Below, in pieces: positions 1 through 64,000 of a stretch of DNA of 64,000 nucleotides. Every line of letters starts with the position of its first letter. Positions within the stretch are counted from its first letter, which is position 1. Below the pieces are notes generated by a model that was not told the DNA's origin, did not search any database, and saw nothing but the letters and a program-made list of their open reading frames with translations. Both the position numbers and the translations under genes were made by a program. The stretch is from Candidatus Omnitrophota bacterium (GTDB lineage Bacteria > Omnitrophota > Gorgyraeia > Gygaellales > Profunditerraquicolaceae): positions 1 to 64,000 of the forward strand of contig JBEKSD010000003.1 in assembly GCA_049517335.1 (NCBI GenBank), read 5' to 3'.

Positions 1-76
1 GGATGCAAAAACCTTATAAGTAAAAGTAAGTCGTTGATAAGATAGGACGATAAATAACGCCTATTCTGTTATTTTC

Positions 77-114
77 AGCCCTTGTAACAAATTATGTTAC
101 AAGGGCTCTTTTTT
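77..114 (+). terminator. Intrinsic terminator
   Basis: 12-bp stem AGCCCTTGTAAC / GTTACAAGGGCT with a 7-nt loop, followed by CTTTTTT. Confidence 0.7.
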
Positions 115-221
115 AATAAATATGATTTTATTCCTAGTTTAGGTATTTTTAAACACAAGAACTTGGAAGATGCCGAACGACAAGTAGTAAAACTAGAAAG
201 TTTGGAGGTTATCCTTATTGA

Positions 222-268
222 GCCAATAAGACGCCAATAAGAATCAAAACCCTACAAAACCTTACAAA
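222..268. repeat. Short tandem direct repeats next to the tRNA 3' end (GCCAATAAGA x2; CAAAACCYTA x2)
   Basis: gccaataaga at 222-231 and 233-242; caaaacccta 245-254 and caaaacctta 255-264. Confidence 0.55.
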
Positions 269-333
269 CATTTCTAAATAAAACAAAAAGGCGTAATTGT
301 ATAAAACATATACAGTTACGCCTTAAATACAAC

Positions 334-366
334 AAAAACGAGGGGTTATGAAACCCCCTCGTTTTT
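334..366 (-). terminator. Hairpin/terminator directly downstream of tRNA-Phe
   Basis: AAAAACGAGGGGTT...AACCCCCTCGTTTTT, with A/T tracts on both sides. Confidence 0.65.
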
Positions 367-372
367 ATAATA

Positions 373-444
373 TGCCGAGGAGAAGAATCGGACTTCCCAC
401 GCCGGCCTTTTCAGGGCCGCGCTCTACCACTGAGCTACCTCGGC
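373..444 (-). tRNA. tRNA-Phe (GAA); CCA not encoded; non-canonical T-loop
   Basis: Reverse complement folds as GCCGAGG TA GCTC AGTGGTA GAGC G CGGCC CTGAAAA GGCCG GCGTG GGAAG TCCGATT CTTCT CCTCGGC A. Confidence 0.9.
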
Positions 445-447
445 AAA
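423..447. repeat. att-like direct repeat, copy 1 (tRNA-Phe 5' end)
   Basis: TCTACCACTGAGCTACCTCGGCAAA, identical to 2364-2388. Confidence 0.9.
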
Positions 448-565
448 CCTTTGCATCGCAATAAGTTACATCGTCGAAAAATTTTAAAAGTGCGCTCTCC
501 TATTCACAAAATTTACTTCTTTTTGATACTGATTATTACAAAATTATTACATTAAACTTGGATAA

Positions 566-593
566 ATTATAACACAATTTGTTAGTGAAGCAA
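566..593 (-). promoter_or_regulatory. Candidate sigma70 promoter for tRNA-Phe, located inside the islet
   Basis: TTGCTT-16-TATAAT on the minus strand. Confidence 0.45.
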
Positions 594-660
594 TATCTTT
601 TTAACCCGCTAATTCGATTACATATAATATAAAAACGGCTCTTGCGGTTATCTTTTTATG

Positions 661-1236
661 TTATTGTTTTTGAGGAAATACCAGGTTTTCCGATTTGAGA
701 GGAGCGACATTTTCAGAGTGCATTTGAATTTTATCTATACCTAAAATACCACGCGAAATAACTAAGCTTACAACACCGATTATAAAAGCCCATCTATGAA
801 TTTTATATCTCAAATGAATTGAGCTTTCTAATTCTCCAAGTTTATCTTTACGTTCAGCTATGTTAACTTCCAGAGCCTCTTTCGCTCTTTTCATCTCCTC
901 TGGCAACCATTCTGCGCCATTTTGCTTTACGATAGATCTACCCGCCAAGCCTTGATTAAAAGCATCAAGATTTGTTTCTTCGATTTGCTGCTGGCCATAT
1001 TCGCGGTATACAACTGGAACGTATTCAAAGCGCCATAAACCGAACAATCCCGATAATAATAAGGATATCCAAGCTAAAAACTCAAATACGTATTGGAAAT
1101 GTTCTGCTGATAGGGACGAAGTCTGCACTGATAAACCAAGAATAGTAAAAGTCAGCGCAATAAGATAATACTCAAATTTATGGGATAAATTTCTTGCAAA
1201 AGCCTTATTCTCATTTTCTGCATTTATATCATTCAT
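661..1236 (-). CDS. Hypothetical membrane protein (about 3 TM helices plus a coiled coil)
   Basis: Hydrophobic segments YYLIALTFTILGLSV, FLAWISLLLSGLFGLW and WAFIIGVVSLVI; the start at 1236 follows the PIN stop at 1239. Confidence 0.7.
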   Translation of the reverse strand: MNDINAENENKAFARNLSHKFEYYLIALTFTILGLSVQTSSLSAEHFQYVFEFLAWISLLLSGLFGLWRFEYVPVVYREYGQQQIEETNLDAFNQGLAGRSIVKQNGAEWLPEEMKRAKEALEVNIAERKDKLGELESSIHLRYKIHRWAFIIGVVSLVISRGILGIDKIQMHSENVAPLKSENLVFPQKQ

Positions 1237-1238
1237 AT

Positions 1239-1856
1239 CTATTGTTTTAAGATGTAGTCCAGTTGCTGAAAAGATGATGGATACGTCCATATATTATATT
1301 GCTTAGAGCAATTGCTAATGATCCCATTGTCTCCAGTAACAAAATCATTGATACCATCACTGATCATTGAACCTATGTGAATTGAATCATAACTATGTAG
1401 ACAGAAATCCTTCATTGCTTGCATAGCTTTCTCGTTTACTTTTTGGCAACTTTCTCTAACTTTAATTTTCCCACCGCTTGATTCAAATAATTTAGCAAGT
1501 TTAGTAGTTGCTTCTTCGATCTTATTAAAATATTTTTTTATTGATAACGGATTCTCAGATAAAAATTTTTCTGCGGCTTCAGCCTTATTTCTAACGCTTG
1601 GTAATGATTCATTATCCGCTATTGCGTTAATTAAAATGGCTTTCCAAAATTCCGGAAAAACCATTGAAGAAACACTTACCTTAGTATTCGTAGAAAGAAG
1701 TAACTCTAAAAACTTCGTCGCGACTTTACTCTCTTTATAGTTTTTTCTATCCACATAAGATGTCCCTTCTGGATAACTATAATGAGCGTTAACCAGGAAA
1801 CAAGTATCTAAATAGAGGTGTTTGGGAAGATCATCTACAAAAAGATGTTTTACCAC
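1239..1856 (-). CDS. PIN-domain (VapC-like) ribonuclease toxin
   Basis: YLDTCFL, S..V..E, YDSIHIGS and FVTGD carry the PIN acidic residues. Confidence 0.8.
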   Translation of the reverse strand: MVKHLFVDDLPKHLYLDTCFLVNAHYSYPEGTSYVDRKNYKESKVATKFLELLLSTNTKVSVSSMVFPEFWKAILINAIADNESLPSVRNKAEAAEKFLSENPLSIKKYFNKIEEATTKLAKLFESSGGKIKVRESCQKVNEKAMQAMKDFCLHSYDSIHIGSMISDGINDFVTGDNGIISNCSKQYNIWTYPSSFQQLDYILKQ

Positions 1857-1860
1857 AGAA

Positions 1861-2013
1861 TTACCGTAGGATTCTTGCTAAATGATGGGCAGTAATACCT
1901 TTTGCGAGGGTACCATTACAAAAATTACTTACAATTTTTTCAGCTTTCTTCGATATTTTATTTAAATTCTTGTCTATCTTCTCTTCTATTATTCTTTTCT
2001 CTTCTTTTGTCAT
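1861..2013 (-). CDS. Unannotated 50-aa putative antitoxin (MTKEEKRIIEEKIDKNLNKISKKAEKIVSNFCNGTLAKGITAHHLARILR)
   Basis: Translated by hand; GGGAG RBS upstream; stop lies 4 bp before the PIN start. Confidence 0.6.
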   Translation of the reverse strand: MTKEEKRIIEEKIDKNLNKISKKAEKIVSNFCNGTLAKGITAHHLARILR

Positions 2014-2191
2014 CTTGTCTCCCGCTATTCAGCTATAGCTTGCCTTTAAAGTATATCATTTATACGATAAATATTCCAGATGATATAAACTTTAAAGAAA
2101 CCGTTCTAAAAAGACAAAAATGCCCCAGCAGCTATGCCAGGGCCACCTTGCCTATTTTTCTATCCTCTCAAGTACTTCATGGAATGTTTCT

Positions 2192-2220
2192 ATTTTACCT
2201 GGCAGATATTTATCTGTCAA
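2192..2220 (-). promoter_or_regulatory. Strong sigma70 promoter with an overlapping palindromic operator
   Basis: TTGACA-17-TAAAAT; CAGATA-tt-TATCTG at 2203-2216. Confidence 0.65.
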
Positions 2221-2363
2221 GTATTTTTCCGTCTCTGTTTTTCTTTGTTTTTTGCCTTTTTTGATGGCTTATATCAAAATTTATGCTATTTTTTATTACA
2301 GTATTTATGACATACCGAGTTGCAACTCTTTATTATTCAATTAGTTACAATTCTGTAGCTACT

Positions 2364-2388
2364 TCTACCACTGAGCTACCTCGGCAAA
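2364..2388. repeat. att-like direct repeat, copy 2 (displaced tRNA-Phe 5' fragment)
   Basis: Identical to 423-447; no anticodon arm follows. Confidence 0.9.
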
Positions 2389-2486
2389 ATCGTTATATAA
2401 CTTATATCATTCCTTCAAAAATTCTTCTCTTTAGGGGTTATTCTTTTTTACCACAAAAAGAGGAAAAATCAAGCAGATTAAAAGGC

Positions 2487-2882
2487 TCATCTTGCCTCTT
2501 CAATGATTTTTACATATAAGTCCTGAGTTAAAGCTAAATTCGGGAAATGATACTTGCGGGCTGAGACCCTTATTCTCGTAGTAGCGCGGGTAAGCCTGAT
2601 TAGCCTTATCCCAACAAGGCTCGATTCAACATCAGCCTGTATAATTCCTGCGTTGGCGTCTTCCCTGCGGATTTTACCGCGGATCTCTGCTACTTTAACT
2701 GCCGCATTCCATAAGGATTCATAAGACTTGTCCGAATCTCCCTGTACTGTATCCCGGCTGGCAGCGTAACCGCCTACGGCACCGACTGCCGCTCCTACAA
2801 CTAAAGGAGCACAGCCGGACAAATTAAAAATTAAAACTGATATTGCTAAAAATATTAGAAATATTTTTTTCACTTCAATCAT
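2487..2882 (-). CDS. DUF3568-like lipoprotein
   Basis: Lipobox LSGC followed by a Gly/Ala-rich stretch GAAVGAVGGY. Confidence 0.7.
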   Translation of the reverse strand: MIEVKKIFLIFLAISVLIFNLSGCAPLVVGAAVGAVGGYAASRDTVQGDSDKSYESLWNAAVKVAEIRGKIRREDANAGIIQADVESSLVGIRLIRLTRATTRIRVSARKYHFPNLALTQDLYVKIIEEAR

Positions 2883-2936
2883 CCTTTCTAAAGTTACAAC
2901 CTGAATCCCTAAATTATCTCCAAAGGTAAGTCCCAG

Positions 2937-3410
2937 TTATCTCTTGGCACCGTTGCTCTGCTCATAGAACCAGTTCTCCAATTTATTCAATGTCTCAGCC
3001 AATTCCGGAGTAAGGTTATCGGTGAATGAGACATCCTTTGGCTGAATAATCAAAATTATTATATCGGCCTTTAGATTATTTTTCAAGTAGTTAATGGTAA
3101 GTGAAATTGAAGCATTATGGGTTGAGAATAAATTGACCGTTTCAATATCCCTACCTTCCACTTCCCTAAAATTGCCTGCCACCCCTCCGAAATCAACCGC
3201 ATCAATAATTATTATGTTGTCGGGTTTATCTTTAATGATTTTGCCCAAATAATTCTCAGGGTTTGGGCCGGCATCATAGACTATGAAAGGGAATTTATCT
3301 TTAAGCCGCTGGGCAAGGAGGGAACCGATGCCGTCATCACCCCGGAAGGTATTCCCGATACCTAAAATGGCGACTTTACCCGTAAGATGTAATTTTAAAT
3401 GCTCAAGCAT
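2937..3410 (-). CDS. hycI: Hydrogenase maturation endopeptidase (HycI-like)
   Basis: GIGNTFRGDDGIG, PEN, IDAVD and STHN motifs. Confidence 0.85.
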   Translation of the reverse strand: MLEHLKLHLTGKVAILGIGNTFRGDDGIGSLLAQRLKDKFPFIVYDAGPNPENYLGKIIKDKPDNIIIIDAVDFGGVAGNFREVEGRDIETVNLFSTHNASISLTINYLKNNLKADIIILIIQPKDVSFTDNLTPELAETLNKLENWFYEQSNGAKR

Positions 3411-3412
3411 AA

Positions 3413-3646
3413 TTACATGCTTTTTAAGGCTTCCTGAATGATGGGAAGGATCCCTTCAAGTTCCTCCCGGGAAAGGCGCCCAAGCTTGGCAAAGGTAGAC
3501 CTGCCCTGTTTATCTTCCAGTTCGCGCGTAATTTGCAGTTTCTTAGGGCCGTTATTATAAGAGTGCACGCTGACAACGATTTTTCCTGTATCATTCTGCC
3601 AGAACCTTGAAAACGTTTCTATATCCAAATTCGCATCGTAGGGCAT
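3413..3646 (-). CDS. Conserved hypothetical protein, possibly PC4-like
   Basis: AGGAGG RBS; SYNNGPKKLQITR...KLGRLSREE; operon context. Confidence 0.6.
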   Translation of the reverse strand: MPYDANLDIETFSRFWQNDTGKIVVSVHSYNNGPKKLQITRELEDKQGRSTFAKLGRLSREELEGILPIIQEALKSM

Positions 3647-3658
3647 AACTTCCTCCTT

Positions 3659-3970
3659 TTAAAACTTTCTTCCGTGTCTATATGGCCGGGTTTTGTTATA
3701 GGCTATTTTTTTAAGGAGCATTTTTTCAAGGTCAATGGAGCGGGCTCCGCAGTAGTCAAATATACGAATGCAGCAGTCGGCTAACTCTTCTGCCAGATTA
3801 TCCTTTGTGCCGTGGTTACGCATTGCCTCAAGCGCTTCCGAAAGCTCCGAATGCATCAACGCGATCAGCTCGCCGTCATTGCGCTCTTCATCCCACCACC
3901 CTTTTGATTTGGCTGTTGAATGACACATCTTTATTAAACTTTTAATTCTTAAGCACTTTTTTGATGTCAA
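3659..3970 (-). CDS. MazG-like NTP pyrophosphohydrolase
   Basis: HSELSEALEA, EELADCCIRIFD and KIAYNKTRPYRHG. Confidence 0.8.
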   Translation of the reverse strand: MTSKKCLRIKSLIKMCHSTAKSKGWWDEERNDGELIALMHSELSEALEAMRNHGTKDNLAEELADCCIRIFDYCGARSIDLEKMLLKKIAYNKTRPYRHGRKF

Positions 3971-4406
3971 GTTGTCCTTTCTTCTGGATTATGACCAGCG
4001 GCTTCTTATCAAATGCCGAAAAAATTATTTTTGCGATTGTCTCTTTAGCGTAAGTGCTCGGCGATGAAACTTCAATTAACGTGGTACCTTTATCTATTTC
4101 CGTAAGGAAAATCCCGACGGGAGTAGTATCATCTTCAGAAACGTATAGAGCGATTAAATCCTTCCGGGGGTCGGTGGTATAAATATAACATTTATTTATG
4201 GTCAGCACATCCATAATATTTTTATAGCAGCTGCTATAATCATGTTTAAATGTTATCTTTAAAGCATCATCTTTCCGTTCATCTTCAAGAACTTTTGTCG
4301 AAATCCCTGCAAAGCCGCGTACGTTTTCTTTAAGGCCAGCGCAGCCGCATAAACAGCTAAAACAGAACGTAAATAATAAAATAATCGGTATTTTCAAAGG
4401 CTTCAT
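3942..4406 (-). CDS. Lipoprotein, DUF3568-like
   Basis: Lipobox LCGC; AAGGAGG RBS before MKPLK. Confidence 0.6.
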   Translation of the reverse strand: MKPLKIPIILLFTFCFSCLCGCAGLKENVRGFAGISTKVLEDERKDDALKITFKHDYSSCYKNIMDVLTINKCYIYTTDPRKDLIALYVSEDDTTPVGIFLTEIDKGTTLIEVSSPSTYAKETIAKIIFSAFDKKPLVIIQKKGQLDIKKVLKN

Positions 4407-4416
4407 CTTGCCTCCT

Positions 4417-6456
4417 TTATTCATTAATCACCTGCATAATTTTATCTAAATTCCTGCGTGCCTCTTCCTCTCCTCTTTTGGCGAATTCTTTTGAGCGGTG
4501 CAACTGCAGCCAATTCAGCCCGGAAGTGTCCGGATGCAGGACCACATCCGCAAGGAGCGCTTCCTTCAAAGCTACTTCCGACTGTAATATCTCCACACTG
4601 CTGAATATTAAGTCAAGTATATTGCTCTTAAAAGCATTTTTAATCTGCTCTTTAAAACTGAACCACCGCCTCTTCTTCAGTTCCTGCGGCAGGGCCGTTG
4701 TAATCTCTTCTTTTATTTTAGTATACTGGCGCATGATGTCATTCCGGGAAGGGGTTACGTTTACCGCGATAATCTTCTTCACTCCCATCTTAATCAGCGG
4801 CTCCGTAGGAAGCGGGTTTATAATACCTCCATCAACAAGCAGTTCATTCTTGAATTTAAAAGGCATAAAAACTCCAGGCATGGCACAACTGGCCATAATC
4901 GCGTCAACCAGCAGCCCCCTGTCAAAAACCCGGGGCTCTTTTCTCTTTATGTCGCTTGCGATTACTTTTAACGGTAGTGTAACGTCATAGAAAGTTTTAT
5001 TACCAAGATGTTTTTTCAAAAAGCGCTGCAATTTATCCCCTTTTAAAAAACCCAAACGCGGAAAAGTAAAATCAACCAGGCCCCATATGCTTTTCGGCTC
5101 ACTAAACTCAGCCGTTATCTCCAATATTTCAGCTGATGACTTCCCGGTGACCCATAAAGCGGCAATAATTGCGCCCATGCTTGAGCCGGCGATAACATCT
5201 ATGGGGATTTTCTCCTCTTCAATAACCTTCAGTACGCCTATGTGGCAGAAACCGTAACCCACGCCGACTCCTAAAACAAGCCCGACAAGAGTATCGCCTA
5301 ATGTGCGCGCTATTCTCCTGACCGCTTTAGAGTATTCGCAGTCCGGGTCATCCAGAACTAGCCTACCTCCGGACTCAAAATCAATTTTAGGCAAAGTAGC
5401 AAATACGCCTCTATCCAGGACCTCAACCTGCTCTTCGTGAGAGAGGCGCGATAGTTTATATTCGTTAATAATGATTTTTATCTTTTCAGGATTAAAATTA
5501 AATTCATTTTCAAGACGCTTCACTAACTTGTGCGTGCTGTTTAAATCAAGGGGGTCAGGGCTGGTCAATAACTGGATTAAATCCGACTGGTTCAAAATGC
5601 TGAAAATTACCTTGTCCATTGAAGAAGACAGGTCCAGGACAATATAGTGGTAATCATTGACCAGTTGGCTTAAGAGTTCAATAAAAACTCCGATACAACG
5701 TTCATCTTCGCCCTGATAATGAAAACAGGCAAGGTCTATTCCGGAGTTATCCCTTAAGATGAAATCAACTATTCCTCTCGGATTATCCGCATCCGGCCCA
5801 AAAAGCCTGAATACCCGCGGCTCCGTAATCCCCAAGCGTAGAGGTAGGGTATGCGTTTTATCAAATGGAGCGATATCCAGTATAATCACCGACTTATGCG
5901 TCTCTTTCTTTAGGCTTAAAGCGATATTTAAGGCATAAACTGTTTTGCCCGCCTGAGAATAAGAACTGAATACCGATAAGACCGTACTTTCAAAGATACT
6001 CTTGCGATGGGTGTCTTTACGTTTCAGGCGCCGGGATAATGTCCGGCTCAAGTCTATAGCTAAAGCGGGGATCTTTCTGATGATAGAGTCAAAATCCCCC
6101 TTTTTTATCATAAGCAGCGCGCAATCATTTATCGCTTTCGCGGTAACCGAATGCGGCTCATTAGTTAAGAGCGAAATCATCCCGAAATATTTCCCGCGGT
6201 GCAGGTATTCTAGAATTTTCTTTGTACCGGATTCATCCTGAACATATATCTCGACCCGGCCGAGGATCAGGCAATACAATGCGTTCGGAGGAGAGCCTTC
6301 CTCATAAATAACCTGCCCCTTTTTGAACTCTTGAATAACAGAATTATTTTTGATAATATTACGCTGGAAGGGAGTAAGGTTTGTAAAAAGCGGGATTTCG
6401 TTTAAAATAACCTCTTTATTTATATCCATCATGCTTATAACCTGCTCGTCCTGCAA
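4417..6456 (-). CDS. cNMP-binding / ParA-MinD-like / patatin phospholipase fusion (NTE family)
   Basis: N-terminal cNMP-binding domain (YFGMISLL..EPHSVTA); P-loop-like SQAGKT; patatin GSSMG and DGG. Confidence 0.85.
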   Translation of the reverse strand: MQDEQVISMMDINKEVILNEIPLFTNLTPFQRNIIKNNSVIQEFKKGQVIYEEGSPPNALYCLILGRVEIYVQDESGTKKILEYLHRGKYFGMISLLTNEPHSVTAKAINDCALLMIKKGDFDSIIRKIPALAIDLSRTLSRRLKRKDTHRKSIFESTVLSVFSSYSQAGKTVYALNIALSLKKETHKSVIILDIAPFDKTHTLPLRLGITEPRVFRLFGPDADNPRGIVDFILRDNSGIDLACFHYQGEDERCIGVFIELLSQLVNDYHYIVLDLSSSMDKVIFSILNQSDLIQLLTSPDPLDLNSTHKLVKRLENEFNFNPEKIKIIINEYKLSRLSHEEQVEVLDRGVFATLPKIDFESGGRLVLDDPDCEYSKAVRRIARTLGDTLVGLVLGVGVGYGFCHIGVLKVIEEEKIPIDVIAGSSMGAIIAALWVTGKSSAEILEITAEFSEPKSIWGLVDFTFPRLGFLKGDKLQRFLKKHLGNKTFYDVTLPLKVIASDIKRKEPRVFDRGLLVDAIMASCAMPGVFMPFKFKNELLVDGGIINPLPTEPLIKMGVKKIIAVNVTPSRNDIMRQYTKIKEEITTALPQELKKRRWFSFKEQIKNAFKSNILDLIFSSVEILQSEVALKEALLADVVLHPDTSGLNWLQLHRSKEFAKRGEEEARRNLDKIMQVINE

Positions 6457-7649
6457 ACTTCAGCAAATTTTTTACCACTCTCCCTGACCCGACGCTGAAA
6501 GGTATTATAATCCACTTCTACCAGACCAAACCGGGGCCGAAACCCTTTATCCCACTCAAAATTATCCAATAACGACCAATAAATATAACCCAAAACTTTT
6601 GCGCCTCCAGCCATTGCCTTATGCATATTCTCCAAGTGCTCCTTTATATAATCCCACCTGATATTGTCGTCGGCTGTACATATCCCGTTTTCAAGGACAA
6701 ATATGGGGAGCTTAAAGTTTTTCAGTTCAGTCAATAAATCATACAGGCCCTCCGGGTAAATATCCCAGCCCATATCGTTCTTTTTTAAATTACTATGCCC
6801 GCTTTCACAGTTATCGCTTAATAAGTGCATAAAACCCCATTTTTTTACCTCTACCAGCCCGCGCGTATAGTAATTAAGGCCGATATAATCAAGGGAGTGC
6901 CGAAAAAGGAGTATCCTGATAATGTCGCGGTTAAACAACTTATCGCGCAGATATGCCCCGGCTTTATCCTTAAGGTTATTCCGGTAGGGGACAAAATCCT
7001 GCATATTGTGGGCAATACTTATCAGGGGCTTAGGGAGGTTTTCCTCCTTATAAATTTTATGGATTAGGCGGTATACCGCAACATGACCTTTAATGATGTT
7101 ACAAAAAACTTTTCTCCCCGTAAAGAATGATTTTTTCTGCGGCGGCCATGCGCCTAAGACATAGGAATGATATAGATAAACCATCGGCTCATTGATGGTC
7201 ACCCAGAAACGGACGTCTTTTTTTAAGGCATTTACGATCTTTTCGCAAAAACGCCTGAAATACACGACGGCCTTAGGGTTCTCCCAGCCTCCGGTATCAG
7301 CAAACCAGATGGGGTTAGTAAAGTGGTGCAGAGTAACAATGGGCTCAATACCGCGTGACTTTAAAGCAAGGATGACATCCTGATAATGCCGGATTTCTTC
7401 TTTAGAGAATTTGCCTTCTTCAGGCTCAATGCGCGCCCACTCTACGGATAAACGGTGGGCATTATGCCCTAACCTTAAAACAATGTCAAAATCTTCCCTA
7501 AAAAGCTCGTAGTGGCGGCAGGCAGGGCCTGATTGAATAACGCCTGCCCTCTTCTCCCAAGCCCACCAGTCGCTGTTGGAATTACCTCCTTCAACCTGAT
7601 AAGCCGAAGTTGCCGCGCCCCAGAGGAAATCTTTAGGAAATTCAATCAT
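6435..7649 (-). CDS. Glycoside hydrolase family 1 (beta-glucosidase/galactosidase)
   Basis: FLWGAATSAYQVEG, TINEP, LENG and WSLLDNFEW. Confidence 0.95.
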   Translation of the reverse strand: MIEFPKDFLWGAATSAYQVEGGNSNSDWWAWEKRAGVIQSGPACRHYELFREDFDIVLRLGHNAHRLSVEWARIEPEEGKFSKEEIRHYQDVILALKSRGIEPIVTLHHFTNPIWFADTGGWENPKAVVYFRRFCEKIVNALKKDVRFWVTINEPMVYLYHSYVLGAWPPQKKSFFTGRKVFCNIIKGHVAVYRLIHKIYKEENLPKPLISIAHNMQDFVPYRNNLKDKAGAYLRDKLFNRDIIRILLFRHSLDYIGLNYYTRGLVEVKKWGFMHLLSDNCESGHSNLKKNDMGWDIYPEGLYDLLTELKNFKLPIFVLENGICTADDNIRWDYIKEHLENMHKAMAGGAKVLGYIYWSLLDNFEWDKGFRPRFGLVEVDYNTFQRRVRESGKKFAEVCRTSRL

Positions 7650-7717
7650 AGCGATTATATTATAGCATTAACCCAAAAATTTGCATTAGAAAATAAAAAA
7701 CTGCCAAAATCTAAGTT

Positions 7718-7758
7718 AAAAAATGGAGCCCGACTAAGGCTTTAGCCTTTAGGGCTCC
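7718..7758 (-). terminator. Intrinsic terminator
   Basis: GGAGCCC..GGC TAAA GCC..GGGCTCC followed by ATTTTTT on the minus strand. Confidence 0.65.
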
Positions 7759-7877
7759 TAAGGGCGGAATACTCTGCGATCTACCAGCGAGATAAGTAGT
7801 TCTCCGAGTACAAAAAATCCCAACAAAAAATTTTGCTGGGATTTTTTAAGATAAGCCGATAAGGATGCGCCAAACAT
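7758..7877 (-). CDS. Possible 39-aa small ORF directly behind the riboswitch (MFGASLSAYLKKSQQNFLLGFFVLGELLISLVDRRVFRP)
   Basis: Translated by hand; GGAG/AAGGA upstream of the ATG; stop coincides with the terminator stem; but the ORF spans another terminator. Confidence 0.3.
   Translation of the reverse strand: MFGASLSAYLKKSQQNFLLGFFVLGELLISLVDRRVFRP
7812..7847 (-). terminator. Intrinsic terminator in the riboswitch expression region
   Basis: AAAAAATCCCAGCAAAA / TTTTGTTGGGATTTTTT; the G-U wobble works on the minus strand. Confidence 0.7.
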
Positions 7878-7895
7878 GCTTCCTTATCTCTCCAC

Positions 7896-7993
7896 TTCGG
7901 CAACCCAGCCACCATATCAGCCCTTGTTGCCTGGCTGACTACAGGTCTGTGGCTTTGCGTCCCCGCCTTTCAGCGGGTTTACCCTTATCGGCT
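7896..7993 (-). ncRNA. c-di-GMP-I (GEMM-I) riboswitch
   Basis: AAGGGTAAACCCGCT-GAAA-GGCGGGGACGCAAAGCCAC...ATGGTGGCTGGGTTGCCGAA; G at the position equivalent to G20, which indicates c-di-GMP rather than cGAMP. Confidence 0.9.
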
Positions 7994-7999
7994 ATAATA

Positions 8000-8028
8000 A
8001 GTATATAATAAAATTCCCGCTATTTCAA
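8000..8028 (-). promoter_or_regulatory. sigma70 promoter for the riboswitch transcript
   Basis: TTGAAA-17-TATACT, about 6 nt before the aptamer 5' end. Confidence 0.7.
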
Positions 8029-8039
8029 GTAAGCTAAGC

Positions 8040-8483
8040 CTAATTTTTCTTAGGCTCGGGCGTAAGATGCACCTTTAATAATTCCCATGTCTTGGGGCCG
8101 ACTTTTCCGTCTGCCTTCAGGTTATTCGCCTTCTGGAACGCTTCAATTGCCTTTTTTGTCTTAGCGCCTGTCTTACCGTCAACTTTTCCGGTGTAAAAGC
8201 CCGCATTCATTAAAGCAGTCTGGATGTCAGTCACTGAAGGTTTGAAAGGCCCTGCCGGGGGTAAAGGCTCTAATTTTGCCGCTTCAGTTACAGGGGTTGC
8301 CGGTTGTTGGACCGCCTTTACTGCAGGGGCTTTTGCTTCTGTGCCAACTGGGCTTGCGACGTTAACCGTGCTCATTGCCTCCATGGTCATTGGTTCCTGG
8401 GCTTCCTCTGCCTGTTTCTTTGCGCAGCCAAAAACTCCAAACACAAACATTGATGCAGCCAATAAAACCAAAAACTTCTTCAT
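8040..8483 (-). CDS. Lipoprotein with C-terminal peptidoglycan-binding domain
   Basis: Lipobox VFGC; IQTAL..AGFY.GKVDG..G..TKKAI.AFQ..N.L.ADGKVGPKTW. Confidence 0.9.
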   Translation of the reverse strand: MKKFLVLLAASMFVFGVFGCAKKQAEEAQEPMTMEAMSTVNVASPVGTEAKAPAVKAVQQPATPVTEAAKLEPLPPAGPFKPSVTDIQTALMNAGFYTGKVDGKTGAKTKKAIEAFQKANNLKADGKVGPKTWELLKVHLTPEPKKN

Positions 8484-8652
8484 GTTACTCTCCTCTCTTA
8501 TCTTAATACAAAATTATTCCGTTTAATTGAATAAAAAACGCCTTCACCGGTAATGTTAAGTGATTTTTACACCTCCTTCTTAGATTTATTCTATCAAATA
8601 ACAGAAATTAATCAAATAAAAATTATTTTTACTCCCTTAAGAATAACGCATC

Positions 8653-9264
8653 CTATGACTTGATAACCGCCTGCCGCCGGCAGCGCGGGCAAAGGACTTT
8701 TATCCTGTCTGAGCGGGTAAAATCTTCTGCATCCTTAGGAGTAAGTTTTTCTTTTAAGCTAAGATCCAGTGCCCTTAAGTAAAAAAGCATTAACGACGCA
8801 TTGGTAAAACATAATGCCCCCAGCCTCTTAGCCGCCCATTTATAATGGTCAACCGGAGCTACCGGCTCGCCGCAACATTCACAAAGGATAAGCTCTTTTT
8901 CTATTTCCTGTTTCAGCTCCTCGCGCTTGTCGCAGGTGGCAAATTCAAATTCCCTTGAGAGGATTATCCCTTTTCCGGTCAGGCAGTTAGCTTCGCACTG
9001 CCCGCAAAAAATACATATGTCCCAGTTGACGGTAAGTGTTCGTTTCCCTTTATTATTCTTTACCGTGTCCTCAAAATCAATTGCGCGCGGAGGACAGACC
9101 TGCGCGCAGGCAGTGCAGCCCGTGCAATCTTCTTCATGAAAATACGGCCGTCCGCGGAAACGTTCATAAACTCTAGCCGGCACTTTCGGATACTTGCTAG
9201 TATAGGGCCCTTTAATTAACGCTTTTACCGCTTCTTTTAATTCCCTTAATTTTGGATATCTCAT
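8653..9264 (-). CDS. 4Fe-4S subunit of membrane-bound hydrogenase (NuoI/MbhN-like)
   Basis: CTGCTACAQVCP and CIFCGQCEANC; extra CECC and CPRC. Confidence 0.9.
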   Translation of the reverse strand: MRYPKLRELKEAVKALIKGPYTSKYPKVPARVYERFRGRPYFHEEDCTGCTACAQVCPPRAIDFEDTVKNNKGKRTLTVNWDICIFCGQCEANCLTGKGIILSREFEFATCDKREELKQEIEKELILCECCGEPVAPVDHYKWAAKRLGALCFTNASLMLFYLRALDLSLKEKLTPKDAEDFTRSDRIKVLCPRCRRQAVIKS

Positions 9265-9265
9265 T

Positions 9266-9595
9266 TTACTGATTTTTATCTTCAGCGTATTTATCGCAGA
9301 CTGAATTTTTGCATAACCTGACTCCCGACTTATGAGCGCTCCTTGCCAAAACATGGGCGGAGACAGGAGCGGTTAATAGCAGAAATAAAATACACAGGAG
9401 CGCCTTGACTCCGGTAGGGCTAAAGCCTTTGTACAGGAATAAACCAAACAATATGCTTGATGTGCCCAGGGTCACGCACTTAATTGAGGAATGCAGGCGG
9501 TTGTAAATGTCCGGGAACCTGAGCAGCCCTAAGCAGCCGAAGAAATCAAACGCAATGCCGGTTATTATAAAAACAAAGCCTATTTTCTCAATCAT
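9266..9595 (-). CDS. mnhG: Mrp/Mnh antiporter subunit G
   Basis: GLLRFPDIYNRLH...TLG and LTAPVSAHVLARSA. Confidence 0.9.
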   Translation of the reverse strand: MIEKIGFVFIITGIAFDFFGCLGLLRFPDIYNRLHSSIKCVTLGTSSILFGLFLYKGFSPTGVKALLCILFLLLTAPVSAHVLARSAHKSGVRLCKNSVCDKYAEDKNQ

Positions 9596-9947
9596 CGAAG
9601 TGTTTTCCCTCCAGGTATTTTCCCAAAGCGAGTATTGAGATGAAACTTTGTAAGGCCCAGGCAATACCAATGTCAATATACCAGTCTCTTCCCGTAGGGA
9701 TTCCCAAAATGGCGCAAAACCCTAAAATCAGTATTCCGAATATATCCAGCGCCGCTGCCCGGTCCGAAGGAGTGGGGCCTAAAAGTATACGCAAAAAACA
9801 AAGGCTCGCGGACAAGAGCATCACGAAAAGAGCCTTTTCTAAGAAAACCGACTGCCACTCAAGAAGCGAAGGCAGATGCAAAAATAATATCACCCCAAGA
9901 ACAGAAACGATAATCACCAACCCTATTAACCAGCGCAGCCTTTTCAT
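9588..9947 (-). CDS. mnhF: Mrp/Mnh subunit F
   Basis: RILLGPTPSDRAAALD. Confidence 0.85.
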   Translation of the reverse strand: MKRLRWLIGLVIIVSVLGVILFLHLPSLLEWQSVFLEKALFVMLLSASLCFLRILLGPTPSDRAAALDIFGILILGFCAILGIPTGRDWYIDIGIAWALQSFISILALGKYLEGKHFDD

Positions 9948-10441
9948 TCAAAAATCCTCATCAATACCTTTTCGAACTTCTCAACTATAATTTTGGTAGC
10001 CTTGTCAATATCCTGCGATTCCACATTAACCCAGTGCACATAAAGAAACCCTTTCTCCTTATCTATATCCACCGTCATGGTTCCAGGGTTTAAAGTAATG
10101 GTATTCGCCAGGAAGGTCAGGCCTGCATCCGACTTTAACCTGCTTTTCACCCTGACTATTCCCGGCCTCATAGGTAAATCCGGATGAATTACCCTCCAGG
10201 TTCCGTCCAGATTAGCCTTAAAACATTCCCAGATAAATAACGGGATATAATACAAAAACCAGAGATAGCGTTTCCAATTCTTTAATACCGCCGCTTTCTT
10301 CTCCAGGAACCCGGAAGTTAAGAATAGAATAAGCGTGCTTATAATCGCCGCATTAATCAAATTCGGCAAATTAAGCGACCAGCTTAAGATAAGCCAAGTG
10401 ATAAAATATAATATAAAAAATATGTAACGTAAATGGATCAT
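9944..10441 (-). CDS. mnhE: Mrp/Mnh subunit E
   Basis: PGIVRV and LANTITLNPGTMTVD. Confidence 0.9.
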   Translation of the reverse strand: MIHLRYIFFILYFITWLILSWSLNLPNLINAAIISTLILFLTSGFLEKKAAVLKNWKRYLWFLYYIPLFIWECFKANLDGTWRVIHPDLPMRPGIVRVKSRLKSDAGLTFLANTITLNPGTMTVDIDKEKGFLYVHWVNVESQDIDKATKIIVEKFEKVLMRIFE

Positions 10442-11928
10442 TTTACCGCCGCTAAAATTAAGTCTTTATATTTTACCCCGGAAACCAAAACATCAACTGC
10501 CTGTGTAAGGAAGACCCTCACTGGAGAAAGCAGTAACAAACCGCCGGCAACGCATATAAGAGCCAAAACAGTTGTGGCTAATTTCATGGACAGGAGAGGT
10601 TCTTTAATATCGCTTTTGTATTCCGGAGCCTTGCCGAAGAATATTGCATTTTGGAATTTCAAATAATAAACCAGCGTCACGATACTCACCAGGACCGCGA
10701 TTACCGAAAACCCGATGTAACCCGCCTGAATGGCGGCTATAATAATAATTAACTTACTCCAGAACCCGGCAAATGGCGGAATACCCGAAATACTCATTGC
10801 CCCGATTAAGTTTGTGTTTGAGGTAAGGGGCAGTTTGGAATTAAGGGCTCCTAATTTATCCAATTCGCGCCTTCCGGTCGCATGTTCAATTGAGCCGGCA
10901 TTTAAGAAAAGCAGCGACTTTGCGCTTGCGTGGTTAAAAAGATGAAAAACCCCTCCCAGAATGGCTAACGGCGTACCTACACCTAAAGCAAAAATAATAT
11001 ACCCCAGCTGGCTGATGGTTGAATAGGCAAGCATCCTTTTTATGTCATTCTGGGATACTGCCAAGAGCGCCCCCACTGCCATAGAAATAATCCCGAATGC
11101 CATAAGGGCTTGTAATATTTTATCCGTAACACCTATAATATTAAAAAATATGCGCGAGATAACATATACACCGAGGGCTTTAATAAAGATGCCTGAGAGC
11201 ACCGCAGATACGGGCGTGGGTGCGGAAGAATGGGCGTCCGGAAGCCAGGCATGAAACGGTACAAGCGCGCTTTTTAAGCCGAATCCCGCAAGGAACAAAA
11301 CCGAAATAAACCCGATTAAGAATCCCTGTGGCTTTGCGGAAAGGACAGAAGCCATGTCGGACATATTCAGAGTAGAGGTATAGCCGTAAAGAAGGCCTAT
11401 GCCGAGCAGGATAAAAATTGAGGCGACTGCGCCCATTACCGCGTATTTAAACGAAGCCTCCAGATGTTCCGGCTCAAGCCCGAAAGTAACCAGAATGTAG
11501 GCGCAAATAGAAGCTATCTCAAGGAAAACATAGAGGTTAAACAAATCCCCGCTGATGATAACGCCGTTTATCCCCGCTAGCATCAGCATAAAAAGGGTAT
11601 AGAATTTCCATCTTCCGGTATAATGCTGCATATAGCCGGCCGAATAAATCAAGACAAGAAAAACCACTAAATTCACCACAACCAGCAGAAAAGATGTCAA
11701 CCCGTCGGCAACCAAAAGTATCCCTAACGGAAAATTCCAACCGCCTATTTTATAAACAATAACTTTATCTAACGCGGTTAATTGCGCGACTTTCAGGGAA
11801 ATGACGAGTAATATAAGACTGGCGCAATTCGCAATCAAATTTTCATGCTTCTTCATTAAGTTCCCCAAAAGTGCAGTCAGAAATGCAGCCAAAAGCGGAA
11901 TTACGGTAAGAAAAACCAGAAGCTTCAT
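10438..11928 (-). CDS. mnhD: Mrp/Mnh subunit D (antiporter-like)
   Basis: DLFNLYVFLEI, PFHAWLPDAH and KRMLAYSTISQLG. Confidence 0.9.
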   Translation of the reverse strand: MKLLVFLTVIPLLAAFLTALLGNLMKKHENLIANCASLILLVISLKVAQLTALDKVIVYKIGGWNFPLGILLVADGLTSFLLVVVNLVVFLVLIYSAGYMQHYTGRWKFYTLFMLMLAGINGVIISGDLFNLYVFLEIASICAYILVTFGLEPEHLEASFKYAVMGAVASIFILLGIGLLYGYTSTLNMSDMASVLSAKPQGFLIGFISVLFLAGFGLKSALVPFHAWLPDAHSSAPTPVSAVLSGIFIKALGVYVISRIFFNIIGVTDKILQALMAFGIISMAVGALLAVSQNDIKRMLAYSTISQLGYIIFALGVGTPLAILGGVFHLFNHASAKSLLFLNAGSIEHATGRRELDKLGALNSKLPLTSNTNLIGAMSISGIPPFAGFWSKLIIIIAAIQAGYIGFSVIAVLVSIVTLVYYLKFQNAIFFGKAPEYKSDIKEPLLSMKLATTVLALICVAGGLLLLSPVRVFLTQAVDVLVSGVKYKDLILAAVK

Positions 11929-12263
11929 TCTTTGAGTCTCCGTATCTTGGTTATGTCAAAAGTGCCGTATTTTTCATAGATTCTTATCGCCAATGAAACT
12001 AATACGAATATAAGGGCTAACCCGATAACTATGGTAGTCAGGACCATTGCCTGCGGCAGAGGATCGACCATGTTCAGGATAACCTGATTTTTTTCCAGAA
12101 TAGGCGAGCGGCCGTACATACGATAACCGGTTAAAATTAAAAACATATTCACCGCATATTCAATTATCGCAATCCCGATAATAATTTTAATGATATTCCT
12201 CTTCCGTAACACGCAATAAAGCCCGACTGAAAATAGAATCAGACACAAAAAATACAAACTCAT
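11925..12263 (-). CDS. mnhC: Mrp/Mnh subunit C
   Basis: DPLPQAMVLTTIVIG. Confidence 0.9.
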   Translation of the reverse strand: MSLYFLCLILFSVGLYCVLRKRNIIKIIIGIAIIEYAVNMFLILTGYRMYGRSPILEKNQVILNMVDPLPQAMVLTTIVIGLALIFVLVSLAIRIYEKYGTFDITKIRRLKE

Positions 12264-12661
12264 CTTCTCTCCCTTTTACTGATTAAAGTAATTAAAATGA
12301 GGAACGCCAGATACAACCCCGCTGAAACCATAAGCATAACGGCAATATCGCAAAAAAGAGGAAGGGTACTTATGCGTAACCCCAGAAAAGAAAAGGTGGA
12401 TAAAATAAGGAAAACAAGGGCCCCGGTGGTTAAAGCTATTAAACCTTTCCTTTCGTCAATTCTTTCGGCGATTTGGTCTTTACCGAAAGCAAGGACTAAA
12501 TTTATAAATGCCAAAGCTATGATTACTCCTCCGGCAAAACCGCCTCCGGGGCTGGAGTGCTCTTTTAACACCGTAAAAATACCGTAAATCATAATCAACC
12601 CGGCAGTAAGGCGGGTAACTGTTTTGACGATGAGGGTCATTCCCCTATCCCTATTTTCCAT
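12260..12661 (-). CDS. mnhB: Mrp/Mnh subunit B
   Basis: HSSPGGGFAGG. Confidence 0.85.
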   Translation of the reverse strand: MENRDRGMTLIVKTVTRLTAGLIMIYGIFTVLKEHSSPGGGFAGGVIIALAFINLVLAFGKDQIAERIDERKGLIALTTGALVFLILSTFSFLGLRISTLPLFCDIAVMLMVSAGLYLAFLILITLISKRERR

Positions 12662-13172
12662 GGCTCCTACCTTCCTTCCTAGTTATCGCCAGGACCCCTA
12701 CTATTGCGGCAAAAAGTACAGCCGTTTCGCCGAGGGCATCATAATTCCTAAAATAGAGTGTAATCGCGCTGACCAGATTGAGTGAACCGGTTTGCGCGAA
12801 TCCGTCGCTTAAGTATTTTTCGGATACGCGCATAAGCGGAGCCCCGAAAACAGGCAGTTCCTTTAAAGCAAAGAAAGCAAACAAAAGAAAACAGACGATG
12901 AATAACAAGGTGGATGCCGTATTAAATAACCAGCGGCCGTCCCACACAAAGGGAAGATCCTTATTTATCGTGCCGCGGATTAATATAATAATGCACAGGA
13001 TCTCTACCACCAGCTGGGTAATCGCAAGGGACGGAGCTTTCAGGATTAAAAAGGCCAGCGATAAACTTAAACCTACCGCGCTTAAGCCGATAAGGCTTGA
13101 GACAAGGTCGTGCGCTTCAACTGCTACGGCCGCGGCAAAAATCATAAAAATCAGGATTAAATGGAGTTCCAT
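12651..13172 (-). CDS. DUF4040 / MbhD-E-like subunit (MrpA C-terminal equivalent)
   Basis: LKAPSLAITQLVVE and NLVSAITLYFRNYDALGE. Confidence 0.8.
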   Translation of the reverse strand: MELHLILIFMIFAAAVAVEAHDLVSSLIGLSAVGLSLSLAFLILKAPSLAITQLVVEILCIIILIRGTINKDLPFVWDGRWLFNTASTLLFIVCFLLFAFFALKELPVFGAPLMRVSEKYLSDGFAQTGSLNLVSAITLYFRNYDALGETAVLFAAIVGVLAITRKEGRSHGK

Positions 13173-13174
13173 AT

Positions 13175-14824
13175 TTACATTAAAACGAAAAATAAAGCTA
13201 CCATACCAAGAAGCACCCAAACCATATAAGTCGGCAGTACCCCATTGTGCAGATAGCGTAAAGGCAAGGAAAAGACTTTCAACTTTTTCCCCTTCTCATA
13301 AATATCAAAAAAACCTTCCTCTGTCTTCTTATACATTGTTTTTAAAATGCCGAATTCCCTTATCGAATTATAAAAATCTGTTCCGGTAACGGCATTGGGC
13401 TTAAAATCAATCTTTTCTCCACCCACAAAAAGAGAATCAGTGCGCGAGCTCATCTTAAAGCCGGCAAACTTAAAGAAAAACAGCCCTATCAAAAGCCCAA
13501 AGATAACTAAAAACGTAGATACCCCGGCATACCATGTCCCGATAAAAGTAGCACCACCCACAGCAGGCAAAATAAAATATTTAAGCGGAACCTGGTTTGC
13601 AAAAATACCGAAGATCACGCAGAGGAATGCCAGTATAATACAAGGCAAGACCATTGTCCACGGGGCGTCATTAACCTTTTCCCTTTCCTGAGTTTCTGTC
13701 CTTTGGCCGAGGAATACCGCATGAATCATTTTCATAAAAGAAGCCAATGTAAGCCCTGAACCAAAAAGCGCCACTATTAAACAAATAGCCGCAACTTCCC
13801 TGCCGCCTCCCGAAGCCATACGCTCAATCAGCCCCTGATATATCATCCATTTTGAAACAAACCCGTTAAAAGGCGGAACTCCGCATATTGAGAGACTGGC
13901 AATGAGACAGGTTAAATAGGTAAGCGGCATGAGCCGACTCAATCCGCCAAGCTCATCAAGTTCCGTTGTTTTGGTGCGATATTCAACATTACCAGTAGTA
14001 AGGAATAAACAGGATTTATATAATGAGTTATTGAGCATATGGAAAATTCCGCCTGCAATACCAATGGGATTGCTGCAGGCAATTCCAAGCAACATATAGC
14101 CCACCTGCGAAACGGCATGATATCCAAGAAGTTTCTTCATATTATGCTGTACTAATGCCATCATAACCGCCGCAATCAAGGTGATAGCACCCACAATCAT
14201 GAGAACTATGCTCATAAAATTATTCATTTCAAATAAATTTATGGATATCCTTGCCAACAAATAAATTCCAAGTAATTTATCTAAAGAACCCAGTAGATAT
14301 GCTGCTACCGGTAAAGGGGCTTCTTTTGCGCATCCGGGTATCCAAGAGTGAAACGGCATTGCCCCTGCTTTGGCAAAACATCCTATGGCTATACAAATAT
14401 AAGCTAATGCCGGCAGATAAGAATTGCTCGCAAGGCGTAGCCTGATATTATCCATTTGTAACGTTCCGGTAAGGTAATAAATTATGCCTATGCCAAGGAG
14501 CATAATCGCATCCGTACCGCCTACAATGATAAAAGCCTTTCTTGCGGTTTCTCCTGTCTTATCCTCCCCCATATCAATGAGTATAAACAACATAAACCCA
14601 AGGAACCCCCAGAAAACGATCAAAAGCAGAAGATTATTCGCAAGAATTACTCCGCAGGCGGAAATTGCGGTCAATATAATATAAACATAATACTCAAACA
14701 GGCGTTTTCTGCCTTTCATGAACCCAAAAGAATAAATAAGGGTCAGAACAGAAAACATCCCGGCCGCTAAAAGTATAAAGCTATTTAAGCTATCTAATTT
14801 AAAATAGGGGTAAGTTAGATTCAT
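13175..14824 (-). CDS. Antiporter-like membrane subunit (NuoL/MrpA/HyfB-like)
   Basis: KAGAMPFHSWIP, KKLLGYHAVSQVG and PPFNGFVSKW. Confidence 0.9.
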   Translation of the reverse strand: MNLTYPYFKLDSLNSFILLAAGMFSVLTLIYSFGFMKGRKRLFEYYVYIILTAISACGVILANNLLLLIVFWGFLGFMLFILIDMGEDKTGETARKAFIIVGGTDAIMLLGIGIIYYLTGTLQMDNIRLRLASNSYLPALAYICIAIGCFAKAGAMPFHSWIPGCAKEAPLPVAAYLLGSLDKLLGIYLLARISINLFEMNNFMSIVLMIVGAITLIAAVMMALVQHNMKKLLGYHAVSQVGYMLLGIACSNPIGIAGGIFHMLNNSLYKSCLFLTTGNVEYRTKTTELDELGGLSRLMPLTYLTCLIASLSICGVPPFNGFVSKWMIYQGLIERMASGGGREVAAICLIVALFGSGLTLASFMKMIHAVFLGQRTETQEREKVNDAPWTMVLPCIILAFLCVIFGIFANQVPLKYFILPAVGGATFIGTWYAGVSTFLVIFGLLIGLFFFKFAGFKMSSRTDSLFVGGEKIDFKPNAVTGTDFYNSIREFGILKTMYKKTEEGFFDIYEKGKKLKVFSLPLRYLHNGVLPTYMVWVLLGMVALFFVLM

Positions 14825-15437
14825 TTATCTTAAGCATATTCCGCGCGATCTTTTTTGTATGATAATAAACTGCCGCGGTAAAATCCAGCATATTCAAATA
14901 CATATTGCACCCCAGAGGGCTGCATTCTCCTTTTATCATCCTCTCGTTATGTTTACGCCTGTACTCGTCAACGAGAGTATCAATATGTCCTTCTTTCCTT
15001 AATACTGCTTTGACGAGCCTGAAATCATCCCTTTCTAATGCGCAGGTCACTTCATCCAAAGCATCTAAAGTTTTTTTATAAACAACTTCGTATTCAGAAA
15101 CCGCTTCTTCGCTAAAAAGCAACTTCTCCTCTATCTTTATCTGGACCCTCTCAAGGATATCCTTGCAGTAGTCACCGATTAATTCAAAGTCTTCCACCAT
15201 CTCCGCAAAGAGTATCGCGCTCTCCCTCAGCTTCGCATCAACCGGGTATTTGCCTTTAAGCACCAAGGCGGAGGTTATTTCTTTTTCCATATCATTTAAC
15301 TTATTCTCATCTTCCAAAATCCCCGGCATAAGCTCGGCGTTATGTTCCATGAAAGTGCGATGAGTCATCTCCCACATAGAGCAGGTAATCTTAGCCATAT
15401 CGGTGATCCTATTCTTAATAGGCTTATTCTCGCTCAT
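14799..15437 (-). CDS. PhoU-domain protein (resembles the Na/Pi cotransporter C-terminal region)
   Basis: Two helical repeats: E.KLNDMEKEI...DFELIGDYC and E..IDTLVDEYRRKH.ERM..GEC. Confidence 0.75.
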   Translation of the reverse strand: MSENKPIKNRITDMAKITCSMWEMTHRTFMEHNAELMPGILEDENKLNDMEKEITSALVLKGKYPVDAKLRESAILFAEMVEDFELIGDYCKDILERVQIKIEEKLLFSEEAVSEYEVVYKKTLDALDEVTCALERDDFRLVKAVLRKEGHIDTLVDEYRRKHNERMIKGECSPLGCNMYLNMLDFTAAVYYHTKKIARNMLKINESNLPLF

Positions 15438-16635
15438 TTAGCATCTCCGCTTTTATTTTATCGGTCTTCTCTTGGCACAGCTTCACCAGATCCCATCCGT
15501 TCATTATTTTTTTATTATCCGGCTTCTTAATTACTGCCACCCTTTCCGTGCAGCAATAACAAGGGTCAACCGCAGCCAAAGTCAAAGTAGCATCCGATAT
15601 CGTCCCGCCGATTGCCGATACTTTATCAGACGCTACATTCATATAGCTTGGGGAACGTATCTTATGCCTTACCGGCCGGTTTGTGCCGTCGCTCTTTATA
15701 TAATGGAAACATTCCCCCCGCGGCGCTTCAACCCTGCCTATGCCCTCACCCGGCGGAATGTCTTTCACGTTTGCGTCAATATCGCCCTTGGGTATTTTAT
15801 TTAGGCATTGCTGAATTATATTTATTGAGTCCTGCATTTCCAAGACCCTCACCATGGTCTTAGCGTAGATATCCCCGTCTTTTTCCAGAACAACATTCCA
15901 GTCAATACTATTCAGCAAAAACGTGCCGTACGGTTCATCGCGGCGTATATCAATATTGACACCTGAGGCCCGGGCCGTAGGGCCGACTACGCACCAGTCA
16001 ATCGCCTGATCTTTAGTCAAGGTCCCGACGCCTTTAAGGCGCATTTTAATAACAGGATCATCCTCTATCGCCCCGCGAAGCATTTCTATTAAAGGATTTA
16101 ATTCATCCAATGTCTTCTTCAGTATAGGAATATCCTCATCTTTTATATCCCGACGCACGCCGCCGACTTTAAACATGGCGTAATTATTGCGGTTTCCAGT
16201 CACCATTTCAAACATATCCAATACCGGCTCCCGGTATTTCCACGCCCACATCCAAATGGTATTATACCCGATGAAATGCCCGGCTAAACCCAGCCATAGA
16301 AGATGGCTGTGGATCCTCTGCAGTTCATCGATGATGGTGCGGATATAAAGGGCGCGCTCCGGGACGATATTCGCCTCCCCTCCGAATAAATTCTCAACCG
16401 CCAGGACAAAAGCATAAGGATGGCTGGATGAACAAATACCGCATATGCGTTCGACTAAAAACGCCACCTGATCATAATGCCGGCTTTCGGAAAGTTTTTC
16501 TATCCCCCGATGGTTGTAACCGATAACAATGTCTATATCGACGACCTTCTCACCTTCGACATAAAGCTGAAAAAACTCCGGCTCCTCCTGTAAAGGATGA
16601 TACGGGCCAATAGGCACAATTACTTTATGGCTCAT
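15424..16635 (-). CDS. Group 4 [NiFe]-hydrogenase large subunit
   Basis: L1 motif ERICGICS and L2 motif DPCYCCTER are both intact; GPYHP; EAPRGE; C-terminal extension present. Confidence 0.9.
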   Translation of the reverse strand: MSHKVIVPIGPYHPLQEEPEFFQLYVEGEKVVDIDIVIGYNHRGIEKLSESRHYDQVAFLVERICGICSSSHPYAFVLAVENLFGGEANIVPERALYIRTIIDELQRIHSHLLWLGLAGHFIGYNTIWMWAWKYREPVLDMFEMVTGNRNNYAMFKVGGVRRDIKDEDIPILKKTLDELNPLIEMLRGAIEDDPVIKMRLKGVGTLTKDQAIDWCVVGPTARASGVNIDIRRDEPYGTFLLNSIDWNVVLEKDGDIYAKTMVRVLEMQDSINIIQQCLNKIPKGDIDANVKDIPPGEGIGRVEAPRGECFHYIKSDGTNRPVRHKIRSPSYMNVASDKVSAIGGTISDATLTLAAVDPCYCCTERVAVIKKPDNKKIMNGWDLVKLCQEKTDKIKAEMLNERE

Positions 16636-17059
16636 CTCTTCTCCTTAAAGGATAATCATTTTCCGGCCAGTCATCAGCCAGAAGCAGTTTTCTTAAATCA
16701 GGGTGGCCCTTGAAATTCACGCCGAACATCTCCCAAATTTCACGCTCAATCCATTCTGCACCGCGAAATTGCTTCGCTATAGAATCGATTTCCGGGTTAT
16801 TCTTATCTTCAATCAAGGTACGCACCGAGTAAAGCTCCCCTGCCTTATCAAAACTGAAATGATAGAGTATTTCAAGCCCGTGCGGAGTATCGACGCATGT
16901 TGCGGTAGAGAATCTTAATCCTAGTTCTTTAAATAAAAATTCGACTATCCTGTAAATATCGCTTTTATCTACGGAAAAATAAATCCTTCTGGCCGACTGA
17001 TCCTGCCATTCTTTTATTTTATTCCCTAATCCCTCTTTAATCCTGTCCCGCATTTCCAT
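16625..17059 (-). CDS. NuoC/EchD-like subunit
   Basis: AEWIEREIWEMFGVNFKGHPDLRKLLL. Confidence 0.9.
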   Translation of the reverse strand: MEMRDRIKEGLGNKIKEWQDQSARRIYFSVDKSDIYRIVEFLFKELGLRFSTATCVDTPHGLEILYHFSFDKAGELYSVRTLIEDKNNPEIDSIAKQFRGAEWIEREIWEMFGVNFKGHPDLRKLLLADDWPENDYPLRRRDEP

Positions 17060-17064
17060 AAAAT

Positions 17065-17490
17065 TTATCTGCCTTTCCGAATCTTACTTACCAGTTTTAC
17101 GATACCGTCAATTATGGCCTCAGGCCGAGGAGGACAACCCGGGATATAAAGATCAACTAGCAATATTTTATCCAACGGCTCATCAACATTATAACTGAAC
17201 CTGAACATGTGGCGCGAAAGCGCACACTGGCCGACTGCCACAACCAGACACGGTTTGGGCGCCTGCTCATAAATCTTTTTCATGCGCGGCACAGCCTTTT
17301 TATTCATTGCCCCGGTAATGAATAATACGTCCGCCTGCCTTACCGAGCCTATTAACTGGATACCGAATCGCTCAATATCAAAGCGGGGGGTAAAACAATC
17401 CAGTATTTCAATGTCGCAGTTGTTGCAGGAACCGCAGCTGACATGAAAAACCCAGAGAGATTTTGTTAATGCTTTTTTTCTTAAATCCAT
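17065..17490 (-). CDS. Hydrogenase small subunit (NuoB/EchC-like)
   Basis: SCNNCDIE, GQCA and IPGCPPRP. Confidence 0.9.
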   Translation of the reverse strand: MDLRKKALTKSLWVFHVSCGSCNNCDIEILDCFTPRFDIERFGIQLIGSVRQADVLFITGAMNKKAVPRMKKIYEQAPKPCLVVAVGQCALSRHMFRFSYNVDEPLDKILLVDLYIPGCPPRPEAIIDGIVKLVSKIRKGR

Positions 17491-18401
17491 TATACTCCCA
17501 ATAATGCCAAAACTACGGCCGCTGACGCCAATATTGCCGGTAGGCCCCAGAAGAAACGTAAAATCTGGTCCACCCTTAAACGCGGATTGGTATTTTTTAT
17601 CAAGATTATGACTATCAATAAAGCCGCATATTTTATGAAAACAAATGCCGGGCTTAAGTCCCTGCCCAGGAACAAAATAATCGCGAGAAGCGGCAGGCTA
17701 TATAACAATATTGCCTTGGTCAATTTAAACGCGGCTAAGGGTAGGCCTGAGTATTCAATCAATGCCCCGCACATAAGCTCCTGCTCAGCTTCGGATACGT
17801 CAAAAAGTCCTAAGCCCAGTTTTGCCTGTATGCAAAGAAAAACGACCAGAAAAGCCAGGAAGCCTGAAATAGAAAAAATGTTTGAGCCGAAATATGTCTG
17901 CTGGGCAATTATCCCGGATAATTGTATTGCGCCTGCGCTTTTGATTATGACCGCTACTACTGCCAGTAAGAAAGGAAGTTCATACGCTAAAACCAATTTC
18001 ATCTCCCGGCCTGCTCCCATAGAAGCAAGCGGGTTCCTTGACGCAAAAGCTCCAAGCATCAAAGTTACCGGCGGGATGACGAGAAGATAAATAACCACGA
18101 GCAGGTCTCCGTTAAACCCAAACGGCTTTAAAAATATATTATTACCCAAAATCGTTGCCACAAGCGCTGCGCTCAGGCACCCTATATAAGGCGAAAACAA
18201 AAAAGTCGCCTGAGCATGGCTAGGTAAAATAATTTCTTTCCCCGATAATTTAACGATATCAATAAAGCTTTGATACCAGGGGGGACCGGCGCGGTATTGC
18301 AGGCGCGCGGTGAGTTTCCGGTCAAACCAACAGGCAAACAAGCCGACTGAGGCGCTAAAAAGAAACCCGGGGAATATTAAATAATTAAACAGAGTATTCA
18401 T
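17490..18401 (-). CDS. NuoH/EchB-like membrane subunit
   Basis: DRKLTARLQYRAGPP and FDVSEAEQEL. Confidence 0.9.
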   Translation of the reverse strand: MNTLFNYLIFPGFLFSASVGLFACWFDRKLTARLQYRAGPPWYQSFIDIVKLSGKEIILPSHAQATFLFSPYIGCLSAALVATILGNNIFLKPFGFNGDLLVVIYLLVIPPVTLMLGAFASRNPLASMGAGREMKLVLAYELPFLLAVVAVIIKSAGAIQLSGIIAQQTYFGSNIFSISGFLAFLVVFLCIQAKLGLGLFDVSEAEQELMCGALIEYSGLPLAAFKLTKAILLYSLPLLAIILFLGRDLSPAFVFIKYAALLIVIILIKNTNPRLRVDQILRFFWGLPAILASAAVVLALLGV

Positions 18402-18892
18402 TTCTTCTTCGGCGGCTGAATATCTTCCCTTGACCATTTAAGGGAATGCACCGCAAGATGCTCTCCAACTAAATAGATATTATCCTCTAAATTTTCTTCC
18501 ACTTCCTTTATCTCTACGGCTTTATGCGGACAGGTAACCAAACAGATGGGAAGCCTGTCTGCTAAACCTATGCAATAATCGCATTTTGAGTCCAAATAAG
18601 GGATAAAATCCTGAAAGATAATCCCGAATGGGCAGGCGATTGTGCAGCTCTTACAGCTTGTGCAGCGCATCTTATAGCGCTTGATATGGCCGTCATTTGC
18701 CCTTTCCAATGCATTATGATAACATGAACTTACGCAAGGCGCCTCTTCGCAATGCCGGCAGATAGTAGCGAAGGTCGCGTATTCGCGCAAAGAGGTAATC
18801 CCGTTATTCTGCGGATGGTAAAAATAATCACAGGATACTTTGCAGCTTTCACATTTATTGCAGATGTCTAAATCTATAAATAGCCTCTTCAT
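18398..18892 (-). CDS. Poly-4Fe-4S electron transfer subunit
   Basis: CRHCEEAPCVSSC, CTSCKSCTIACPFG and KCDYC. Confidence 0.85.
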   Translation of the reverse strand: MKRLFIDLDICNKCESCKVSCDYFYHPQNNGITSLREYATFATICRHCEEAPCVSSCYHNALERANDGHIKRYKMRCTSCKSCTIACPFGIIFQDFIPYLDSKCDYCIGLADRLPICLVTCPHKAVEIKEVEENLEDNIYLVGEHLAVHSLKWSREDIQPPKKK

Positions 18893-18894
18893 AT

Positions 18895-19713
18895 TTAATC
18901 CCAAATATCGTGGATGTCCTTCAACTGCCCGTAGGTGAACACCGGGCCGTCTTTACAGACATAATATCTGCCTATGCGGCAATGGCCGCATTTACCGAGG
19001 CCGCAGGACATATTTTTCTCCATTGAAAGATAAATATCCTCATGCCGAAAGCCCAAATCCAGTAATTTTAAAGTAACAAATTTCATCATAATCGGCGGAC
19101 CGCAGACTATTGCCTTGCTCATGCTAAAATCTAAAGGCACGTCTTTCAATATGGTCGTTACCAAGCCGACATTTCCCTGCCAACTGTTATCCCCTACATC
19201 AACGCTAGTAATAACATCTACCTTGTCTTTTCTTGCCCACTCCGGTATGGCGTTTTTAAAAACAATATCCGCCGGGGTGCGCGCGCCGTAACGCAGGAAT
19301 ATTTTTTTATAATCGCCTATTCTAGCGAATAAGCTGAACAATAACGAACGCAGTGGAGCGAGGCCTACGCCTCCACCTACGATTAAAATATCGTTTCCTT
19401 TGAATTTATCCAGCGGATAACCTTTGCCGTAAGGGCCACGCAAGCCAACAATAGCGCCTTTTTCCAGATTATGAAACTCAGCCGTTACTCTTCCCGCCTT
19501 CATTATCGTTACTTCGAATTTTTCCTTAATATTCGGGTCTGAAGAAGGCGTAAAGGGTGCCTCCCCTATGCCCGACACAGTCAATTCAATAAACTGGCCT
19601 GTAACAAAAGAGAGTTTTTCCTTGGGTCTTAAAACAAACGTTTTAATTACCGGAGTCTCCTGAATCACTTCTTCAATAACTGCCTCAACCGGCTGGTATA
19701 TATTTTTGTTCAT
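18895..19713 (-). CDS. FAD/NAD(P)-binding subunit (AsrB / sulfhydrogenase gamma-like)
   Basis: GPYGKG, GGGVGLAP, CGPPIMM and CGLGKCGHC..C. Confidence 0.9.
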   Translation of the reverse strand: MNKNIYQPVEAVIEEVIQETPVIKTFVLRPKEKLSFVTGQFIELTVSGIGEAPFTPSSDPNIKEKFEVTIMKAGRVTAEFHNLEKGAIVGLRGPYGKGYPLDKFKGNDILIVGGGVGLAPLRSLLFSLFARIGDYKKIFLRYGARTPADIVFKNAIPEWARKDKVDVITSVDVGDNSWQGNVGLVTTILKDVPLDFSMSKAIVCGPPIMMKFVTLKLLDLGFRHEDIYLSMEKNMSCGLGKCGHCRIGRYYVCKDGPVFTYGQLKDIHDIWD

Positions 19714-20782
19714 ATAGCTTTCTTAAAATGTAGCGGATATCAATTTTCCCCGGGCAGACATCAATGCACCTTCCGCACCCGCAGCAGGCTTGATACCCCA
19801 GATTATCCACAAAAAAATCAAATTTCTTCATATAGCGGTTACGCAGCCTCATATAGCGCATACGTAACGGATTTGCACCTCCTGCGACGCGGGTGAAATT
19901 TTTCAATAAACAACCGTCCCATGCGCGCGTTTTTTTGTTACTTTCCTGCTGCATTTCATCGTTTAAGAGGAAACAATGGCAGGTGTCGCAGATAAATATA
20001 CAGCCGCCGCATTCAACGCAGGTCTTCATCTGCTCCTGCCAGATACCTGAATTAAAACCGCTTCTGACAATATCCTGAAGTGTTTCTTTTTTGGGGATTT
20101 TGTGGTACTGGAGGTGCTCTTCCATCCTGTTTATGACGGTTTCCCTTTTTGCCGACCTTCCAGAGAGCTGGCCGAAGGTAGCGGCAAGTAAAATATCTTT
20201 CAGAGAATCGGCTATTTTTTTTGCTTTTATGGTAGCTATATCCACGAGGTAACCGTTACCAAGCGGCGAGAGGTTAAAATCAAAGCCTTCCGCGCAATGC
20301 GGATTTATCTCAAACGCCCTGCAGAAACAGGTCTCTTTAAAGGACGGGCAGTCGCCGGTAATTATGAGTGTTGAATCCCTCCTTGCTTTATAAGCAGGGT
20401 CTTCTCCAATGCCGCCTAAGAATACAAAATCCTGCACCTTTAGAGAAAAAAGGTCGCAGTTTTTTATGCCGGCTATTGCCAGTGGTTTTTCTTTCGGTTT
20501 TTTTACGCTGTTTTCTTCAAAATACTCACAGATCTCTTCCTTAAAATGGGCAAAAAAAGTGCGGGTAGGCTCTACGGCGCGGTATTCATTAAAAACTATA
20601 TCTTCTTTATTGAGTTGGGAGTATTTCTTGATAAGGTAATCTTCGGAAGGCAAACTGAACCCGTAGTCGCACTTTGGCTTAAACGGGCTCTTGATTTCTA
20701 TCGGAATATAAAGCTCGAAGTCTAATGCTATCCGCTCATAGAACTTAAAAATATCTTCGTTCTTTAGAAATAACGTTTCCAT
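19685..20782 (-). CDS. Fe-S subunit (AsrA / sulfhydrogenase beta-like)
   Basis: CVECGGC..CDTCHC, WDGC and CCGCGRCIDVCP. Confidence 0.9.
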   Translation of the reverse strand: METLFLKNEDIFKFYERIALDFELYIPIEIKSPFKPKCDYGFSLPSEDYLIKKYSQLNKEDIVFNEYRAVEPTRTFFAHFKEEICEYFEENSVKKPKEKPLAIAGIKNCDLFSLKVQDFVFLGGIGEDPAYKARRDSTLIITGDCPSFKETCFCRAFEINPHCAEGFDFNLSPLGNGYLVDIATIKAKKIADSLKDILLAATFGQLSGRSAKRETVINRMEEHLQYHKIPKKETLQDIVRSGFNSGIWQEQMKTCVECGGCIFICDTCHCFLLNDEMQQESNKKTRAWDGCLLKNFTRVAGGANPLRMRYMRLRNRYMKKFDFFVDNLGYQACCGCGRCIDVCPGKIDIRYILRKLYEQKYIPAG

Positions 20783-20830
20783 CCAAAAACATTTCTCTTG
20801 ATTACTATTTGGGTGAGTAATAGAGACTAA

Positions 20831-20859
20831 ATCTTAGCATAAGTCAACGGGAATGTCTA
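20831..20859 (-). promoter_or_regulatory. Candidate promoter of the hydrogenase operon
   Basis: TAGACA-17-TAAGAT with an extended -10 TG. Confidence 0.5.
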
Positions 20860-20872
20860 TAATATTTTGGAG

Positions 20873-21319
20873 CTATTTTGACAATCTTTCCCTGACTAAA
20901 TCGCTGACCAGCTTCCCAGAAGTACAACCGGCAACTTTAGCGTTCACTTCCTTCATAACCTTGCCCATATCCTTCATGCCGTGCGCATCCATTGCAATAA
21001 CAGCTTCTTCTATTACTTTCTTTATCTCATCAGCGGAAAGTTCCGGAGGCAGGTAGGCCTTTAATATATCCAGCTCCTTCTTCTCTTTATCCGCCATCTC
21101 AGGACGGCCGCCCCTGGTAAATTGTTCTACCGAATCCTGTCGCTGTTTTATCTGTTTTTTTATAATGCTAACCGTTTCAGCGTCGTCAAGCGAGTTCTTC
21201 TTCTTGGAGATTGCCACATTCATCATCTCGGCCCTTAGGAAACTTAAAACCGAACTCCTTAAAGAATCCCTTGCTTTCATCGCTTCTTTATAATCATTCA
21301 AGATTTTTTCTTCTAGCAT
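20873..21319 (-). CDS. yqeY: GatB/YqeY domain protein
   Basis: KEAMKARD, KQRQDSVEQF..GGR and DMGKVM. Confidence 0.9.
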   Translation of the reverse strand: MLEEKILNDYKEAMKARDSLRSSVLSFLRAEMMNVAISKKKNSLDDAETVSIIKKQIKQRQDSVEQFTRGGRPEMADKEKKELDILKAYLPPELSADEIKKVIEEAVIAMDAHGMKDMGKVMKEVNAKVAGCTSGKLVSDLVRERLSK

Positions 21320-21344
21320 AATGCCTCCTTCTTTTATTTAAAAA

Positions 21345-21704
21345 TTACCTACCGCCAAAAAGACTGTAACATAAAACCGCAAAGACAATGCAGGTTACAA
21401 TGACATACATTGTATCCCGCTGGCGCAAAAAAGCAAAAATAGAAAAGGCAACCCGGGCTATCGGCGTAGCGATTAAAACCAGAATCCCCAACTGAATCAA
21501 ACCTTTCCCGTCAAGGGAGAAAGCATATTTTATAATGCCGGCTACGTGGCGCAGCTTTTCCGGCTCTCCCTGAAAGACTTTATAATTAGATAAAGTAAGG
21601 CCATTGCTAAATACATAAACCAGGCCGCCGAGCATAACCAGCGAAGCTGATATGATAACGCCCATCCTCAGAAGGTTACCTATAAATTTCTCAGGTCCTT
21701 GCAT
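21345..21704 (-). CDS. DUF1634 membrane protein
   Basis: LIQLGILVLIATPIARV; usual partner of TauE. Confidence 0.8.
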   Translation of the reverse strand: MQGPEKFIGNLLRMGVIISASLVMLGGLVYVFSNGLTLSNYKVFQGEPEKLRHVAGIIKYAFSLDGKGLIQLGILVLIATPIARVAFSIFAFLRQRDTMYVIVTCIVFAVLCYSLFGGR

Positions 21705-21705
21705 C

Positions 21706-22542
21706 TTAAATATACCCCTTTATCCCCGAATATATCATCTGGATGGCTAATAAGAAAATGATTATACTGAAAATAATGCGTAAGTTTTTTGTTTCAGCGC
21801 CAAACAAGCGCCGGGCGCCTATCAGGGATCCCGCTAATATCCCTAATACAACCGGCATGGCTAAGAGAGGATCAATATACCCCCGCCTAAGGTATATCCC
21901 TGCTCCCGCAGCTGCAGTAACGCCAATCATAAAATTACTCGTTGCGCTAGATACCTTAAAAGGAATACGCATCGCGTGGTCCATGGCAACCACTTTAAGC
22001 GCGCCAGAACCAATTCCCAATAATCCCGAAATACCGCCAGCTAAAAACATAATACAAAAGCCTACCGGCACGCCCTGAACATAGTAAGACTCAAGACCTC
22101 TCCTTACAGGATATGCGCCGTCAAATTTTAAGCGACCGGCTAAAGGATCCGGCTTATTAACTAAGGGCAATTCACCTATGCGTTTTATGGTTAGATATGA
22201 GGAATATATAAGGACAAGTCCGAAAATCACTGCAATAGCAGAGCCGGATAATTTTGCGGAGATATATGCCCCCAAGAGCGCTCCAAAGGTAGTAGCCATC
22301 TCAAGGAACATTCCTATGCGTATATTGGTAAAACCCTCCTTTACATATGCGGAAGCTGCTCCTGATGAGGTGGCAATCACCGAAATAAGGGAAGCACCGA
22401 CAGCATATCTGATATCTACGCCGAATACCAACGTCAATAAAGGTATGATCACTACTCCGCCTCCTAAGCCTGTCAAAGACCCAAGGAACCCGGCACTCAA
22501 CGACGCCAGCCAGATAAGCGCGGAAAAGAGTAATAGGTTCAT
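21706..22542 (-). CDS. TauE/SafE (TSUP) family sulfite exporter
   Basis: GSLTGLGGG, SGLLGIGSG and ATSNFMIGVTA. Confidence 0.9.
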   Translation of the reverse strand: MNLLLFSALIWLASLSAGFLGSLTGLGGGVVIIPLLTLVFGVDIRYAVGASLISVIATSSGAASAYVKEGFTNIRIGMFLEMATTFGALLGAYISAKLSGSAIAVIFGLVLIYSSYLTIKRIGELPLVNKPDPLAGRLKFDGAYPVRRGLESYYVQGVPVGFCIMFLAGGISGLLGIGSGALKVVAMDHAMRIPFKVSSATSNFMIGVTAAAGAGIYLRRGYIDPLLAMPVVLGILAGSLIGARRLFGAETKNLRIIFSIIIFLLAIQMIYSGIKGYI

Positions 22543-22583
22543 AAGTTACTATATCTTACCACCCGTGTGCCCTAATGGCAATT

Positions 22584-23642
22584 TTAAAAATATTTTCTTT
22601 TGAAATACAAGGAGACGTTCACGAGGCTTATAAGTACTGGAACCTCTACTAACGGGCCGATTACCGCTGCAAATGCAGCGCCTGAGTTTATGCCAAAGAC
22701 AGCTACCGCCACAGCTATAGCCAGTTCAAAATTATTGCTTGCCGCAGTAAACGACAGTGTTGCCGTCTTGGCGTATCCGGCATTAAACTTCCTGCCCATA
22801 TAGAAGGATATCAGAAACATTAATACGAAGTAAATAAGCAGCGGCAGCGCAATCCTTAAAACATCCAGCGGGATGTGGAGAATGTATGCGCCTTTTAAAG
22901 AAAACATAACAATGATCGTAAAGAGCAGTGCTATTAATGTTACCGGGCTGATTTTGGGAATGAACTTCTCTTCGTACCATTCTTTATTTTTTAGCCTTAT
23001 AAGGATAAAACGCGTCACAATACCACCAATAAAAGGAATCCCTAAGTAAATAAAAACGCTTTCTGCAATCTGAACTATTGTTACGTGCACCGCAACCCCT
23101 TTTAATCCAAACCATGTGGGAATAATGGTAATGAATACCCAAGCATAGACGGAATAAAATAACACCTGAAATATGGAATTAAAAGCAACAAGGCCGGCGC
23201 AATATTCGGTATCCCCTTTGGCCAGATCATTCCAAACAATCACCATGGCGATACAGCGGGCAAGGCCGATCATTATTAAACCAACCATGTATTCCGGGTA
23301 ATTGTGCAGTAACGCTATCGCTAGTAAAAACATCAAAACCGGACCGATAATCCAGTTCTGCACCAGTGATAAAACCAGTACTTTAGTATTGTGGAAAACA
23401 TCTCCGAGTTCTTCATACTTGACTTTAGCCAGAGGCGGATACATCATGAGAATTAAACCAATGGCAATCGGGATATTAGTTGTTCCTACCTGAAATTTAT
23501 TCCAGAAATTCACTATCTGCGGATAAAAATAACCCGAAAAAACACCCATGCCCATAGCAAGAAAAATCCATATGGTTAAAAATTTATCCAAGAATGGTAA
23601 TTTTGGCTTTCCTTCAGTTGTCTTATTTTTTGCGTAAACCAT
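22584..23642 (-). CDS. acr3: ACR3 arsenite efflux transporter
   Basis: [27 protein letters not shown] and GPLVEVPV. Confidence 0.95.
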
Positions 23643-23654
23643 AGCCTCGCTAAA

Positions 23655-23798
23655 CTAATATTTTTTGCAGCAGCTTGAGTTTTTCCTACTTCTTTTCCAA
23701 AGTTCCGTTGCCCACAAAGGAAATGAGGATATGCCAACCACAAGGACCCAATCAAACAAACCCAAGGCTTTAGTCTTGAATACCTTCTCTAAAAACGG
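23655..23798 (-). pseudogene. C-terminal remnant of a Ca2+-type P-type ATPase
   Basis: Hand translation PFLEKVFKTKALGLFDWVLVVGISSFPLWATELWKRSRKNSSCCKKY*; matches the cation_ATPase_C pattern PFL..VF.T..L...DW; no start codon. Confidence 0.65.
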
Positions 23799-23817
23799 AT
23801 TATTATCGTCTTGAGGC

Positions 23818-24717
23818 TTAAATTGAAATGAATTTCTTAAACTTTCTCAAGCGGCTGTCAAGGCCGGCTAATGTAAGCTGCGCTGTCCTGTTCAGCCCGA
23901 AATCTTCAACGTTAAAAGAAGCAGCTATGGTGCCGTAGGCGATTGCTTTTCTGACAGCCGAAGCATCCGTTCTTTTAACCTTTGCCAGATACCCCATGAA
24001 CCCGCCGGCAAAAGTATCCCCTGCTCCGGTCGGATCCACCACGCAATCCGTAGGATAAGCGGGAATAGAGAAAATAAAATCATCGCTATAAAATAACACT
24101 CCGTGCTCGCCCTTTTTGATTAAGACCATCTCCGGCCCAAAGCGGCGTAAAGTTTTAGCTGCCTTCATTAAATTTACTTCAGCCGTTAAACTTCTTGCTT
24201 CCTGATCATTAGCCACATAAATATCTACTTTCTTCAAAAGCCTTAATAGCGACTTACGCTTATGGTTTATCCAGAAATTCATGCTGTCTAGGCCGATTAA
24301 ACGAGGAGAATGCATCTTCTCCAGTAGGTTGTTTTGGATGTCGGGGTCTACATTAGCTAAAAAAATATATTTAATGCCTTTCTGCGATTCGGCGACAATA
24401 GGTTTAAAAGCGGAAAGCACCCCAAGGTCCGTGTTTAAGGTAAGCGCGGTATTTAAATCCCCCTGGTATTCCCCCTCCCACTTAAAAGTCTTGCCTTTAC
24501 CTTTTATAAGTGAAGTAAGGATGACCCCTTTTTTCTTTAAAAATGTAATGTGGCGCAAGGGAAAATCTTCTCCCACAATAGCCACTAAGTTAACTTTTAC
24601 AAAAAGCCGCGCGGACATCGCAAAATGCGCAGCTGAACCACCAAGCATATGCTTCTTTATACCGTAAGGCGTCTTAACCGTATCCAGTGCCACTGTCCCT
24701 AAAACCAATATACTCAT
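23818..24717 (-). CDS. PfkB family sugar/nucleoside kinase
   Basis: LGGSA and VDPTGAGDTFAGGF. Confidence 0.9.
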   Translation of the reverse strand: MSILVLGTVALDTVKTPYGIKKHMLGGSAAHFAMSARLFVKVNLVAIVGEDFPLRHITFLKKKGVILTSLIKGKGKTFKWEGEYQGDLNTALTLNTDLGVLSAFKPIVAESQKGIKYIFLANVDPDIQNNLLEKMHSPRLIGLDSMNFWINHKRKSLLRLLKKVDIYVANDQEARSLTAEVNLMKAAKTLRRFGPEMVLIKKGEHGVLFYSDDFIFSIPAYPTDCVVDPTGAGDTFAGGFMGYLAKVKRTDASAVRKAIAYGTIAASFNVEDFGLNRTAQLTLAGLDSRLRKFKKFISI

Positions 24718-24720
24718 GAA

Positions 24721-25347
24721 TTAATTATGCTCCTTTAGAAATTGTTCAAAATATCCTGGAAACGGAGATGTCAAATTAATCGGTTTTCCCGTTATCGGAT
24801 GTAAAAAATTTAAAGACTTTGCGTGCAACATCAGCCGTTTCGCTCTTAGGGTAAAATCCTTCCTAAAAACAAACTTTGTCTCTCCTACCAAAGGGTGATT
24901 TAAATATTTAAAATGTATCCTTATCTGGTTTGTCTTGCCGGTTAAAGGTTCGACCTCAACTACGCTGAAATTACTTTTCCCGGCTACTACCCTGAATTTC
25001 GTCTGAGCGGCTAAGCCGCCGATATCGGTCTTTATCTCTCCCGTTTCTTTCTTTAAATTACCATGCACAAAAGCAAGATATGTTTTTTTTATCAATTTAT
25101 CTTTAAAAAGCAGCATCATTTTTTTCTGGACAGCCTTACCTTTGGCATAAATCATTAAGCCTGATGTGTCTTTGTCTAAGCGGTGACAAGGATGCAGCCG
25201 CCACGGAATATTCCTACTTTTTAAGTCTTCGTTAAGGATGCTGGTGAGGGTACGGCTTTCGTTTTTAGGCGAGGGGATACTTAATAAACCCGCTGGCTTA
25301 TCTACCACCAACAACCACTCATCCTCATAAATCACGGGGATGTTCAC
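24721..25347 (-). CDS. RluA family RNA pseudouridine synthase
   Basis: VDKPAG, HRLDKDTSG and TGKTNQIRIH. Confidence 0.9.
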   Translation of the reverse strand: MNIPVIYEDEWLLVVDKPAGLLSIPSPKNESRTLTSILNEDLKSRNIPWRLHPCHRLDKDTSGLMIYAKGKAVQKKMMLLFKDKLIKKTYLAFVHGNLKKETGEIKTDIGGLAAQTKFRVVAGKSNFSVVEVEPLTGKTNQIRIHFKYLNHPLVGETKFVFRKDFTLRAKRLMLHAKSLNFLHPITGKPINLTSPFPGYFEQFLKEHN

Positions 25348-26270
25348 TAGATAATCTCCAGCATCCTATCAATGGCCTTTTTAGCTTTCAAGCGGATCTC
25401 ATAGGGGACTTTTACTTCTTCCTTCATTTCTTCCAGCGCCCAGAGGATTTTTTCCTGAGTCGTGCGTTTCATATTCGGACAAATTGCTGCTTCTGATGCC
25501 GGATAAAATTCCTTGCTCGGGTTATCCTGTTTAAGACGGTAAATTAACCCAACTTCGGTCCCGATGATGAACTCCTTTGCTTCACTTTCCTTGGCAAATC
25601 TGGCCATCTGGCTCGTAGAAAGCACTTCATCCGCCAACGCCACTACTTGAGGCGTACATTCAGGATGGACCATTACTTTGGCAAAAGGGTGGAATTTCTT
25701 CTCTCTCTTTATGTCTTCGGGCAGGATTTTAACGTGCGTCGGGCAGTAACCGTTCCATTGGATAAGTTTACGCCCTGTCCTTTTGGAAACAAAATCCCCC
25801 AGATATTTATCAGGTACGAAAATGATTTCTTTCCATTCTTTCAGGTAATTGACCACGGCAATTGCATTGGTGGAAGTACAGCAATAATCAAGTTCCGCTT
25901 TAACCTCAGCCGAAGTATTCACATAACCTACCACTACGGCGTCCAGATGTTCTTTTTTTAACTTTCTTACGTCTTCAGGCCTAATCATATTGGCCATGGG
26001 GCAGCCGGCATTGATATCCGGGACAATCACTTTTTTTTCAGGAGAGAGGATTGCCGCAGTCTCAGCCATGAAATGCACTCCGCAGAAAACTATCACTTTT
26101 GAGGCAGTTTTAGCCGCAGCCCGGCTCAACTCTAAAGAGTCACCGCGTAAATCCGCTACATCCTGCACCTCCGGCAACTGATAATTATGCACGAGGATTA
26201 TTGCATCGCGTTTCTTTTTCAACTCTTCAATTTTCTCGGCTATATCGCTTTTAAAAAATTTATTTTGCAT
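25347..26270 (-). CDS. nadA: Quinolinate synthase
   Basis: HNYQ, GDSLEL, GCPMA, HPEC and CPNMK. Confidence 0.95.
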   Translation of the reverse strand: MQNKFFKSDIAEKIEELKKKRDAIILVHNYQLPEVQDVADLRGDSLELSRAAAKTASKVIVFCGVHFMAETAAILSPEKKVIVPDINAGCPMANMIRPEDVRKLKKEHLDAVVVGYVNTSAEVKAELDYCCTSTNAIAVVNYLKEWKEIIFVPDKYLGDFVSKRTGRKLIQWNGYCPTHVKILPEDIKREKKFHPFAKVMVHPECTPQVVALADEVLSTSQMARFAKESEAKEFIIGTEVGLIYRLKQDNPSKEFYPASEAAICPNMKRTTQEKILWALEEMKEEVKVPYEIRLKAKKAIDRMLEII

Positions 26271-27340
26271 TACTCTAGCACCTTCTCTATGCAGCCGCCT
26301 CCCAACACCAGCCCTTTTTTGTAGAATACTGCCGCTTGCCCAGGAGTAATCGCAAACTGCGGTTCGTTAAACCGAACTTTGATTTTATTTCTAAGCGGAA
26401 TAATCCAGGCTGTTTCTTCCTGATGATTATATCTTATCCTCACCCCTGCTGCAACTTTCTTTTTAATTTTTTCGTTCACCCAGTGCGGGTTGCTCAAGAT
26501 GAATTCTTTCTTTAAAGCCTCTTCCTTCCTTCCTATGGTAATCTCGTTATTATTGGGATTAATTCCGGTTACATAAACAGGGTACCCTTTAGCAATACCC
26601 AAGCCTTCGCGCTGCCCCGTGGTGTAAAATGCTACTCCCCTATGCTTACCTAATATATTGCCTTTAGAATCCAGAATAACCCCAGGCTTAATTCTATTCC
26701 CCAATGCTTTCTCCAGGAACGGCCGGTAATTAACCTGCGGCAGGAAACAAATCTCCTGGCTTCCTTTCTTCTCTGCTACGCTTAAGCCAAATTTTCTTGC
26801 CATTTCTCTGACTTCAACCTTGGTATAATTCCCAAGAGGAAAAAGTATATGCCTTAGCTGACCTTGGTTAAGGCGGTATAAAAAATATGATTGATCTTTA
26901 TGCAAATCTTTGGCCTTCTTAAGTAATAATCCATTCTTTGTTTTTACGATACGGGCATAATGGCCTGTGGCCAGGTATTTTGCATCTAAAGAGAGCGCCT
27001 TTTTAAGAATAGTGCCAAACTTTAAGTACTGGTTGCAGCGCACGCAGGGGTTAGGAGTGTGGCCGCGCGCGTATTCATTCAAAAAATCCCTGATTACATA
27101 ATCATTCAGGGGTTTCTGCATGTTCAGGACATAATGCTTTATACCTAATTTATGCGCAACGCGCTGTGCATCCTCAATACCCTGAATCCCGCAGCAGGCA
27201 GGTTTTTTACGTTCAACATCAATTAAACTAAAACACATAGTAATACCGATAACTTCATAGCCTTCATTCTTTAATAATGCCGCGGTAACAGAAGAATCCA
27301 CCCCTCCGCTCATCGCCACCACTACCCGTTCTTTTTTCAT
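26270..27340 (-). CDS. mnmA: tRNA 2-thiouridylase
   Basis: AMSGGVDS, TPNPCVRCN, KDQSYFL, SQEICF and TPGQ. Confidence 0.95.
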   Translation of the reverse strand: MKKERVVVAMSGGVDSSVTAALLKNEGYEVIGITMCFSLIDVERKKPACCGIQGIEDAQRVAHKLGIKHYVLNMQKPLNDYVIRDFLNEYARGHTPNPCVRCNQYLKFGTILKKALSLDAKYLATGHYARIVKTKNGLLLKKAKDLHKDQSYFLYRLNQGQLRHILFPLGNYTKVEVREMARKFGLSVAEKKGSQEICFLPQVNYRPFLEKALGNRIKPGVILDSKGNILGKHRGVAFYTTGQREGLGIAKGYPVYVTGINPNNNEITIGRKEEALKKEFILSNPHWVNEKIKKKVAAGVRIRYNHQEETAWIIPLRNKIKVRFNEPQFAITPGQAAVFYKKGLVLGGGCIEKVLE

Positions 27341-27369
27341 AGTATGGTAATTATAGTATATTTTGACGG

Positions 27370-27409
27370 AAAAGAAAAGGGGTCGGAATTAATTCCGACC
27401 CCTTCTTTT
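27370..27409 (-). terminator. Terminator after the cold-shock gene (28-bp palindrome)
   Basis: AAGGGGTCGGAATT / AATTCCGACCCCTT with flanking T tracts. Confidence 0.8.
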
Positions 27410-27429
27410 GTTCTCTAATCCTTAAAGGA

Positions 27430-27630
27430 TTATATGCGGGTTACTTTGGTAGCCTGCTCACCTTTAGGTCCCTTCTCGATCTCGAACTCAACATCCTGTC
27501 CTTCTTCGAGAGATTTATAGCCATCACCCTGTATAGCGGAGAAATGAACGAATACATCACTTCCCGATTCAGGAGTAATAAACCCGTACCCTTTCTGGTT
27601 TGAGAACCACTTTACTTTACCTTTTGCCAT
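27430..27630 (-). CDS. cspA: Cold shock protein
   Basis: GKVKWF..KGYGFI and DVFVHFSAI. Confidence 0.95.
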
Positions 27631-27671
27631 TATTAATTTCCTCCTTCCTTTCTGAAATTATTAGGAAGTAA

Positions 27672-27728
27672 ACCCCGTTAGAAATCTTAGCCATCTTATT
27701 ACCTGCTAGACTTTCGTTCTAACGGGGT
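27672..27728. repeat. REP/MITE-like inverted repeat in the csp leader
   Basis: ACCCCGTTAGAA (27672-27683) and TTCTAACGGGGT (27717-27728). Confidence 0.6.
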
Positions 27729-27824
27729 AAATAATGACTTTTGTAACAAAAAACCGTAAGAGCGAATTCCTTCTCGTCCTTACGGCCCAAGACTTCTACT
27801 CCTTGTTTACCACTAACGCAAAGG

Positions 27825-27853
27825 AGTATACACTACGGAAATCCATTTGTCAA
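27825..27853 (-). promoter_or_regulatory. csp promoter, giving a long (~190 nt) 5' UTR
   Basis: TTGACA-17-TATACT. Confidence 0.75.
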
Positions 27854-27866
27854 TAGAATAGTTTAA

Positions 27867-28166
27867 TTAAGCGGTGACGGTATCCACTTCACCTAAGTTG
27901 AAGTATCCCAAGACGTTAACCTTGGCCTTGGATTTTCCCACAAGCCAATCATGGTATTTTTTCATAAAACGGTCATGCTGGACTTTCGTTTCCCACTTAT
28001 AGACAGAGGCGTATTGGTTCTTAAATCCGAAGCGCTTAACGGTATGATACGCGATGAAGCCCTTAGCTTTCTTTGTGTAGCTGGCCCACATTAAGCTGTC
28101 CTTACGGTATTTGGCCACCTCTTTGGGCTGGATTTCAAATAATACGCTATGTATAAACATATTCAA
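27867..28166 (-). CDS. ABM (antibiotic biosynthesis monooxygenase) domain protein
   Basis: Ferredoxin-like pattern KAKGFI...YASVYKWET..H..F. Confidence 0.65.
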   Translation of the reverse strand: MNMFIHSVLFEIQPKEVAKYRKDSLMWASYTKKAKGFIAYHTVKRFGFKNQYASVYKWETKVQHDRFMKKYHDWLVGKSKAKVNVLGYFNLGEVDTVTA

Positions 28167-28177
28167 TCCTTTCTTTT

Positions 28178-29521
28178 TTAAGGTTTTAGCGATTTAAGTA
28201 TAGGGTACACCCTGTTAAAAATATCTTCAAGTTCATTTTTCTTCGTAGAAAGTGGCAGGAATAAATAAATTACGTCTCCCAACGGCCGTAAGATAAGATT
28301 GCTTTTTAACCCCTTTTTATAAACTTTAAGGGCCATTCTTTTTTTGAAACTAAAACCCTCTTTTGATTTTTTGTCTTTAACCAGCTCTATGCCTGCGATT
28401 AATCCGATATGGCGCACATCTCCGACAAAAGGTAAGCTTCTAATTCTCTCCAGCCCGGCTTGGAATATGGGCTGGAGCTTCTTAACATTGGAAAGCGTAT
28501 TTTCTTCCTCAAATACCCGTAAACTGGCCAAGCCCGCAGAACAAGAAACAGGGTTAGCAGTATAGGTATGCCCGTGATAAAAGGTCTTTTTCTTTTCATA
28601 ATCCGCATAAAACTCACCGTATATCTTATCTGTGGTCAGGGTAGCTGCTAATGGCAGGTATCCTCCGCTTATCCCTTTGGATAGGCATAGAAAATCCGGC
28701 CGGATATTATTTACATGCTCATAGGCAAACATTTTTCCCGTGCGGCCGAATCCCGTAGCTACCTCATCTAAAATCAAATGTGTGTTATATTTCTTGGCAA
28801 GGGCGGCGATTCTTTCCAAGTACTCTTTAGGATAAACTATCATTCCTGAAGCGCACATAACCATAGGCTCAAGGATTATCGCGCAAATCTCATCTGCTTT
28901 TTCCTTTAAAAGTTTTTCTGCTCGATTCAAGCAGTCAATATTACATCCTGACCGCTTTAGACCAAGCGGGCAGCGGTAACAATATGGAGAGGGCATTTTA
29001 ATGGACGGGGAAAATAGGGGCGAAAAAACTTCATTAAACAAATCTACTCCGCTTACACTCATGGTACCGACGGTGTCACCGTGGTAGCCGTAATCCAGAG
29101 AAATAAATTTACGTTTTTTATTTTTGCCGCTATTACGCCAGTATTGAAAAGACATCTTAAGCGCGACTTCAACCGCAGTTGAGCCGTTATCCGAGAAAAA
29201 GACTTTGCTGAACTTACCCCTTGTCAAAGCAACTAATCTTTCAGCCAGAAGAATTGCCGGTTTATGCGTGAAGCCGGCAAATAGCACATGTTCCAATAAA
29301 TCCAGTTGTTTTTTAATTGCGCTTTTTATCTTGGGATGATTGTGGCCGTGGACATTACACCACCAGCTTGAGATAGTATCGTAATAGAAATTGCCTTTAC
29401 TGTCATAGAGCTTGATTCCTTTGCCTTTCTCTATCAATGGCGGCGGAAAATTCCGGCAATCCTTCATTTGGGTATAGGGATGCCAGAGATATTTAAGATC
29501 TTTTCTTATCCAATTATCCAT
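28178..29521 (-). CDS. bioA: DAPA aminotransferase
   Basis: WHPYTQ, SSWW, YHGDT, DEVATGFGRTG and HGHTY. Confidence 0.95.
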   Translation of the reverse strand: MDNWIRKDLKYLWHPYTQMKDCRNFPPPLIEKGKGIKLYDSKGNFYYDTISSWWCNVHGHNHPKIKSAIKKQLDLLEHVLFAGFTHKPAILLAERLVALTRGKFSKVFFSDNGSTAVEVALKMSFQYWRNSGKNKKRKFISLDYGYHGDTVGTMSVSGVDLFNEVFSPLFSPSIKMPSPYCYRCPLGLKRSGCNIDCLNRAEKLLKEKADEICAIILEPMVMCASGMIVYPKEYLERIAALAKKYNTHLILDEVATGFGRTGKMFAYEHVNNIRPDFLCLSKGISGGYLPLAATLTTDKIYGEFYADYEKKKTFYHGHTYTANPVSCSAGLASLRVFEEENTLSNVKKLQPIFQAGLERIRSLPFVGDVRHIGLIAGIELVKDKKSKEGFSFKKRMALKVYKKGLKSNLILRPLGDVIYLFLPLSTKKNELEDIFNRVYPILKSLKP

Positions 29522-29523
29522 AC

Positions 29524-30213
29524 TTAAGCCCTTTCCATAATTTCACCTGCAAATAGCTTAAATTTTTTGTATAATACATTATAATCCTTTACCCAAGGCA
29601 AAATCCCAAGTACCCTTTCACCGGTTAATTCTTTGATTATTTTAGGGTTATCTTCAAGGATTATCCTATTTTCCCCGGGCATATTATTAAAAATTACGCC
29701 CAGAATATTTAATTTTCTTTTTCTTAGCGACTCAAGAGCCGTAAGCGTATGGTTAATTGCGCCTAATTTATTCCCCGCCACCAATAACACGCCAAGCTTC
29801 AGTTTTCCCGCCAAGTCAATAATCAAGCTCTTATGGTCAAAGGGCACCAATACTCCGCCTGTGCCTTCAACAATTACCCGGTTAAATTTAGCTGATAACG
29901 CTTCAAAATTCTTCATGATTTTCTTTCCGCTGATTTTTTTACCTTCGGCCTTAGCGGCTAGATGCGGGGAAGCCGGAAATTTAAAAACATAAGGAACTGT
30001 ATCATTCAAATGTCCCCTTATATAGTTTTTGCTCTTTCCCATAATCGCAAGATGGACTTTGATATCCAACGGCAAGCTAGCAGAACCGGTTTGCACCCAC
30101 TTCTGTGTAATTACGCTCTCACCCTTTTCTAAAAGATATTTAGCGAGAAGCCCTGAAATTACTGTTTTACCTACTCCCGTATCTGTGCCGGTAATGAATA
30201 TCGCCTTTTTCAT
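29524..30213 (-). CDS. bioD: Dethiobiotin synthase
   Basis: ITGTDTGVGKT, VEGTGG and LGAINHT. Confidence 0.95.
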   Translation of the reverse strand: MKKAIFITGTDTGVGKTVISGLLAKYLLEKGESVITQKWVQTGSASLPLDIKVHLAIMGKSKNYIRGHLNDTVPYVFKFPASPHLAAKAEGKKISGKKIMKNFEALSAKFNRVIVEGTGGVLVPFDHKSLIIDLAGKLKLGVLLVAGNKLGAINHTLTALESLRKRKLNILGVIFNNMPGENRIILEDNPKIIKELTGERVLGILPWVKDYNVLYKKFKLFAGEIMERA

Positions 30214-30971
30214 TTTTTAACTACGCAAAAGAAGACCTGATAAGTGGCTTCAATCCTGCCAAACTTATCCAGGTAAGCTGCTTCAATATCCCTGATTATC
30301 CTGCGGTTAAAATATAACCTACCTTCTGAGTTATTCCCCCTTATACCCGAATATTTTATCTTCTTTAATAATTCAGCGAGGCTAGAGAAATTCTCCTTAT
30401 ACCTGGCTTCCTGAATCTCAACTTCACTGAACTCAATCTTAAGGAATCTTTCCAATCTAGCCTTAGTGATAAATTTACTTGCCGAAGTTGAGATATCCTT
30501 TAAGACCGAACCTAAAGAGATATTTAATTCAGAGAATGTCTGCGGCCCGAATACGCTAAAGGCGATAACCCCTTCTTTTTTAAGGTAGTTTTTATATGCT
30601 TTCAGGGTTTTCTCTAAATTTTCAAACCAATGGAAACAGGCATTAGAAGTTATCAAATCAAACCTTTCCCTTAAATTTAACTTTTCCGCATCCGCATTAA
30701 TAAAGCTTATCTTTTTTCCTTTAGCCCTGCTATTGGCAAGCTCAACCATTTTATCCGAAATATCCACAGCTTTAATTTCAGCATCCCGGAACCTTTGCCT
30801 TAAAAGGAACGTAAAGTTTCCGGTGCCGGAGCCTAACTCAAGGATCTTAAAGAAGCTGCCTTCGGGCATCCTGCTTAATAGCTTTTGGCCGGCCTTTCTC
30901 TGCACAGACGCATACCTATCATAAAGATGCGCGTACCTTGAAAAGTTATTTACGATTATTTTTTTATCCAT
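30210..30971 (-). CDS. bioC: Malonyl-ACP O-methyltransferase
   Basis: FSRYA..YD..A.VQ and LELGSGTG. Confidence 0.9.
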   Translation of the reverse strand: MDKKIIVNNFSRYAHLYDRYASVQRKAGQKLLSRMPEGSFFKILELGSGTGNFTFLLRQRFRDAEIKAVDISDKMVELANSRAKGKKISFINADAEKLNLRERFDLITSNACFHWFENLEKTLKAYKNYLKKEGVIAFSVFGPQTFSELNISLGSVLKDISTSASKFITKARLERFLKIEFSEVEIQEARYKENFSSLAELLKKIKYSGIRGNNSEGRLYFNRRIIRDIEAAYLDKFGRIEATYQVFFCVVKK

Positions 30972-31650
30972 GGAATATGTCCTTAAAAGAGGAGCTTAAG
31001 AATAGGGCATGTCCTACTTTTTGAACGCTGACAAACTCAGCTTTTGGCAATTGAGCCTTTATAGCTAACGCTTCTTTAAGCGGAGCGATAATATCCGCGC
31101 TGCCATGAAAAATCCTCAAGCTCTCTATTTGTTTTAAAGAATTAATATCTAACGCTACCCGGGAAAGATAATCCAATCCCGCAATTAAACCTAATAATTC
31201 CTGTTTCTTAAGGTAATCTTTCAACAACTCCTTCCTAAACCAGCTTAGGCCCTGCCTGTCATTGCGGCTAAAACAATCAAGGTAGAATTTATAAAGCCAG
31301 GCAACCCTGTTTTTTTTAAGCTTCTCTTCTATTCCGGTTAATGCTTGCACTTTGTATTTTTCCCGCATCCCTAAAAGGATTAGTTGTTCTACGTTATCGC
31401 GGTTCCTGACCGTAAAATCAGCTGCCAGGAACCCACCCAAAGACCAGCCAAGTATTGAAATTTTAGCGATAGAGTTACTCTTCAGATATTGCGATAAATC
31501 TTGCGTAAAACTGAAGGGCGAGAATTCTGATACTAAGAGATAATTATAATTCAGCTCAAGCGGCTGGAAAATCCGGTAGTCCGTTGCCCAGCCCGGTATT
31601 AAAACTAAATTATCCTTAAAACCCCTATTAACAAATTTTATTTCCAACAT
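30964..31650 (-). CDS. Pimeloyl-ACP methyl ester esterase (BioH/BioG-type hydrolase)
   Basis: PGW, GWSLGG, HGSADII and GH; located between bioF and bioC. Confidence 0.8.
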   Translation of the reverse strand: MLEIKFVNRGFKDNLVLIPGWATDYRIFQPLELNYNYLLVSEFSPFSFTQDLSQYLKSNSIAKISILGWSLGGFLAADFTVRNRDNVEQLILLGMREKYKVQALTGIEEKLKKNRVAWLYKFYLDCFSRNDRQGLSWFRKELLKDYLKKQELLGLIAGLDYLSRVALDINSLKQIESLRIFHGSADIIAPLKEALAIKAQLPKAEFVSVQKVGHALFLSSSFKDIFHG

Positions 31651-31661
31651 TTTAATCAGGC

Positions 31662-32801
31662 TTAGCTTAAAGTTCTAATAAGCCGGTCTACATCCTCTTT
31701 TTCATGATAAAAGGTCAAACAAAACCTTAAACGGGCTTCATTCTTAGGCACGCTAGGCGGGCGTATCGCTAAAACCCAAAACCCGGCATTTTGAAGTTTC
31801 TTAGCCAGCTCTAGCGCTTTTAAATTATCCCCCACAATCAAAGGCACAATTTGAGAGTAACCTTTTATCTCAAAGCCGCAATTCAGTAAGCCTTTGCGAA
31901 AATAATCTGCAAGCTTTAAAATTTTTTCTCTCCTGCCGGGTTCCTCTTTAATTAATTCAATACCCGCTAAATTCGCGGCAATTACCGCAGGAGGCAAAGC
32001 GGTTGAATAAATGAAACTCCTGCAGGTATTTATCAAATAGTCAATTGTTTTTTCGGAAGCAGCCAGATACGCCCCGAAACTTCCCAAAGCCTTGCTAAAG
32101 GTACCCATAATAAAATCCACTTTTCCTTCCACCCCTTCTTCTTGCGCCAAACCGCTTCCCTGCGGGCCGAAAACTCCCGTAGCGTGCGCCTCATCCAGGA
32201 AAATTTCGCAATCATACTTTTCTTTTAAGCGCACAATTTTTTTTAAGGGCGCTTTATCCCCATCCATACTAAATATGCTCTCCGTAATAATCAGCGCCTT
32301 TTTAAAATTCCCTCTTTCTTTTTTAATAAGCAATTCCAGGTGGTCCGTATCGTTGTGGCGGAAACGGAATGATTGCGCTCCGGATAAATTTATGCCGTCA
32401 ATCAGGCTGGCATGGTTTAAGCGGTCTGAAAAAATGCAGTCATCTTTGCCGTATAACGCGCTGATTATCCCAATATTTGCCTGATATCCGGAATTAAATA
32501 CCAACGCCGCTTCTTTATTTTTAAACTTAGCCAGCCTTTTCTCTAGTCTATGGTGTAATTCCGAATCTCCGCTCAAGAGGCGCGAGGCTGAATTAGAAGT
32601 GCCAAATTTATCGAGTGCTTTGCAAGATGCGGCTATAAGTTTAGGATGCTGCGAGAGGCCAAGATAATCATTAGAAGAGAAATCTATATAGGGCTTATTA
32701 TTAATAATTATTTTACCTGCCTTGCGCAAGGAAACAGGCCGCAGCATGCGCAGGGTGCCTTCTTGCGCCTTTTTTTTAAGTACTACCTCTACATCTGCCA
32801 T
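31662..32801 (-). CDS. bioF: 8-amino-7-oxononanoate synthase
   Basis: FSSNDYLGL, NHAS, SMDGD, DEAH and TFSKA. Confidence 0.95.
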   Translation of the reverse strand: MADVEVVLKKKAQEGTLRMLRPVSLRKAGKIIINNKPYIDFSSNDYLGLSQHPKLIAASCKALDKFGTSNSASRLLSGDSELHHRLEKRLAKFKNKEAALVFNSGYQANIGIISALYGKDDCIFSDRLNHASLIDGINLSGAQSFRFRHNDTDHLELLIKKERGNFKKALIITESIFSMDGDKAPLKKIVRLKEKYDCEIFLDEAHATGVFGPQGSGLAQEEGVEGKVDFIMGTFSKALGSFGAYLAASEKTIDYLINTCRSFIYSTALPPAVIAANLAGIELIKEEPGRREKILKLADYFRKGLLNCGFEIKGYSQIVPLIVGDNLKALELAKKLQNAGFWVLAIRPPSVPKNEARLRFCLTFYHEKEDVDRLIRTLS

Positions 32802-33706
32802 AGCTTTTTTATTTCCTCAACCAGTTTCCAGTCTTCATCAACCATTCTTCCTTTTATAGTAAGGTACCCACCGATAAGCATCCCGTTTGCTCCGGCCATA
32901 AAAGCTAAAGCCTGAAAATCCTTTAATAGAGACTCGCGCCCTGCGGCAATCTTAATGGTCTTACCTTCCAAAATTATCCTAAAAATCGCAATAGTCCTAA
33001 TGGCTTCTTGTGCAGAAAGTAATGCCTGCCTTTCCATTTGCGTTCCTTTTATCGGTACCAGTATATTTATAGGCACGGAATCCACATTTAACTCTTTTAA
33101 TGTCAAAACCATATCTATCCTGTCCTGCATATCTTCCCCCATCCCGATTATCCCTCCGGAACATACCTGCAAGCCGCATCTTTTAGCTGCTTTAATGGTA
33201 TTAAGCCTGTCCTGAAAGGTGTGCGTGGTAACGATTTTCGGGAAGAAACGCGCTGAGGTTTCAATATTATGGTGGTATCGGATAATTCCTGCATTTCTTA
33301 ATAAAGAGAATCGTTCTTCATCCATGCTTCCCAATGAAGCGCAAATTCGTATTTTGATATTGGTAGAAATTTCTTTAATCGCATCAAGAACCACCCTAAA
33401 ATCTTTTTCCGATAACTTATCGCCGCTGGTCACGATACCAAAACTCTTTGCGCCAATTTTCTTGGCACGCATTGCCGCTTTGATAATCTCCTCTTTTTTC
33501 TTTAGAGGATATGTGTCCAGGCCTGTCGCGTGCTTGCTGGACTGAGCGCAAAATTTGCAATCCTCAGCGCAAAATCCGCTTTTTGCGTTCATAATAGTAC
33601 AGAGGTCCATAGACTTGCCGGCAAACTTCTCCCTTACCCGGTTTGCCTCTACCACTAAATCCATAATCGGCATTTTAAGTAGTTTTTCTATTCTCTCTCC
33701 CTCCAT
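32789..33706 (-). CDS. bioB: Biotin synthase
   Basis: CAEDCKFCAQS, YHHNIET and CSGGIIG; GAGAGG RBS before 33706. Confidence 0.95.
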   Translation of the reverse strand: MEGERIEKLLKMPIMDLVVEANRVREKFAGKSMDLCTIMNAKSGFCAEDCKFCAQSSKHATGLDTYPLKKKEEIIKAAMRAKKIGAKSFGIVTSGDKLSEKDFRVVLDAIKEISTNIKIRICASLGSMDEERFSLLRNAGIIRYHHNIETSARFFPKIVTTHTFQDRLNTIKAAKRCGLQVCSGGIIGMGEDMQDRIDMVLTLKELNVDSVPINILVPIKGTQMERQALLSAQEAIRTIAIFRIILEGKTIKIAAGRESLLKDFQALAFMAGANGMLIGGYLTIKGRMVDEDWKLVEEIKKLWQM

Positions 33707-33728
33707 CAAATAATTCCTCTCATACATA

Positions 33729-33769
33729 ATTCCGGCGCTTATTATAATAAGCGCCGGAATAATTGTCAA
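33729..33769 (-). promoter_or_regulatory. Consensus bio promoter with the -10 at the centre of a perfect 32-bp palindrome
   Basis: TTGACA (33764-33769)-17-TATAAT (33741-33746); ATTCCGGCGCTTATTA|TAATAAGCGCCGGAAT at 33729-33760. Confidence 0.8.
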
Positions 33770-33793
33770 CCTAATTAAATTTATTAGTTTACG
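33764..33793. promoter_or_regulatory. BirA operator (bioO)
   Basis: TGTCAAC-N16-GTTTACG, overlapping the -35, between birA and bioB. Confidence 0.75.
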
Positions 33794-33800
33794 GAACTGT

Positions 33801-34757
33801 TTATCTGCAATGCATTACATCCCCGGCCACAACTTTAACATTCAAACCGGCATCATTACGCAGGATAAGCCCGCCGTCAATATCAATATCAAGAGCTTCC
33901 CCTTCATAATGTTTTTTGTGCGTATAGACTTTAACCCTGCGGCCTAAAGTTGTACTGTGTTCTCTCCATTTTCCGATAATAGAGGCAGGGCCCCTATGCT
34001 GGAATAGCAAATAATCCGCTTCCAGCTGCCGTAATAACTCCCGCAGTAACTCAATACGGTTTATTCCTTCTTTTTTGTGTTCCTTTAAAGAAGTTGTTCC
34101 CGCAATCAAAGTTTTTTTATCGTTATTCACATTCAAGCCTATCCCGATACTTATGAAATTCACCCTGTCTGTTTCGGCGCTTAACTCGGTAAGTATGCCA
34201 CCCAATTTCTTATTATGGATTAATATATCGTTCGGCCACTTTATTTGCGCATCCAGCGTACATATTTTTTTAACCGCCTCGCAAACACTTACTGCCGAAA
34301 GCAATGTCAGGATAGATGCTTCTGACGGTGGTATTTTTGGCCGTAAAATCAAAGACATATAAATTCCTTTATATTTGGGGGAAAACCAAATCCTGCCTAG
34401 CCTGCCCTTGCCTTTTGTCTGCGTTTCCGCTAAAATAAGGGTTCCTTCCTGCGCACCTGTAATGCCGAGCTTGAGCGCTTCATTCATAGTAGAAGCTACG
34501 GAATCAAAATAATAGATTTTCCTTCCCACAAATTTTGTTCCCAAATTACGGCTAACTTCAAATTCAAAAAGGCGATCCGGGGTTTCTTTGAGCCGGTAGC
34601 CCAAATGGGGCACAGCCACGATGTCATACCCGGCATCCCTCAATTCCTGAATATGTTTCCAGAGTGCCTGCCGGGATACCCCTAAACGCACACTGATAGC
34701 GTCTCCTGAAACATAATCATCTTTATTGCTTAAATATTCTAAGATTTTTTCCTGCAT
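33801..34757 (-). CDS. birA: Bifunctional biotin ligase/repressor
   Basis: N-terminal HTH (VSG..IS..LGVSRQALWKHI), QTKGKGRLGR.W, KWPND and KLGGIL. Confidence 0.95.
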   Translation of the reverse strand: MQEKILEYLSNKDDYVSGDAISVRLGVSRQALWKHIQELRDAGYDIVAVPHLGYRLKETPDRLFEFEVSRNLGTKFVGRKIYYFDSVASTMNEALKLGITGAQEGTLILAETQTKGKGRLGRIWFSPKYKGIYMSLILRPKIPPSEASILTLLSAVSVCEAVKKICTLDAQIKWPNDILIHNKKLGGILTELSAETDRVNFISIGIGLNVNNDKKTLIAGTTSLKEHKKEGINRIELLRELLRQLEADYLLFQHRGPASIIGKWREHSTTLGRRVKVYTHKKHYEGEALDIDIDGGLILRNDAGLNVKVVAGDVMHCR

Positions 34758-34759
34758 GA

Positions 34760-35923
34760 TTATTTCTTTTCGTAAAGAGGGGACATGGCGCGCAATTTCT
34801 CAACCACCTGCGACAGTTGCTTAAGAAAACGACTAATCTCTTCTTCCGTTGTCCACCTACCTATAGTTATACGCAGGGAACCATGGGCGATTTCATGCGG
34901 TAGGCCCAAAGCCAGAAGGACATGCGAAGGCTCAAGCGACGTAGATGTGCAGGCGGAACCGGTAGAGCAGGCAATACCCAACAAATCCAGATTAAGCAGC
35001 ATAGACTCGCCTTCAATGTATTTTATGGAGAAATTCACGTTATTGGGCAGCCTCTTTACGGGGTGGCCGTTAAGAAGGACTTCGGGGATTTTTTTGCTGA
35101 TTTCAGTTATCATCCTATCGCGCAGCCCGCTCTGGAATTTTGCCTCATTTGCCATATTTTTACTACATAATTCCACGGCTTTTCCTAAGCCCACAATGCC
35201 GGGAGTATTCTGCGTAGAAGCGCGCCTTCCTTTTTCCTGATCGCCGCCGTCTAAGAACCTTGTAATACGCGTCCCCTTCCTGAGGTATAAAGCACCTACC
35301 CCTTTGGGGCCGTAAAATTTATGCGCAGAAAGCGACAATAAATCCACGTTCATTTCGTTAACATCAACTGGAATGTGGCCGACGGTCTGAACCGCATCAG
35401 TATGAAAATAAATCCCTCTTTCTTTTGCGATCCTGCCGATCTCGGTAATAGGCTGAATTGTACCGATTTCGTTGTTCGCATGCATTACTGAAATAAGGAC
35501 CGTCTTATCGGTTATGGCTTTCTTGATATCCTCCGAGGAAACCAAACCGGTTTTATCCACCCTGACATAAGTAACATTAAAACCGTGTTTCTCAAGGTAT
35601 TTACAAGGCTCAAGTATTGCATGATGCTCAATGGCGGAAGTTATAATGTGATTTCCCTTTTCCGCCATGGCGGAAGCTATACCTTTTACGGCAAAATTAC
35701 CGGATTCAGTCCCTCCGGACGTAAAAATAATTTCATCAAGCTTTGCCCCGATAAAAGAAGCGAGTTCCTCGCGGGCATCCTCTACTCCCTTTTTCGCTTC
35801 CTGACCGAAAGAATGTATACTTGAAGCATTGCCGTATTTTTCAAAGAAATACGGCTCCATTGCTTTAACTACTTCAGGGTCGGTCGGCGCTGTAGCGGCG
35901 TAATCCAGATATATTCTTTTCAT
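34760..35923 (-). CDS. iscS: Cysteine desulfurase (IscS/NifS)
   Basis: YLDYAAT, SAHKFYGPKG and STGSACTS. Confidence 0.95.
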   Translation of the reverse strand: MKRIYLDYAATAPTDPEVVKAMEPYFFEKYGNASSIHSFGQEAKKGVEDAREELASFIGAKLDEIIFTSGGTESGNFAVKGIASAMAEKGNHIITSAIEHHAILEPCKYLEKHGFNVTYVRVDKTGLVSSEDIKKAITDKTVLISVMHANNEIGTIQPITEIGRIAKERGIYFHTDAVQTVGHIPVDVNEMNVDLLSLSAHKFYGPKGVGALYLRKGTRITRFLDGGDQEKGRRASTQNTPGIVGLGKAVELCSKNMANEAKFQSGLRDRMITEISKKIPEVLLNGHPVKRLPNNVNFSIKYIEGESMLLNLDLLGIACSTGSACTSTSLEPSHVLLALGLPHEIAHGSLRITIGRWTTEEEISRFLKQLSQVVEKLRAMSPLYEKK

Positions 35924-36723
35924 TTTATTGCCTCGTTCATGCTTCCGGTACGGTAACCTTCCAAATCAACTGTGATGTAATTATAACCTAACTTTTTCAA
36001 TTTGTCGACTACGAGGTTGCGTTTAGAGATTAAATTGCGTATTTGTTTATTCTCCACCTCTATCCGGCAGGAACGGCCGTAATCCCTGAGCCTTACCTGC
36101 TTAAAGCCGAGCTTCCTTAAAAAAAGCTCTCCTTTATTTATCCGCTTTAGCGCTATTGATGAAATCCTATTCCCATAAGGGATGCGCGAAGCAAGGCAAG
36201 CAAGGCTGGGCTTATCCCAAGTAGGGAGTTTTAACTTCCTGCTTAAACAACGGATATCATCCTTGGTAAAACCCGCTTCTTCAAGCGGCGAGCTTATCTT
36301 TAATTCTTTTCCGGCAATGCTGCCCGGACGGAAATCGAATTTATCGGAAACATTGCCTGCCTCTAAAACAACCTTAAATTTTTCTGCCCTCGCCATGTCT
36401 TTAAGGCGCGAAAAAAGTTCTTTTTTGCAGAAATAGCAGCGGTTAACCGGATTAGCAATAAACTTTTTGTTCCTACCTTCATGGGTGCGGATTATTTTAT
36501 GACGCACGCCTATAAGCTTTGCTATCCTTCTGGCATAGATGATTTCTTCTTTAGGGTAAGTCGGGGAAACTGCCGTAACTGCAAGCAGATTTTCTCCAGG
36601 CAGGGTTTCCGCCGCTATTTTAAGCAGTAAACTGCTGTCAACCCCTCCGGAGAAAGCAATCACGCAGGAATTATATTTTAAGATAAGTTTTTTAAGCTTA
36701 TCCAGTTTTTTATAAAGCAACAA
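35920..36723 (-). CDS. larE: LarE sulfur transferase (nickel-pincer cofactor)
   Basis: AFSGGVDS, RCYFCK, DFRPG and ACLASRIPYG. Confidence 0.9.
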   Translation of the reverse strand: MLLYKKLDKLKKLILKYNSCVIAFSGGVDSSLLLKIAAETLPGENLLAVTAVSPTYPKEEIIYARRIAKLIGVRHKIIRTHEGRNKKFIANPVNRCYFCKKELFSRLKDMARAEKFKVVLEAGNVSDKFDFRPGSIAGKELKISSPLEEAGFTKDDIRCLSRKLKLPTWDKPSLACLASRIPYGNRISSIALKRINKGELFLRKLGFKQVRLRDYGRSCRIEVENKQIRNLISKRNLVVDKLKKLGYNYITVDLEGYRTGSMNEAIK

Positions 36724-36931
36724 CCTCTTTAACCTCGGGGACTTCCTGCTTTAAAATCCTCTCAACGCCGTTCTTCAGGGTTATTTGAGACATCGGGCAG
36801 CAGCCGCAGGTACCAGTAAGCTTAAGCTTCACTACCCCGTCAGCTGTTACTTCTACCAATTCAACATTCCCGCCGTCAGTCATAAGCATCGGCCTGATTT
36901 TATCTAAAGCCTTCTCTACTTTTTCTCTCAT
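36710..36931 (-). CDS. NifU/NfuA-like Fe-S carrier
   Basis: IRPML..DGG.VEL and G.CGCCPMS. Confidence 0.9.
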   Translation of the reverse strand: MREKVEKALDKIRPMLMTDGGNVELVEVTADGVVKLKLTGTCGCCPMSQITLKNGVERILKQEVPEVKEVVAL

Positions 36932-36971
36932 AAATTGCTCCTTTTTGCTATTATTATAGCATTCAGCTGCT

Positions 36972-37586
36972 TTATTTGCCACTTTTCTTTAAAACATATT
37001 CCAACACAATATCCGCTTCTTTTGCCGCAGCTATGTTAACCCGCGGGGATACTGCGGGCTTATCCTTAATATCGCTCTTTAAATCCCCGACAACCACAAA
37101 GTTTTCCTTTATCCTGTGCGTTCTGATTTCATCGCTTGAGCCTACGCCGCCTAATCCGGAAGCAGAAACAATAAATCTGCCTTCGGGTAAAAGCCGATTA
37201 ACTAACATGCTCTTACCTTCGGAGGTATCAAGACATTCAACAATAATATGGCAGTTTTTAAATAATTCTTTTATGTTATTTTCGGTAATTTTTACTGCTT
37301 CTGTTTTAATATCCAATTCCGGATTAACCCTGCAAAGATTTATTTTGAGCGCATCCACTTTTTTCTGGCCGACCTGGTCCAGAAAATAAAACTGCCGGTC
37401 TAAATTTGAAGGTGTAATGATATCAAAATCTACGATCTTAAATTTTTTAAAACCGGATCTTACCAGATTAAGGGCGCAATTAGAACCCAACCCTCCTGCT
37501 CCGGCTATGCCTATTCTGGTCTCTTCAACCCTGGCGAGGTTCTCTTTCCCGAACTTTTTAATTAAATCTTCCCTGAATGTTTCCAT
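36972..37586 (-). CDS. thiF: ThiS adenylyltransferase
   Basis: IAGAGGLGSN and SNLDRQ; thi operon context. Confidence 0.9.
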   Translation of the reverse strand: METFREDLIKKFGKENLARVEETRIGIAGAGGLGSNCALNLVRSGFKKFKIVDFDIITPSNLDRQFYFLDQVGQKKVDALKINLCRVNPELDIKTEAVKITENNIKELFKNCHIIVECLDTSEGKSMLVNRLLPEGRFIVSASGLGGVGSSDEIRTHRIKENFVVVGDLKSDIKDKPAVSPRVNIAAAKEADIVLEYVLKKSGK

Positions 37587-37588
37587 TT

Positions 37589-38680
37589 TTAGAGCTGCAA
37601 CCAATCTTTCAGCACCGGCTGGTATCCTTTTCTTTCAATTGCGTCTTTAATTTCATCAACACTTCTTTCGTCCGAAATCCGGAACTGGGCTTGATGAGCG
37701 CCCTGATTCAAAGTATGGCCTCCTACGGCTGTAGTTGAACCGGCAGACATCTTGGTAATTCCCAAGGACAGAATATTTTCCCTGAACTCCGGATTCTCAC
37801 GCGTAGATATTGTTATGCCGACACGCGGCAGGAATAATCTTAAAGCCATTATCATCTGGACGATATTCTTGTCTGTTACGATATAAGGTGCTGTAAAATT
37901 TCCTACCTGCGGCCTCAAGCGCGGGAGCGAAATACCAATTTCTACATCTGGAAACTTATCCTGCAGGTATTTTGCGTGTAGCCCCATAAAGAAAGCCTCC
38001 TTTCTCCATGGCGCTAATCCCAGTAAAATACCTATATTGACATTACGCATGCCTGATGCGCATCCTCTTTCAGGCGCATCAAGCCTAAAGTTATAATTCT
38101 TTTTTGCTCCGGCAAGATGCACCGAATCATAAACTGTTTCGTCGTAAACTTCCTGGTATATTGTTAACCCGTCAACTCCGCAGGAAACCAACTCTGCATA
38201 CTCAGCTTCTGTAAGCGGAAAAATTTCAATGGATATTGAACTAAAATATTTTTTCAGTACATTCACGCAATCCTTAATGTAGCTTATGGGCGTCATTTTA
38301 CGGGATTCTCCGGTCAGAATAAGAATGTGTTTTAATCCAGTAGAAGCGATGAACTTGGCTTCTTTTTCAACTTCATCTAGGGAAAGCTTTTTTCTTTTAA
38401 AGCTGTTATCCGCGGTAAAACCACAGTAAGCGCATTTATTTTCGCAGTAATCCGATAAATACATTGGTGTATAAAGTTGGATGGTCTTGCCGAAATTACT
38501 TATAGTCAACTCATGGGCCCTTGCAGCTATCTCCTCCAAATATTTTTCCGCGGAAGCAGAAAGAAGAGCGGAAAATTGAGAAATACTCACATTATCGGTT
38601 AATATGGCAGATTTTATATCTTCCGACTTTTCGTCAAAAGTCTTACCTTTATATTGTGAATAAACTTCATAATAATTCAT
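37589..38680 (-). CDS. thiH: 2-iminoacetate synthase
   Basis: [13 protein letters not shown] and SLPRLRP. Confidence 0.9.
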
Positions 38681-39465
38681 TTTCTTAAGAACCCCGTTAA
38701 TGGGCTAGATGCCTGAGCCACATTTGATTGCGCGGGTATACCGCTTAAAAAAGCCTGTCTTCCGGATGAAACCGCCTTGTTAAACGCTTCTGCAAAATTC
38801 ACCGGATCCGGGGAGATAGCAATAGCAGTATTCACTAATACAGCGGCACTTCCTAACTCCATACATCTACAGGCATCTGACGGCCTGCCTAATCCCGCAT
38901 CAACGATAATTGGAGCATTGACTTCTTCAATCATTATTTTAACAAGTTCTTCCGTCCTTAAACCCCTGTTACTGCCGATTGGTGAACCTAACGGCATAAC
39001 AGCGCTGGCTCCGTATTCAACAAGCTTTTTTGCCACAGCTATATCCGGACTCATATAAGGCAAAACGATAAAACCTTCTTTAACTAAAACCTCAGTTGCC
39101 TTTAAAACCTCAAGATTATCCGGCAGAAGGTATTTATTGTCCTTTATGATTTCAATTTTAATCCAGTTTCCCGCGCCTACTGCTTTGGCCAAGCGGGCAA
39201 TCCTTATTGCCTCCTCTGCGTTCCGGGCACCGGAAGTATTGGTCATCACCAAGCATTCTTTAGGGATATAATACAAAATGTTATCCGACTTAGAACCGAC
39301 ATCCACCCTTCTTAAAGCTACCGTTACCACATCCGGACTGACTTTTTCTAAAACTTCCTTCATAACACGGTTGCTTGAAAATTTTCCCGTGCCGATAAAT
39401 AACCTGTTCTTGATTTTCTTTTTTGCGATTATCAATGCGTCTTCCAATTTATCCTCCTCCGACAA
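38677..39465 (-). CDS. thiG: Thiazole synthase
   Basis: GTGKF, VTVALRR, WIKIE and MPLGSPIGS. Confidence 0.95.
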
Positions 39466-39649
39466 AACTTAAGACCTCTAAAGTATCATCCTGGGCTATT
39501 ATAATTTTGCGCCATTCTTCTTTAGGCACAATGCGTAGATTATGTTCTACAATAATTCTTTCCAGAAGAAACCCCTTTTCTGCAAGTAAATCGTAGAGGG
39601 TTATTCCGGAGTTGAATGATATCTCTTCTCCGTTCAGTTTAACAGACAT
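39449..39649 (-). CDS. thiS: Sulfur carrier protein
   Basis: 66 aa, ends in FVGGG. Confidence 0.9.
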
Positions 39650-39664
39650 CTCTCCCTCCTAAGA

Positions 39665-39700
39665 AATAAAAACCCTTAATGCCAAAAGATTAAGGGTTTT
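39665..39700 (-). terminator. Terminator of the TPP riboswitch
   Basis: AAAACCCTTAAT / ATTAAGGGTTTT followed by TATTT. Confidence 0.75.
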
Positions 39701-39704
39701 ATAT

Positions 39705-39800
39705 TTTTCCCTACGCTGGCATTATCCAGATCAGGTTAAACAAGGGTAATCTGCTTACTTTAAGCAGAACTCTCAGGCTGTCTGACAACCTCCCCTTACT
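39705..39800 (-). ncRNA. TPP riboswitch
   Basis: AGGGG...CTGAGA...ACCC...AACCTGATCTGGATAATGCCAGCGTAGGGAA upstream of thiS. Confidence 0.95.
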
Positions 39801-39803
39801 TTT

Positions 39804-40394
39804 TTATTTTGAAATCACAAAAACCGCATTAAGAGCAAGAAGATTCGGCCAAAACCTAACCCTGCGCAATTTTCCAAGATTATACACCTGGAGAATCTTT
39901 ATATCTTTACTTTTACAATAATATTTAAAATCGCTGATACTCAAAAACCGGACGTTAGGAGTATCGTACCAGCGGTATGGTAAGGATTTCGTAATCGGGG
40001 CCTTGCCTTTAAAAAACATCATAAAGCGCGCCTTTATATGGGCAAAGTTAGAAAAGCCTATAATGACTTTCTTGCCTACGCGAAGCGTCTCCTCTATAAC
40101 AAAGTCAATTTTTTTGACCTCCTGCATACTCTGATTCAAAATCACGTAATCAAAGTTTTTATCCGGATATTCAGTCAAGCCACTGTCAATATCGCTTTGA
40201 AAAACGCTCAAGCCTTTTTCAACGCAATCATGGATAGCCTCATCGTCAAGCTCAATACCCTGCACAATCGCATTTTTCTTTTCTGAGAGCAAAAGAATAA
40301 GGTCTCCGTTGCCGCAGCCTAAATCCAGAACGCGCGACCCGGGTTCAATAATATTAGTAATAACCTTATAATCTAACCTTATTTTTTCAGACAA
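39804..40394 (-). CDS. metW: Methionine biosynthesis protein MetW
   Basis: VLDLGCGNG and WYDTPN; follows metX. Confidence 0.9.
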   Translation of the reverse strand: MSEKIRLDYKVITNIIEPGSRVLDLGCGNGDLILLLSEKKNAIVQGIELDDEAIHDCVEKGLSVFQSDIDSGLTEYPDKNFDYVILNQSMQEVKKIDFVIEETLRVGKKVIIGFSNFAHIKARFMMFFKGKAPITKSLPYRWYDTPNVRFLSISDFKYYCKSKDIKILQVYNLGKLRRVRFWPNLLALNAVFVISK

Positions 40395-40412
40395 TTTTCA
40401 ACCTCTCTGTAC

Positions 40413-41540
40413 TTATCCGTGAAAAGTTTTCTTAAGAAAGTGCTTGATTAAATGCGTTTCCTCTTCAACCTCCAGAAGGAATGCATCATGGCCATAGGTT
40501 GAGTTTATTTCACAGTACGTAGCGTCCTGACCGCGCAATTTCAGGGCTCGCGCTATCTCCTGCGACTGATAGGAAGGATACAGCCAATCGGACTTAAAAG
40601 AGATAACCAGAAAACGCAGATCAATATCTTTATCTTTCGGTATAAGTTTACTACCGGAAAGGTCAAAATAATCCATGGCCTTAGTCAAATACAGGTAAGA
40701 GTTGGCGTCAAAGCGCTTAACAAAATTATCCCCTCTATACCTTAAATACCCTTCAACTTCAAAATCTGTTGCGAATTTAAAACTATAATCCTGTGCTTTA
40801 AGCCGACGGGAGAATTTTTCTTCCATAGATTTATCGCTCATATAAGTAATATGGCCGATCATGCGCGCAACAGCTAACCCTCTTTCCGGCTTTGCTTTCC
40901 CGTAATAATTGCCTTCATTCCACGCCGGGTCAGCCATTACTGCCTGCCTGCCTACTTCATCAAAGGCAATCTGCTGAGGCGAATGTTTTAAAGTTGTAGC
41001 AATGGGTATGGCGCTTTGCACATGCTTAGGATATGTTGCTACCCATTGCAAAACCTGCATTCCGCCCATCGAGCCTCCGATAATACAAAGAAGTTTCTTG
41101 ATTCCCAAATGATCAATCAAATACTTTTGGGCCCTGACCATATCAGCAATGGTAATTACCGGAAAATCAAGTCCGTAATAATTGCTTGTTTTCGGGTTAA
41201 TTGATGCCGGGCCGGTGCTCCCCTTACATCCGCCAATGACATTTGAACAAATCACGAAATACTTATTTGTATCCAACGCTTTATTCGGCCCAACCAACAC
41301 ATCCCACCAACCGGGATCTTTATCTCCTTCGTGGAATCCTGCGGCATGCGCATCCCCGGATAAGGCATGTTCAACAAGAATAGCATTACTTTTGTCTGTA
41401 TTAAGCTCGCCGTAAGTTTCATAGCTAAGCGTAATGGGGCCTAAAGACTGCCCGGAATCGAGCTTCAATCCATCTGAGCCTTCTGCGAAACTAAAATATT
41501 CCTGTTTTAGAGTACCTACCGATTCTGTTTTATAAGTCAT
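40413..41540 (-). CDS. metX: Homoserine O-acetyltransferase
   Basis: [16 protein letters not shown] and GHDAFL. Confidence 0.95.
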
Positions 41541-42472
41541 CCTAAGTATTCCTGAAATAACCAGGTTGTCAGATAGCGTTCGCCTGTATCAGGCAGAACT
41601 ACCACTATGGTTTTACCTTGTGATTCTTTGCGCTTGGCAACCTCTAATGCCGCCCATACGGCAGCGCCACTTGAAATCCCCACAAAAATGCCTTCCTGCC
41701 GCGCTAATTTTCTTGCAACTTGCCCCGCATCATCATTAGATACCTTAATGATTTCATCAATTATTTCGCGGTTAAGTATCTGCGGAATAAATCCCGCGCC
41801 TATTCCCTGAATTTTATGCGGTCCCGGCTTGCCTCCGGATAAAACCGGAGAATCGACCGGTTCAATTCCTATGACCTTTACGGAAGGTTTATTTTTTTTA
41901 AGTACTTCCCCTACTCCGGTTATTGTACCACCGGTGCCGATTCCGGCAATAAAAATGTCTACTTTGCCGTCAGTATCATCCCATATTTCCTGCGCGGTTG
42001 TTTTACGGTGGATCTCGGGATTTGCCGGATTATTAAACTGCTGCGGCACAAAACTATTTGGAGTAACCTTTGCCAATTCTTCTGCTTTCTCAACTGCCCC
42101 GCGCATGCCTTTAGCCCCTTCAGTCAAAATAAGCTCTGCGCCGAGAATCTTCAAAAGCTGCCTGCGCTCTAGGCTCATGGTATCCGGCATGGTCAAAATC
42201 AGCTTATACCCCTTGGCTGCGGCTACGAATGCCAAAGCAATCCCGGTATTACCACTGGTCGGTTCAATGATTACTGAATTTTTTTTCAAAAGCCCTTTTC
42301 TTTCGGCATCTTCGATCATAGCGACCCCTATGCGGTCTTTAACACTTGAAAGCGGATTAAACGATTCTATTTTTGCCAAAACAAACGCATCTAAACCCTC
42401 AGTGATACGATTTAGTTTCACCAGAGGAGTATTTCCAACGGTTTTGGTTATATCATCAAATATTCTACTCAT
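41537..42472 (-). CDS. cysK: Cysteine synthase A
   Basis: SVKDRI, PTSGNTG and [11 protein letters not shown]. Confidence 0.95.
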
Positions 42473-42488
42473 ATTCCCTCCTTAAAAA

Positions 42489-43811
<1,323 letters not shown>

Positions 43812-43813
43812 TT

Positions 43814-43851
43814 AACTACAGGCAAGGGGAATAAACCCCTTGCCTGTAGTT
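43814..43851. other. 16-bp stem hairpin inside the operon (stabiliser or attenuator)
   Basis: AACTACAGGCAAGGGG / CCCCTTGCCTGTAGTT; the U-tract is on the plus-strand side only. Confidence 0.6.
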
Positions 43852-43857
43852 TTATCT

Positions 43858-44697
43858 TTAGAAAGCATATTGCGCGCTTAATACAAACCCGCTGCCTAAT
43901 CCTTGCCTCGTAGAATTAGTGTAGCTACCGGTATCAGTATAGGCTGCAATAAGAGTAAGATTTTTGTTTGCAAGCCATGCTAGATGCGTATCCCAGTAGT
44001 TATTATTTTTATAAGTCGCAAACTGCTCTCCCTGCTTAAACTCCCAACCAACCACAAAACCGTGAGGCAGTACCACAGCAATGTTGGCAAACCCGGTGGT
44101 CTTTCTCTTGTTATGGAAACCTAACACGCCTGTAACAAATTCCTGCGAGGAAAGCACGCCACCAGAAACAATCACAGGTAGCGGAAGCTGTGTTATCGTT
44201 TTTGTTGCCACAGCATACCAATCCTGTCCGCTCGTACGAAGGGGAAGGCCCAGTTTATGTACGCCTTCGCTGGTAACCTTATATATAGTCCCAACGGAAA
44301 CAGCGGGAACCCATTTTGAATTAAATGAATCCTCATCTAATAACAGATACTTAGCTCCGACGTTGTTTTTATGAAAAGTTGGATGGTCTACCCAGCTGAC
44401 AGCTTGAAAGCCGTAAGAAACTTCCAGCTTTTTAAATAAGGTATCTGCCACGCCAACTGATGTCCAGTCAATGGACGGATCCCCCAAATTCACATACCAA
44501 GCGCTGAATCTGGGTTTACCTATTACATCCTGATTACCGATCTTAAAATCACTGTCCCCCTCGGCAAGATACGCCAACGGGTTAAATGCCACACCGCCCA
44601 CGCCTTCCAGATTATTGAACGGGGGAGCGGCGAATACGTTTTTTGAAAATACGACGGTCAGCAAAAGAGCGGTGAAAAACAAAATAAGCTTTTTCAT
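43858..44697 (-). CDS. Outer-membrane beta-barrel protein (DUF3034-like)
   Basis: Signal peptide; LEGVGG...P.A; C-terminal S.Q.AF. Confidence 0.7.
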   Translation of the reverse strand: MKKLILFFTALLLTVVFSKNVFAAPPFNNLEGVGGVAFNPLAYLAEGDSDFKIGNQDVIGKPRFSAWYVNLGDPSIDWTSVGVADTLFKKLEVSYGFQAVSWVDHPTFHKNNVGAKYLLLDEDSFNSKWVPAVSVGTIYKVTSEGVHKLGLPLRTSGQDWYAVATKTITQLPLPVIVSGGVLSSQEFVTGVLGFHNKRKTTGFANIAVVLPHGFVVGWEFKQGEQFATYKNNNYWDTHLAWLANKNLTLIAAYTDTGSYTNSTRQGLGSGFVLSAQYAF

Positions 44698-44820
44698 ATG
44701 TTTCTCCTTAACTTAATTTGCGCTTCCTACTCCAGCTGACTGGCCGTATTGAGCTTTAAATTTTTAAAGAACGAAGTTCCGGAATGTCCGGTAAAACACA
44801 AAACTTAAAAATGCCTACTT

Positions 44821-45009
44821 TTAGATTCCACCTCCTTCTTCAATAAACCAAACACCATCAAAACGGCTTTTTTTAGATACGTCAATTTGCACTATTTTTG
44901 AGTTGTGTACTTTAATAATGACAGAACCGAACTTCAAATCACGAATAGTATCCGCTATATCTTTTATAATCGCATCATTTACGATATTCTTATTTTCCTT
45001 CATATCCAT
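44821..45009 (-). CDS. YezD/OscA (DUF2292) family small protein
   Basis: I..LKFGSV.IKVH..KIVQID..K.R. Confidence 0.8.
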   Translation of the reverse strand: MDMKENKNIVNDAIIKDIADTIRDLKFGSVIIKVHNSKIVQIDVSKKSRFDGVWFIEEGGGI

Positions 45010-45020
45010 CCATTCCTTAA

Positions 45021-45458
45021 TTATATTTGATAAGTAAAAACTTTATTTGTGGTTACTACCTGCTTCGCCAAATCTTCAAAAGTTATATTATCCACGATAT
45101 CACTTGTTGCTTGGGCTACCTGTTTAAAAATATTCCTAAAGGTACATTTATAAATATCGGCGCACCCGGAATAATCTTTTTCAGTACATGCAATCGGTTC
45201 AAGTGGGCCGTCAATATACCTTATCAGATCACCTATTTTAATTTGAGAAGGATGTTTTGCCAGTAAATAACCGCCGACTTTCCCCCTGCGGCTCTCTACA
45301 AACCTGCCTCTTTTCAAGTCCAACAAAACCTGCTCTAAGAATTTAATCGGTATCTGCGCGTGACTAGCTAAATCGTGAATGGTAACGATCTTGTCATAAT
45401 TTATAGCCAGATCCAATACTGCTTTTAAAGCATAATCTCCGCGATATGTAATTTTCAT
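45021..45458 (-). CDS. Rrf2 family regulator (CymR/IscR-like)
   Basis: DYALKA, FLEQVL..LK, SRRGKVGGY and three Cys (C..C..C). Confidence 0.9.
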   Translation of the reverse strand: MKITYRGDYALKAVLDLAINYDKIVTIHDLASHAQIPIKFLEQVLLDLKRGRFVESRRGKVGGYLLAKHPSQIKIGDLIRYIDGPLEPIACTEKDYSGCADIYKCTFRNIFKQVAQATSDIVDNITFEDLAKQVVTTNKVFTYQI

Positions 45459-45478
45459 TTTAAACCTCACATCATGAT

Positions 45479-45526
45479 TATGTCTATCAACTTAGTAGAG
45501 TATAATATATTTTTTATTCTTGTCAA
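45479..45526 (-). promoter_or_regulatory. Promoter plus CymR/IscR-like operator
   Basis: TTGACA-16-TATACT; imperfect palindrome ATGTCTATCAACTTAGTAGAGTAT. Confidence 0.6.
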
Positions 45527-45546
45527 GTATTTTCTTGAATTTTTTA

Positions 45547-45837
45547 TCAAACAATCAGCTTTAGGGCTTCTTTGACTGGCTGGCCGGATTTTATTCCAAG
45601 CTTCGTTGCGGCAGGTGTGCAGGAATTAATTTTGGCTTTTAAAGCATCCGATATTGTGGCTACTCTCACTATCTTGGCGGCAGCGTCTCTAAATTTTTTA
45701 GCTACGCTTAAATTTAGATACCCGCACATAATATAACCTCTGCAGCCCTTCAAAAGAACAAAATTTTTAGCCTGCAGATTAGTGGAAAAAGCTTCAATAT
45801 ACCTTGTGCCTATTTTGATTTTCTTATATTCTTTCAA
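45547..45837 (-). CDS. DUF1805/YunC family protein
   Basis: GYIMCGYLN, AA.IV.V and LGI..G..VKEAL. Confidence 0.8.
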   Translation of the reverse strand: MKEYKKIKIGTRYIEAFSTNLQAKNFVLLKGCRGYIMCGYLNLSVAKKFRDAAAKIVRVATISDALKAKINSCTPAATKLGIKSGQPVKEALKLIV

Positions 45838-45845
45838 CTTATGTC

Positions 45846-46757
45846 TTAATTTTTGAAGTTATGCTGGGCTAAATATTTAAAAGCGCTAAGACAAGCTTTG
45901 GAGCCTTCCCCTGCGGCAATAATAATCTGTTTCTCCGGCACGTCGGTCACGTCGCCTGTGGCAAAAACTCCGGGAATATTGGTTTCGTTATAACTATTCA
46001 CTTTTATCTCGCCAAGTCGGTTTTTCTCTACGCCTGCGGCAAATTCGCTATTTGGGATAAGCCCTATCTCTACAAAAACTCCCCCTACGCCCAAGGTTTC
46101 TTCTCTATCCTTACGCTTCACTTTAATCCCGCTTACAAATTTATCGCCCAATATTTCAACTATCCGGCTGTTATTCCATATGCTAACCTTATCAGAGCTT
46201 TCAACCTTTTCTCTCATAATCGCATCTCCAACCAGCGAGGATTTTATATTTATCAAATAAACGTGCTTTGCGATCTTAATTAATTGTAAAGCTGCATCCA
46301 GCGCGGAATTCCCCCCACCGATAACCGCGACTTCCTTACCGGAAAAAAGCGGGGCGTCGCATGTTGCGCAATAGGTAAGACCGCGGTTCCTGAATTCTTC
46401 TTCGCCTGCGACGTTAAGCTTCCGGGTCCTTTTTCCAGAAGCGATAATCAGGCTTCGCGCTTCATATTTACTTTTACCGGTTATAACAGTAACTACATCA
46501 TTTTCTTTTTTTAATTCAACAACTGTTTCATTTTCTCTTACCGGAATATTATACTTGCGCATATGCTCTTCAAATTTAAGCGCCAGTTCCGGCCCGGTAA
46601 TAAACTGATAACCCGTGTAGTTCTCAATATCCCCGCTCCAGGCAGCCTGTCCGCCGATATCGCCCGTAATAACAAGCGCATTCAGCATTTTACGCGCCGC
46701 ATAAACACTAGCGGTAATCCCTGCCGGACCTGCCCCTATAATTATTAAGTCATACAT
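45846..46757 (-). CDS. Thioredoxin reductase / AhpF-like oxidoreductase
   Basis: GAGPAG, YCATCD and GGGNSA. Confidence 0.9.
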   Translation of the reverse strand: MYDLIIIGAGPAGITASVYAARKMLNALVITGDIGGQAAWSGDIENYTGYQFITGPELALKFEEHMRKYNIPVRENETVVELKKENDVVTVITGKSKYEARSLIIASGKRTRKLNVAGEEEFRNRGLTYCATCDAPLFSGKEVAVIGGGNSALDAALQLIKIAKHVYLINIKSSLVGDAIMREKVESSDKVSIWNNSRIVEILGDKFVSGIKVKRKDREETLGVGGVFVEIGLIPNSEFAAGVEKNRLGEIKVNSYNETNIPGVFATGDVTDVPEKQIIIAAGEGSKACLSAFKYLAQHNFKN

Positions 46758-46760
46758 ATT

Positions 46761-46994
46761 TTAGATACCAAGTGTCTGTTTTATCTTTTCTTTATCAAAC
46801 CCCACAATAACCGTACCCTCTATGTCAAGCACCGGTACGCCCATCTGGCCGGACTTCTTAGTCATTTCGTCGGCCTTTTCAGAATTCACTGAAACGTCAT
46901 AATCCTGGTAAGGGACATTATTTTCTTTTAAAAACTGCTTCGTCCTTATACACCACGGACAGGTAGGAGTGCTGTAAATCAAGACGTTCTTCAT
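46761..46994 (-). CDS. NrdH-like glutaredoxin
   Basis: CPWC and GQMGVPV. Confidence 0.9.
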   Translation of the reverse strand: MKNVLIYSTPTCPWCIRTKQFLKENNVPYQDYDVSVNSEKADEMTKKSGQMGVPVLDIEGTVIVGFDKEKIKQTLGI

Positions 46995-47010
46995 AAGGTT
47001 CCCCCTTTTC

Positions 47011-47487
47011 TTAAAGTGCGCTTTTTAGCTCTATAAGTTTCTGCAAATGAAGCTGCTCTTGGGCGATAAGCTGGTCAACAAGAGCAACATTGCCCCCCAT
47101 TACCACTTTTTTCATGCCTTCATAAAAAATAATCGAATCCTTTTCAAACCCGATTCCCTTCTCAATTGCTTCCTTTTCGCTTTTTATCTTCTTTGCTACT
47201 TCTGAGCCTTTGCCCGCTTGAGTAAAAACATACTCCCCGGCCAGGGTTTTCATATAACTAAGATATTCCCCGGGATAACTTTCCACCGGTTCATAATTTT
47301 CTACCGTAGAAAGAATCTGCTCAAATACTTTTATATGTTTTTTTTCTTCCCCGGCAAGGTAGCGGAATACCTCTTTGGCTTTTTTATGCTTAGACTGTTC
47401 ATCCAAGGCGCGGTAAAAATCCCTGCCGTTTTTCTCAATCTGTATCCCGATCCCGACTATTTCGCTGCCGGAAAAAATATTTACCAT
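47011..47487 (-). CDS. Ferritin/rubrerythrin family protein
   Basis: E..G..FY, EEKKH, EKDS..FY and EQLH. Confidence 0.85.
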   Translation of the reverse strand: MVNIFSGSEIVGIGIQIEKNGRDFYRALDEQSKHKKAKEVFRYLAGEEKKHIKVFEQILSTVENYEPVESYPGEYLSYMKTLAGEYVFTQAGKGSEVAKKIKSEKEAIEKGIGFEKDSIIFYEGMKKVVMGGNVALVDQLIAQEQLHLQKLIELKSAL

Positions 47488-47511
47488 TGTTTTCTCCTCT
47501 TTTCAGTTTTT

Positions 47512-47970
47512 TTATTTCAAGGGCGGCGGCGTAAGGTTTACTGCTTCTTCCACCTCAACCTCGAGCAAATACTCCGGTTTTGGAAGCATGGCCTCGGGAT
47601 GACGAGAATGCCCTTTTTCATCACGAATATTCTTAAGCAGGCGCTGGGTAAGACGACTGGTAATCCGGTCCTCCCAAGCCTTGATAATCTCAGGTCTCAA
47701 TTCTTCCGGAGGCATAATTCTCCCCTTGCCTTTTAAACAATAGCCGGTAAATTTATGCTCGTTTATCGCAGAAATACTCACATAGTGATTATGCAACAGG
47801 TTTTCATAAGTCCTTGCGCAATAAACATCCAGTAGATAAACCCTGCCGTTATTCTTAATATCGACTATCCCCTTGCATGAAATATGGGGATAGCCGTTCT
47901 TATCAATGGTAGCAATAACGACAAATCCCTGATTTTGGAAAAAGTGCATTATCTCTTCGCTTAATTTCAT
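47512..47970 (-). CDS. Pyridoxamine 5'-phosphate oxidase-like FMN-binding protein
   Basis: IATIDKNGYPH and RTYENL. Confidence 0.8.
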   Translation of the reverse strand: MKLSEEIMHFFQNQGFVVIATIDKNGYPHISCKGIVDIKNNGRVYLLDVYCARTYENLLHNHYVSISAINEHKFTGYCLKGKGRIMPPEELRPEIIKAWEDRITSRLTQRLLKNIRDEKGHSRHPEAMLPKPEYLLEVEVEEAVNLTPPPLK

Positions 47971-49157
47971 TTATTTATTTTTGACGCAAAGCTGCGCCCG
48001 AATTCAAAGCAGGCCTTCAAATCAGCTTCTGCGGGAGCATATTTTATCCCGAGTCCCGGCTGGAATACTTCAAGCCCTGCCTTTTTCAATAACTCTTCTA
48101 TTTCTGCGACCGCTCCTCCTGCCCAGCCAAACGAACCAAAAGCTGCAGCCAGGCGCTCCTTTACCTTGAATCCTTTTACAAGCTCCAAAAATGCGGCAAT
48201 ATTCGGAAGTATATCATTATCATGAGTGGAAGAACCGAAAAGGAAACCTTTAGCGCTAAGCATATCCTTAACCACTTCCGTCCTGTCGGTTGAGGCGATA
48301 TCATAAATTTTCGCGCTCACCCCTTCGCTTACAATACCTTCCAGTATCTTGCGGGACATTTCTTTTGTTGCTCCCCACATTGTCTCATAAACAATGATAA
48401 TTTTAGGCTCTGTTACATTTTTTGCCCAATTCAGGTAAGCATTGATGATTTTTGCCGGCTCCTTCCTCCAGATAACCCCGTGGCTGGGCGCAATTATCTT
48501 AATAGGAATGTTCATTTTATGGACTTCTTCAATCTTACGCAGGATTACCGAACCCAAAGGCCACAGTATATTGGCGTAATATTTTTCCGCCTCATCCATG
48601 AGCGCGCAACTGTCTACTTCATCGTCAAAACGCTCTACTGTCGCGTAATGCTGACCAAAAGCATCGTTAGGCATAAGAAGCGCATCTTGCGGGCAATAGG
48701 TAAACATGCTGTCCGGCCAATGGATCATCGGTGCTTCAATAAACTTTAAGGTTCGCTTTCCTAATTTTAATTCATCTCCGGTTTTAACTACCTGAAAATC
48801 CCAATTCTGGTAATAATGCCGATATAAACCCTCCTTGCACTTGGCAGTGCCGATAACTTTTGCCTTAGGGATTAACTTCATCAACTCAGGAAGCGCTCCG
48901 GAGTGGTCGGTCTCAACGTGGTTAGCTATAACATAATCTATTTTCTCAATTGGGATAATCTGCCTGATATTCTCAATAAGCTCATGGCCAAAACTTCCCA
49001 GTACCGTATCCACTAAAGCGGTCTTTTCATCCAGTATCAGGTAGGAATTATACGTAGTTCCTCTGTTCGTGGTGTAGGTGTGGCCGTGGAAATTGCGCAC
49101 ATCCCAGTCTATGGCTCCCACCGAATAAATATCAGGAATTATTTTCAAATTAGGCAT
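47967..49157 (-). CDS. fprA: Flavodiiron protein (FprA), O2/NO reductase
   Basis: HVETDHSG, HWPDSM, DAFGQH and a flavodoxin domain. Confidence 0.95.
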   Translation of the reverse strand: MPNLKIIPDIYSVGAIDWDVRNFHGHTYTTNRGTTYNSYLILDEKTALVDTVLGSFGHELIENIRQIIPIEKIDYVIANHVETDHSGALPELMKLIPKAKVIGTAKCKEGLYRHYYQNWDFQVVKTGDELKLGKRTLKFIEAPMIHWPDSMFTYCPQDALLMPNDAFGQHYATVERFDDEVDSCALMDEAEKYYANILWPLGSVILRKIEEVHKMNIPIKIIAPSHGVIWRKEPAKIINAYLNWAKNVTEPKIIIVYETMWGATKEMSRKILEGIVSEGVSAKIYDIASTDRTEVVKDMLSAKGFLFGSSTHDNDILPNIAAFLELVKGFKVKERLAAAFGSFGWAGGAVAEIEELLKKAGLEVFQPGLGIKYAPAEADLKACFEFGRSFASKINK

Positions 49158-49187
49158 TTAATCATCCCCCCCCCCTACTCCGTCTAT

Positions 49188-49346
49188 TTATATCTTTTCG
49201 AATTGGTCCTTTGGTACTCCGCACTCAGGGCAAACCCAGCTATCGGGAAGTTTTTCAAAAGGCGTGCCGGGTTGTATGTCTTGGGTTGAATCCCCTATTG
49301 CGGGATCATAAATATATCCGCAAACTGTGCACCTGTATTTATCCAT
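49188..49346 (-). CDS. Rubredoxin, 52 aa (missing from the ORF track)
   Basis: [19 protein letters not shown]...[27 protein letters not shown]; AAGGAGG RBS. Confidence 0.95.
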
Positions 49347-49359
49347 TAAGACCTCCTTA

Positions 49360-49872
49360 TTATTTATGGGTAAAAAGCCCGGTTAGCTGCGCTTCTTCTA
49401 TTACGTGACCTGCTATCGCTTCCGTAAACGCCCGGTTATCCGGCGGCGATTTAAATTTCAATTCGGTATCGAGGGCAAATATCTTAAATATATAGCGGTG
49501 TGTCCCCGAGGGCGGGCAGGGGCCGTGGTAAGCATTGTCTCCCGCGCTGTTTACTCCCTGATCGCCCGGCACACTTGCCTCTGTTATACGCGAAAGGGAC
49601 GGGATATTATAAACAATCCAGTGCGTCCATAATCCTGCTGGCGCATCAGGGTCAACCACAAGCAAAGCAAGCGTCTTGGTATTGGCAGGTATATCTTTGA
49701 TGGACAACTCGGGGCTTAGATCATCGCCCCGACAGGAAAATCTTTGGGGTATATATTCATTATTGCCGAAAGAAGGGCTGGTTAATTTCATATTCGCGCT
49801 CCAGGCTAAATTAATAAAAAAAATTCCACTTAAAAAACTTAGGAGCAAAAAAGAAACTACGGGCTTATCCAT
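49360..49872 (-). CDS. YbhB/YbcL (PEBP) family protein
   Basis: DPDAP, THW and [11 protein letters not shown]. Confidence 0.9.
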
Positions 49873-50156
49873 TTTTGGATATTATAAACCCGCGTATTTA
49901 CTTTGTCACCTTTTATTTCGGAAGGAAGGTCTCTTTTTAATTGAAGCCATTTTCCTTCGCCTATGCACTGGCGCGCGCTCGCGCACCAATCCACACAGGC
50001 GGACAATCTTTCTCTTGCGGTCCATATACCGCAAGAGGGGCATTTAAGCTTAATTTCATCAGAAAATATCTCAATCAAATACCCGCAGTTATAACAACTT
50101 AACGTTTCTATCTTAATATTTCTTTTATCCTGCCCCGGGCATTTATTTATCAGCAT
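49857..50156 (-). CDS. Cys-rich zinc-ribbon / metal-binding protein
   Basis: CPGQD, CYNCG.IEIFSDE, CPSCG and C.DWC..A..C. Confidence 0.75.
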   Translation of the reverse strand: MLINKCPGQDKRNIKIETLSCYNCGYLIEIFSDEIKLKCPSCGIWTARERLSACVDWCASARQCIGEGKWLQLKRDLPSEIKGDKVNTRVYNIQKWISP

Positions 50157-50560
50157 TATTCCCGCTTTCCAAGAGAAGCGATTGTTATTAAACTCAATTC
50201 TTTTTTTACTATCTTCTCTATTCTTCCCAATTTTGCGCTTAAAGCGCATACCTTAACCGAAGGGCAGACTTTTGCCCTAAAAATACATTCATTGAGTTTC
50301 AACGGGCCTTGAAATATCTCCGCCAGTTTCACAAGATAAATCTTTACCGGTGCGACTTTAAGAGAAAAACCTCCACCCTGGCCTCTATGGGATTTAAGTA
50401 TGCCTTCCTTATTTAAAACCTGCAATATCTTCCTTAAAAACGGCCCCGGCATCTTCAATTCTTTAATCATCCTTGAAACAGGGACAATTTTATCTTTTTG
50501 TTTGGCGATGTAGCATACCGCCCTTAAGGCGTAATCCGTATCCCTGGTAATTAATTTCAT
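50156..50560 (-). CDS. Rrf2 family regulator
   Basis: TDYALRA, FLRKILQ.L, G.GGGF and three Cys. Confidence 0.9.
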   Translation of the reverse strand: MKLITRDTDYALRAVCYIAKQKDKIVPVSRMIKELKMPGPFLRKILQVLNKEGILKSHRGQGGGFSLKVAPVKIYLVKLAEIFQGPLKLNECIFRAKVCPSVKVCALSAKLGRIEKIVKKELSLITIASLGKRE

Positions 50561-50574
50561 CTTTCTCCTTTTTT

Positions 50575-50621
50575 TTAGGGACGTTTTTCAAGCGAGGTTA
50601 AAGCTTGAAAAACGTCCCTAA
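50575..50621. repeat. 19-bp perfect inverted repeat (REP-like) abutting the Rrf2 RBS
   Basis: TTAGGGACGTTTTTCAAGC / GCTTGAAAAACGTCCCTAA with a 9-nt loop. Confidence 0.75.
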
Positions 50622-50646
50622 TTTTAAGGCAGTTTAGAGTCGTACC

Positions 50647-50718
50647 TTAGGACACTTTACTGCAGCCCTCCTTACAATGGGCTACCGGGCGAAGCATATA
50701 TTTTACGGTTATATCCAT
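50647..50718 (-). CDS. Possible 23-aa leader peptide (MDITVKYMLRPVAHCKEGCSKVS)
   Basis: Strong AAGGAGG RBS 6 nt before the ATG; first ORF after the promoter. Confidence 0.4.
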   Translation of the reverse strand: MDITVKYMLRPVAHCKEGCSKVS

Positions 50719-50739
50719 TCTAGCCCTCCTTTTGGATTA

Positions 50740-50767
50740 AAGATACCATATTAGTATCATTTGTCAA
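50740..50767 (-). promoter_or_regulatory. Promoter with an Rrf2-type operator
   Basis: TTGACA-16-TATCTT; GATAC-N7-GTATC at 50742-50758. Confidence 0.65.
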
Positions 50768-50815
50768 GAAAAATTTTTCTTGTAATTCGGCACTTTAACA
50801 ATATAATTATGACTA

Positions 50816-51499
50816 ATGAATAGAATTGCTTTAATAATAACTATATTGGCCGTGAATTTAGTCGCTGCCGGCAGTGCTTTCGCTGCTTCTGAACCTGCGG
50901 CAATAACCTTTCCGGAGCAAGCCCAAGCCTTTGCTGAAGAAGTCGCGCAAGGTAAACCTAAAGAAACCGACGTAACTGTTGTAAAAGAAGAAAAATGCTT
51001 AATCGGTATTGAATTCCTTTCCGGTTACGGCCGGGCAAACAAAATCAGGCGTAAAGAAGACATAAAAGAGATCCCTTTCATGGTTGATTTTGACCTTAAC
51101 CTTAAACCTTTATTAAAAAAAATTAATTTAAATCCCCCTGTATTAGCACAATTCCAGATTGAGCCTTTCGTTACCGACATATATGAGCCGGTTAATGAGA
51201 ACATTGAGGGAGGACTGGCTTTTTGGTTCAAATTTGGCCTGCTTCCGGAATCCTTCAAAATACAGCCCTATGCAAAATTCGGAGCCGGCTTTGATTATAT
51301 GACTCTACATACTATCAATCAAGCCACCCAATTTAATTTTATTTCGCAGCTCGCCTGTGGCGTGCATTACTTCTTCCTGAAAAATACCGCGCTTACTATT
51401 GAAGGCCACTACCGCCACCTTTCTAACGCAGGGATAAAAGAACCTAACCGCGGGATAAACACATATTTTATTCTCGGCGGGCTTACCTGGCGGTACTAA
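50816..51499 (+). CDS. PagL-like lipid A 3-O-deacylase / acyloxyacyl hydrolase
   Basis: Signal peptide; FNF; YRHLSNAGIKEPNRGIN. Confidence 0.85.
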   Translation: MNRIALIITILAVNLVAAGSAFAASEPAAITFPEQAQAFAEEVAQGKPKETDVTVVKEEKCLIGIEFLSGYGRANKIRRKEDIKEIPFMVDFDLNLKPLLKKINLNPPVLAQFQIEPFVTDIYEPVNENIEGGLAFWFKFGLLPESFKIQPYAKFGAGFDYMTLHTINQATQFNFISQLACGVHYFFLKNTALTIEGHYRHLSNAGIKEPNRGINTYFILGGLTWRY

Positions 51500-51879
51500 T
51501 TCATACTTACCAAAACTATTCCGGTTATAATAAGGAAAGTCCCCAGCCATCGTTTTGAGCCCACTTTTTCCTTTAGGATAAACTTTGAGACAAGGGCAAT
51601 GAGGATATAGTGCATGCTATCGGCTGAGAAGGCAAAACTAAGGTCAGCCTTGGAAAGCACGAAAAGCCAGATACAAAGGGATAGAACGGTAAAGCAAAAC
51701 CCGATCCAGATACGGGGAATAACAATAAGTTTGATAATGAACCTGAATATCTTCTTTATGCTAAAGGCCACAGGAAGTTCCATGGAATTTATTGCGGACT
51801 TTAGGAATAACTGATTTATCGTATCACAGATACTGGTGAGCATAATCAGGAAAAGAATAAAAATGAGCCCTGGCTGCAT
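51496..51879 (-). CDS. Small EamA/SMR transporter (ArnE/F-like)
   Basis: QLFLK, WLFVLSKADLSFAF and LKEKV..RW.G. Confidence 0.8.
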   Translation of the reverse strand: MQPGLIFILFLIMLTSICDTINQLFLKSAINSMELPVAFSIKKIFRFIIKLIVIPRIWIGFCFTVLSLCIWLFVLSKADLSFAFSADSMHYILIALVSKFILKEKVGSKRWLGTFLIITGIVLVSMN

Positions 51880-51880
51880 A

Positions 51881-52288
51881 TTAAAGGACCCCTTTCTCTT
51901 CCGTACTTAGCGAAACAAAAATAACGCCCGTAAGTATCAGTAATATCCCTAGCCACCTGAGTAAGCCTATCTGTTCATGAAGGAAGATTATAGAAACTAC
52001 CGGGACGAGGATATAGCTAAAGCTTGCTATCGGGACAGCGACGCTTAAATCAATCTTGGAAAGAATCGTTGACCAGATAACAAAGGTAAGGAATACCGAT
52101 AAGAAAGCAATCCAGAGATAAGGAGAAAGAGAGACAGTCTTAAGAAATATAATAAGCTCGGAAAAACTGGATATTCCAAGCCTGTCCGCGTTTAGTGCGC
52201 TTTTTTTAAAACAAAAGTTCGTAAATGTTTCCAGAAAATCGGAGAATATTAAAAACGATAATATTGTAATAGTCAGTTTTTTCTTCAA
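51881..52288 (-). CDS. Small EamA/SMR transporter (ArnE/F-like)
   Basis: W..ILSKIDLSVA.P.ASFSY and LHEQI..RW.G. Confidence 0.8.
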   Translation of the reverse strand: MKKKLTITILSFLIFSDFLETFTNFCFKKSALNADRLGISSFSELIIFLKTVSLSPYLWIAFLSVFLTFVIWSTILSKIDLSVAVPIASFSYILVPVVSIIFLHEQIGLLRWLGILLILTGVIFVSLSTEEKGVL

Positions 52289-52354
52289 CGCTTCTCCTTA
52301 CTCCTTGAATTTCAGAGTATTTTAGCATAAAATAGAAAAAAGGCTAATTATAAT

Positions 52355-53569
52355 ATGAGTATTCTTAAAGAAATCCCTCCTACCGCAGGTTTCCCTTTAC
52401 GCTTAAAAGATATCTATTTTGCGCTAGCGGTAGCCAACCACAAGGACCTGCTTGAAGAAGATTTTAAGCATTACCTTAAAACCCCTTATGCCCGTGTCAC
52501 CTATTCGGGAACCGCGGCTTTTTATTTTATCTTAGAATCCTTAAAAAAATTATCCGGTAAAAAAACTGTGGTCATCCCTGCTTTTATCTGCCCCCTTGTA
52601 GCGCTAGCAATTATTAAAGCCGGGCTGAAAGTTAAAATTTGCGATATAGATAAGGATGGTTTTGATTATAATTACAGACGCCTGGAAAGCCTGTGTAGAA
52701 ATGACCCTGATATACTGGCGGTTGTGGCTACGCACTTGGCCGGTATTCCGGTTGACCTCGATAGAATAGCCAAAATAGCGCAGGAGAATAATGTTTTTGT
52801 CATTGAAGATTGCGCCCAAAGCTTGGGCGCTGAATACAAGAATCAAAAAGTAGGAACGTACGGAGATTTCGCTTTCTTCAGCCTCTGCCGGGGCAAGGGG
52901 CTGACAATATATGAAGGCGGAATAACGGTAACTAAAAATGCGGGATACGCGCAGCTGCTTAATAATACTATTGACCGCCTGGAAGATAACAATTTTTTTT
53001 CAGAGGCTCTCAAAATACTGGAGCTTTTTGGTTACTGGATTTTTTACCGCCCCACTCTTTTCTGGTTCGTATTCCGCCTGCCCCAGCTTTATTGGAGGCA
53101 TAAGAAAAATGCGGTACGCGCAGCAGGAGATTACTTTGATGCGCATCTTCTTCTGCACCGGGTTTCAGCTTTCCGGAAATCATTAGGTCATGTAACATTT
53201 AACCGGCTCAATAGACAAATTTTAGAGCAGAGAGAGAAAGCGACGCACTATATAAATAAATTCAAAAATGCCCCCGGCATAAGAGTAATTACCGAGGCGG
53301 CTGAAGGCAAAGCTACCTACCCTTTCATTACCCTGATATTTGACGATCCCGCAAGGCGGGCACAGGCATTAAAAAGACTGGAACATTCTGGAATGGGCGG
53401 CTCAATAATTTACCTTAAGGCCATTACCGATTACGAATATTTAAAGAATATAATCCCCAGCACTACCTGCCCCAACGCTCAAAACCTTGCTAACCGCCAC
53501 CTCACCCTTTCCACCAGCACTTTTCTGGACAAAAAATCAATAGAGAATATTAATACTCTTCATTTTTAA
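52355..53569 (+). CDS. DegT/DnrJ/EryC1/StrS family aminotransferase
   Basis: SGTAA, HLAGIP, IEDCAQSLG and SL.RGKGLTIYEGG. Confidence 0.85.
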   Translation: MSILKEIPPTAGFPLRLKDIYFALAVANHKDLLEEDFKHYLKTPYARVTYSGTAAFYFILESLKKLSGKKTVVIPAFICPLVALAIIKAGLKVKICDIDKDGFDYNYRRLESLCRNDPDILAVVATHLAGIPVDLDRIAKIAQENNVFVIEDCAQSLGAEYKNQKVGTYGDFAFFSLCRGKGLTIYEGGITVTKNAGYAQLLNNTIDRLEDNNFFSEALKILELFGYWIFYRPTLFWFVFRLPQLYWRHKKNAVRAAGDYFDAHLLLHRVSAFRKSLGHVTFNRLNRQILEQREKATHYINKFKNAPGIRVITEAAEGKATYPFITLIFDDPARRAQALKRLEHSGMGGSIIYLKAITDYEYLKNIIPSTTCPNAQNLANRHLTLSTSTFLDKKSIENINTLHF

Positions 53570-53624
53570 ACGGCTGACTTGGTTTGATTCGAGCGGTGCT
53601 GCGAAAGGTAAGACTTGGCAGACG

Positions 53625-54551
53625 CTAAATTAATACTTCTAAGATTCTAAGGTTGGTTGTTTCGTTGATAGAGGTGACCATAGACTCAGGAAGTTTTTCC
53701 GCAGCAATATTTCTAGGATGATCCAAGCGAGAAATAACGGCTTTAAATTTATTGGCGAAAGAGGGCTTTGAATAATCCCCGCAAATATCCATACCGATGA
53801 TCTCACAGTTATCCTTGATTATTTTCAGCATAACCAGCAACTCATCCAGAGAAAACTTCCCTTCTTCCCAATTGGTAAGACTATCTTCATTCTTCAGGCA
53901 ATCCTTATCCAGCGAAACATAGGCGTTTTTAACCGGAAGGCTCCTGACCAGTGATAAAAATAATTCCGGAATATTTTTGTCTTTAAGCTCGCTCCAGAAT
54001 ATCTTACTTAAAAGAAAGTTTCCTTCTCTTCTAAAAGAATTATTCTCGGGAATCTTTTCCAAAAATACCCGTGTCGGTTCATGCAGGTAAGGATAAATTT
54101 CAAGCCGGCTAGCCTTTAAAGAAACAAAATTACCGCTCTGGATTGACCATGTTGATATATCGGATGAGGAAACGCCGATTAAGAGACATTTTGAGAGGGC
54201 CTTATTGCGCAAGGCTTCAGTCACCCATGACCCGCAGCCGTAACGGGGAGGAAGAATATCCCAATCAGGATGGTGATCAAAAACAATCAAAGAAAAAGGT
54301 TCTCGGAATTGCCGGGTAAGGATGCCTGAGATATGATGGAAGTCGCCCGACCCCGTAAAGGTAACTGCATTTTCGGTTTCCGGAAGCAGGCGGGCGGCAA
54401 TCTCATCCTTTAAAGCGCTGTTCATCCATAACCTTACTTTTGGGCCGATTTTTTCCAAGTCAATGATTTGGGCGGGATATCGCAGGAGGATCCTTTTCTG
54501 CTTTATTAAGCTGTCGTCAAAATTAAGGATACGGATGGATTTATTTAACAT
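53625..54551 (-). CDS. Divergent arginase/ureohydrolase family protein
   Basis: GSGDFHH, FDHHPD, SLDKD and GMDICGD. Confidence 0.75.
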   Translation of the reverse strand: MLNKSIRILNFDDSLIKQKRILLRYPAQIIDLEKIGPKVRLWMNSALKDEIAARLLPETENAVTFTGSGDFHHISGILTRQFREPFSLIVFDHHPDWDILPPRYGCGSWVTEALRNKALSKCLLIGVSSSDISTWSIQSGNFVSLKASRLEIYPYLHEPTRVFLEKIPENNSFRREGNFLLSKIFWSELKDKNIPELFLSLVRSLPVKNAYVSLDKDCLKNEDSLTNWEEGKFSLDELLVMLKIIKDNCEIIGMDICGDYSKPSFANKFKAVISRLDHPRNIAAEKLPESMVTSINETTNLRILEVLI

Positions 54552-54564
54552 AGGGGGGCCTTAC

Positions 54565-55989
54565 CTACGATTTCTTTAAGGCCTTGGAGAGCGCTTCTTC
54601 AAAAAGATCGACCCCTAAATCAATCTCTGCTTCCGTAATGTAGAATGACGGCGCAAGAGTAAAGACGTTCTTGTAATACCCCCCGACATCAAGCACTAAC
54701 CCGCGCATCTTGCCGCCAGCCGATAATTTGCCGCTCAAACCCAGCTCAACAATCTTATCGGTCAATTCCCTGTCCGGGGTATAGCCGTCCTTCCCGCACA
54801 TCTCCACGCGCAGCGCTAAACCCAAACCATCGACGTCGCCTATCTGGGGGTATTTCTTCTGCAGCTTCTTCAGACGTATCTTAAAATATTCGCCTTTCTC
54901 GTGCACCATTGTGCCGAAATCAGATTCTTCGATTAATTTCATTACCTCTAATCCCACGGCGGTACCGAGGGGGTTGGATGAAAATGTAGCATGGGTTGAG
55001 CCCGGAGGGAAGACTTCGGGAGAGATTAATTTCTCTTTCGCCCATATGCCTGAAATAGGATTAAGGCCGTTAGTCAAGGCCTTACCAAAGACGATTATAT
55101 CGGGCGTAACGTTAAAATGCTCAATCGCCCAGAATTTTCCTGTCCTGAAGAAACCCATTTGGATTTCGTCGTCCACGAACAATATCCCGTATTTATCCAA
55201 TATATCTTTTAAACCGGCAAAATAGTCGTGGGGAGGAGTGATATAGCCACCTGTGCCTTGTATTGCTTCGACGTAAAAAGCGACAAACTCGCATTTATTA
55301 TTCTTCTTGTTGACTACCGAATGATACTCCGTTTCAAATAGCTTTTCAAACTGCTTTAAGCAGTAAAAATCGCAAAAATTTTTCTTCTTCTCATAGGGGC
55401 AGCGGAAACAGTAAGGAAAAGGTATGAACATCGCCCTATCCCCGAAATGACCGAATCTCTCGCGGTAACGGAAACTCGAGGTAATTGCGCTTGCGGCGAG
55501 GGTTCGGCCGTGATAACCGCCCATAAATGCAAACACGAGACTCCTTCCACAGTGATTCCTGACTAATTTCAGCGAATCCTCCAGAGCGGAGGACCCACCG
55601 ACATTAAAATGGACCCGGCCCTTCTCCTCAAAGGTTAGCTCATTGCGCTGGGAAAGCTTAGCTGCCAGCCTGATCTTTTCTTCATGAAGGTACTGACAGG
55701 CAAGCTGAGGAAGAGTATCAATCTGTTTTTTTAATACGTTGTTGAGGCGTTTGTTTTTGTAACCGAAGTTCGCCGCAGAATACCACATCTGTAAGTCCAA
55801 AAATTCAGTCCCTTCCCGGTCATACAAAAATGAGCCTTCCGAAGCAACAAAGATATTGGGGCTTGCGACGTAATGCACGGTATCGCCCCATGAGCAATAT
55901 TTGGCTTCCAGTTCCAGTAATTCATCGCCGGCCGCAGCATTTTCCTGCCTCAGCTTCTGATTACGCGCGTCAAACTGTTTATCATTCAT
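54565..55989 (-). CDS. Class III PLP aminotransferase
   Basis: GYHGRT, DDEIQMGFFRTG and FGKAL. Confidence 0.9.
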   Translation of the reverse strand: MNDKQFDARNQKLRQENAAAGDELLELEAKYCSWGDTVHYVASPNIFVASEGSFLYDREGTEFLDLQMWYSAANFGYKNKRLNNVLKKQIDTLPQLACQYLHEEKIRLAAKLSQRNELTFEEKGRVHFNVGGSSALEDSLKLVRNHCGRSLVFAFMGGYHGRTLAASAITSSFRYRERFGHFGDRAMFIPFPYCFRCPYEKKKNFCDFYCLKQFEKLFETEYHSVVNKKNNKCEFVAFYVEAIQGTGGYITPPHDYFAGLKDILDKYGILFVDDEIQMGFFRTGKFWAIEHFNVTPDIIVFGKALTNGLNPISGIWAKEKLISPEVFPPGSTHATFSSNPLGTAVGLEVMKLIEESDFGTMVHEKGEYFKIRLKKLQKKYPQIGDVDGLGLALRVEMCGKDGYTPDRELTDKIVELGLSGKLSAGGKMRGLVLDVGGYYKNVFTLAPSFYITEAEIDLGVDLFEEALSKALKKS

Positions 55990-56651
55990 GAGAAACTCCT
56001 TTTAAAATAATCATATACGTCTTTCAAATTGCGGTATGAAAAACAGGTTAAATTTTTATCCTTAAAATGTTTCAACAAATCATCTTTGGCGAAAATAATA
56101 TCCGCATATTTTGACGGGCATATATCCGAGCGGCCGTCACCTATGTATATTATTATAGATTCCTTAGTCACATTTGCCAAGAGATTTTTCGTTTTGCAAT
56201 GTGCGCAAATATGGCATTTGTCGCTCGAGTAAGGGAATTTAGGCACAAGCTCATCTTTAACCAGGTGTAACTTATTGGAATAAATCTTGAGGTTCTTTAT
56301 TCCGTTTAAATGTAAAATGCGTTCTAATATATAATCAAAATTATCGCTTAAAACAAAAGTCTTTACTCCTCTTGATGCTAGGCCACGGACAATTTTCTTA
56401 AAGTAAGGGTCAATTTTTATGCCAGAGAGGTAATTGTCCAAAGCTTTCCTGGTTATGCTTAAACCTTTAATCTGGCCTTCCAGGCAGGCGCGGGAGCCGA
56501 TCTTACCTTTCTGCCACTTTGCTTCCAACTTCACCCAGAGGTCATCCTGAGAAAAACGCGGGAGCATATTGTCAAACACATCGCAGGTTGCGATAGTGTT
56601 ATCAAAATCAAAAAAAACGGCGCATTTATCGGGATTAATTAGCTTCATCAA
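55986..56651 (-). CDS. MtnX-like HAD-IB phosphatase
   Basis: FDFDNTI, C..CAHCK and IGDGRSDIC. Confidence 0.85.
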   Translation of the reverse strand: MMKLINPDKCAVFFDFDNTIATCDVFDNMLPRFSQDDLWVKLEAKWQKGKIGSRACLEGQIKGLSITRKALDNYLSGIKIDPYFKKIVRGLASRGVKTFVLSDNFDYILERILHLNGIKNLKIYSNKLHLVKDELVPKFPYSSDKCHICAHCKTKNLLANVTKESIIIYIGDGRSDICPSKYADIIFAKDDLLKHFKDKNLTCFSYRNLKDVYDYFKRSFS

Positions 56652-57657
56652 AACCTTTTCTAAAGACGCCCGCTATGGCCGTGCGGCAAAAAGAGCATCT
56701 TCCTTCCTCCAGATTATTCTGGGAAACATTAAAGAACTCCCTTTTAATCAGTAATTTTTTGCATTCCGGACAGTAAGTATCGCTGCCGGAACCGGGGACA
56801 TTGCCGATATAGATAAATTTAAGCCCTGCGTGGCTTCCTATTTTTTGCGCCCTCTCCAAGGTTGATTCCGGAGTAGTTTCGTAACCAATAAATTTATATT
56901 CAGGGTGAAAGCGCGAAATATGCCAGGGGATATTTTTATCAAGCTTTGCGATAAACCCGGCTATCCCGCTTAACTCTTCGTCTGAATCATTCTCTCCGGG
57001 AATCAGGAGCGTGGTTATTTCAACCCACACCCCCAGCCTTACCATACGCTCAATTGTACCCAGCACAGGCTGAAGAGTGGCCTTGCATATTTTCCTGTAA
57101 GATCTTTCTTTAAAGAACTTCAAATCCACGTTTGAGGCGTCCAGATAAGGCCTGATTGTCAAGAGCGCCTCTTCCGTCATGTAACCGTTGGTTACAAAAA
57201 CATTAAACAGGCCGTTAACCTTGGCTGACTTAGCCACGTCTAAAGCGTATTCAAAGAATATCGTCGGTTCAGTATAAGTATAGGATATACTCCGGCATTC
57301 ACTATCCAATGCCGCTTTCACGATTTCTTTCGGAGAAACTTCTTTTGCCTGTGCGCCTATATCCGGCGCCTGCGATATTTGCCAATTTTGACAAAAACCG
57401 CAACGGAAATTACATCCGGCTGCGGCAATGGAAAAACTCAAGCTACCGGGAAAGAAATGATACAGCGGTTTTTTTTCAACGGGGTCAACGTACGACGCCA
57501 CTACCTTACCGTAGCTGTAGGTAAAAAGCTCCCCTGCGATATTCTGGCGCACCCCGCAAAACCCAAATCCCTTTTCCCTAATCCGGCAGAAATGGGCGCA
57601 AAGATAACATCGCACTAAACCTTTACCTATCTTTTCATAAAGCAGTGCTTCTTTCAT
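56635..57657 (-). CDS. AmmeMemoRadiSam system radical SAM enzyme
   Basis: DPVEKKPLYHF, GCNFRCGFCQNW.ISQ and YTYTEPTIF. Confidence 0.9.
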   Translation of the reverse strand: MKEALLYEKIGKGLVRCYLCAHFCRIREKGFGFCGVRQNIAGELFTYSYGKVVASYVDPVEKKPLYHFFPGSLSFSIAAAGCNFRCGFCQNWQISQAPDIGAQAKEVSPKEIVKAALDSECRSISYTYTEPTIFFEYALDVAKSAKVNGLFNVFVTNGYMTEEALLTIRPYLDASNVDLKFFKERSYRKICKATLQPVLGTIERMVRLGVWVEITTLLIPGENDSDEELSGIAGFIAKLDKNIPWHISRFHPEYKFIGYETTPESTLERAQKIGSHAGLKFIYIGNVPGSGSDTYCPECKKLLIKREFFNVSQNNLEEGRCSFCRTAIAGVFRKGFDEAN

Positions 57658-57671
57658 TTCCCGGCAAACCT

Positions 57672-57703
57672 AAAAAGAAACCCTTAGCCTAAACAGGGTT
57701 TCC
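57672..57703 (-). terminator. Terminator overlapping the stop of the 26-aa ORF
   Basis: GAAACCCT-N10-AGGGTTTC followed by TTTTT. Confidence 0.6.
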
Positions 57704-57764
57704 TTCCTTTGTTCGCCTTCTTCGAACGCCAGTTAAGTTTCCCCCTGCGTTTTCTTTTTCCCAT
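57684..57764 (-). CDS. 26-aa basic peptide resembling ribosomal protein bL37 (MGKRKRRGKLNWRSKKANKGRKPCLG)
   Basis: Translated by hand; fills the gap between two genes; KANKGRKP resembles the bL37 motif KANHGKRP. Confidence 0.6.
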   Translation of the reverse strand: MGKRKRRGKLNWRSKKANKGRKPCLG

Positions 57765-57768
57765 AGTC

Positions 57769-58326
57769 TTAATATTTGTAATATTTGGAAGGTATAGAAT
57801 GCAATATATACCTTACTGCTTCATTAATACATTCATCGATTGCCTTATCCAGCGAAGCATCTGCGCCTGCCTGGCCCTGAACGCGCCCTACGGAGAAAAC
57901 CTGTGCGTTGGCATAATCCGCAATACGTATCTCCAAAGCAACATGGGTTTTATTAAGGGAAGCCCCTAGTAGTCCGCCGAATTCCCCGCTAGACGAACCG
58001 CCGCCGCCGCCTATACCGGAACGGCCTCCTGAGCGGTCCTGCGGCTCAAACTCCACTAATGTTGCGGTAAGGATCAACTCTGCCTGCTTAAGCGCGGGCT
58101 CACTTATCAGAAACCGGTTACTCTTTAATAGCGCGGCAATCAATTTTTCACGCAAAATAGACGCTGATTCTTTATCCGCCTTGGCGGCCTTCACTTCAAA
58201 ATCCGCAACTGTAATCTTTGCTTTTTTTCCTTCCGGCATAAAAAGTACCTTCTTGACCGAAGATATGCATCCGGAGAGCATAAAAACAACCAGGCAAACG
58301 GCAATTGCGTAAGTTATTTTCTTCAT
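57769..58326 (-). CDS. CsgG/HfaB family lipoprotein
   Basis: Lipobox LSGC; ITVADFE; L.KSNRF; VALEIRI.D. Confidence 0.75.
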   Translation of the reverse strand: MKKITYAIAVCLVVFMLSGCISSVKKVLFMPEGKKAKITVADFEVKAAKADKESASILREKLIAALLKSNRFLISEPALKQAELILTATLVEFEPQDRSGGRSGIGGGGGSSSGEFGGLLGASLNKTHVALEIRIADYANAQVFSVGRVQGQAGADASLDKAIDECINEAVRYILHSIPSKYYKY

Positions 58327-58343
58327 TCTAGAAAAGGTAAGGA

Positions 58344-58844
58344 TTATTTATTGCTGTGCGGAGGGGTCTCCGTTTGCGTATTCTCTGTGCTTGTCTCGCC
58401 GTTAGGGGTTTCCTGAGGCGCAGCAGCCGATTCGGGCTTTTCAAGGCTGATATTCTTTGCAGTATTTTTACCCTCGGCTCCTACGATATAATCTATGCTC
58501 AACGTATCCTTTGGCTTTATTTCATCTATGCTTTTAATATTTTCGTAGGTTGTTTTTTCATCCGTACCGATAACCATATCTTTTTCCTGGTCTGTTTCAT
58601 AATCAAGGTATTTAACAGTAAGCGATTTTGCGGCAGGGTCTATTGAAAGAACTTCACCCCAAACCCATTGCGTTTCCGACTCACTCGGGGGCATAATCGT
58701 AGCCGGATTTTGCGGAACAGCTATCTCCTGTGATGCCGGCTGAGTAGCAACAGTGTCTTCCTGCGAGCCCTCTGCGGCAAAAACAGCACCTATAAATAAT
58801 AATGAAACCGAGATTACCAAGAGCGATAATTTATTAATCTTCAT
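58344..58844 (-). CDS. Secreted hypothetical protein (OB-fold-like)
   Basis: Signal peptide; WGEV.SID...L.VKY.DY; GGAGGTG RBS. Confidence 0.65.
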   Translation of the reverse strand: MKINKLSLLVISVSLLFIGAVFAAEGSQEDTVATQPASQEIAVPQNPATIMPPSESETQWVWGEVLSIDPAAKSLTVKYLDYETDQEKDMVIGTDEKTTYENIKSIDEIKPKDTLSIDYIVGAEGKNTAKNISLEKPESAAAPQETPNGETSTENTQTETPPHSNK

Positions 58845-58871
58845 TTTACACCTCCGTTTATAGTTTAAGTT

Positions 58872-58900
58872 AAAATATCACATAAAAACCTATTTGTCAA
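58872..58900 (-). promoter_or_regulatory. Candidate sigma70 promoter
   Basis: TTGACA-17-TATTTT with an extended TG. Confidence 0.55.
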
Positions 58901-58923
58901 GTTAATGAGTCCTTATTGCTTAG

Positions 58924-59115
58924 CTATTCTTTCGCAATCGCTAAAGTGAGTATCCCGGCAAGGATTAAAAGCGCAGGGGCGCTCCCTTTTAAAACCAGCC
59001 AGGTCTGACGCCACCATTGCAGCTCAAGCAAAAGATAAACTGCAAGGCCCAGAAAAAATAACCCCAGAATGACTTTTAAGATTACAGCCGATATTTTCCT
59101 GTCTTCCCTTGGCAT
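58924..59115 (-). CDS. Small 2-TM membrane protein
   Basis: AGGAGG RBS; two hydrophobic segments. Confidence 0.7.
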   Translation of the reverse strand: MPREDRKISAVILKVILGLFFLGLAVYLLLELQWWRQTWLVLKGSAPALLILAGILTLAIAKE

Positions 59116-59145
59116 ATTTTCCTCCTAATGTTTGCACCACTTAAT

Positions 59146-60066
59146 TTAAACCGGCTTTGATTTCCACCTGCGATGAATCCACCCCCATTCTGCCGGGTAG
59201 CGGCGTATATAAGACTCAATTATACCTGTTAACTTCTGGATATTTATAAGGATGGTCTCCTGAGCGTTGCTTCCTTCCTCCAATACCATCTCCGGCTCAA
59301 AGACTATGTTATGCCTATCGTCGTACTGGCGAATAATGAAACACGGTAAGAGTGATGCTTTAGTGCGTTGGGCTAAAACAACCGGCCCGGTAGCCGTAGC
59401 AGCTTTAACCCCGAAAAAATCCACAAATACCCCGGAAGTCCCGAAATTCTGGTCTAGGGGTATGAACACTGCTTCATTGTTACGTAATGATTCAATGGTA
59501 GAGTTAACGCAAACTTTGCGCGGCTGGGCGTAAATTGTTTTTATCCCATAACGGTTGCGCATCTTTAAAAAAATATTTTCCACCTTTAAATCACGCATCT
59601 GCCGCATTATGCCGACGGTTTTATAGCCCTCTAAACTAAGCTTCGCAAGCAGGAGCGGGAAATTCCCAAAATGCGCGCTCACCAGGATTACGCCTTTACC
59701 CTTGGTAAGGGCGCTGTCCAAGTGTTCGGCTCCTATAATCTTAACGCGCTCTTTTAACGCCTGGGGCCTGCCCATTAAATACATAAGCTCAATTGCACTT
59801 TTAGCCATATAAATGAAACAATCTTTGGCTATACGCTCCAGTTCCGGGGCAGACTTTTCATTTCCAAAGGCTATCTTCAGGGAATCAAGCGCGATCTTCC
59901 TTTGTTTTGAGGCAAGACGGTATCCTACGAATGCTATTGCGTTTGCAAAACCATAAAGACAGCAGGAAGGAGAGAGCTTAACTATAAAAAGGCATATACG
60001 CAACCCGAAGCGCGCCAAGAAACGGCTGATAGAAGTACGAATTTTTTTATAATCCATAGCCGGCAA
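59146..60066 (-). CDS. Lipid A late acyltransferase (HtrB/LpxL family)
   Basis: SAHFGNF, LDQ, VDFFG and W.WIHRRWK. Confidence 0.9.
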   Translation of the reverse strand: MPAMDYKKIRTSISRFLARFGLRICLFIVKLSPSCCLYGFANAIAFVGYRLASKQRKIALDSLKIAFGNEKSAPELERIAKDCFIYMAKSAIELMYLMGRPQALKERVKIIGAEHLDSALTKGKGVILVSAHFGNFPLLLAKLSLEGYKTVGIMRQMRDLKVENIFLKMRNRYGIKTIYAQPRKVCVNSTIESLRNNEAVFIPLDQNFGTSGVFVDFFGVKAATATGPVVLAQRTKASLLPCFIIRQYDDRHNIVFEPEMVLEEGSNAQETILINIQKLTGIIESYIRRYPAEWGWIHRRWKSKPV

Positions 60067-60558
60067 TTATAACTTATACCCCGCTTTACGCAGGAATTGT
60101 TTTCTCCATAAGATATCCTCATCCGTCTCAATGCCTTTGGGCCTTGAGCCATCGATTACCCCAAGTATCCCCCTTGAGCCTCCTACGTTTTCGGCCACAA
60201 TAACTTCTAGAGGATTTGCAGTCGCGCAATAAATATTGCAGACTTCCGGTATATTTTTTATCGTGTTTAAAACGTTTATCGGATAAGCGTTCCTTAGGAA
60301 AATCAGGAAACTATGCCCTGCTCCGATTTCCAGCATATTAGCAGCGGCAAGCCTTTTTAATTCCTCGTCATTACCTTCGCATCTTACCTTACAGGCTCCG
60401 GAAGATTCAGAAAAGGCAAAACCGAATTTTATACCGGGCACGCTGCTAACCAAAACTTCGTATAAATCCTCAACTGTCTTTATAAAATGGCTCTGGCCAA
60501 GGATAAGGTTTACCTCGTCCGGCTTATTTATCTTCACTAATTTTAGTTCTACCATCAC
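60067..60558 (-). CDS. Adenosine-specific kinase (DUF355) family
   Basis: [11 protein letters not shown] and CATANP. Confidence 0.85.
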
Positions 60559-61870
60559 TCCCCCCCTTTATTATAATCTTGCGGAAACCGGAAAAATATG
60601 CCAAAGACTGCTCCCCGTATACTTTAACGGAAGCAAACAAGAAATCGGGCTCCCCTAACAGTTTTAAGGGTACCCTCAAAACTAGTGTTTCGTTAAATAA
60701 ATCAATTTTTACTTCTTCCGGGTTGATTATTCTTGGACCATTAAAAATTTTAACTTTATTATATTTACTCACTATCATAATTTTAGGCATTTCTGCGAAC
60801 GGCTTTTTATAACTATAGCTAAAAAGATAACTTAAAGTAGAGATATGCTTGATTACTTCTTTCGGTTTATCTATGCTGATAAGAAGATCGCCGTTGTCAA
60901 GGGAATAGTTTATAGGATACATATTTTTATCCTGCGTTAAATCAATAGGGGAATAATCCCCGAACAGCTCATTTTTACGCGCAAAAGACAAAAGGTAAAA
61001 CGCGCTTGACTCTGTCTGACTGCGGTAGCTGAGTATAGAGCGGTGTTTATTCTTTAATTGCCCTTCGGTCAGATAAAATTTAAACCAATCGATCTGCCCA
61101 TCGGAGAATTCTTGCGGCGCATCAAGACCTAACTCCGGATGATAATGCCGGGGCTGCGGCCAGCCTAGGCAATGCACAAGGTAAGGATAAACCTTCGGAG
61201 CGTTAATTTGATTTTTCAGGTCCGCCAACGCCACCTGCAGATAGATATAAAGACTCTTGTGGTCCACATTTACATCAGCCGGATGCGAAACAAAAATTTC
61301 ATCCGGTTTATAATTAAGGATAACATTTTTTAAATCCCGCAAAATATTATCCCCTATATAAGAGGAACCAAAAGAAAGGTTTGTTTTATAAGGCACGCTT
61401 GAGATACGCGTGAGCAGGCTTTTATAGGGACGCGCGTCATTCCAGTAATTACGCAATATCATAAAGGTGCCGAAATCCGGGTAGCCTAAGAAGATAAGAT
61501 TACTTTCATCGAGCCCCAGAAGCTTCATCGCTTTCTTTGCTTCGTTCATCCGCACTTCGCCCATATGGATGAATTCGCTTCTGCGCAAAGTAAACCGCTT
61601 TTCATAGACAATAAAAGAAAACTGGTTATGGTCCCCGTTCGTAAGATACACTATTTTTACTTCTGAACCCTTGGCAAGAGCCTCTTGGATTACCCCTGCG
61701 CAGGCAATCGCTTCATCATCGGGGTGAGGAACAAGGATTAAGATACGCCCCTTTCTTTTAATTAAGCTGCCTTCCTTGCTATCGGCCTGTTTTGCATTCT
61801 GCCTTATGAACAGGAATACGCCAAAACCAAAAACCACGAATATAAAAATCAAGATTATTTTCTTAAACAT
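60524..61870 (-). CDS. PIG-L family N-deacetylase, membrane-anchored
   Basis: PHPDDE, LTNGD, R..EA, GYPD and HP.D...DH. Confidence 0.9.
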
Positions 61871-61914
61871 GGATTTTATCTTATCATATAAGTCGGAGGT
61901 AGTCGATAAATAAT

Positions 61915-61943
61915 TTGAAATGGCCTTGAATTAGGTATATAAT
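61915..61943 (+). promoter_or_regulatory. Promoter of the CDF gene (near-leaderless mRNA)
   Basis: TTGAAA-17-TATAAT, 9 nt before the ATG. Confidence 0.65.
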
Positions 61944-61952
61944 TACGAAAAG

Positions 61953-62828
61953 ATGGATAGCTTAAGCCAACATTACGGCCGTATACGTAAAGCTCTCATA
62001 ATAATCCTGGGGTTAAACTGGCTCGTAGCTCTAGTCAAAATTTTTTACGGATTGACTACCAGGTGCGAAAGTATGACTGCCGATGGCTTTCATTCTCTTG
62101 CCGACGGCGCGTCTAACATTATCGGCTTAGTCGGGATACATTTCGCCTGCCAGCCTAAAGACTCAGACCACCCTTACGGGCATAAAAAATACGAGACATT
62201 CTTTGCGTTAGGTATTGCCGGTATGCTTTTTCTGGTTGCATTTAATCAGACTAAACAAGGAATAACCCACCTAACTCAACCCCATAACCCCGTGGTTAAC
62301 CTCAATAGCTTCATAGTTATACTTATCACCTTGGCGGTTAATTTTTGGGTAATGGATTATGAACGCAAACTAGGCATTAAGTTTAAAAGCGATATCCTCA
62401 TCTCGGACGCAGCGCATACAAAGGCTGATATTTTCACTTCCCTCTCAGTAATCTGCGTCCTTATCGTAATAAAACTGGGTTATCCTATACTTGACCCCAT
62501 TGTCACTATAATCATTTCCGTTTTTATCGCGTATGCCGGATATGAAATTATCAAAGAGAGCTCCAATGTCCTTTGTGATACGGCTGCGATATTAGACGTG
62601 AAAAGAATAAGCGATATCGTACTGGCTGTAAAGGGGGTGAAGACCTGCCATAAGATCCGCTCCCGCGGCCGGCCCGACGATGTGCATATTGATTTACATG
62701 TGCAGGTTAATCCCGATATGCACGTGGATAATGCTCATAAGATTAGTTTTGCTATTGAAGAGGCGATAAAGAAAGCTTTGCCTGAAGTGACGGATGTTAT
62801 TGTCCATATAGAGCCTAAATATAACTAG
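61953..62828 (+). CDS. Cation diffusion facilitator (FieF-like)
   Basis: ADGFHSLAD, HPYGH.K.E, DAAHTKAD and VHIEP. Confidence 0.9.
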   Translation: MDSLSQHYGRIRKALIIILGLNWLVALVKIFYGLTTRCESMTADGFHSLADGASNIIGLVGIHFACQPKDSDHPYGHKKYETFFALGIAGMLFLVAFNQTKQGITHLTQPHNPVVNLNSFIVILITLAVNFWVMDYERKLGIKFKSDILISDAAHTKADIFTSLSVICVLIVIKLGYPILDPIVTIIISVFIAYAGYEIIKESSNVLCDTAAILDVKRISDIVLAVKGVKTCHKIRSRGRPDDVHIDLHVQVNPDMHVDNAHKISFAIEEAIKKALPEVTDVIVHIEPKYN

Positions 62829-63967
62829 AGGCCAGAGAGGACAAAGAAAAATCCAATACTTGCGATTATACCCATAAAAGACCCGAAGTAAAATGCCGCC
62901 TGCGCGCCATACACCTTCCAGAGTAGTCCTGCCAATATAGAAGCCGGCAACAACCCTATTCCTACTAGCGTCGCATGCAGGCCAATTGCTGTTGCGCGTA
63001 AGTTTGGGGGAGCAATATCCGTAACTAATGCCTTTTCTACCCCCTCGGTAAAACCTATATATAAACCGTAGAAGCCGAAAAGAAACCAGAAATTACTTAA
63101 CGAGCCGTTGCGCGCGAAACCAAAATAAACTAACCCATAGAATAAATACCCTAAAACCAGAATCTTCTTTCTTCCTATTTTATCCGATAAATGCGCAGCT
63201 GGATAAGATGCTAAAGCATATATTAAGTTATAAACTAAATAATAAAGAATCACCAATGGAAGAGACGCGCCTAAAGTTTTAGCCCGGAGCAATAAAAATT
63301 GGTTTGATGAATTGCCTAAAGTAAATATGAAAGTAAAAATCAGGAAAAACTTAAGCCTCTTATCCAGGGAATGCCAATTAAATCTGATTTTCTCATGCTG
63401 GGTCCCTACTTCCCTTTTTTTCTCTTTGACAAAAAACAAAAATATTACCCCCAAAAGAGCTGGAAGCAACGAGAGAAGGAATATATTCTTAAAATCCCCT
63501 TTGTAACGCGTGATTAAAAAATAGGCTAAGGTTACTCCGATAGCAGCACCAACAGTATCCATAGTCCTATGCAGACCGAAAGCTGCCCCTGACCTGCCTA
63601 CCTTTGCGCTTTCGGCGATCAACGCATCACGCGGAGCAGTGCGGATGCCTTTCCCAAAACGGTCTACTACCCGACTAAATAAAACCAAACCCCAACTGGA
63701 AGAAATATACAAAAAGAATTTTCCTATCGCAGAGCTAAAATACCCCAATATCGTAAAAGGCCTTCTGCGCCTAATTTTATCTGAAAAATACCCTGAGAAA
63801 ACTTTTAGCAGGCTTGCGTTACTTTCCGCTATTCCTTCGATTAACCCCAATATGGCCGGGCTTGCGCCCAGCACGGTAACAATATAAACAGGTAAAAGAG
63901 GATATATCATTTCACTAGAAATATCGGTCAATAAACTGGTAATCCCCAATATGATAATATTAAACAT
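62825..63967 (-). CDS. MFS transporter
   Basis: DISSEMI, DRFGKGIRTAPRDALI and SDKIGRK. Confidence 0.9.
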   Translation of the reverse strand: MFNIIILGITSLLTDISSEMIYPLLPVYIVTVLGASPAILGLIEGIAESNASLLKVFSGYFSDKIRRRRPFTILGYFSSAIGKFFLYISSSWGLVLFSRVVDRFGKGIRTAPRDALIAESAKVGRSGAAFGLHRTMDTVGAAIGVTLAYFLITRYKGDFKNIFLLSLLPALLGVIFLFFVKEKKREVGTQHEKIRFNWHSLDKRLKFFLIFTFIFTLGNSSNQFLLLRAKTLGASLPLVILYYLVYNLIYALASYPAAHLSDKIGRKKILVLGYLFYGLVYFGFARNGSLSNFWFLFGFYGLYIGFTEGVEKALVTDIAPPNLRATAIGLHATLVGIGLLPASILAGLLWKVYGAQAAFYFGSFMGIIASIGFFFVLSGL

Positions 63968-64000
63968 AGGTTATCTTCGTCCTTTTCGGAAAAATTGAGG

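Follow-up and report, generated by a model that had tools for sequence, protein, structure and literature searches.

The described systems closest to the locus studied here are c-di-GMP-I riboswitches (RF01051) with a terminator-type platform, their c-di-GMP-I-GGC variant (RF03167), antisense-acting and other non-classical riboswitches, and the merRNA of Bdellovibrio bacteriovorus, a massively expressed RNA of 445 nt that is known only from Bdellovibrio (PMC3627812). As judged by titles and the first lines of abstracts, the papers listed by a full-text literature search include no report of c-di-GMP riboswitches in Omnitrophota or Omnitrophica. The window analysed here, a 64,000-nucleotide stretch of DNA from a Candidatus Omnitrophota bacterium, had been read from its sequence alone as holding a self-contained c-di-GMP riboswitch unit whose only target is a 39-codon hydrophobic open reading frame (ORF). 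Our result for this window is mostly corrective, in that the element belongs to the canonical c-di-GMP-I family and the micropeptide should not be annotated. The upstream part of the locus, all on the minus strand, comprises the following features.

8040 to 8483, minus strand: PG_binding_1 gene (Pfam), upstream of the unit, with its stop at 8040
8000 to 8028, minus strand: promoter P1 of the riboswitch unit, with TTGAAA at 8028-8023, a 17-nt spacer and TATACT at 8005-8000
7895 to 7993, minus strand: canonical c-di-GMP-I (GEMM-I) aptamer, by the covariance-model scores of RF01051 and RF03167

The aptamer matches RF01051 at full length (model positions 1-87, at 7993-7896) with 69.3 bits against a cut-off of 35, which bears out the GEMM-I aptamer recognized by the sequence-only reading. 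The match first displayed by the Rfam clan filter was RF03167, with 65.0 bits against a cut-off of 59 at 7992-7895, a score explained by the fold common to both families. We rejected the GGC-variant identity, as the aptamer has the canonical A where the RF03167 consensus (...ACGCGAAgCc...) has G. At the variant-defining site it reads ACGCAAAGCC, and the match line of the alignment is blank in that column; the variant consensus is GCGAAGCC, whereas the sequence here is GCAAAGCC, like canonical c-di-GMP-I. We take this A/G column to be the position of the intercalating adenine, and presumably the name GGC refers to it. Aligned to the clan model, the aptamer shows helix P1 and two long helices. 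Its P1a, CCCGC-UGAAAG-GCGGG, is capped by a GNRA loop of sequence GAAA, the 5' junction contains AAGGG, GCAAAGCC is present, and the 3' end reads UUGCCGAA. The junction nucleotides are conserved, and the roles of individual contact nucleotides follow the c-di-GMP-I literature. By these matches, the aptamer is a genuine canonical c-di-GMP-I riboswitch and is predicted to bind c-di-GMP. The genome has seven GGDEF matches. The trpB motif of Rfam also matched weakly (32.7 bits, cut-off 59), and this match was treated as chance.

Of 234 genomes in the Omnitrophota order to which this bacterium belongs, 91 contain a 16-nt motif from the 5' end of the unit, almost invariably in single copy; a control pattern gave one match. 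In one genus of the order (g24), only 1 of 47 genomes has the motif. The element is thus one copy of a conserved, essentially single-copy predicted c-di-GMP-I transcription unit, common to at least 91 Omnitrophota genomes. In 89 of 96 fetched units, the strand called B below is present and departs from the reverse complement of the aptamer 5' strand by no more than 2 mismatches. The earlier reading had placed a promoter at 8000-8028, and one is found there, scoring 10/12 in a promoter scan; the scan alone is weak evidence for it, because the region holds three promoter-like sites against 1.4 +/- 1.2 in shuffles. Its conservation is more telling: the promoter is kept in 86 of the 89 related units (TTGAAA in 78, the 17-nt spacer in 78, TATACT in 68), and its -10 box ends 6-8 nt ahead of G1 in 84 of them. 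The riboswitch RNA likely starts at A7993 or G7992. Between the PG_binding_1 stop (8040) and this promoter there is no terminator, so that PG_binding_1 transcripts should also enter the riboswitch and the terminator T1 behind it. Downstream of the promoter, the predicted switch involves four short segments.

7981 to 7993, minus strand: A, the aptamer 5' strand, which supplies helix P1, the ligand junction and the base of P1a
7881 to 7888, minus strand: A' (GAUAAGGA), a partial copy of the aptamer 5' strand that pairs with the 5' half of B
7854 to 7866, minus strand: B (AUCCUUAUCGGCU), the switching strand, whose partners are A (13 bp), A' or GCCGAA at 7901-7896
7847 to 7853, minus strand: U-rich tract UAUCUUA, directly 3' of B, part of a proposed regulated terminator T0

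Two of the three potential partners of B lie in the aptamer itself, as GCCGAA at 7901-7896 is its own 3' strand. In the local hairpin, GAUAAGGA (7888-7881) pairs with UCCUUAUC (7865-7858) around AGC-AUG at -12.2 kcal/mol, as the sequence-only reading had described for the Shine-Dalgarno (SD) and start region. The long-range helix A:B joins 7993-7981 to 7866-7854 over 13 bp at -20.9 kcal/mol, compared with -11.1 kcal/mol for the pairing A':B. A:B belongs to the minimum-free-energy fold of 7995-7720 (z = -6.0), and none of 200 shuffles folds equally well. Both of the mutually exclusive pairings proposed earlier for CCUUAUCGGCU are therefore present, and the switch is conserved in relatives. As A comprises P1, six junction nucleotides and the base of P1a in the Rfam structure line, A:B and ligand binding exclude each other. 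The locus resembles RF01051 riboswitches with a terminator-type platform in its three-helix junction, GAAA-capped P1a and canonical junction nucleotides, and in a strand that alternates between P1 and a terminator helix. It differs from them in that the 3' arm of the predicted terminator perfectly complements the aptamer 5' strand, and in that the closing helix encloses the whole aptamer, the first nucleotide of the RNA included.

The covariation that the earlier reading had proposed to look for in relatives was found at few positions. Positions 1-11 of A:B pair in 82-85 of 85 distinct units but show almost no variation. At the end of the helix, A0:B12 is paired in 65 of the 85, where 43.6 would be expected, and five types of pair occur there. 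True covariation is confined to this terminal pair and position 9, the rest of the support being invariance. The positions flanking the helix are unpaired across the 85 distinct units, giving it sharp ends. Its conserved 3' strand is CCUU(U)AUCGGC, which forms the 13-bp helix with the 5' end of the RNA. Local hairpins in the relatives pair at least 4 of the 6 nucleotides of CCUUUA in 65 of 89 units (on average 4.10 of these nucleotides, against 2.86 in shuffles) and use varied partner sequences. When A was excluded from folding, 63 of 89 units had at least 3 of the 4 nucleotides of CGGC in a local pairing, and in 39 the partner was GCCG.

Directly behind B, the U-rich tract is weak in this genome: with U7854, there are 5 U in the 9 nt after C7855 (UUAUCUU). 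Among the related units, the 9 nt after B hold at least 5 T in 65 of 89, at least 7 in 27 and at most 4 in 24; in these last, roughly one unit in four, the tract has degenerated. In two genomes (G029 and G111) it is the sole candidate terminator ahead of a gene with a normal SD, which in the one encodes an 81-aa protein and is followed by uvrB, and in the other encodes a PilZ protein. From the combination of an A:B-type helix with this tract, we infer a regulated terminator, T0. The region further downstream contains these features.

7811 to 7848, minus strand: terminator T1, stem UCCCAGC/GUUGGGA plus A-tract/U-tract pairs, U6 at 7817-7812, -19.7 kcal/mol
7718 to 7758, minus strand: terminator T2, GGAGCCC...GGGCUCC at 7758-7725, an A, then U6 at 7723-7718, -20.5 kcal/mol
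7654 to 7667, minus strand: promoter P2, TG-c-TATAAT at 7667-7659 and an overlapping second TATAAT at 7659-7654, ahead of the GH1 ATG at 7649
6435 to 7649, minus strand: GH1 glycoside hydrolase gene, 404 aa (Pfam Glyco_hydro_1, E 5.2e-88)
4417 to 6432, minus strand: cNMP-binding / AAA_31 / patatin-like phospholipase gene (Pfam), with a likely ATG at 6432

Both terminators claimed by the earlier reading are present. A consensus terminator scan missed T1, because its A-tract pairs with its own U-tract, and found only the inner part of T2. Within 90 nt 3' of B, 70 of the 89 units have a CCCAAC...GUUGGG hairpin corresponding to T1; counting every hairpin with a U tract gives 81 of 89. The T1 stem is conserved in sequence, with compensatory variants among relatives (CCCGAC/GUCGGG, CCCGCG/CGCGGG), while its loop tolerates insertions of up to tens of nucleotides. 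As loop length ranges from 4 to more than 30 nt, we rejected T1 as a protein operator. An antiterminator of its 5' arm was also rejected, general complementarity reaching only 4 contiguous bp (UGGG/CCCA); the 6-bp pairing GCUGGG/CCCAGC with this arm occurs in this genome only. No conserved competitor of T1 was found among the aptamer 3' strand, A' and the region of B and the U tract. T2 sits within a lineage-specific stretch of about 135 nt, which separates T1 from the GH1 promoter and which we rejected as a mobile repeat, as a second copy is absent from the genome. From the TTGGGA of T1 to TATAAT the distance is 153 nt here. Among the 89 units, 48 have a distance of 15-19 nt, which in 39 is 17-18 nt. 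In this genome an insertion carrying T2 lies between T1 and the GH1 promoter.

The unit lies directly upstream of a GH1 orthologue on the same strand in 70 of the 89 cases, and some of the remaining units lie upstream of the cNMP-binding/patatin gene. Here that gene follows GH1, and probably belongs to its operon, as its ATG at 6432 is only 2 nt after the GH1 stop. The unit would tie c-di-GMP to the genes of a glycosidase and of a patatin-like phospholipase with a cNMP-binding domain in Omnitrophota. The description of the unit as self-contained is overstated in view of this fixed position before GH1. The TG-n-TATAAT that the sequence-only reading had assigned to GH1 at 7659-7667 is present and conserved among relatives: a perfect TATAAT stands 3-14 nt ahead of the GH1 start in 54 of 70 units (48 with TG), and in 36 of these 54 the spacing is 7-8 nt. 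In this genome the GH1 ATG follows the two TATAAT boxes by 9 or 4 nt, with no SD, and TAnAAT-N6-9-ATG is enriched at long ORFs across the genome, suggesting that GH1 is expressed as a leaderless mRNA starting at its ATG from P2. The GGTG before TATAAT is some 14 nt away from the AUG, and for this reason we rejected it as an SD for read-through mRNA. GH1 orthologues occur in 33 of 41 genomes searched, and the P2-type box is also seen at GH1 genes without a riboswitch, such as that of 'Candidatus Velamenicoccus archaeovorus' LiM (TGaTATAAT-N6-ATG). The complete LiM genome gave no c-di-GMP-I match over the cut-off, making it unsuitable as a model for the unit. The arrangement here, with a second, predicted constitutive terminator and then a gene with its own leaderless-type promoter, is a further difference from RF01051 riboswitches with a terminator-type platform.

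Considering these observations together, we favour with moderate confidence an explanation in which the riboswitch is an ON switch acting at T0, followed by T1 and T2, with GH1 expressed from its own promoter. The RNA would start at A7993 or G7992 from the sigma-70-type promoter and fold the canonical aptamer, and the expression platform would be a three-way competition for B. When c-di-GMP is absent, B would pair with the aptamer 5' strand in the 13-bp closing helix or with the 3' strand GCCGAA; either helix ends directly ahead of the U-rich tract, and T0 would terminate. When c-di-GMP is present, P1 and the ligand junction would hold both aptamer strands, leaving the decoy A' as the one available partner of B, whose 5' half would pair with it. 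AUCGGC would then be unpaired ahead of the U tract and polymerase would continue, hence the ON direction. Polymerases past T0 would meet a constitutive T1 that stops most transcripts and, in this genome, T2, while most transcription of GH1 and the cNMP/patatin gene would begin at their own extended -10 promoter and yield a leaderless message. Given the weak T0 tract and the two terminators in series, the predicted product here is mostly a discrete RNA of about 140-185 nt, with only a small regulated leak of polymerases to the GH1 promoter region. The AUG in the loop of the decoy hairpin and the ORF through T1 would be accidental.

Several observations weigh against this ON switch. A constitutive T1 right behind T0 leaves it little visible purpose in cis, and no conserved sequence that could compete with T1 was found; the T0 tract is degenerate in the units noted above and weak here, and A:B is supported mostly by invariance. 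Moreover, A':B is unusually long in this genome (8 bp) and able to stack on GCC:GGC. With ligand bound, the RNA may therefore have a helix next to the U-rich tract as well, which blurs ON and OFF.

Alternatively, the unit may be a stand-alone riboswitch RNA resembling merRNA, which corresponds to the orphan riboswitch or sRNA among the three options of the sequence-only reading and is the only one of them still alive, though we consider it somewhat unlikely. The RNA would have no cis target and serve as a c-di-GMP buffer or sponge, or act in trans, the ligand setting its 3' end (T0 or T1) and its free segment (A', or AUCGGC and the U tract), and its place beside GH1 would be inherited gene order. 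Consistent with this are the strong conserved promoter of the unit, the T1 hairpin in 70 of 89 units, extra terminators here and in two other genomes (G006, G068), and a downstream gene with its own promoter and no SD. GH1 loci that lack the riboswitch retain T1 and P2, and in four relatives without it (G015, G018, G002, G023) T1 follows the PG_binding_1 gene directly. In addition, five genomes (G024, with two copies, G048, G059, G115 and G222) have a convergent next gene and hence no same-strand target there. Read-through in these five could act only as antisense transcription or interference, a likeness to antisense-acting riboswitches that the window itself does not share, as its next gene is on the same strand. 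merRNA provides the precedent, a c-di-GMP-I riboswitch on a discrete RNA without a conserved ORF as cis target (PMC3627812). The unit here differs from it in its clear predicted ligand-dependent switch and its fixed place before GH1. Against a free-standing RNA speak the 70 units that keep orientation and position before GH1, and the others placed before its cNMP/patatin operon partner or a PilZ gene. A sponge would be poorly served by an anti-aptamer helix of -20.9 kcal/mol, G029 and G111 resemble ordinary cis regulators, and no match to Hfq (PF17209) was found in this 92%-complete genome. Some Omnitrophota have a predatory or host-dependent lifestyle, as has the lineage of merRNA. If the reading held, free-standing RNAs that bind c-di-GMP would be known from a second lineage besides Bdellovibrio.

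It is improbable, in our estimate, that the riboswitch acts instead on the downstream leaderless promoter, with the TTGGGA in the 3' arm of T1 serving as the -35 box of P2. Polymerases passed by c-di-GMP would stop on top of P2 and either occlude it, causing repression, or be handed over to it by re-initiation after termination. The idea draws on the TTGGGA-TATAAT spacing, through which the proposed regulated terminator is followed by a constitutive one that overlaps the promoter of a putatively leaderless gene in about half of the units. It also draws on the conservation of the T1 stem despite a loop that accepts insertions, and on the four genomes in which GH1 is missing (G112, G155, G156, G226), where the cNMP/patatin orthologue directly follows a riboswitch-T1-TATAAT module, T1 and P2 staying with the riboswitch. 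Yet the same spacing could result from tight packing of terminator and promoter in genomes of about 1.5 Mb, an extended -10 promoter requires no -35 box, T1-P2 also occurs without the riboswitch, and the argument is drawn from sequence throughout. If true, the riboswitch would meter the polymerases reaching T1 and thereby control the promoter of the GH1-cNMP/patatin operon, a riboswitch-to-promoter control kept in about half of the units and with no described precedent; going by titles and the opening of abstracts, the full-text search found no riboswitch acting by promoter occlusion on a leaderless gene. With T1 and P2 153 nt apart and T2 between them, such coupling would be lost or weakened in this genome, secondarily uncoupled by the T2-carrying insertion.

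We regard as quite doubtful the opposite direction, an OFF switch in which A:B is the antiterminator and termination falls to the local hairpin that forms once the 5' strand is held by c-di-GMP. The local fold in this genome (GCC..A':B..GGC) does come within a few nucleotides of the U-rich tract, and in G064 and G111 the local hairpin takes the entire 3' half of B. In most units, however, the ligand-compatible hairpin pairs CCUUU only, and AUCGGC then forms a spacer of 4-7 nt between this hairpin and the U tract. The hairpins that reach the tract use the aptamer 3'-strand GCCG (39 units), which is held in P1 when ligand is bound.

The remaining feature is the ORF that had been proposed as the only target.

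7758 to 7877, minus strand: 39-codon ORF (MFGASLSAYLKK...), judged spurious, with its start ATG at 7877-7875 and its stop TAG at 7760-7758, abutting T2

Its anatomy is as previously described, passing through T1 and ending next to T2. An ATG is absent from the 32 nt ahead of B in 53 of 89 related units. The other 36 have ORFs of 1-39 codons or, in one case, an in-frame fusion to GH1, and their starts are spread over the three frames (15/13/8) when set against the conserved CCUUUAUCGGC. In three genomes (G020, G003, G013), no ORF that begins downstream of the aptamer reaches 8 codons. The peptide has no Pfam family, and a HMMER search found 0 matches among 1,835,955,588 representative proteins, a result that is weak on its own because a 39-residue query derived from U tracts has little power. 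The ORF is most likely an accident of sequence, and with its ATG and frame unconserved, both options of the sequence-only reading that depended on it were dropped. That AUG 7877 is used after all, for a c-di-GMP-repressed 39-aa peptide or for a leader peptide whose translation melts T1 and T2 and opens GH1, is very far from probable: AAGGA does lie 3 nt upstream inside the putatively ligand-dependent decoy hairpin, and the stop codon adjoins T2, but we assume this SD spacing to be too short, and the ORF crosses a -19.7 kcal/mol terminator and has its 3' half, with T2, in a stretch that relatives lack. Within a comparison that covered other genera and an identical strain, it may be a genus-specific de novo micropeptide. 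The sequencing runs listed for the locus are 9 runs of DNA and none of RNA. When contigs of four runs were compared with the locus, those of run X2 carried the same sequence over 7500-8198, with no differences, and those of the others matched only aptamer cores of other riboswitches or parts of GH1.

The features that the sequence-only reading had described between a PG_binding_1 gene and a GH1 glycosidase gene were borne out in every detail at minus-strand coordinates.

Layout of the locus in the window
8040 (-): end of the PG_binding_1 gene
8028-8023 and 8005-8000 (-): promoter P1 (TTGAAA, 17-nt spacer, TATACT), directly 3' of the PG_binding_1 end
A7993 or G7992 (-): predicted RNA start, 7 nt past TATACT
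7992-7895 (-): c-di-GMP aptamer, from Rfam
7888-7881 (-): A', the decoy strand GAUAAGGA, followed by AGC
7877-7875 (-): AUG, 3' of this AGC
7866-7854 (-): B, the switching strand AUCCUUAUCGGCU, followed by a U-rich stretch
7848-7811 (-): terminator T1, -19.7 kcal/mol
T1 to T2 (-): unremarkable spacer of about 50 nt
7758-7725 plus U6 (-): terminator T2, -20.5 kcal/mol
7667-7659 (-): P2, the extended -10 promoter of GH1 (TG-c-TATAAT)
7649 (-): ATG of the GH1 glycosidase gene, without a preceding Shine-Dalgarno (SD) sequence

When folded against shuffled sequences, the stretch 7995-7720 proved much more stable (z = -6.0, 0 of 200 shuffles equal), in a structure that includes T1, T2 and a long-range helix between strand A, the 5' strand of the aptamer (7993-7981), and strand B (7866-7854). 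The aptamer scored 69.3 bits with the parent family RF01051 (cut-off 35) and 65 bits with RF03167, c-di-GMP-I-GGC (cut-off 59), the family displayed by the clan filter. The GGC variant is named after a G column of its consensus (ACGCGAAGCC), at which the alignment gives the aptamer the canonical A (ACGCAAAGCC), and the variant identity was rejected on this ground. Considering this A and the higher RF01051 score, the aptamer can be assigned, by its sequence, to the ordinary, canonical c-di-GMP-I family.

Riboswitches of the c-di-GMP-I class were present in every one of the 41 genomes of the initial search, which represent 41 different genera, and many of these genomes have one immediately upstream of their GH1 orthologue. 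A 16-nt 5' motif (GCCGATAARGGNAAAC) was detected in 91 of the 234 genomes of the order, almost always once per genome, and its reversed control gave one match; of the second matches, those in G065 and G125 lack the rest of the unit and that in G031 belongs to another riboswitch. From 96 motif places fetched, we kept the 89 that have, 100-300 nt downstream, an 11-mer differing from the reverse complement of the motif at no more than 2 positions. Of the seven dropped, two (G014 and G019) are genuine units whose strands have diverged; the other five (G041, G065b, G086, G125b and G194) look like chance matches. The aptamers of relatives often carry insertions of 30-100 nt in P1a or P1b (G016, G004, G009 and G012, for example), which lower or abolish the Rfam score and leave the flanking A and B intact, so that covariance-model scans under-count the unit. 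In summary, the unit is a canonical riboswitch in a conserved genomic layout that is unusual and not yet described, and its significance rests on the family-wide architecture and not on the copy in G000, the genome of the window.

Promoter P1 is found, nearly letter-identical, in 86 of the 89 units, and its -10 box ends 6-8 nt before G1. Positions 1-11 of helix A:B are paired in 82-85 of 85 distinct units with hardly any variation, and the outermost pair, A0:B12, is formed in 65 of the 85 (43.6 expected) by five pair types. The helix has sharp ends, as the adjoining positions are unpaired both outward and inward, and its first pair includes nucleotide 1 or 2 of the RNA. At position 9, where G000 has G instead of A, strand B carries the matching C (G-C); in most other units with this change, U is retained (G-U). 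The 5' half of B (CCUUU) also forms a local hairpin with varied purine-rich partners (65 of 89 units), and when A is left out its 3' half (CGGC) pairs locally in 63 of the 89. GCCG is the partner in 39 of these 63, and in most of the 39 it belongs to the aptamer's own 3' strand. At least five T occur in the 9 nt after B in 65 of the 89 units.

According to the Rfam structure line, strand A provides the aptamer helix P1, the six unpaired nucleotides of the junction and the two initial pairs of P1a, and helix A:B is thus incompatible with the ligand-bound fold. Without ligand, B would pair with A or with the aptamer 3' strand, in a helix ending at B, before the U-rich tract; with ligand holding both aptamer strands, A' would pair only with the 5' half of B and leave AUCGGC as a spacer. 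Since the ligand-free helices end at the U-rich tract and the A' pairing leaves a spacer, we infer that the platform is most likely an ON switch, in which c-di-GMP would prevent termination at T0, the proposed terminator made of the helix that ends at B and the U-rich tract. In G029 and G111 no terminator other than T0 stands before the downstream gene, and that gene has a normal SD, which argues for a functional T0. An OFF switch is possible, especially in G000, where the mimic A' spans 8 bp and local folding comes near the U-rich tract.

T1, a CCCAAC...GUUGGG hairpin followed by a U tract, comes no more than 90 nt after B in 70 of the 89 units, shows compensatory variants and tolerates loop insertions of tens of nucleotides; no structure competing with it was found. 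Past T0, a transcript would meet T1 and in G000 also T2, and GH1 then has its own promoter. Given both terminators, the lack of a T1 competitor and the separate promoter, the G000 unit should mostly make a short RNA, predicted to end mostly at about 7850 or about 7812. Of the 70 units followed by GH1, 54 have a perfect TATAAT (48 of them with TG) 3-14 nt upstream of the GH1 start, and the spacing is 7-8 nt in 36 of these; GH1 genes without a riboswitch keep the same box, and there T1 adjoins the PG_binding gene. Within G000, TAnAAT occurs 6-9 nt upstream of the first ATG of long ORFs two to three times as often as at other spacings, frequently as TGnTATAAT (such as C4:62363(+), C8:56038(-) and C16:28227(+)), and an SD-like tetramer accompanies about 44% of long ORFs versus 19% of random positions. 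Taken together, these values suggest that leaderless starts are common in G000, about 50 of whose genes look leaderless.

A same-strand GH1 gene follows 70 of the 89 units (72 of the 96 places) and does not follow the other 19. In the window, a gene for a 670-aa-class protein with cNMP_binding, AAA_31 and patatin domains (4417-6432, minus strand) starts 2 nt past the GH1 stop. GH1 is absent from this place in four relatives (G112, G155, G156 and G226), where the riboswitch-T1-TATAAT module directly precedes the orthologue of this gene; in G054 the cNMP-binding/AAA_31 gene lies two genes further on. This gene may be a more constant partner of the riboswitch than GH1. Other units are followed by a PilZ gene (G111), an 81-aa protein and then uvrB (G029), uvrB (G026) or a PAS/GAF histidine kinase (G028), and those of G021 and G072 reach contig ends. 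One such contig (L069, G021:C26) breaks within T1 and ends in AGATCGGAAGAG, which we take to resemble sequencing-adapter sequence; this end is an artefact of assembly in a publicly available MAG.

The switch could allow a regulated leak of transcription into the operon of the GH1 and cNMP/patatin genes, added to the operon's own promoter. It could also make a free-standing c-di-GMP-binding or trans-acting RNA, a role favored by the units that face a convergent gene in five genomes (G024, with two copies, G048, G059, G115 and G222) and resembling that proposed for merRNA of Bdellovibrio in a passage of PMC3627812. A third, improbable reading is coupling of the riboswitch to the GH1 promoter itself. 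TTGGGA of the T1 3' arm lies at -35-box spacing from TATAAT, 15-19 nt in 48 of the 89 units and 17-18 nt in 39 of them, and polymerase halting at T1 would then sit on the GH1 promoter. In G000 the spacing is 153 nt, and the T2-carrying insertion would have loosened any such coupling. The T2-carrying stretch has no second copy in the G000 genome. The intergenic spot between T1 and GH1 takes insertions repeatedly, window included; G010 carries one of about 450 nt, and in L074 (G009:C248) an element of approximately 66 nt is repeated there in tandem, in at least two copies.

A 39-codon hydrophobic ORF (7877-7758) had been proposed as the only target of the unit, and we judge it accidental. Initial comparison with 14 leaders from other genera revealed no conserved ORF: one of at least 8 codons starting past the aptamer is absent in 3 and varies in start, length and frame in the rest. 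In 53 of the 89 units the 32 nt before B contain no ATG; in the remaining 36 the ORFs are scattered over all three frames (15, 13 and 8), one continuing in frame into GH1 and the others measuring 1 to 39 codons. The AUG is located in a hairpin loop of freely varying sequence, the second half of the ORF falls in a stretch that relatives lack, and its hydrophobic residues derive from the U and A tracts of T1 when these are read as codons. The 39-aa peptide belongs to no Pfam family and has no match among 1.84 billion representative proteins, a weak test at 39 residues. On these observations, both a micropeptide target and the proposed translation-dependent attenuation were rejected; with the compared genomes all from outside the genus, a new peptide specific to the genus keeps a very small probability.

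The genome (1.45 Mb, 92% complete) encodes seven GGDEF domains and carries two further c-di-GMP-I riboswitches. In the first (G000:C11:30648-30740, minus strand), the 5' arm of a classical terminator is a copy of the P1a stem, and a response-regulator gene led by an SD comes next; the second (G000:C22:13553-13643, plus strand) has its next gene about 250 nt on, with TATAAT 12 nt before the ATG and no SD. Elsewhere on the minus strand of the window, we observed Mrp-type Na+/H+ antiporter genes (MrpF/PhaF, MNHE, Proton_antipo_M) upstream of the locus at 9588-11928, a TPP riboswitch at 39691-39806 (62.1 bits, cut-off 54.3) and a tRNA gene at 373-444 (Rfam tRNA, 61.2 bits).

Follow-up and report, generated by a model that had tools for sequence, protein, structure and literature searches.

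The window (the whole stretch of DNA that was analysed, 64,000 nt) contains a short open reading frame of 26 codons at 57684..57764 (-), which begins with ATG and encodes the peptide MGKRKRRGKLNWRSKKANKGRKPCLG. Basic residues occupy 12 of its 26 positions (seven Lys and five Arg), and its N-terminus reads M-G-K-R. The frame and the features around it, listed in the order in which the reverse strand is read, are:

58872..58900 (-): promoter-like site ahead of the 166-aa gene, TTGACA-17-TATTTT with TG (consensus match)
58344..58844 (-): gene for a 166-aa protein with a signal-peptide-like start, probably the first gene of the small gene's transcription unit
57769..58326 (-): CsgG-like lipoprotein gene (Pfam PF03783), upstream neighbour, probably co-transcribed
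57765..57768 (-): gap of 4 nt from the CsgG-like stop to the ATG of the small gene
57684..57764 (-): bL37-like gene, 26 codons plus TAA stop (ORF list, conservation, bL37 homology)
57663..57717 (-): terminator-like hairpin and U-tract; shares sequence with the 3′ end of the small gene, stop and last codons included (RNA folding)
56635..57657 (-): AmmeMemoRadiSam radical SAM gene, downstream, beyond the hairpin (TIGR04337, E = 1.1e-107)

A first-pass annotation of the window had called this frame a hidden gene of 26 residues, 12 of them Lys or Arg, that starts 4 bp after the CsgG-like stop and ends in its own terminator. The ORF list bears out its position, length and composition, and the distance is exact, the upstream ORF (57769..58326) including its stop codon. 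The terminator holds in substance: folding of 57655-57720 (-) gives a hairpin of 13 bp (57707-57695 paired with 57684-57672), U-tract included, with a stability of -26.6 kcal/mol (z = -4.96) that is equalled by 0 of 200 shuffles. A consensus terminator scan of the region returned 0 sites, probably because the loop has 10 nt and the scan allows 8.

The upstream ORF encodes 185 aa, is lipoprotein-like and matches PF03783 at E = 1.7e-6 (27.9 bits against a cut-off of 20.8). The 166-aa gene ahead of it has weak Pfam matches only, and its spacing and strand point to membership in the same unit as the small gene. The promoter-like site agrees with the consensus, on which alone it was called, at 10 of 12 positions, and two such sites occur in the region vs 2.4 expected by shuffling; together with the 166-aa gene it suggests a three-gene unit with the small gene last. 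Downstream, a gap of 26 nt separates the small gene from the radical SAM gene, a neighbour that is unique to the window among the loci compared; downstream neighbours vary.

Conservation and selection of the small frame

A six-frame search found a full-length, stop-free copy of the frame in 40 of 41 related genomes (39 of 40 genera, ten families, one order) at 69-100% identity, which is far beyond chance; the sole related genome without a match is 84% complete. Of 301 evenly sampled genomes of the phylum, 96 gave matches at E ≤ 2.9e-4, and all 48 sampled genomes of the window's order were positive. The best score beyond these 96 (E = 0.009) was judged not credible on inspection.

These searches of the related genomes and the phylum supplied 47 loci, and with 26 of 30 further fetched loci the locus set numbers 73; L070, L072, L073 and L074 were dropped as weak, chance-like matches. 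The 73 loci reduce to 41 distinct peptides, 40 of which form the alignment A1, the one left out being an upstream-start variant that duplicates the window peptide. Residues M1, W12, G20, P23 and G26 are invariant in A1, and R6, K9, L10, R13, S14, K15, A17 and N18 are at least 90% conserved. The motif of the window peptide is K-A-N-K-G-R-K-P, with Lys for the His of K-A-N-H-G-[KR]-[KR]-P, a His that is found in many orthologs; the A, N, G and P of the motif are invariant or at least 90% conserved in the window's family. Lack of conservation of the frame or its motif in relatives had been set out beforehand as the finding that would speak against the annotation, and both are kept.

Selection was analysed on 58 ungapped 78-nt versions, all differing in DNA. 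Mean entropy by codon position among these is 0.41, 0.31 and 1.25. The pN/pS ratio is 0.18, with pS saturated at 0.74, and is 2.7 in the +1 frame, while the median dN/dS over 787 unsaturated pairs is 0.055. The window peptide is encoded identically in nine genomes, where 9-16 of the 78 bases differ from the window, all synonymously. The dN/dS check that had been proposed for the frame thus indicates purifying selection, and the small ORF is a real gene that evolves under it.

In 44 of the 73 loci the gene immediately upstream, on the same strand, is a homologue of the CsgG-like gene (CsgG-like character was verified for one representative); 26 loci have a ZIP transporter gene downstream. In more distant relatives the flanks are a HAD hydrolase gene (11 loci) and an H+-pyrophosphatase gene (8 loci), so that an order of CsgG-like gene then ZIP transporter in one set of loci stands against HAD hydrolase then H+-pyrophosphatase in another. 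Since the frame is kept while its neighbours change, it is neither a leader peptide nor a by-product of a particular neighbour. The small gene has no signal peptide or export partner and lies outside any ribosomal-protein operon.

The earlier caveat of no clear Shine-Dalgarno (SD) motif is true for the window, where none occurs within 20 nt 5′ of the ATG. Among loci with a spacer above 8 nt or without a same-strand upstream ORF, 43 of 47 have an SD-like 4-mer. All twelve loci without such a 4-mer (the window included) have an upstream ORF whose end falls in the range from 20 nt of overlap to 6 nt ahead of the ATG, a spacing pattern that makes termination-reinitiation coupling probable at these SD-less loci.

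Elsewhere in the phylum the family profile gave a best E of 0.027 across 81 genomes of another class, the best 12 loci there having no credible small ORF. Five near-complete genomes (97-99%) from families f11, f12, f16, f17 and f19 of the window's own class gave no gene either (best E = 0.119). The gene would therefore be dispensable or replaced in that class and those five families. A divergent, Trp-less 26-aa bL37-like gene, MAKGHRKRVRRNKRIKKANHGKRPNF, with a strong SD, was seen in genome G138 (G138:C37:14923-15000), where the family profile gives E of only 0.35; it belongs to a family first scored as gene-less and was predicted from the closing pair of 5S rRNA loop D, treated below.

Relationship to bL37 and its curated models

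Scans of Pfam and NCBIfam with the window peptide returned 0 families at E ≤ 10, and a single-sequence search of the PDB returned 0 matches. Two curated equivalog models describe bL37, NF047428 (ribo_Myco_bL37; 24 positions, cut-off 30 bits) and NF047429 (ribo_Plancto_bL37; 32 positions, cut-off 40 bits), and neither matches the window's genome or the window peptide at E ≤ 10. Six of eight orthologs from the phylum match NF047428, with 21.2, 20.4, 19.8, 19.0, 16.1 and 8.5 bits (E 2.4e-4 to 2.2); the other matches of these six among 18950 NCBIfam families are bL37 models and one weak transposase (E = 0.41). The remaining orthologs, L012 and L064, have no NCBIfam match. On NF047429 the orthologs reach at most 13.7 bits, below its 40-bit cut-off, and across the 301 genomes of the phylum NF047428 gave seven weak matches, none above its cut-off.

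The A1 profile gave five matches at E ≤ 10 when compared with all PDB chains. Three of them are bL37 of Mycobacterium tuberculosis, Cutibacterium acnes and Mycobacterium smegmatis, matched end to end at E 3.8-5.5 with heavy bias terms. The best is the Tetrahymena mitoribosomal protein mL102 (E = 0.24), matched via KKANHGARPC.

Bona fide bL37 genes were retrieved with a DNA pattern encoding KANHGKRP, taking one genome per species, which gave at least 120 loci. Among the 120 matches listed, every one falls within a small basic ORF (one of them truncated at the end of a contig), with 98 of actinobacterial type and 22 of Planctomycetota type; the record titles of the same listed matches name 22 Planctomycetota, 97 actinobacterial taxa and one labelled Acidobacteria. 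Three forms of bL37 appear among the matches listed, of 24 aa in Actinomycetes, 26-28 aa in Acidimicrobiia and 32 aa in Planctomycetota. The Acidimicrobiia consensus is MSKKTxKRKxRxRRSKANHGKRPNxGRG, and the Planctomycetota form has its motif near the N-terminus. The 28-aa Acidimicrobiia form carries the NCBI name '50S ribosomal protein bL37' (e.g. WP_419554825.1); all three Acidimicrobiia forms tested pass NF047428 (30.6-41.1 bits vs the cut-off of 30), and an Acidimicrobiia profile matches bL37 chains of known structure (E 1.8e-7 to 1.1e-5).

A few retrieved records are unusual in themselves. The one labelled Acidobacteria bacterium (L116, JAGWXX010000038.1) has a bL37 identical to the Ilumatobacteraceae form, with uL30 present, and its label or binning may be wrong. 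In L091, L121 and L125 (Mycolicibacterium and an Actinomycetota MAG) bL37 is six codons longer (...KRPNAGSKSVR, ...PNCGSKAVR), reaching 30 aa.

Against Acidimicrobiia bL37, the window peptide aligns without gaps over its whole length with 12 of 26 residues identical (E = 1e-5), and an ortholog from the window's order has 16 of 28 identical over 28 of 28 residues (E = 3e-9). Profile-profile alignment of A1 by hhalign gave 97.5% (P = 7.7e-12, 28 columns) with the Acidimicrobiia set, 96.7% (P = 3.2e-10, 24 columns) with the Actinomycetes set and 88.6% (P = 2.6e-6, 12 columns) with the Planctomycetota set. Because the peptides are low in complexity, a column-shuffle control was run (200 shuffles per set, M1 kept), whose scores had a mean of about 10.5, a standard deviation of 2.6 and a maximum of 21.7. 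The real scores of 43.8 (Acidimicrobiia), 37.5 (Actinomycetes) and 25.7 (Planctomycetota) were each reached by 0 of 200 shuffles, which goes against the earlier caution that a basic, low-complexity peptide can match by chance.

Part of the hhalign score is circular, because the comparison sets were retrieved with a pattern that already contained the motif. A control outside the motif was made for the Acidimicrobiia set only, using the 19 columns other than the eight motif columns and M1. Their in-register score is 25.8 vs a permutation mean of 1.5 (z = 3.4), and 15 of 20000 permutations reach the real value; the P-x-x-G-R-G tail alone is equalled in 6 of 20000.

The 40 distinct peptides of the family fit the bL37 format (24-32 residues, rich in Lys and Arg, starting M-[AGS]-K, encoded by a stand-alone gene), and intermediate sequences connect them with the other bL37 groups. 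The resemblance to bL37 that the first-pass annotation had proposed is thus upheld by an end-to-end alignment that beats the composition controls. On sequence grounds the window protein represents a subfamily of the bL37 family, and a divergent one because the window peptide falls below both curated models.

A collection of some 15 billion predicted proteins contains none of six peptide variants looked up in it, the window's own among them; two Acidimicrobiia forms and the mycobacterial form are there, under the name bL37. Gene callers miss the small gene, in line with what had been suggested, and it is a new, unannotated member of the known bL37 family. Its description as lying outside Actinobacteria is right for the window's phylum and not new to curators, since NF047429 already models Planctomycetota bL37; with this model in existence, bL37 is no longer purely actinobacterial for curators. 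Passages of four papers (PMC10618245, PMC10085706, PMC10081302, PMC12123416) describe bL37 as mycobacterial or actinobacterial, and a literature search found no paper joining bL37 with Planctomyc* or Omnitroph*.

Planctomycetota also hold diverse bL37-like genes under the 40-bit cut-off, e.g. MARNYRRIKKANHGKRPCCGN... (G406, G343, G412, G357, G388, G354, G390, G387). NF047429 has matches in 13 of 81 Planctomycetota genomes searched, and because only 4 of these 13 are above its cut-off, many such genes are probably unannotated too.

A conserved component that gene callers do not see would leave the ribosomal inventory incomplete for uncultured phyla, and ribosomal protein inventories are relied on both for universal markers and as the reference point for ribosome evolution. 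The present sequences extend bL37 to a third phylum and supply natural variants, with invariant Trp12, Gly20, Pro23 and Gly26 and either His or Lys in the motif. Such variants could inform mutagenesis and structural studies of bL37, and a family profile built from them would let annotation pipelines call the small gene.

5S rRNA and uL30 around the bL37 pocket

In passages of PMC10085706, PMC10618245 and PMC12123416, bL37 is described as a small helical peptide in a cavity under the 5S rRNA tip, near the peptidyl-transferase centre, where it contacts H39, H40, H72, H89 and 5S rRNA. Its deletion in M. smegmatis is described in a section of PMC10081302 as giving no growth or global translation defect, a tolerance that fits the patchy distribution of the gene in the window's phylum. 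In Borrelia burgdorferi, according to a passage of PMC10618245, an N-terminal extension of uL30 occupies the bL37 pocket.

The window's genome has 23S and 5S rRNA genes, the 5S gene at C1:221883-221999. The length of 5S rRNA was rejected as a marker of the small gene, being 116-118 nt with or without it. The closing pair of loop D (alignment columns 85 and 90, 54 genomes) is C-G in all 18 carriers within the phylum and G-C in 19 of the 20 same-class genomes first scored as non-carriers, the exception being G138; in 16 genomes of other classes it is mixed. This correlation between the loop-D pair and the small gene is suggestive, and is confounded by relatedness.

A loop-D signature across phyla was rejected, the arm being truncated in Planctomycetota and full in Actinomycetota. 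In Planctomycetota it falls short by at least 6-7 nt whether or not NF047429 gives a match, and in three Actinomycetota genomes it is full-length and carries other loops. The sampled Planctomycetota 5S rRNAs are short overall (105-120 nt, mostly 106-112), with a truncated loop-D arm.

Ribosomal protein uL30 (PF00327) was not found in the window's genome. The spc operon of that genome (G000:C6:42670-45864) reads L18, S5, L15; the S5 and L15 frames share 4 nt, and no gene intervenes. Within locus L210 the three ORFs are:

878-1237: L18
1240-1692: S5
1689-2246: L15 (+)

The L15 of this genome is 185 aa long and has a Lys-rich N-terminal stretch (MKKAAPKKEVKETKVKPKTKASKK...); its sole Pfam L15 match, PF00828, spans residues 111-177.

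Across the phylum uL30 was not found in 300 of 301 genomes, the one marginal match lying inside a 435-aa frame. It was found in 0 of 81 Planctomycetota genomes and in all three actinobacterial-type genomes searched, so that two of the three phyla with bL37 forms are without uL30 in the genomes sampled. As a correlate within the phylum uL30 was rejected, since it is missing regardless of the small gene. With uL30 missing, the surroundings of the pocket would differ from those in mycobacteria; that bL37 compensates for the loss of uL30 is speculation.

Interpretation and comparison with known systems

We think it likely that the small ORF is a translated gene for a highly basic, 26-residue, divergent bL37, probably a protein of the 50S pocket. 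By analogy with mycobacterial and Cutibacterium ribosomes, from which we infer ribosome binding and the pocket, the peptide would enter the rRNA cavity beneath the 5S tip near the peptidyl-transferase centre and bridge 23S helices H39-H42, H72 and H89 with 5S rRNA. Its Lys and Arg side chains would offset the charge of the phosphates, with specificity coming from the conserved K-A-N-x-G-x-x-P turn. The small gene would be the last in a unit of the 166-aa gene, the CsgG-like gene and itself, and is probably translated by reinitiation 4 nt past the upstream stop and ended by the hairpin/U-tract terminator; both translational coupling and operon membership are read from the arrangement of the genes.

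Other accounts of the frame differ in how much of this they give up. The most sparing would make it no gene at all, only a by-product of the 3′ end of the CsgG-like gene and its terminator, and a hairpin that overlaps the last codons, the lack of an SD in the window and an ORF that no gene caller reports would all agree with that. The frame is nevertheless kept where neighbours and downstream sequence have changed, with its own SD in most loci, and its third codon positions are saturated while the protein stays constant and the +1 frame shows a pN/pS of 2.7, so that we give this account practically no weight. A real conserved micro-protein might instead have come to look like bL37 by convergence of short, basic, low-complexity sequence. 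Peptides of 24-28 residues, a window peptide missed by both curated models, and PDB profile matches to bL37 at E 3.8-5.5 with large bias terms are what one would then expect; against it, composition-keeping column shuffles score at most 21.7 vs the real 43.8, the match is gapless from end to end between peptides of equal length with equal start and end features, the non-motif columns alone are reached by 15 of 20000 permutations, and intermediate sequences link the groups. Convergence is very unlikely in our judgement.

Somewhat less improbable, though still unlikely, is a true relative of bL37 that is no stable component of the ribosome and acts as a free RNA- or DNA-binding basic peptide or as an antimicrobial one. 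The gene stands behind an envelope lipoprotein gene and not among ribosomal genes, its occurrence in the phylum is patchy, M. smegmatis tolerates the loss of bL37 (a section of PMC10081302), and C. acnes bL37 inhibited Gram-positive growth in disk assays, as a passage of PMC10085706 describes. Against a free peptide, all family members of known location are in the 50S subunit, the small gene has neither signal peptide nor export partner and its neighbours change, and the recurrence of one and the same peptide in different genera, with every DNA change synonymous, suits a partner that varies as little as rRNA.

The likely reading, of a divergent bL37 in the 50S subunit, could be widened. We regard it as doubtful, and put it forward tentatively, that bL37 is an old, patchily kept large-subunit protein and not an actinobacterial invention, with distinct forms in Actinomycetota, Planctomycetota and the window's phylum, that the ciliate mL102 segment is related to it, and that in the two phyla without uL30 it shares in anchoring the tip of 5S rRNA to domains II and V of 23S rRNA and co-varies with the loop-D pair.

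Several known systems resemble the small gene to different degrees. Proteins bS22, Thx, bL36 and bL34 are similar in size and charge and are often missed by annotation; none of them is among the PDB matches of the A1 profile or the NCBIfam matches of the orthologs. The uL30 extension of Borrelia burgdorferi differs in being part of uL30 and not a separate gene, whereas the window's genome has no uL30.

The best PDB match of the Planctomycetota-type bL37 profile (E = 6.7e-5) is to residues 65-87 of Tetrahymena thermophila mL102 (6Z1P chain AQ, 109 aa). Unlike the small gene, mL102 is nuclear-encoded and has the motif in an internal segment. According to a passage of PMC7326499, mL102 sits in the region flanked by the central protuberance and the L7/L12 stalk. 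The segment, RPPKKANHGARPCSSVMRRLKKK, is a possible mitochondrial relative of bL37; a literature search found no paper linking mL102 with bL37, and the plant 'mL102', an unrelated PPR protein, was rejected as the same protein.

Planctomycetota bL37 (32 aa, NF047429) shares K-K-A-N-H-G-[KR]-[KR]-P with the window's family, and some have P-C-C-G like the P-C-L-G of the window; both phyla are without uL30 in the genomes sampled. It differs in its motif, placed close to the N-terminus, and in the basic tail of 15 residues that comes after it. The bL37 of Actinomycetes (24 aa; 5O60 chain 3, 7KGB chain v, 8CRX chain V) is likewise tiny and basic, with the same start and the end K-A-N-H-G-K-R-P-N, whereas it is one residue shorter before the motif than the window's family and has no Trp and no x-G tail. 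Its hosts have uL30, which the window's phylum does not, and its position under the 5S tip comes from cryo-EM, as described in passages of the structural papers, where the window protein is known here from its sequence.

Closest of all is the bL37 of Acidimicrobiia. Differences are the invariant Trp12 of the window's family and its Ser-Lys-Lys before A-N, the Lys for His and the R-K for K-R of the window peptide, and a place below the NF047428 cut-off for the window's family vs above it for the Acidimicrobiia forms. The two share a near-equal length, the M-[SG]-K-[KR] start, K-L at positions 9-10, the K-A-N-x-G-x-x-P motif and the P-x-x-G(-R-G) tail.
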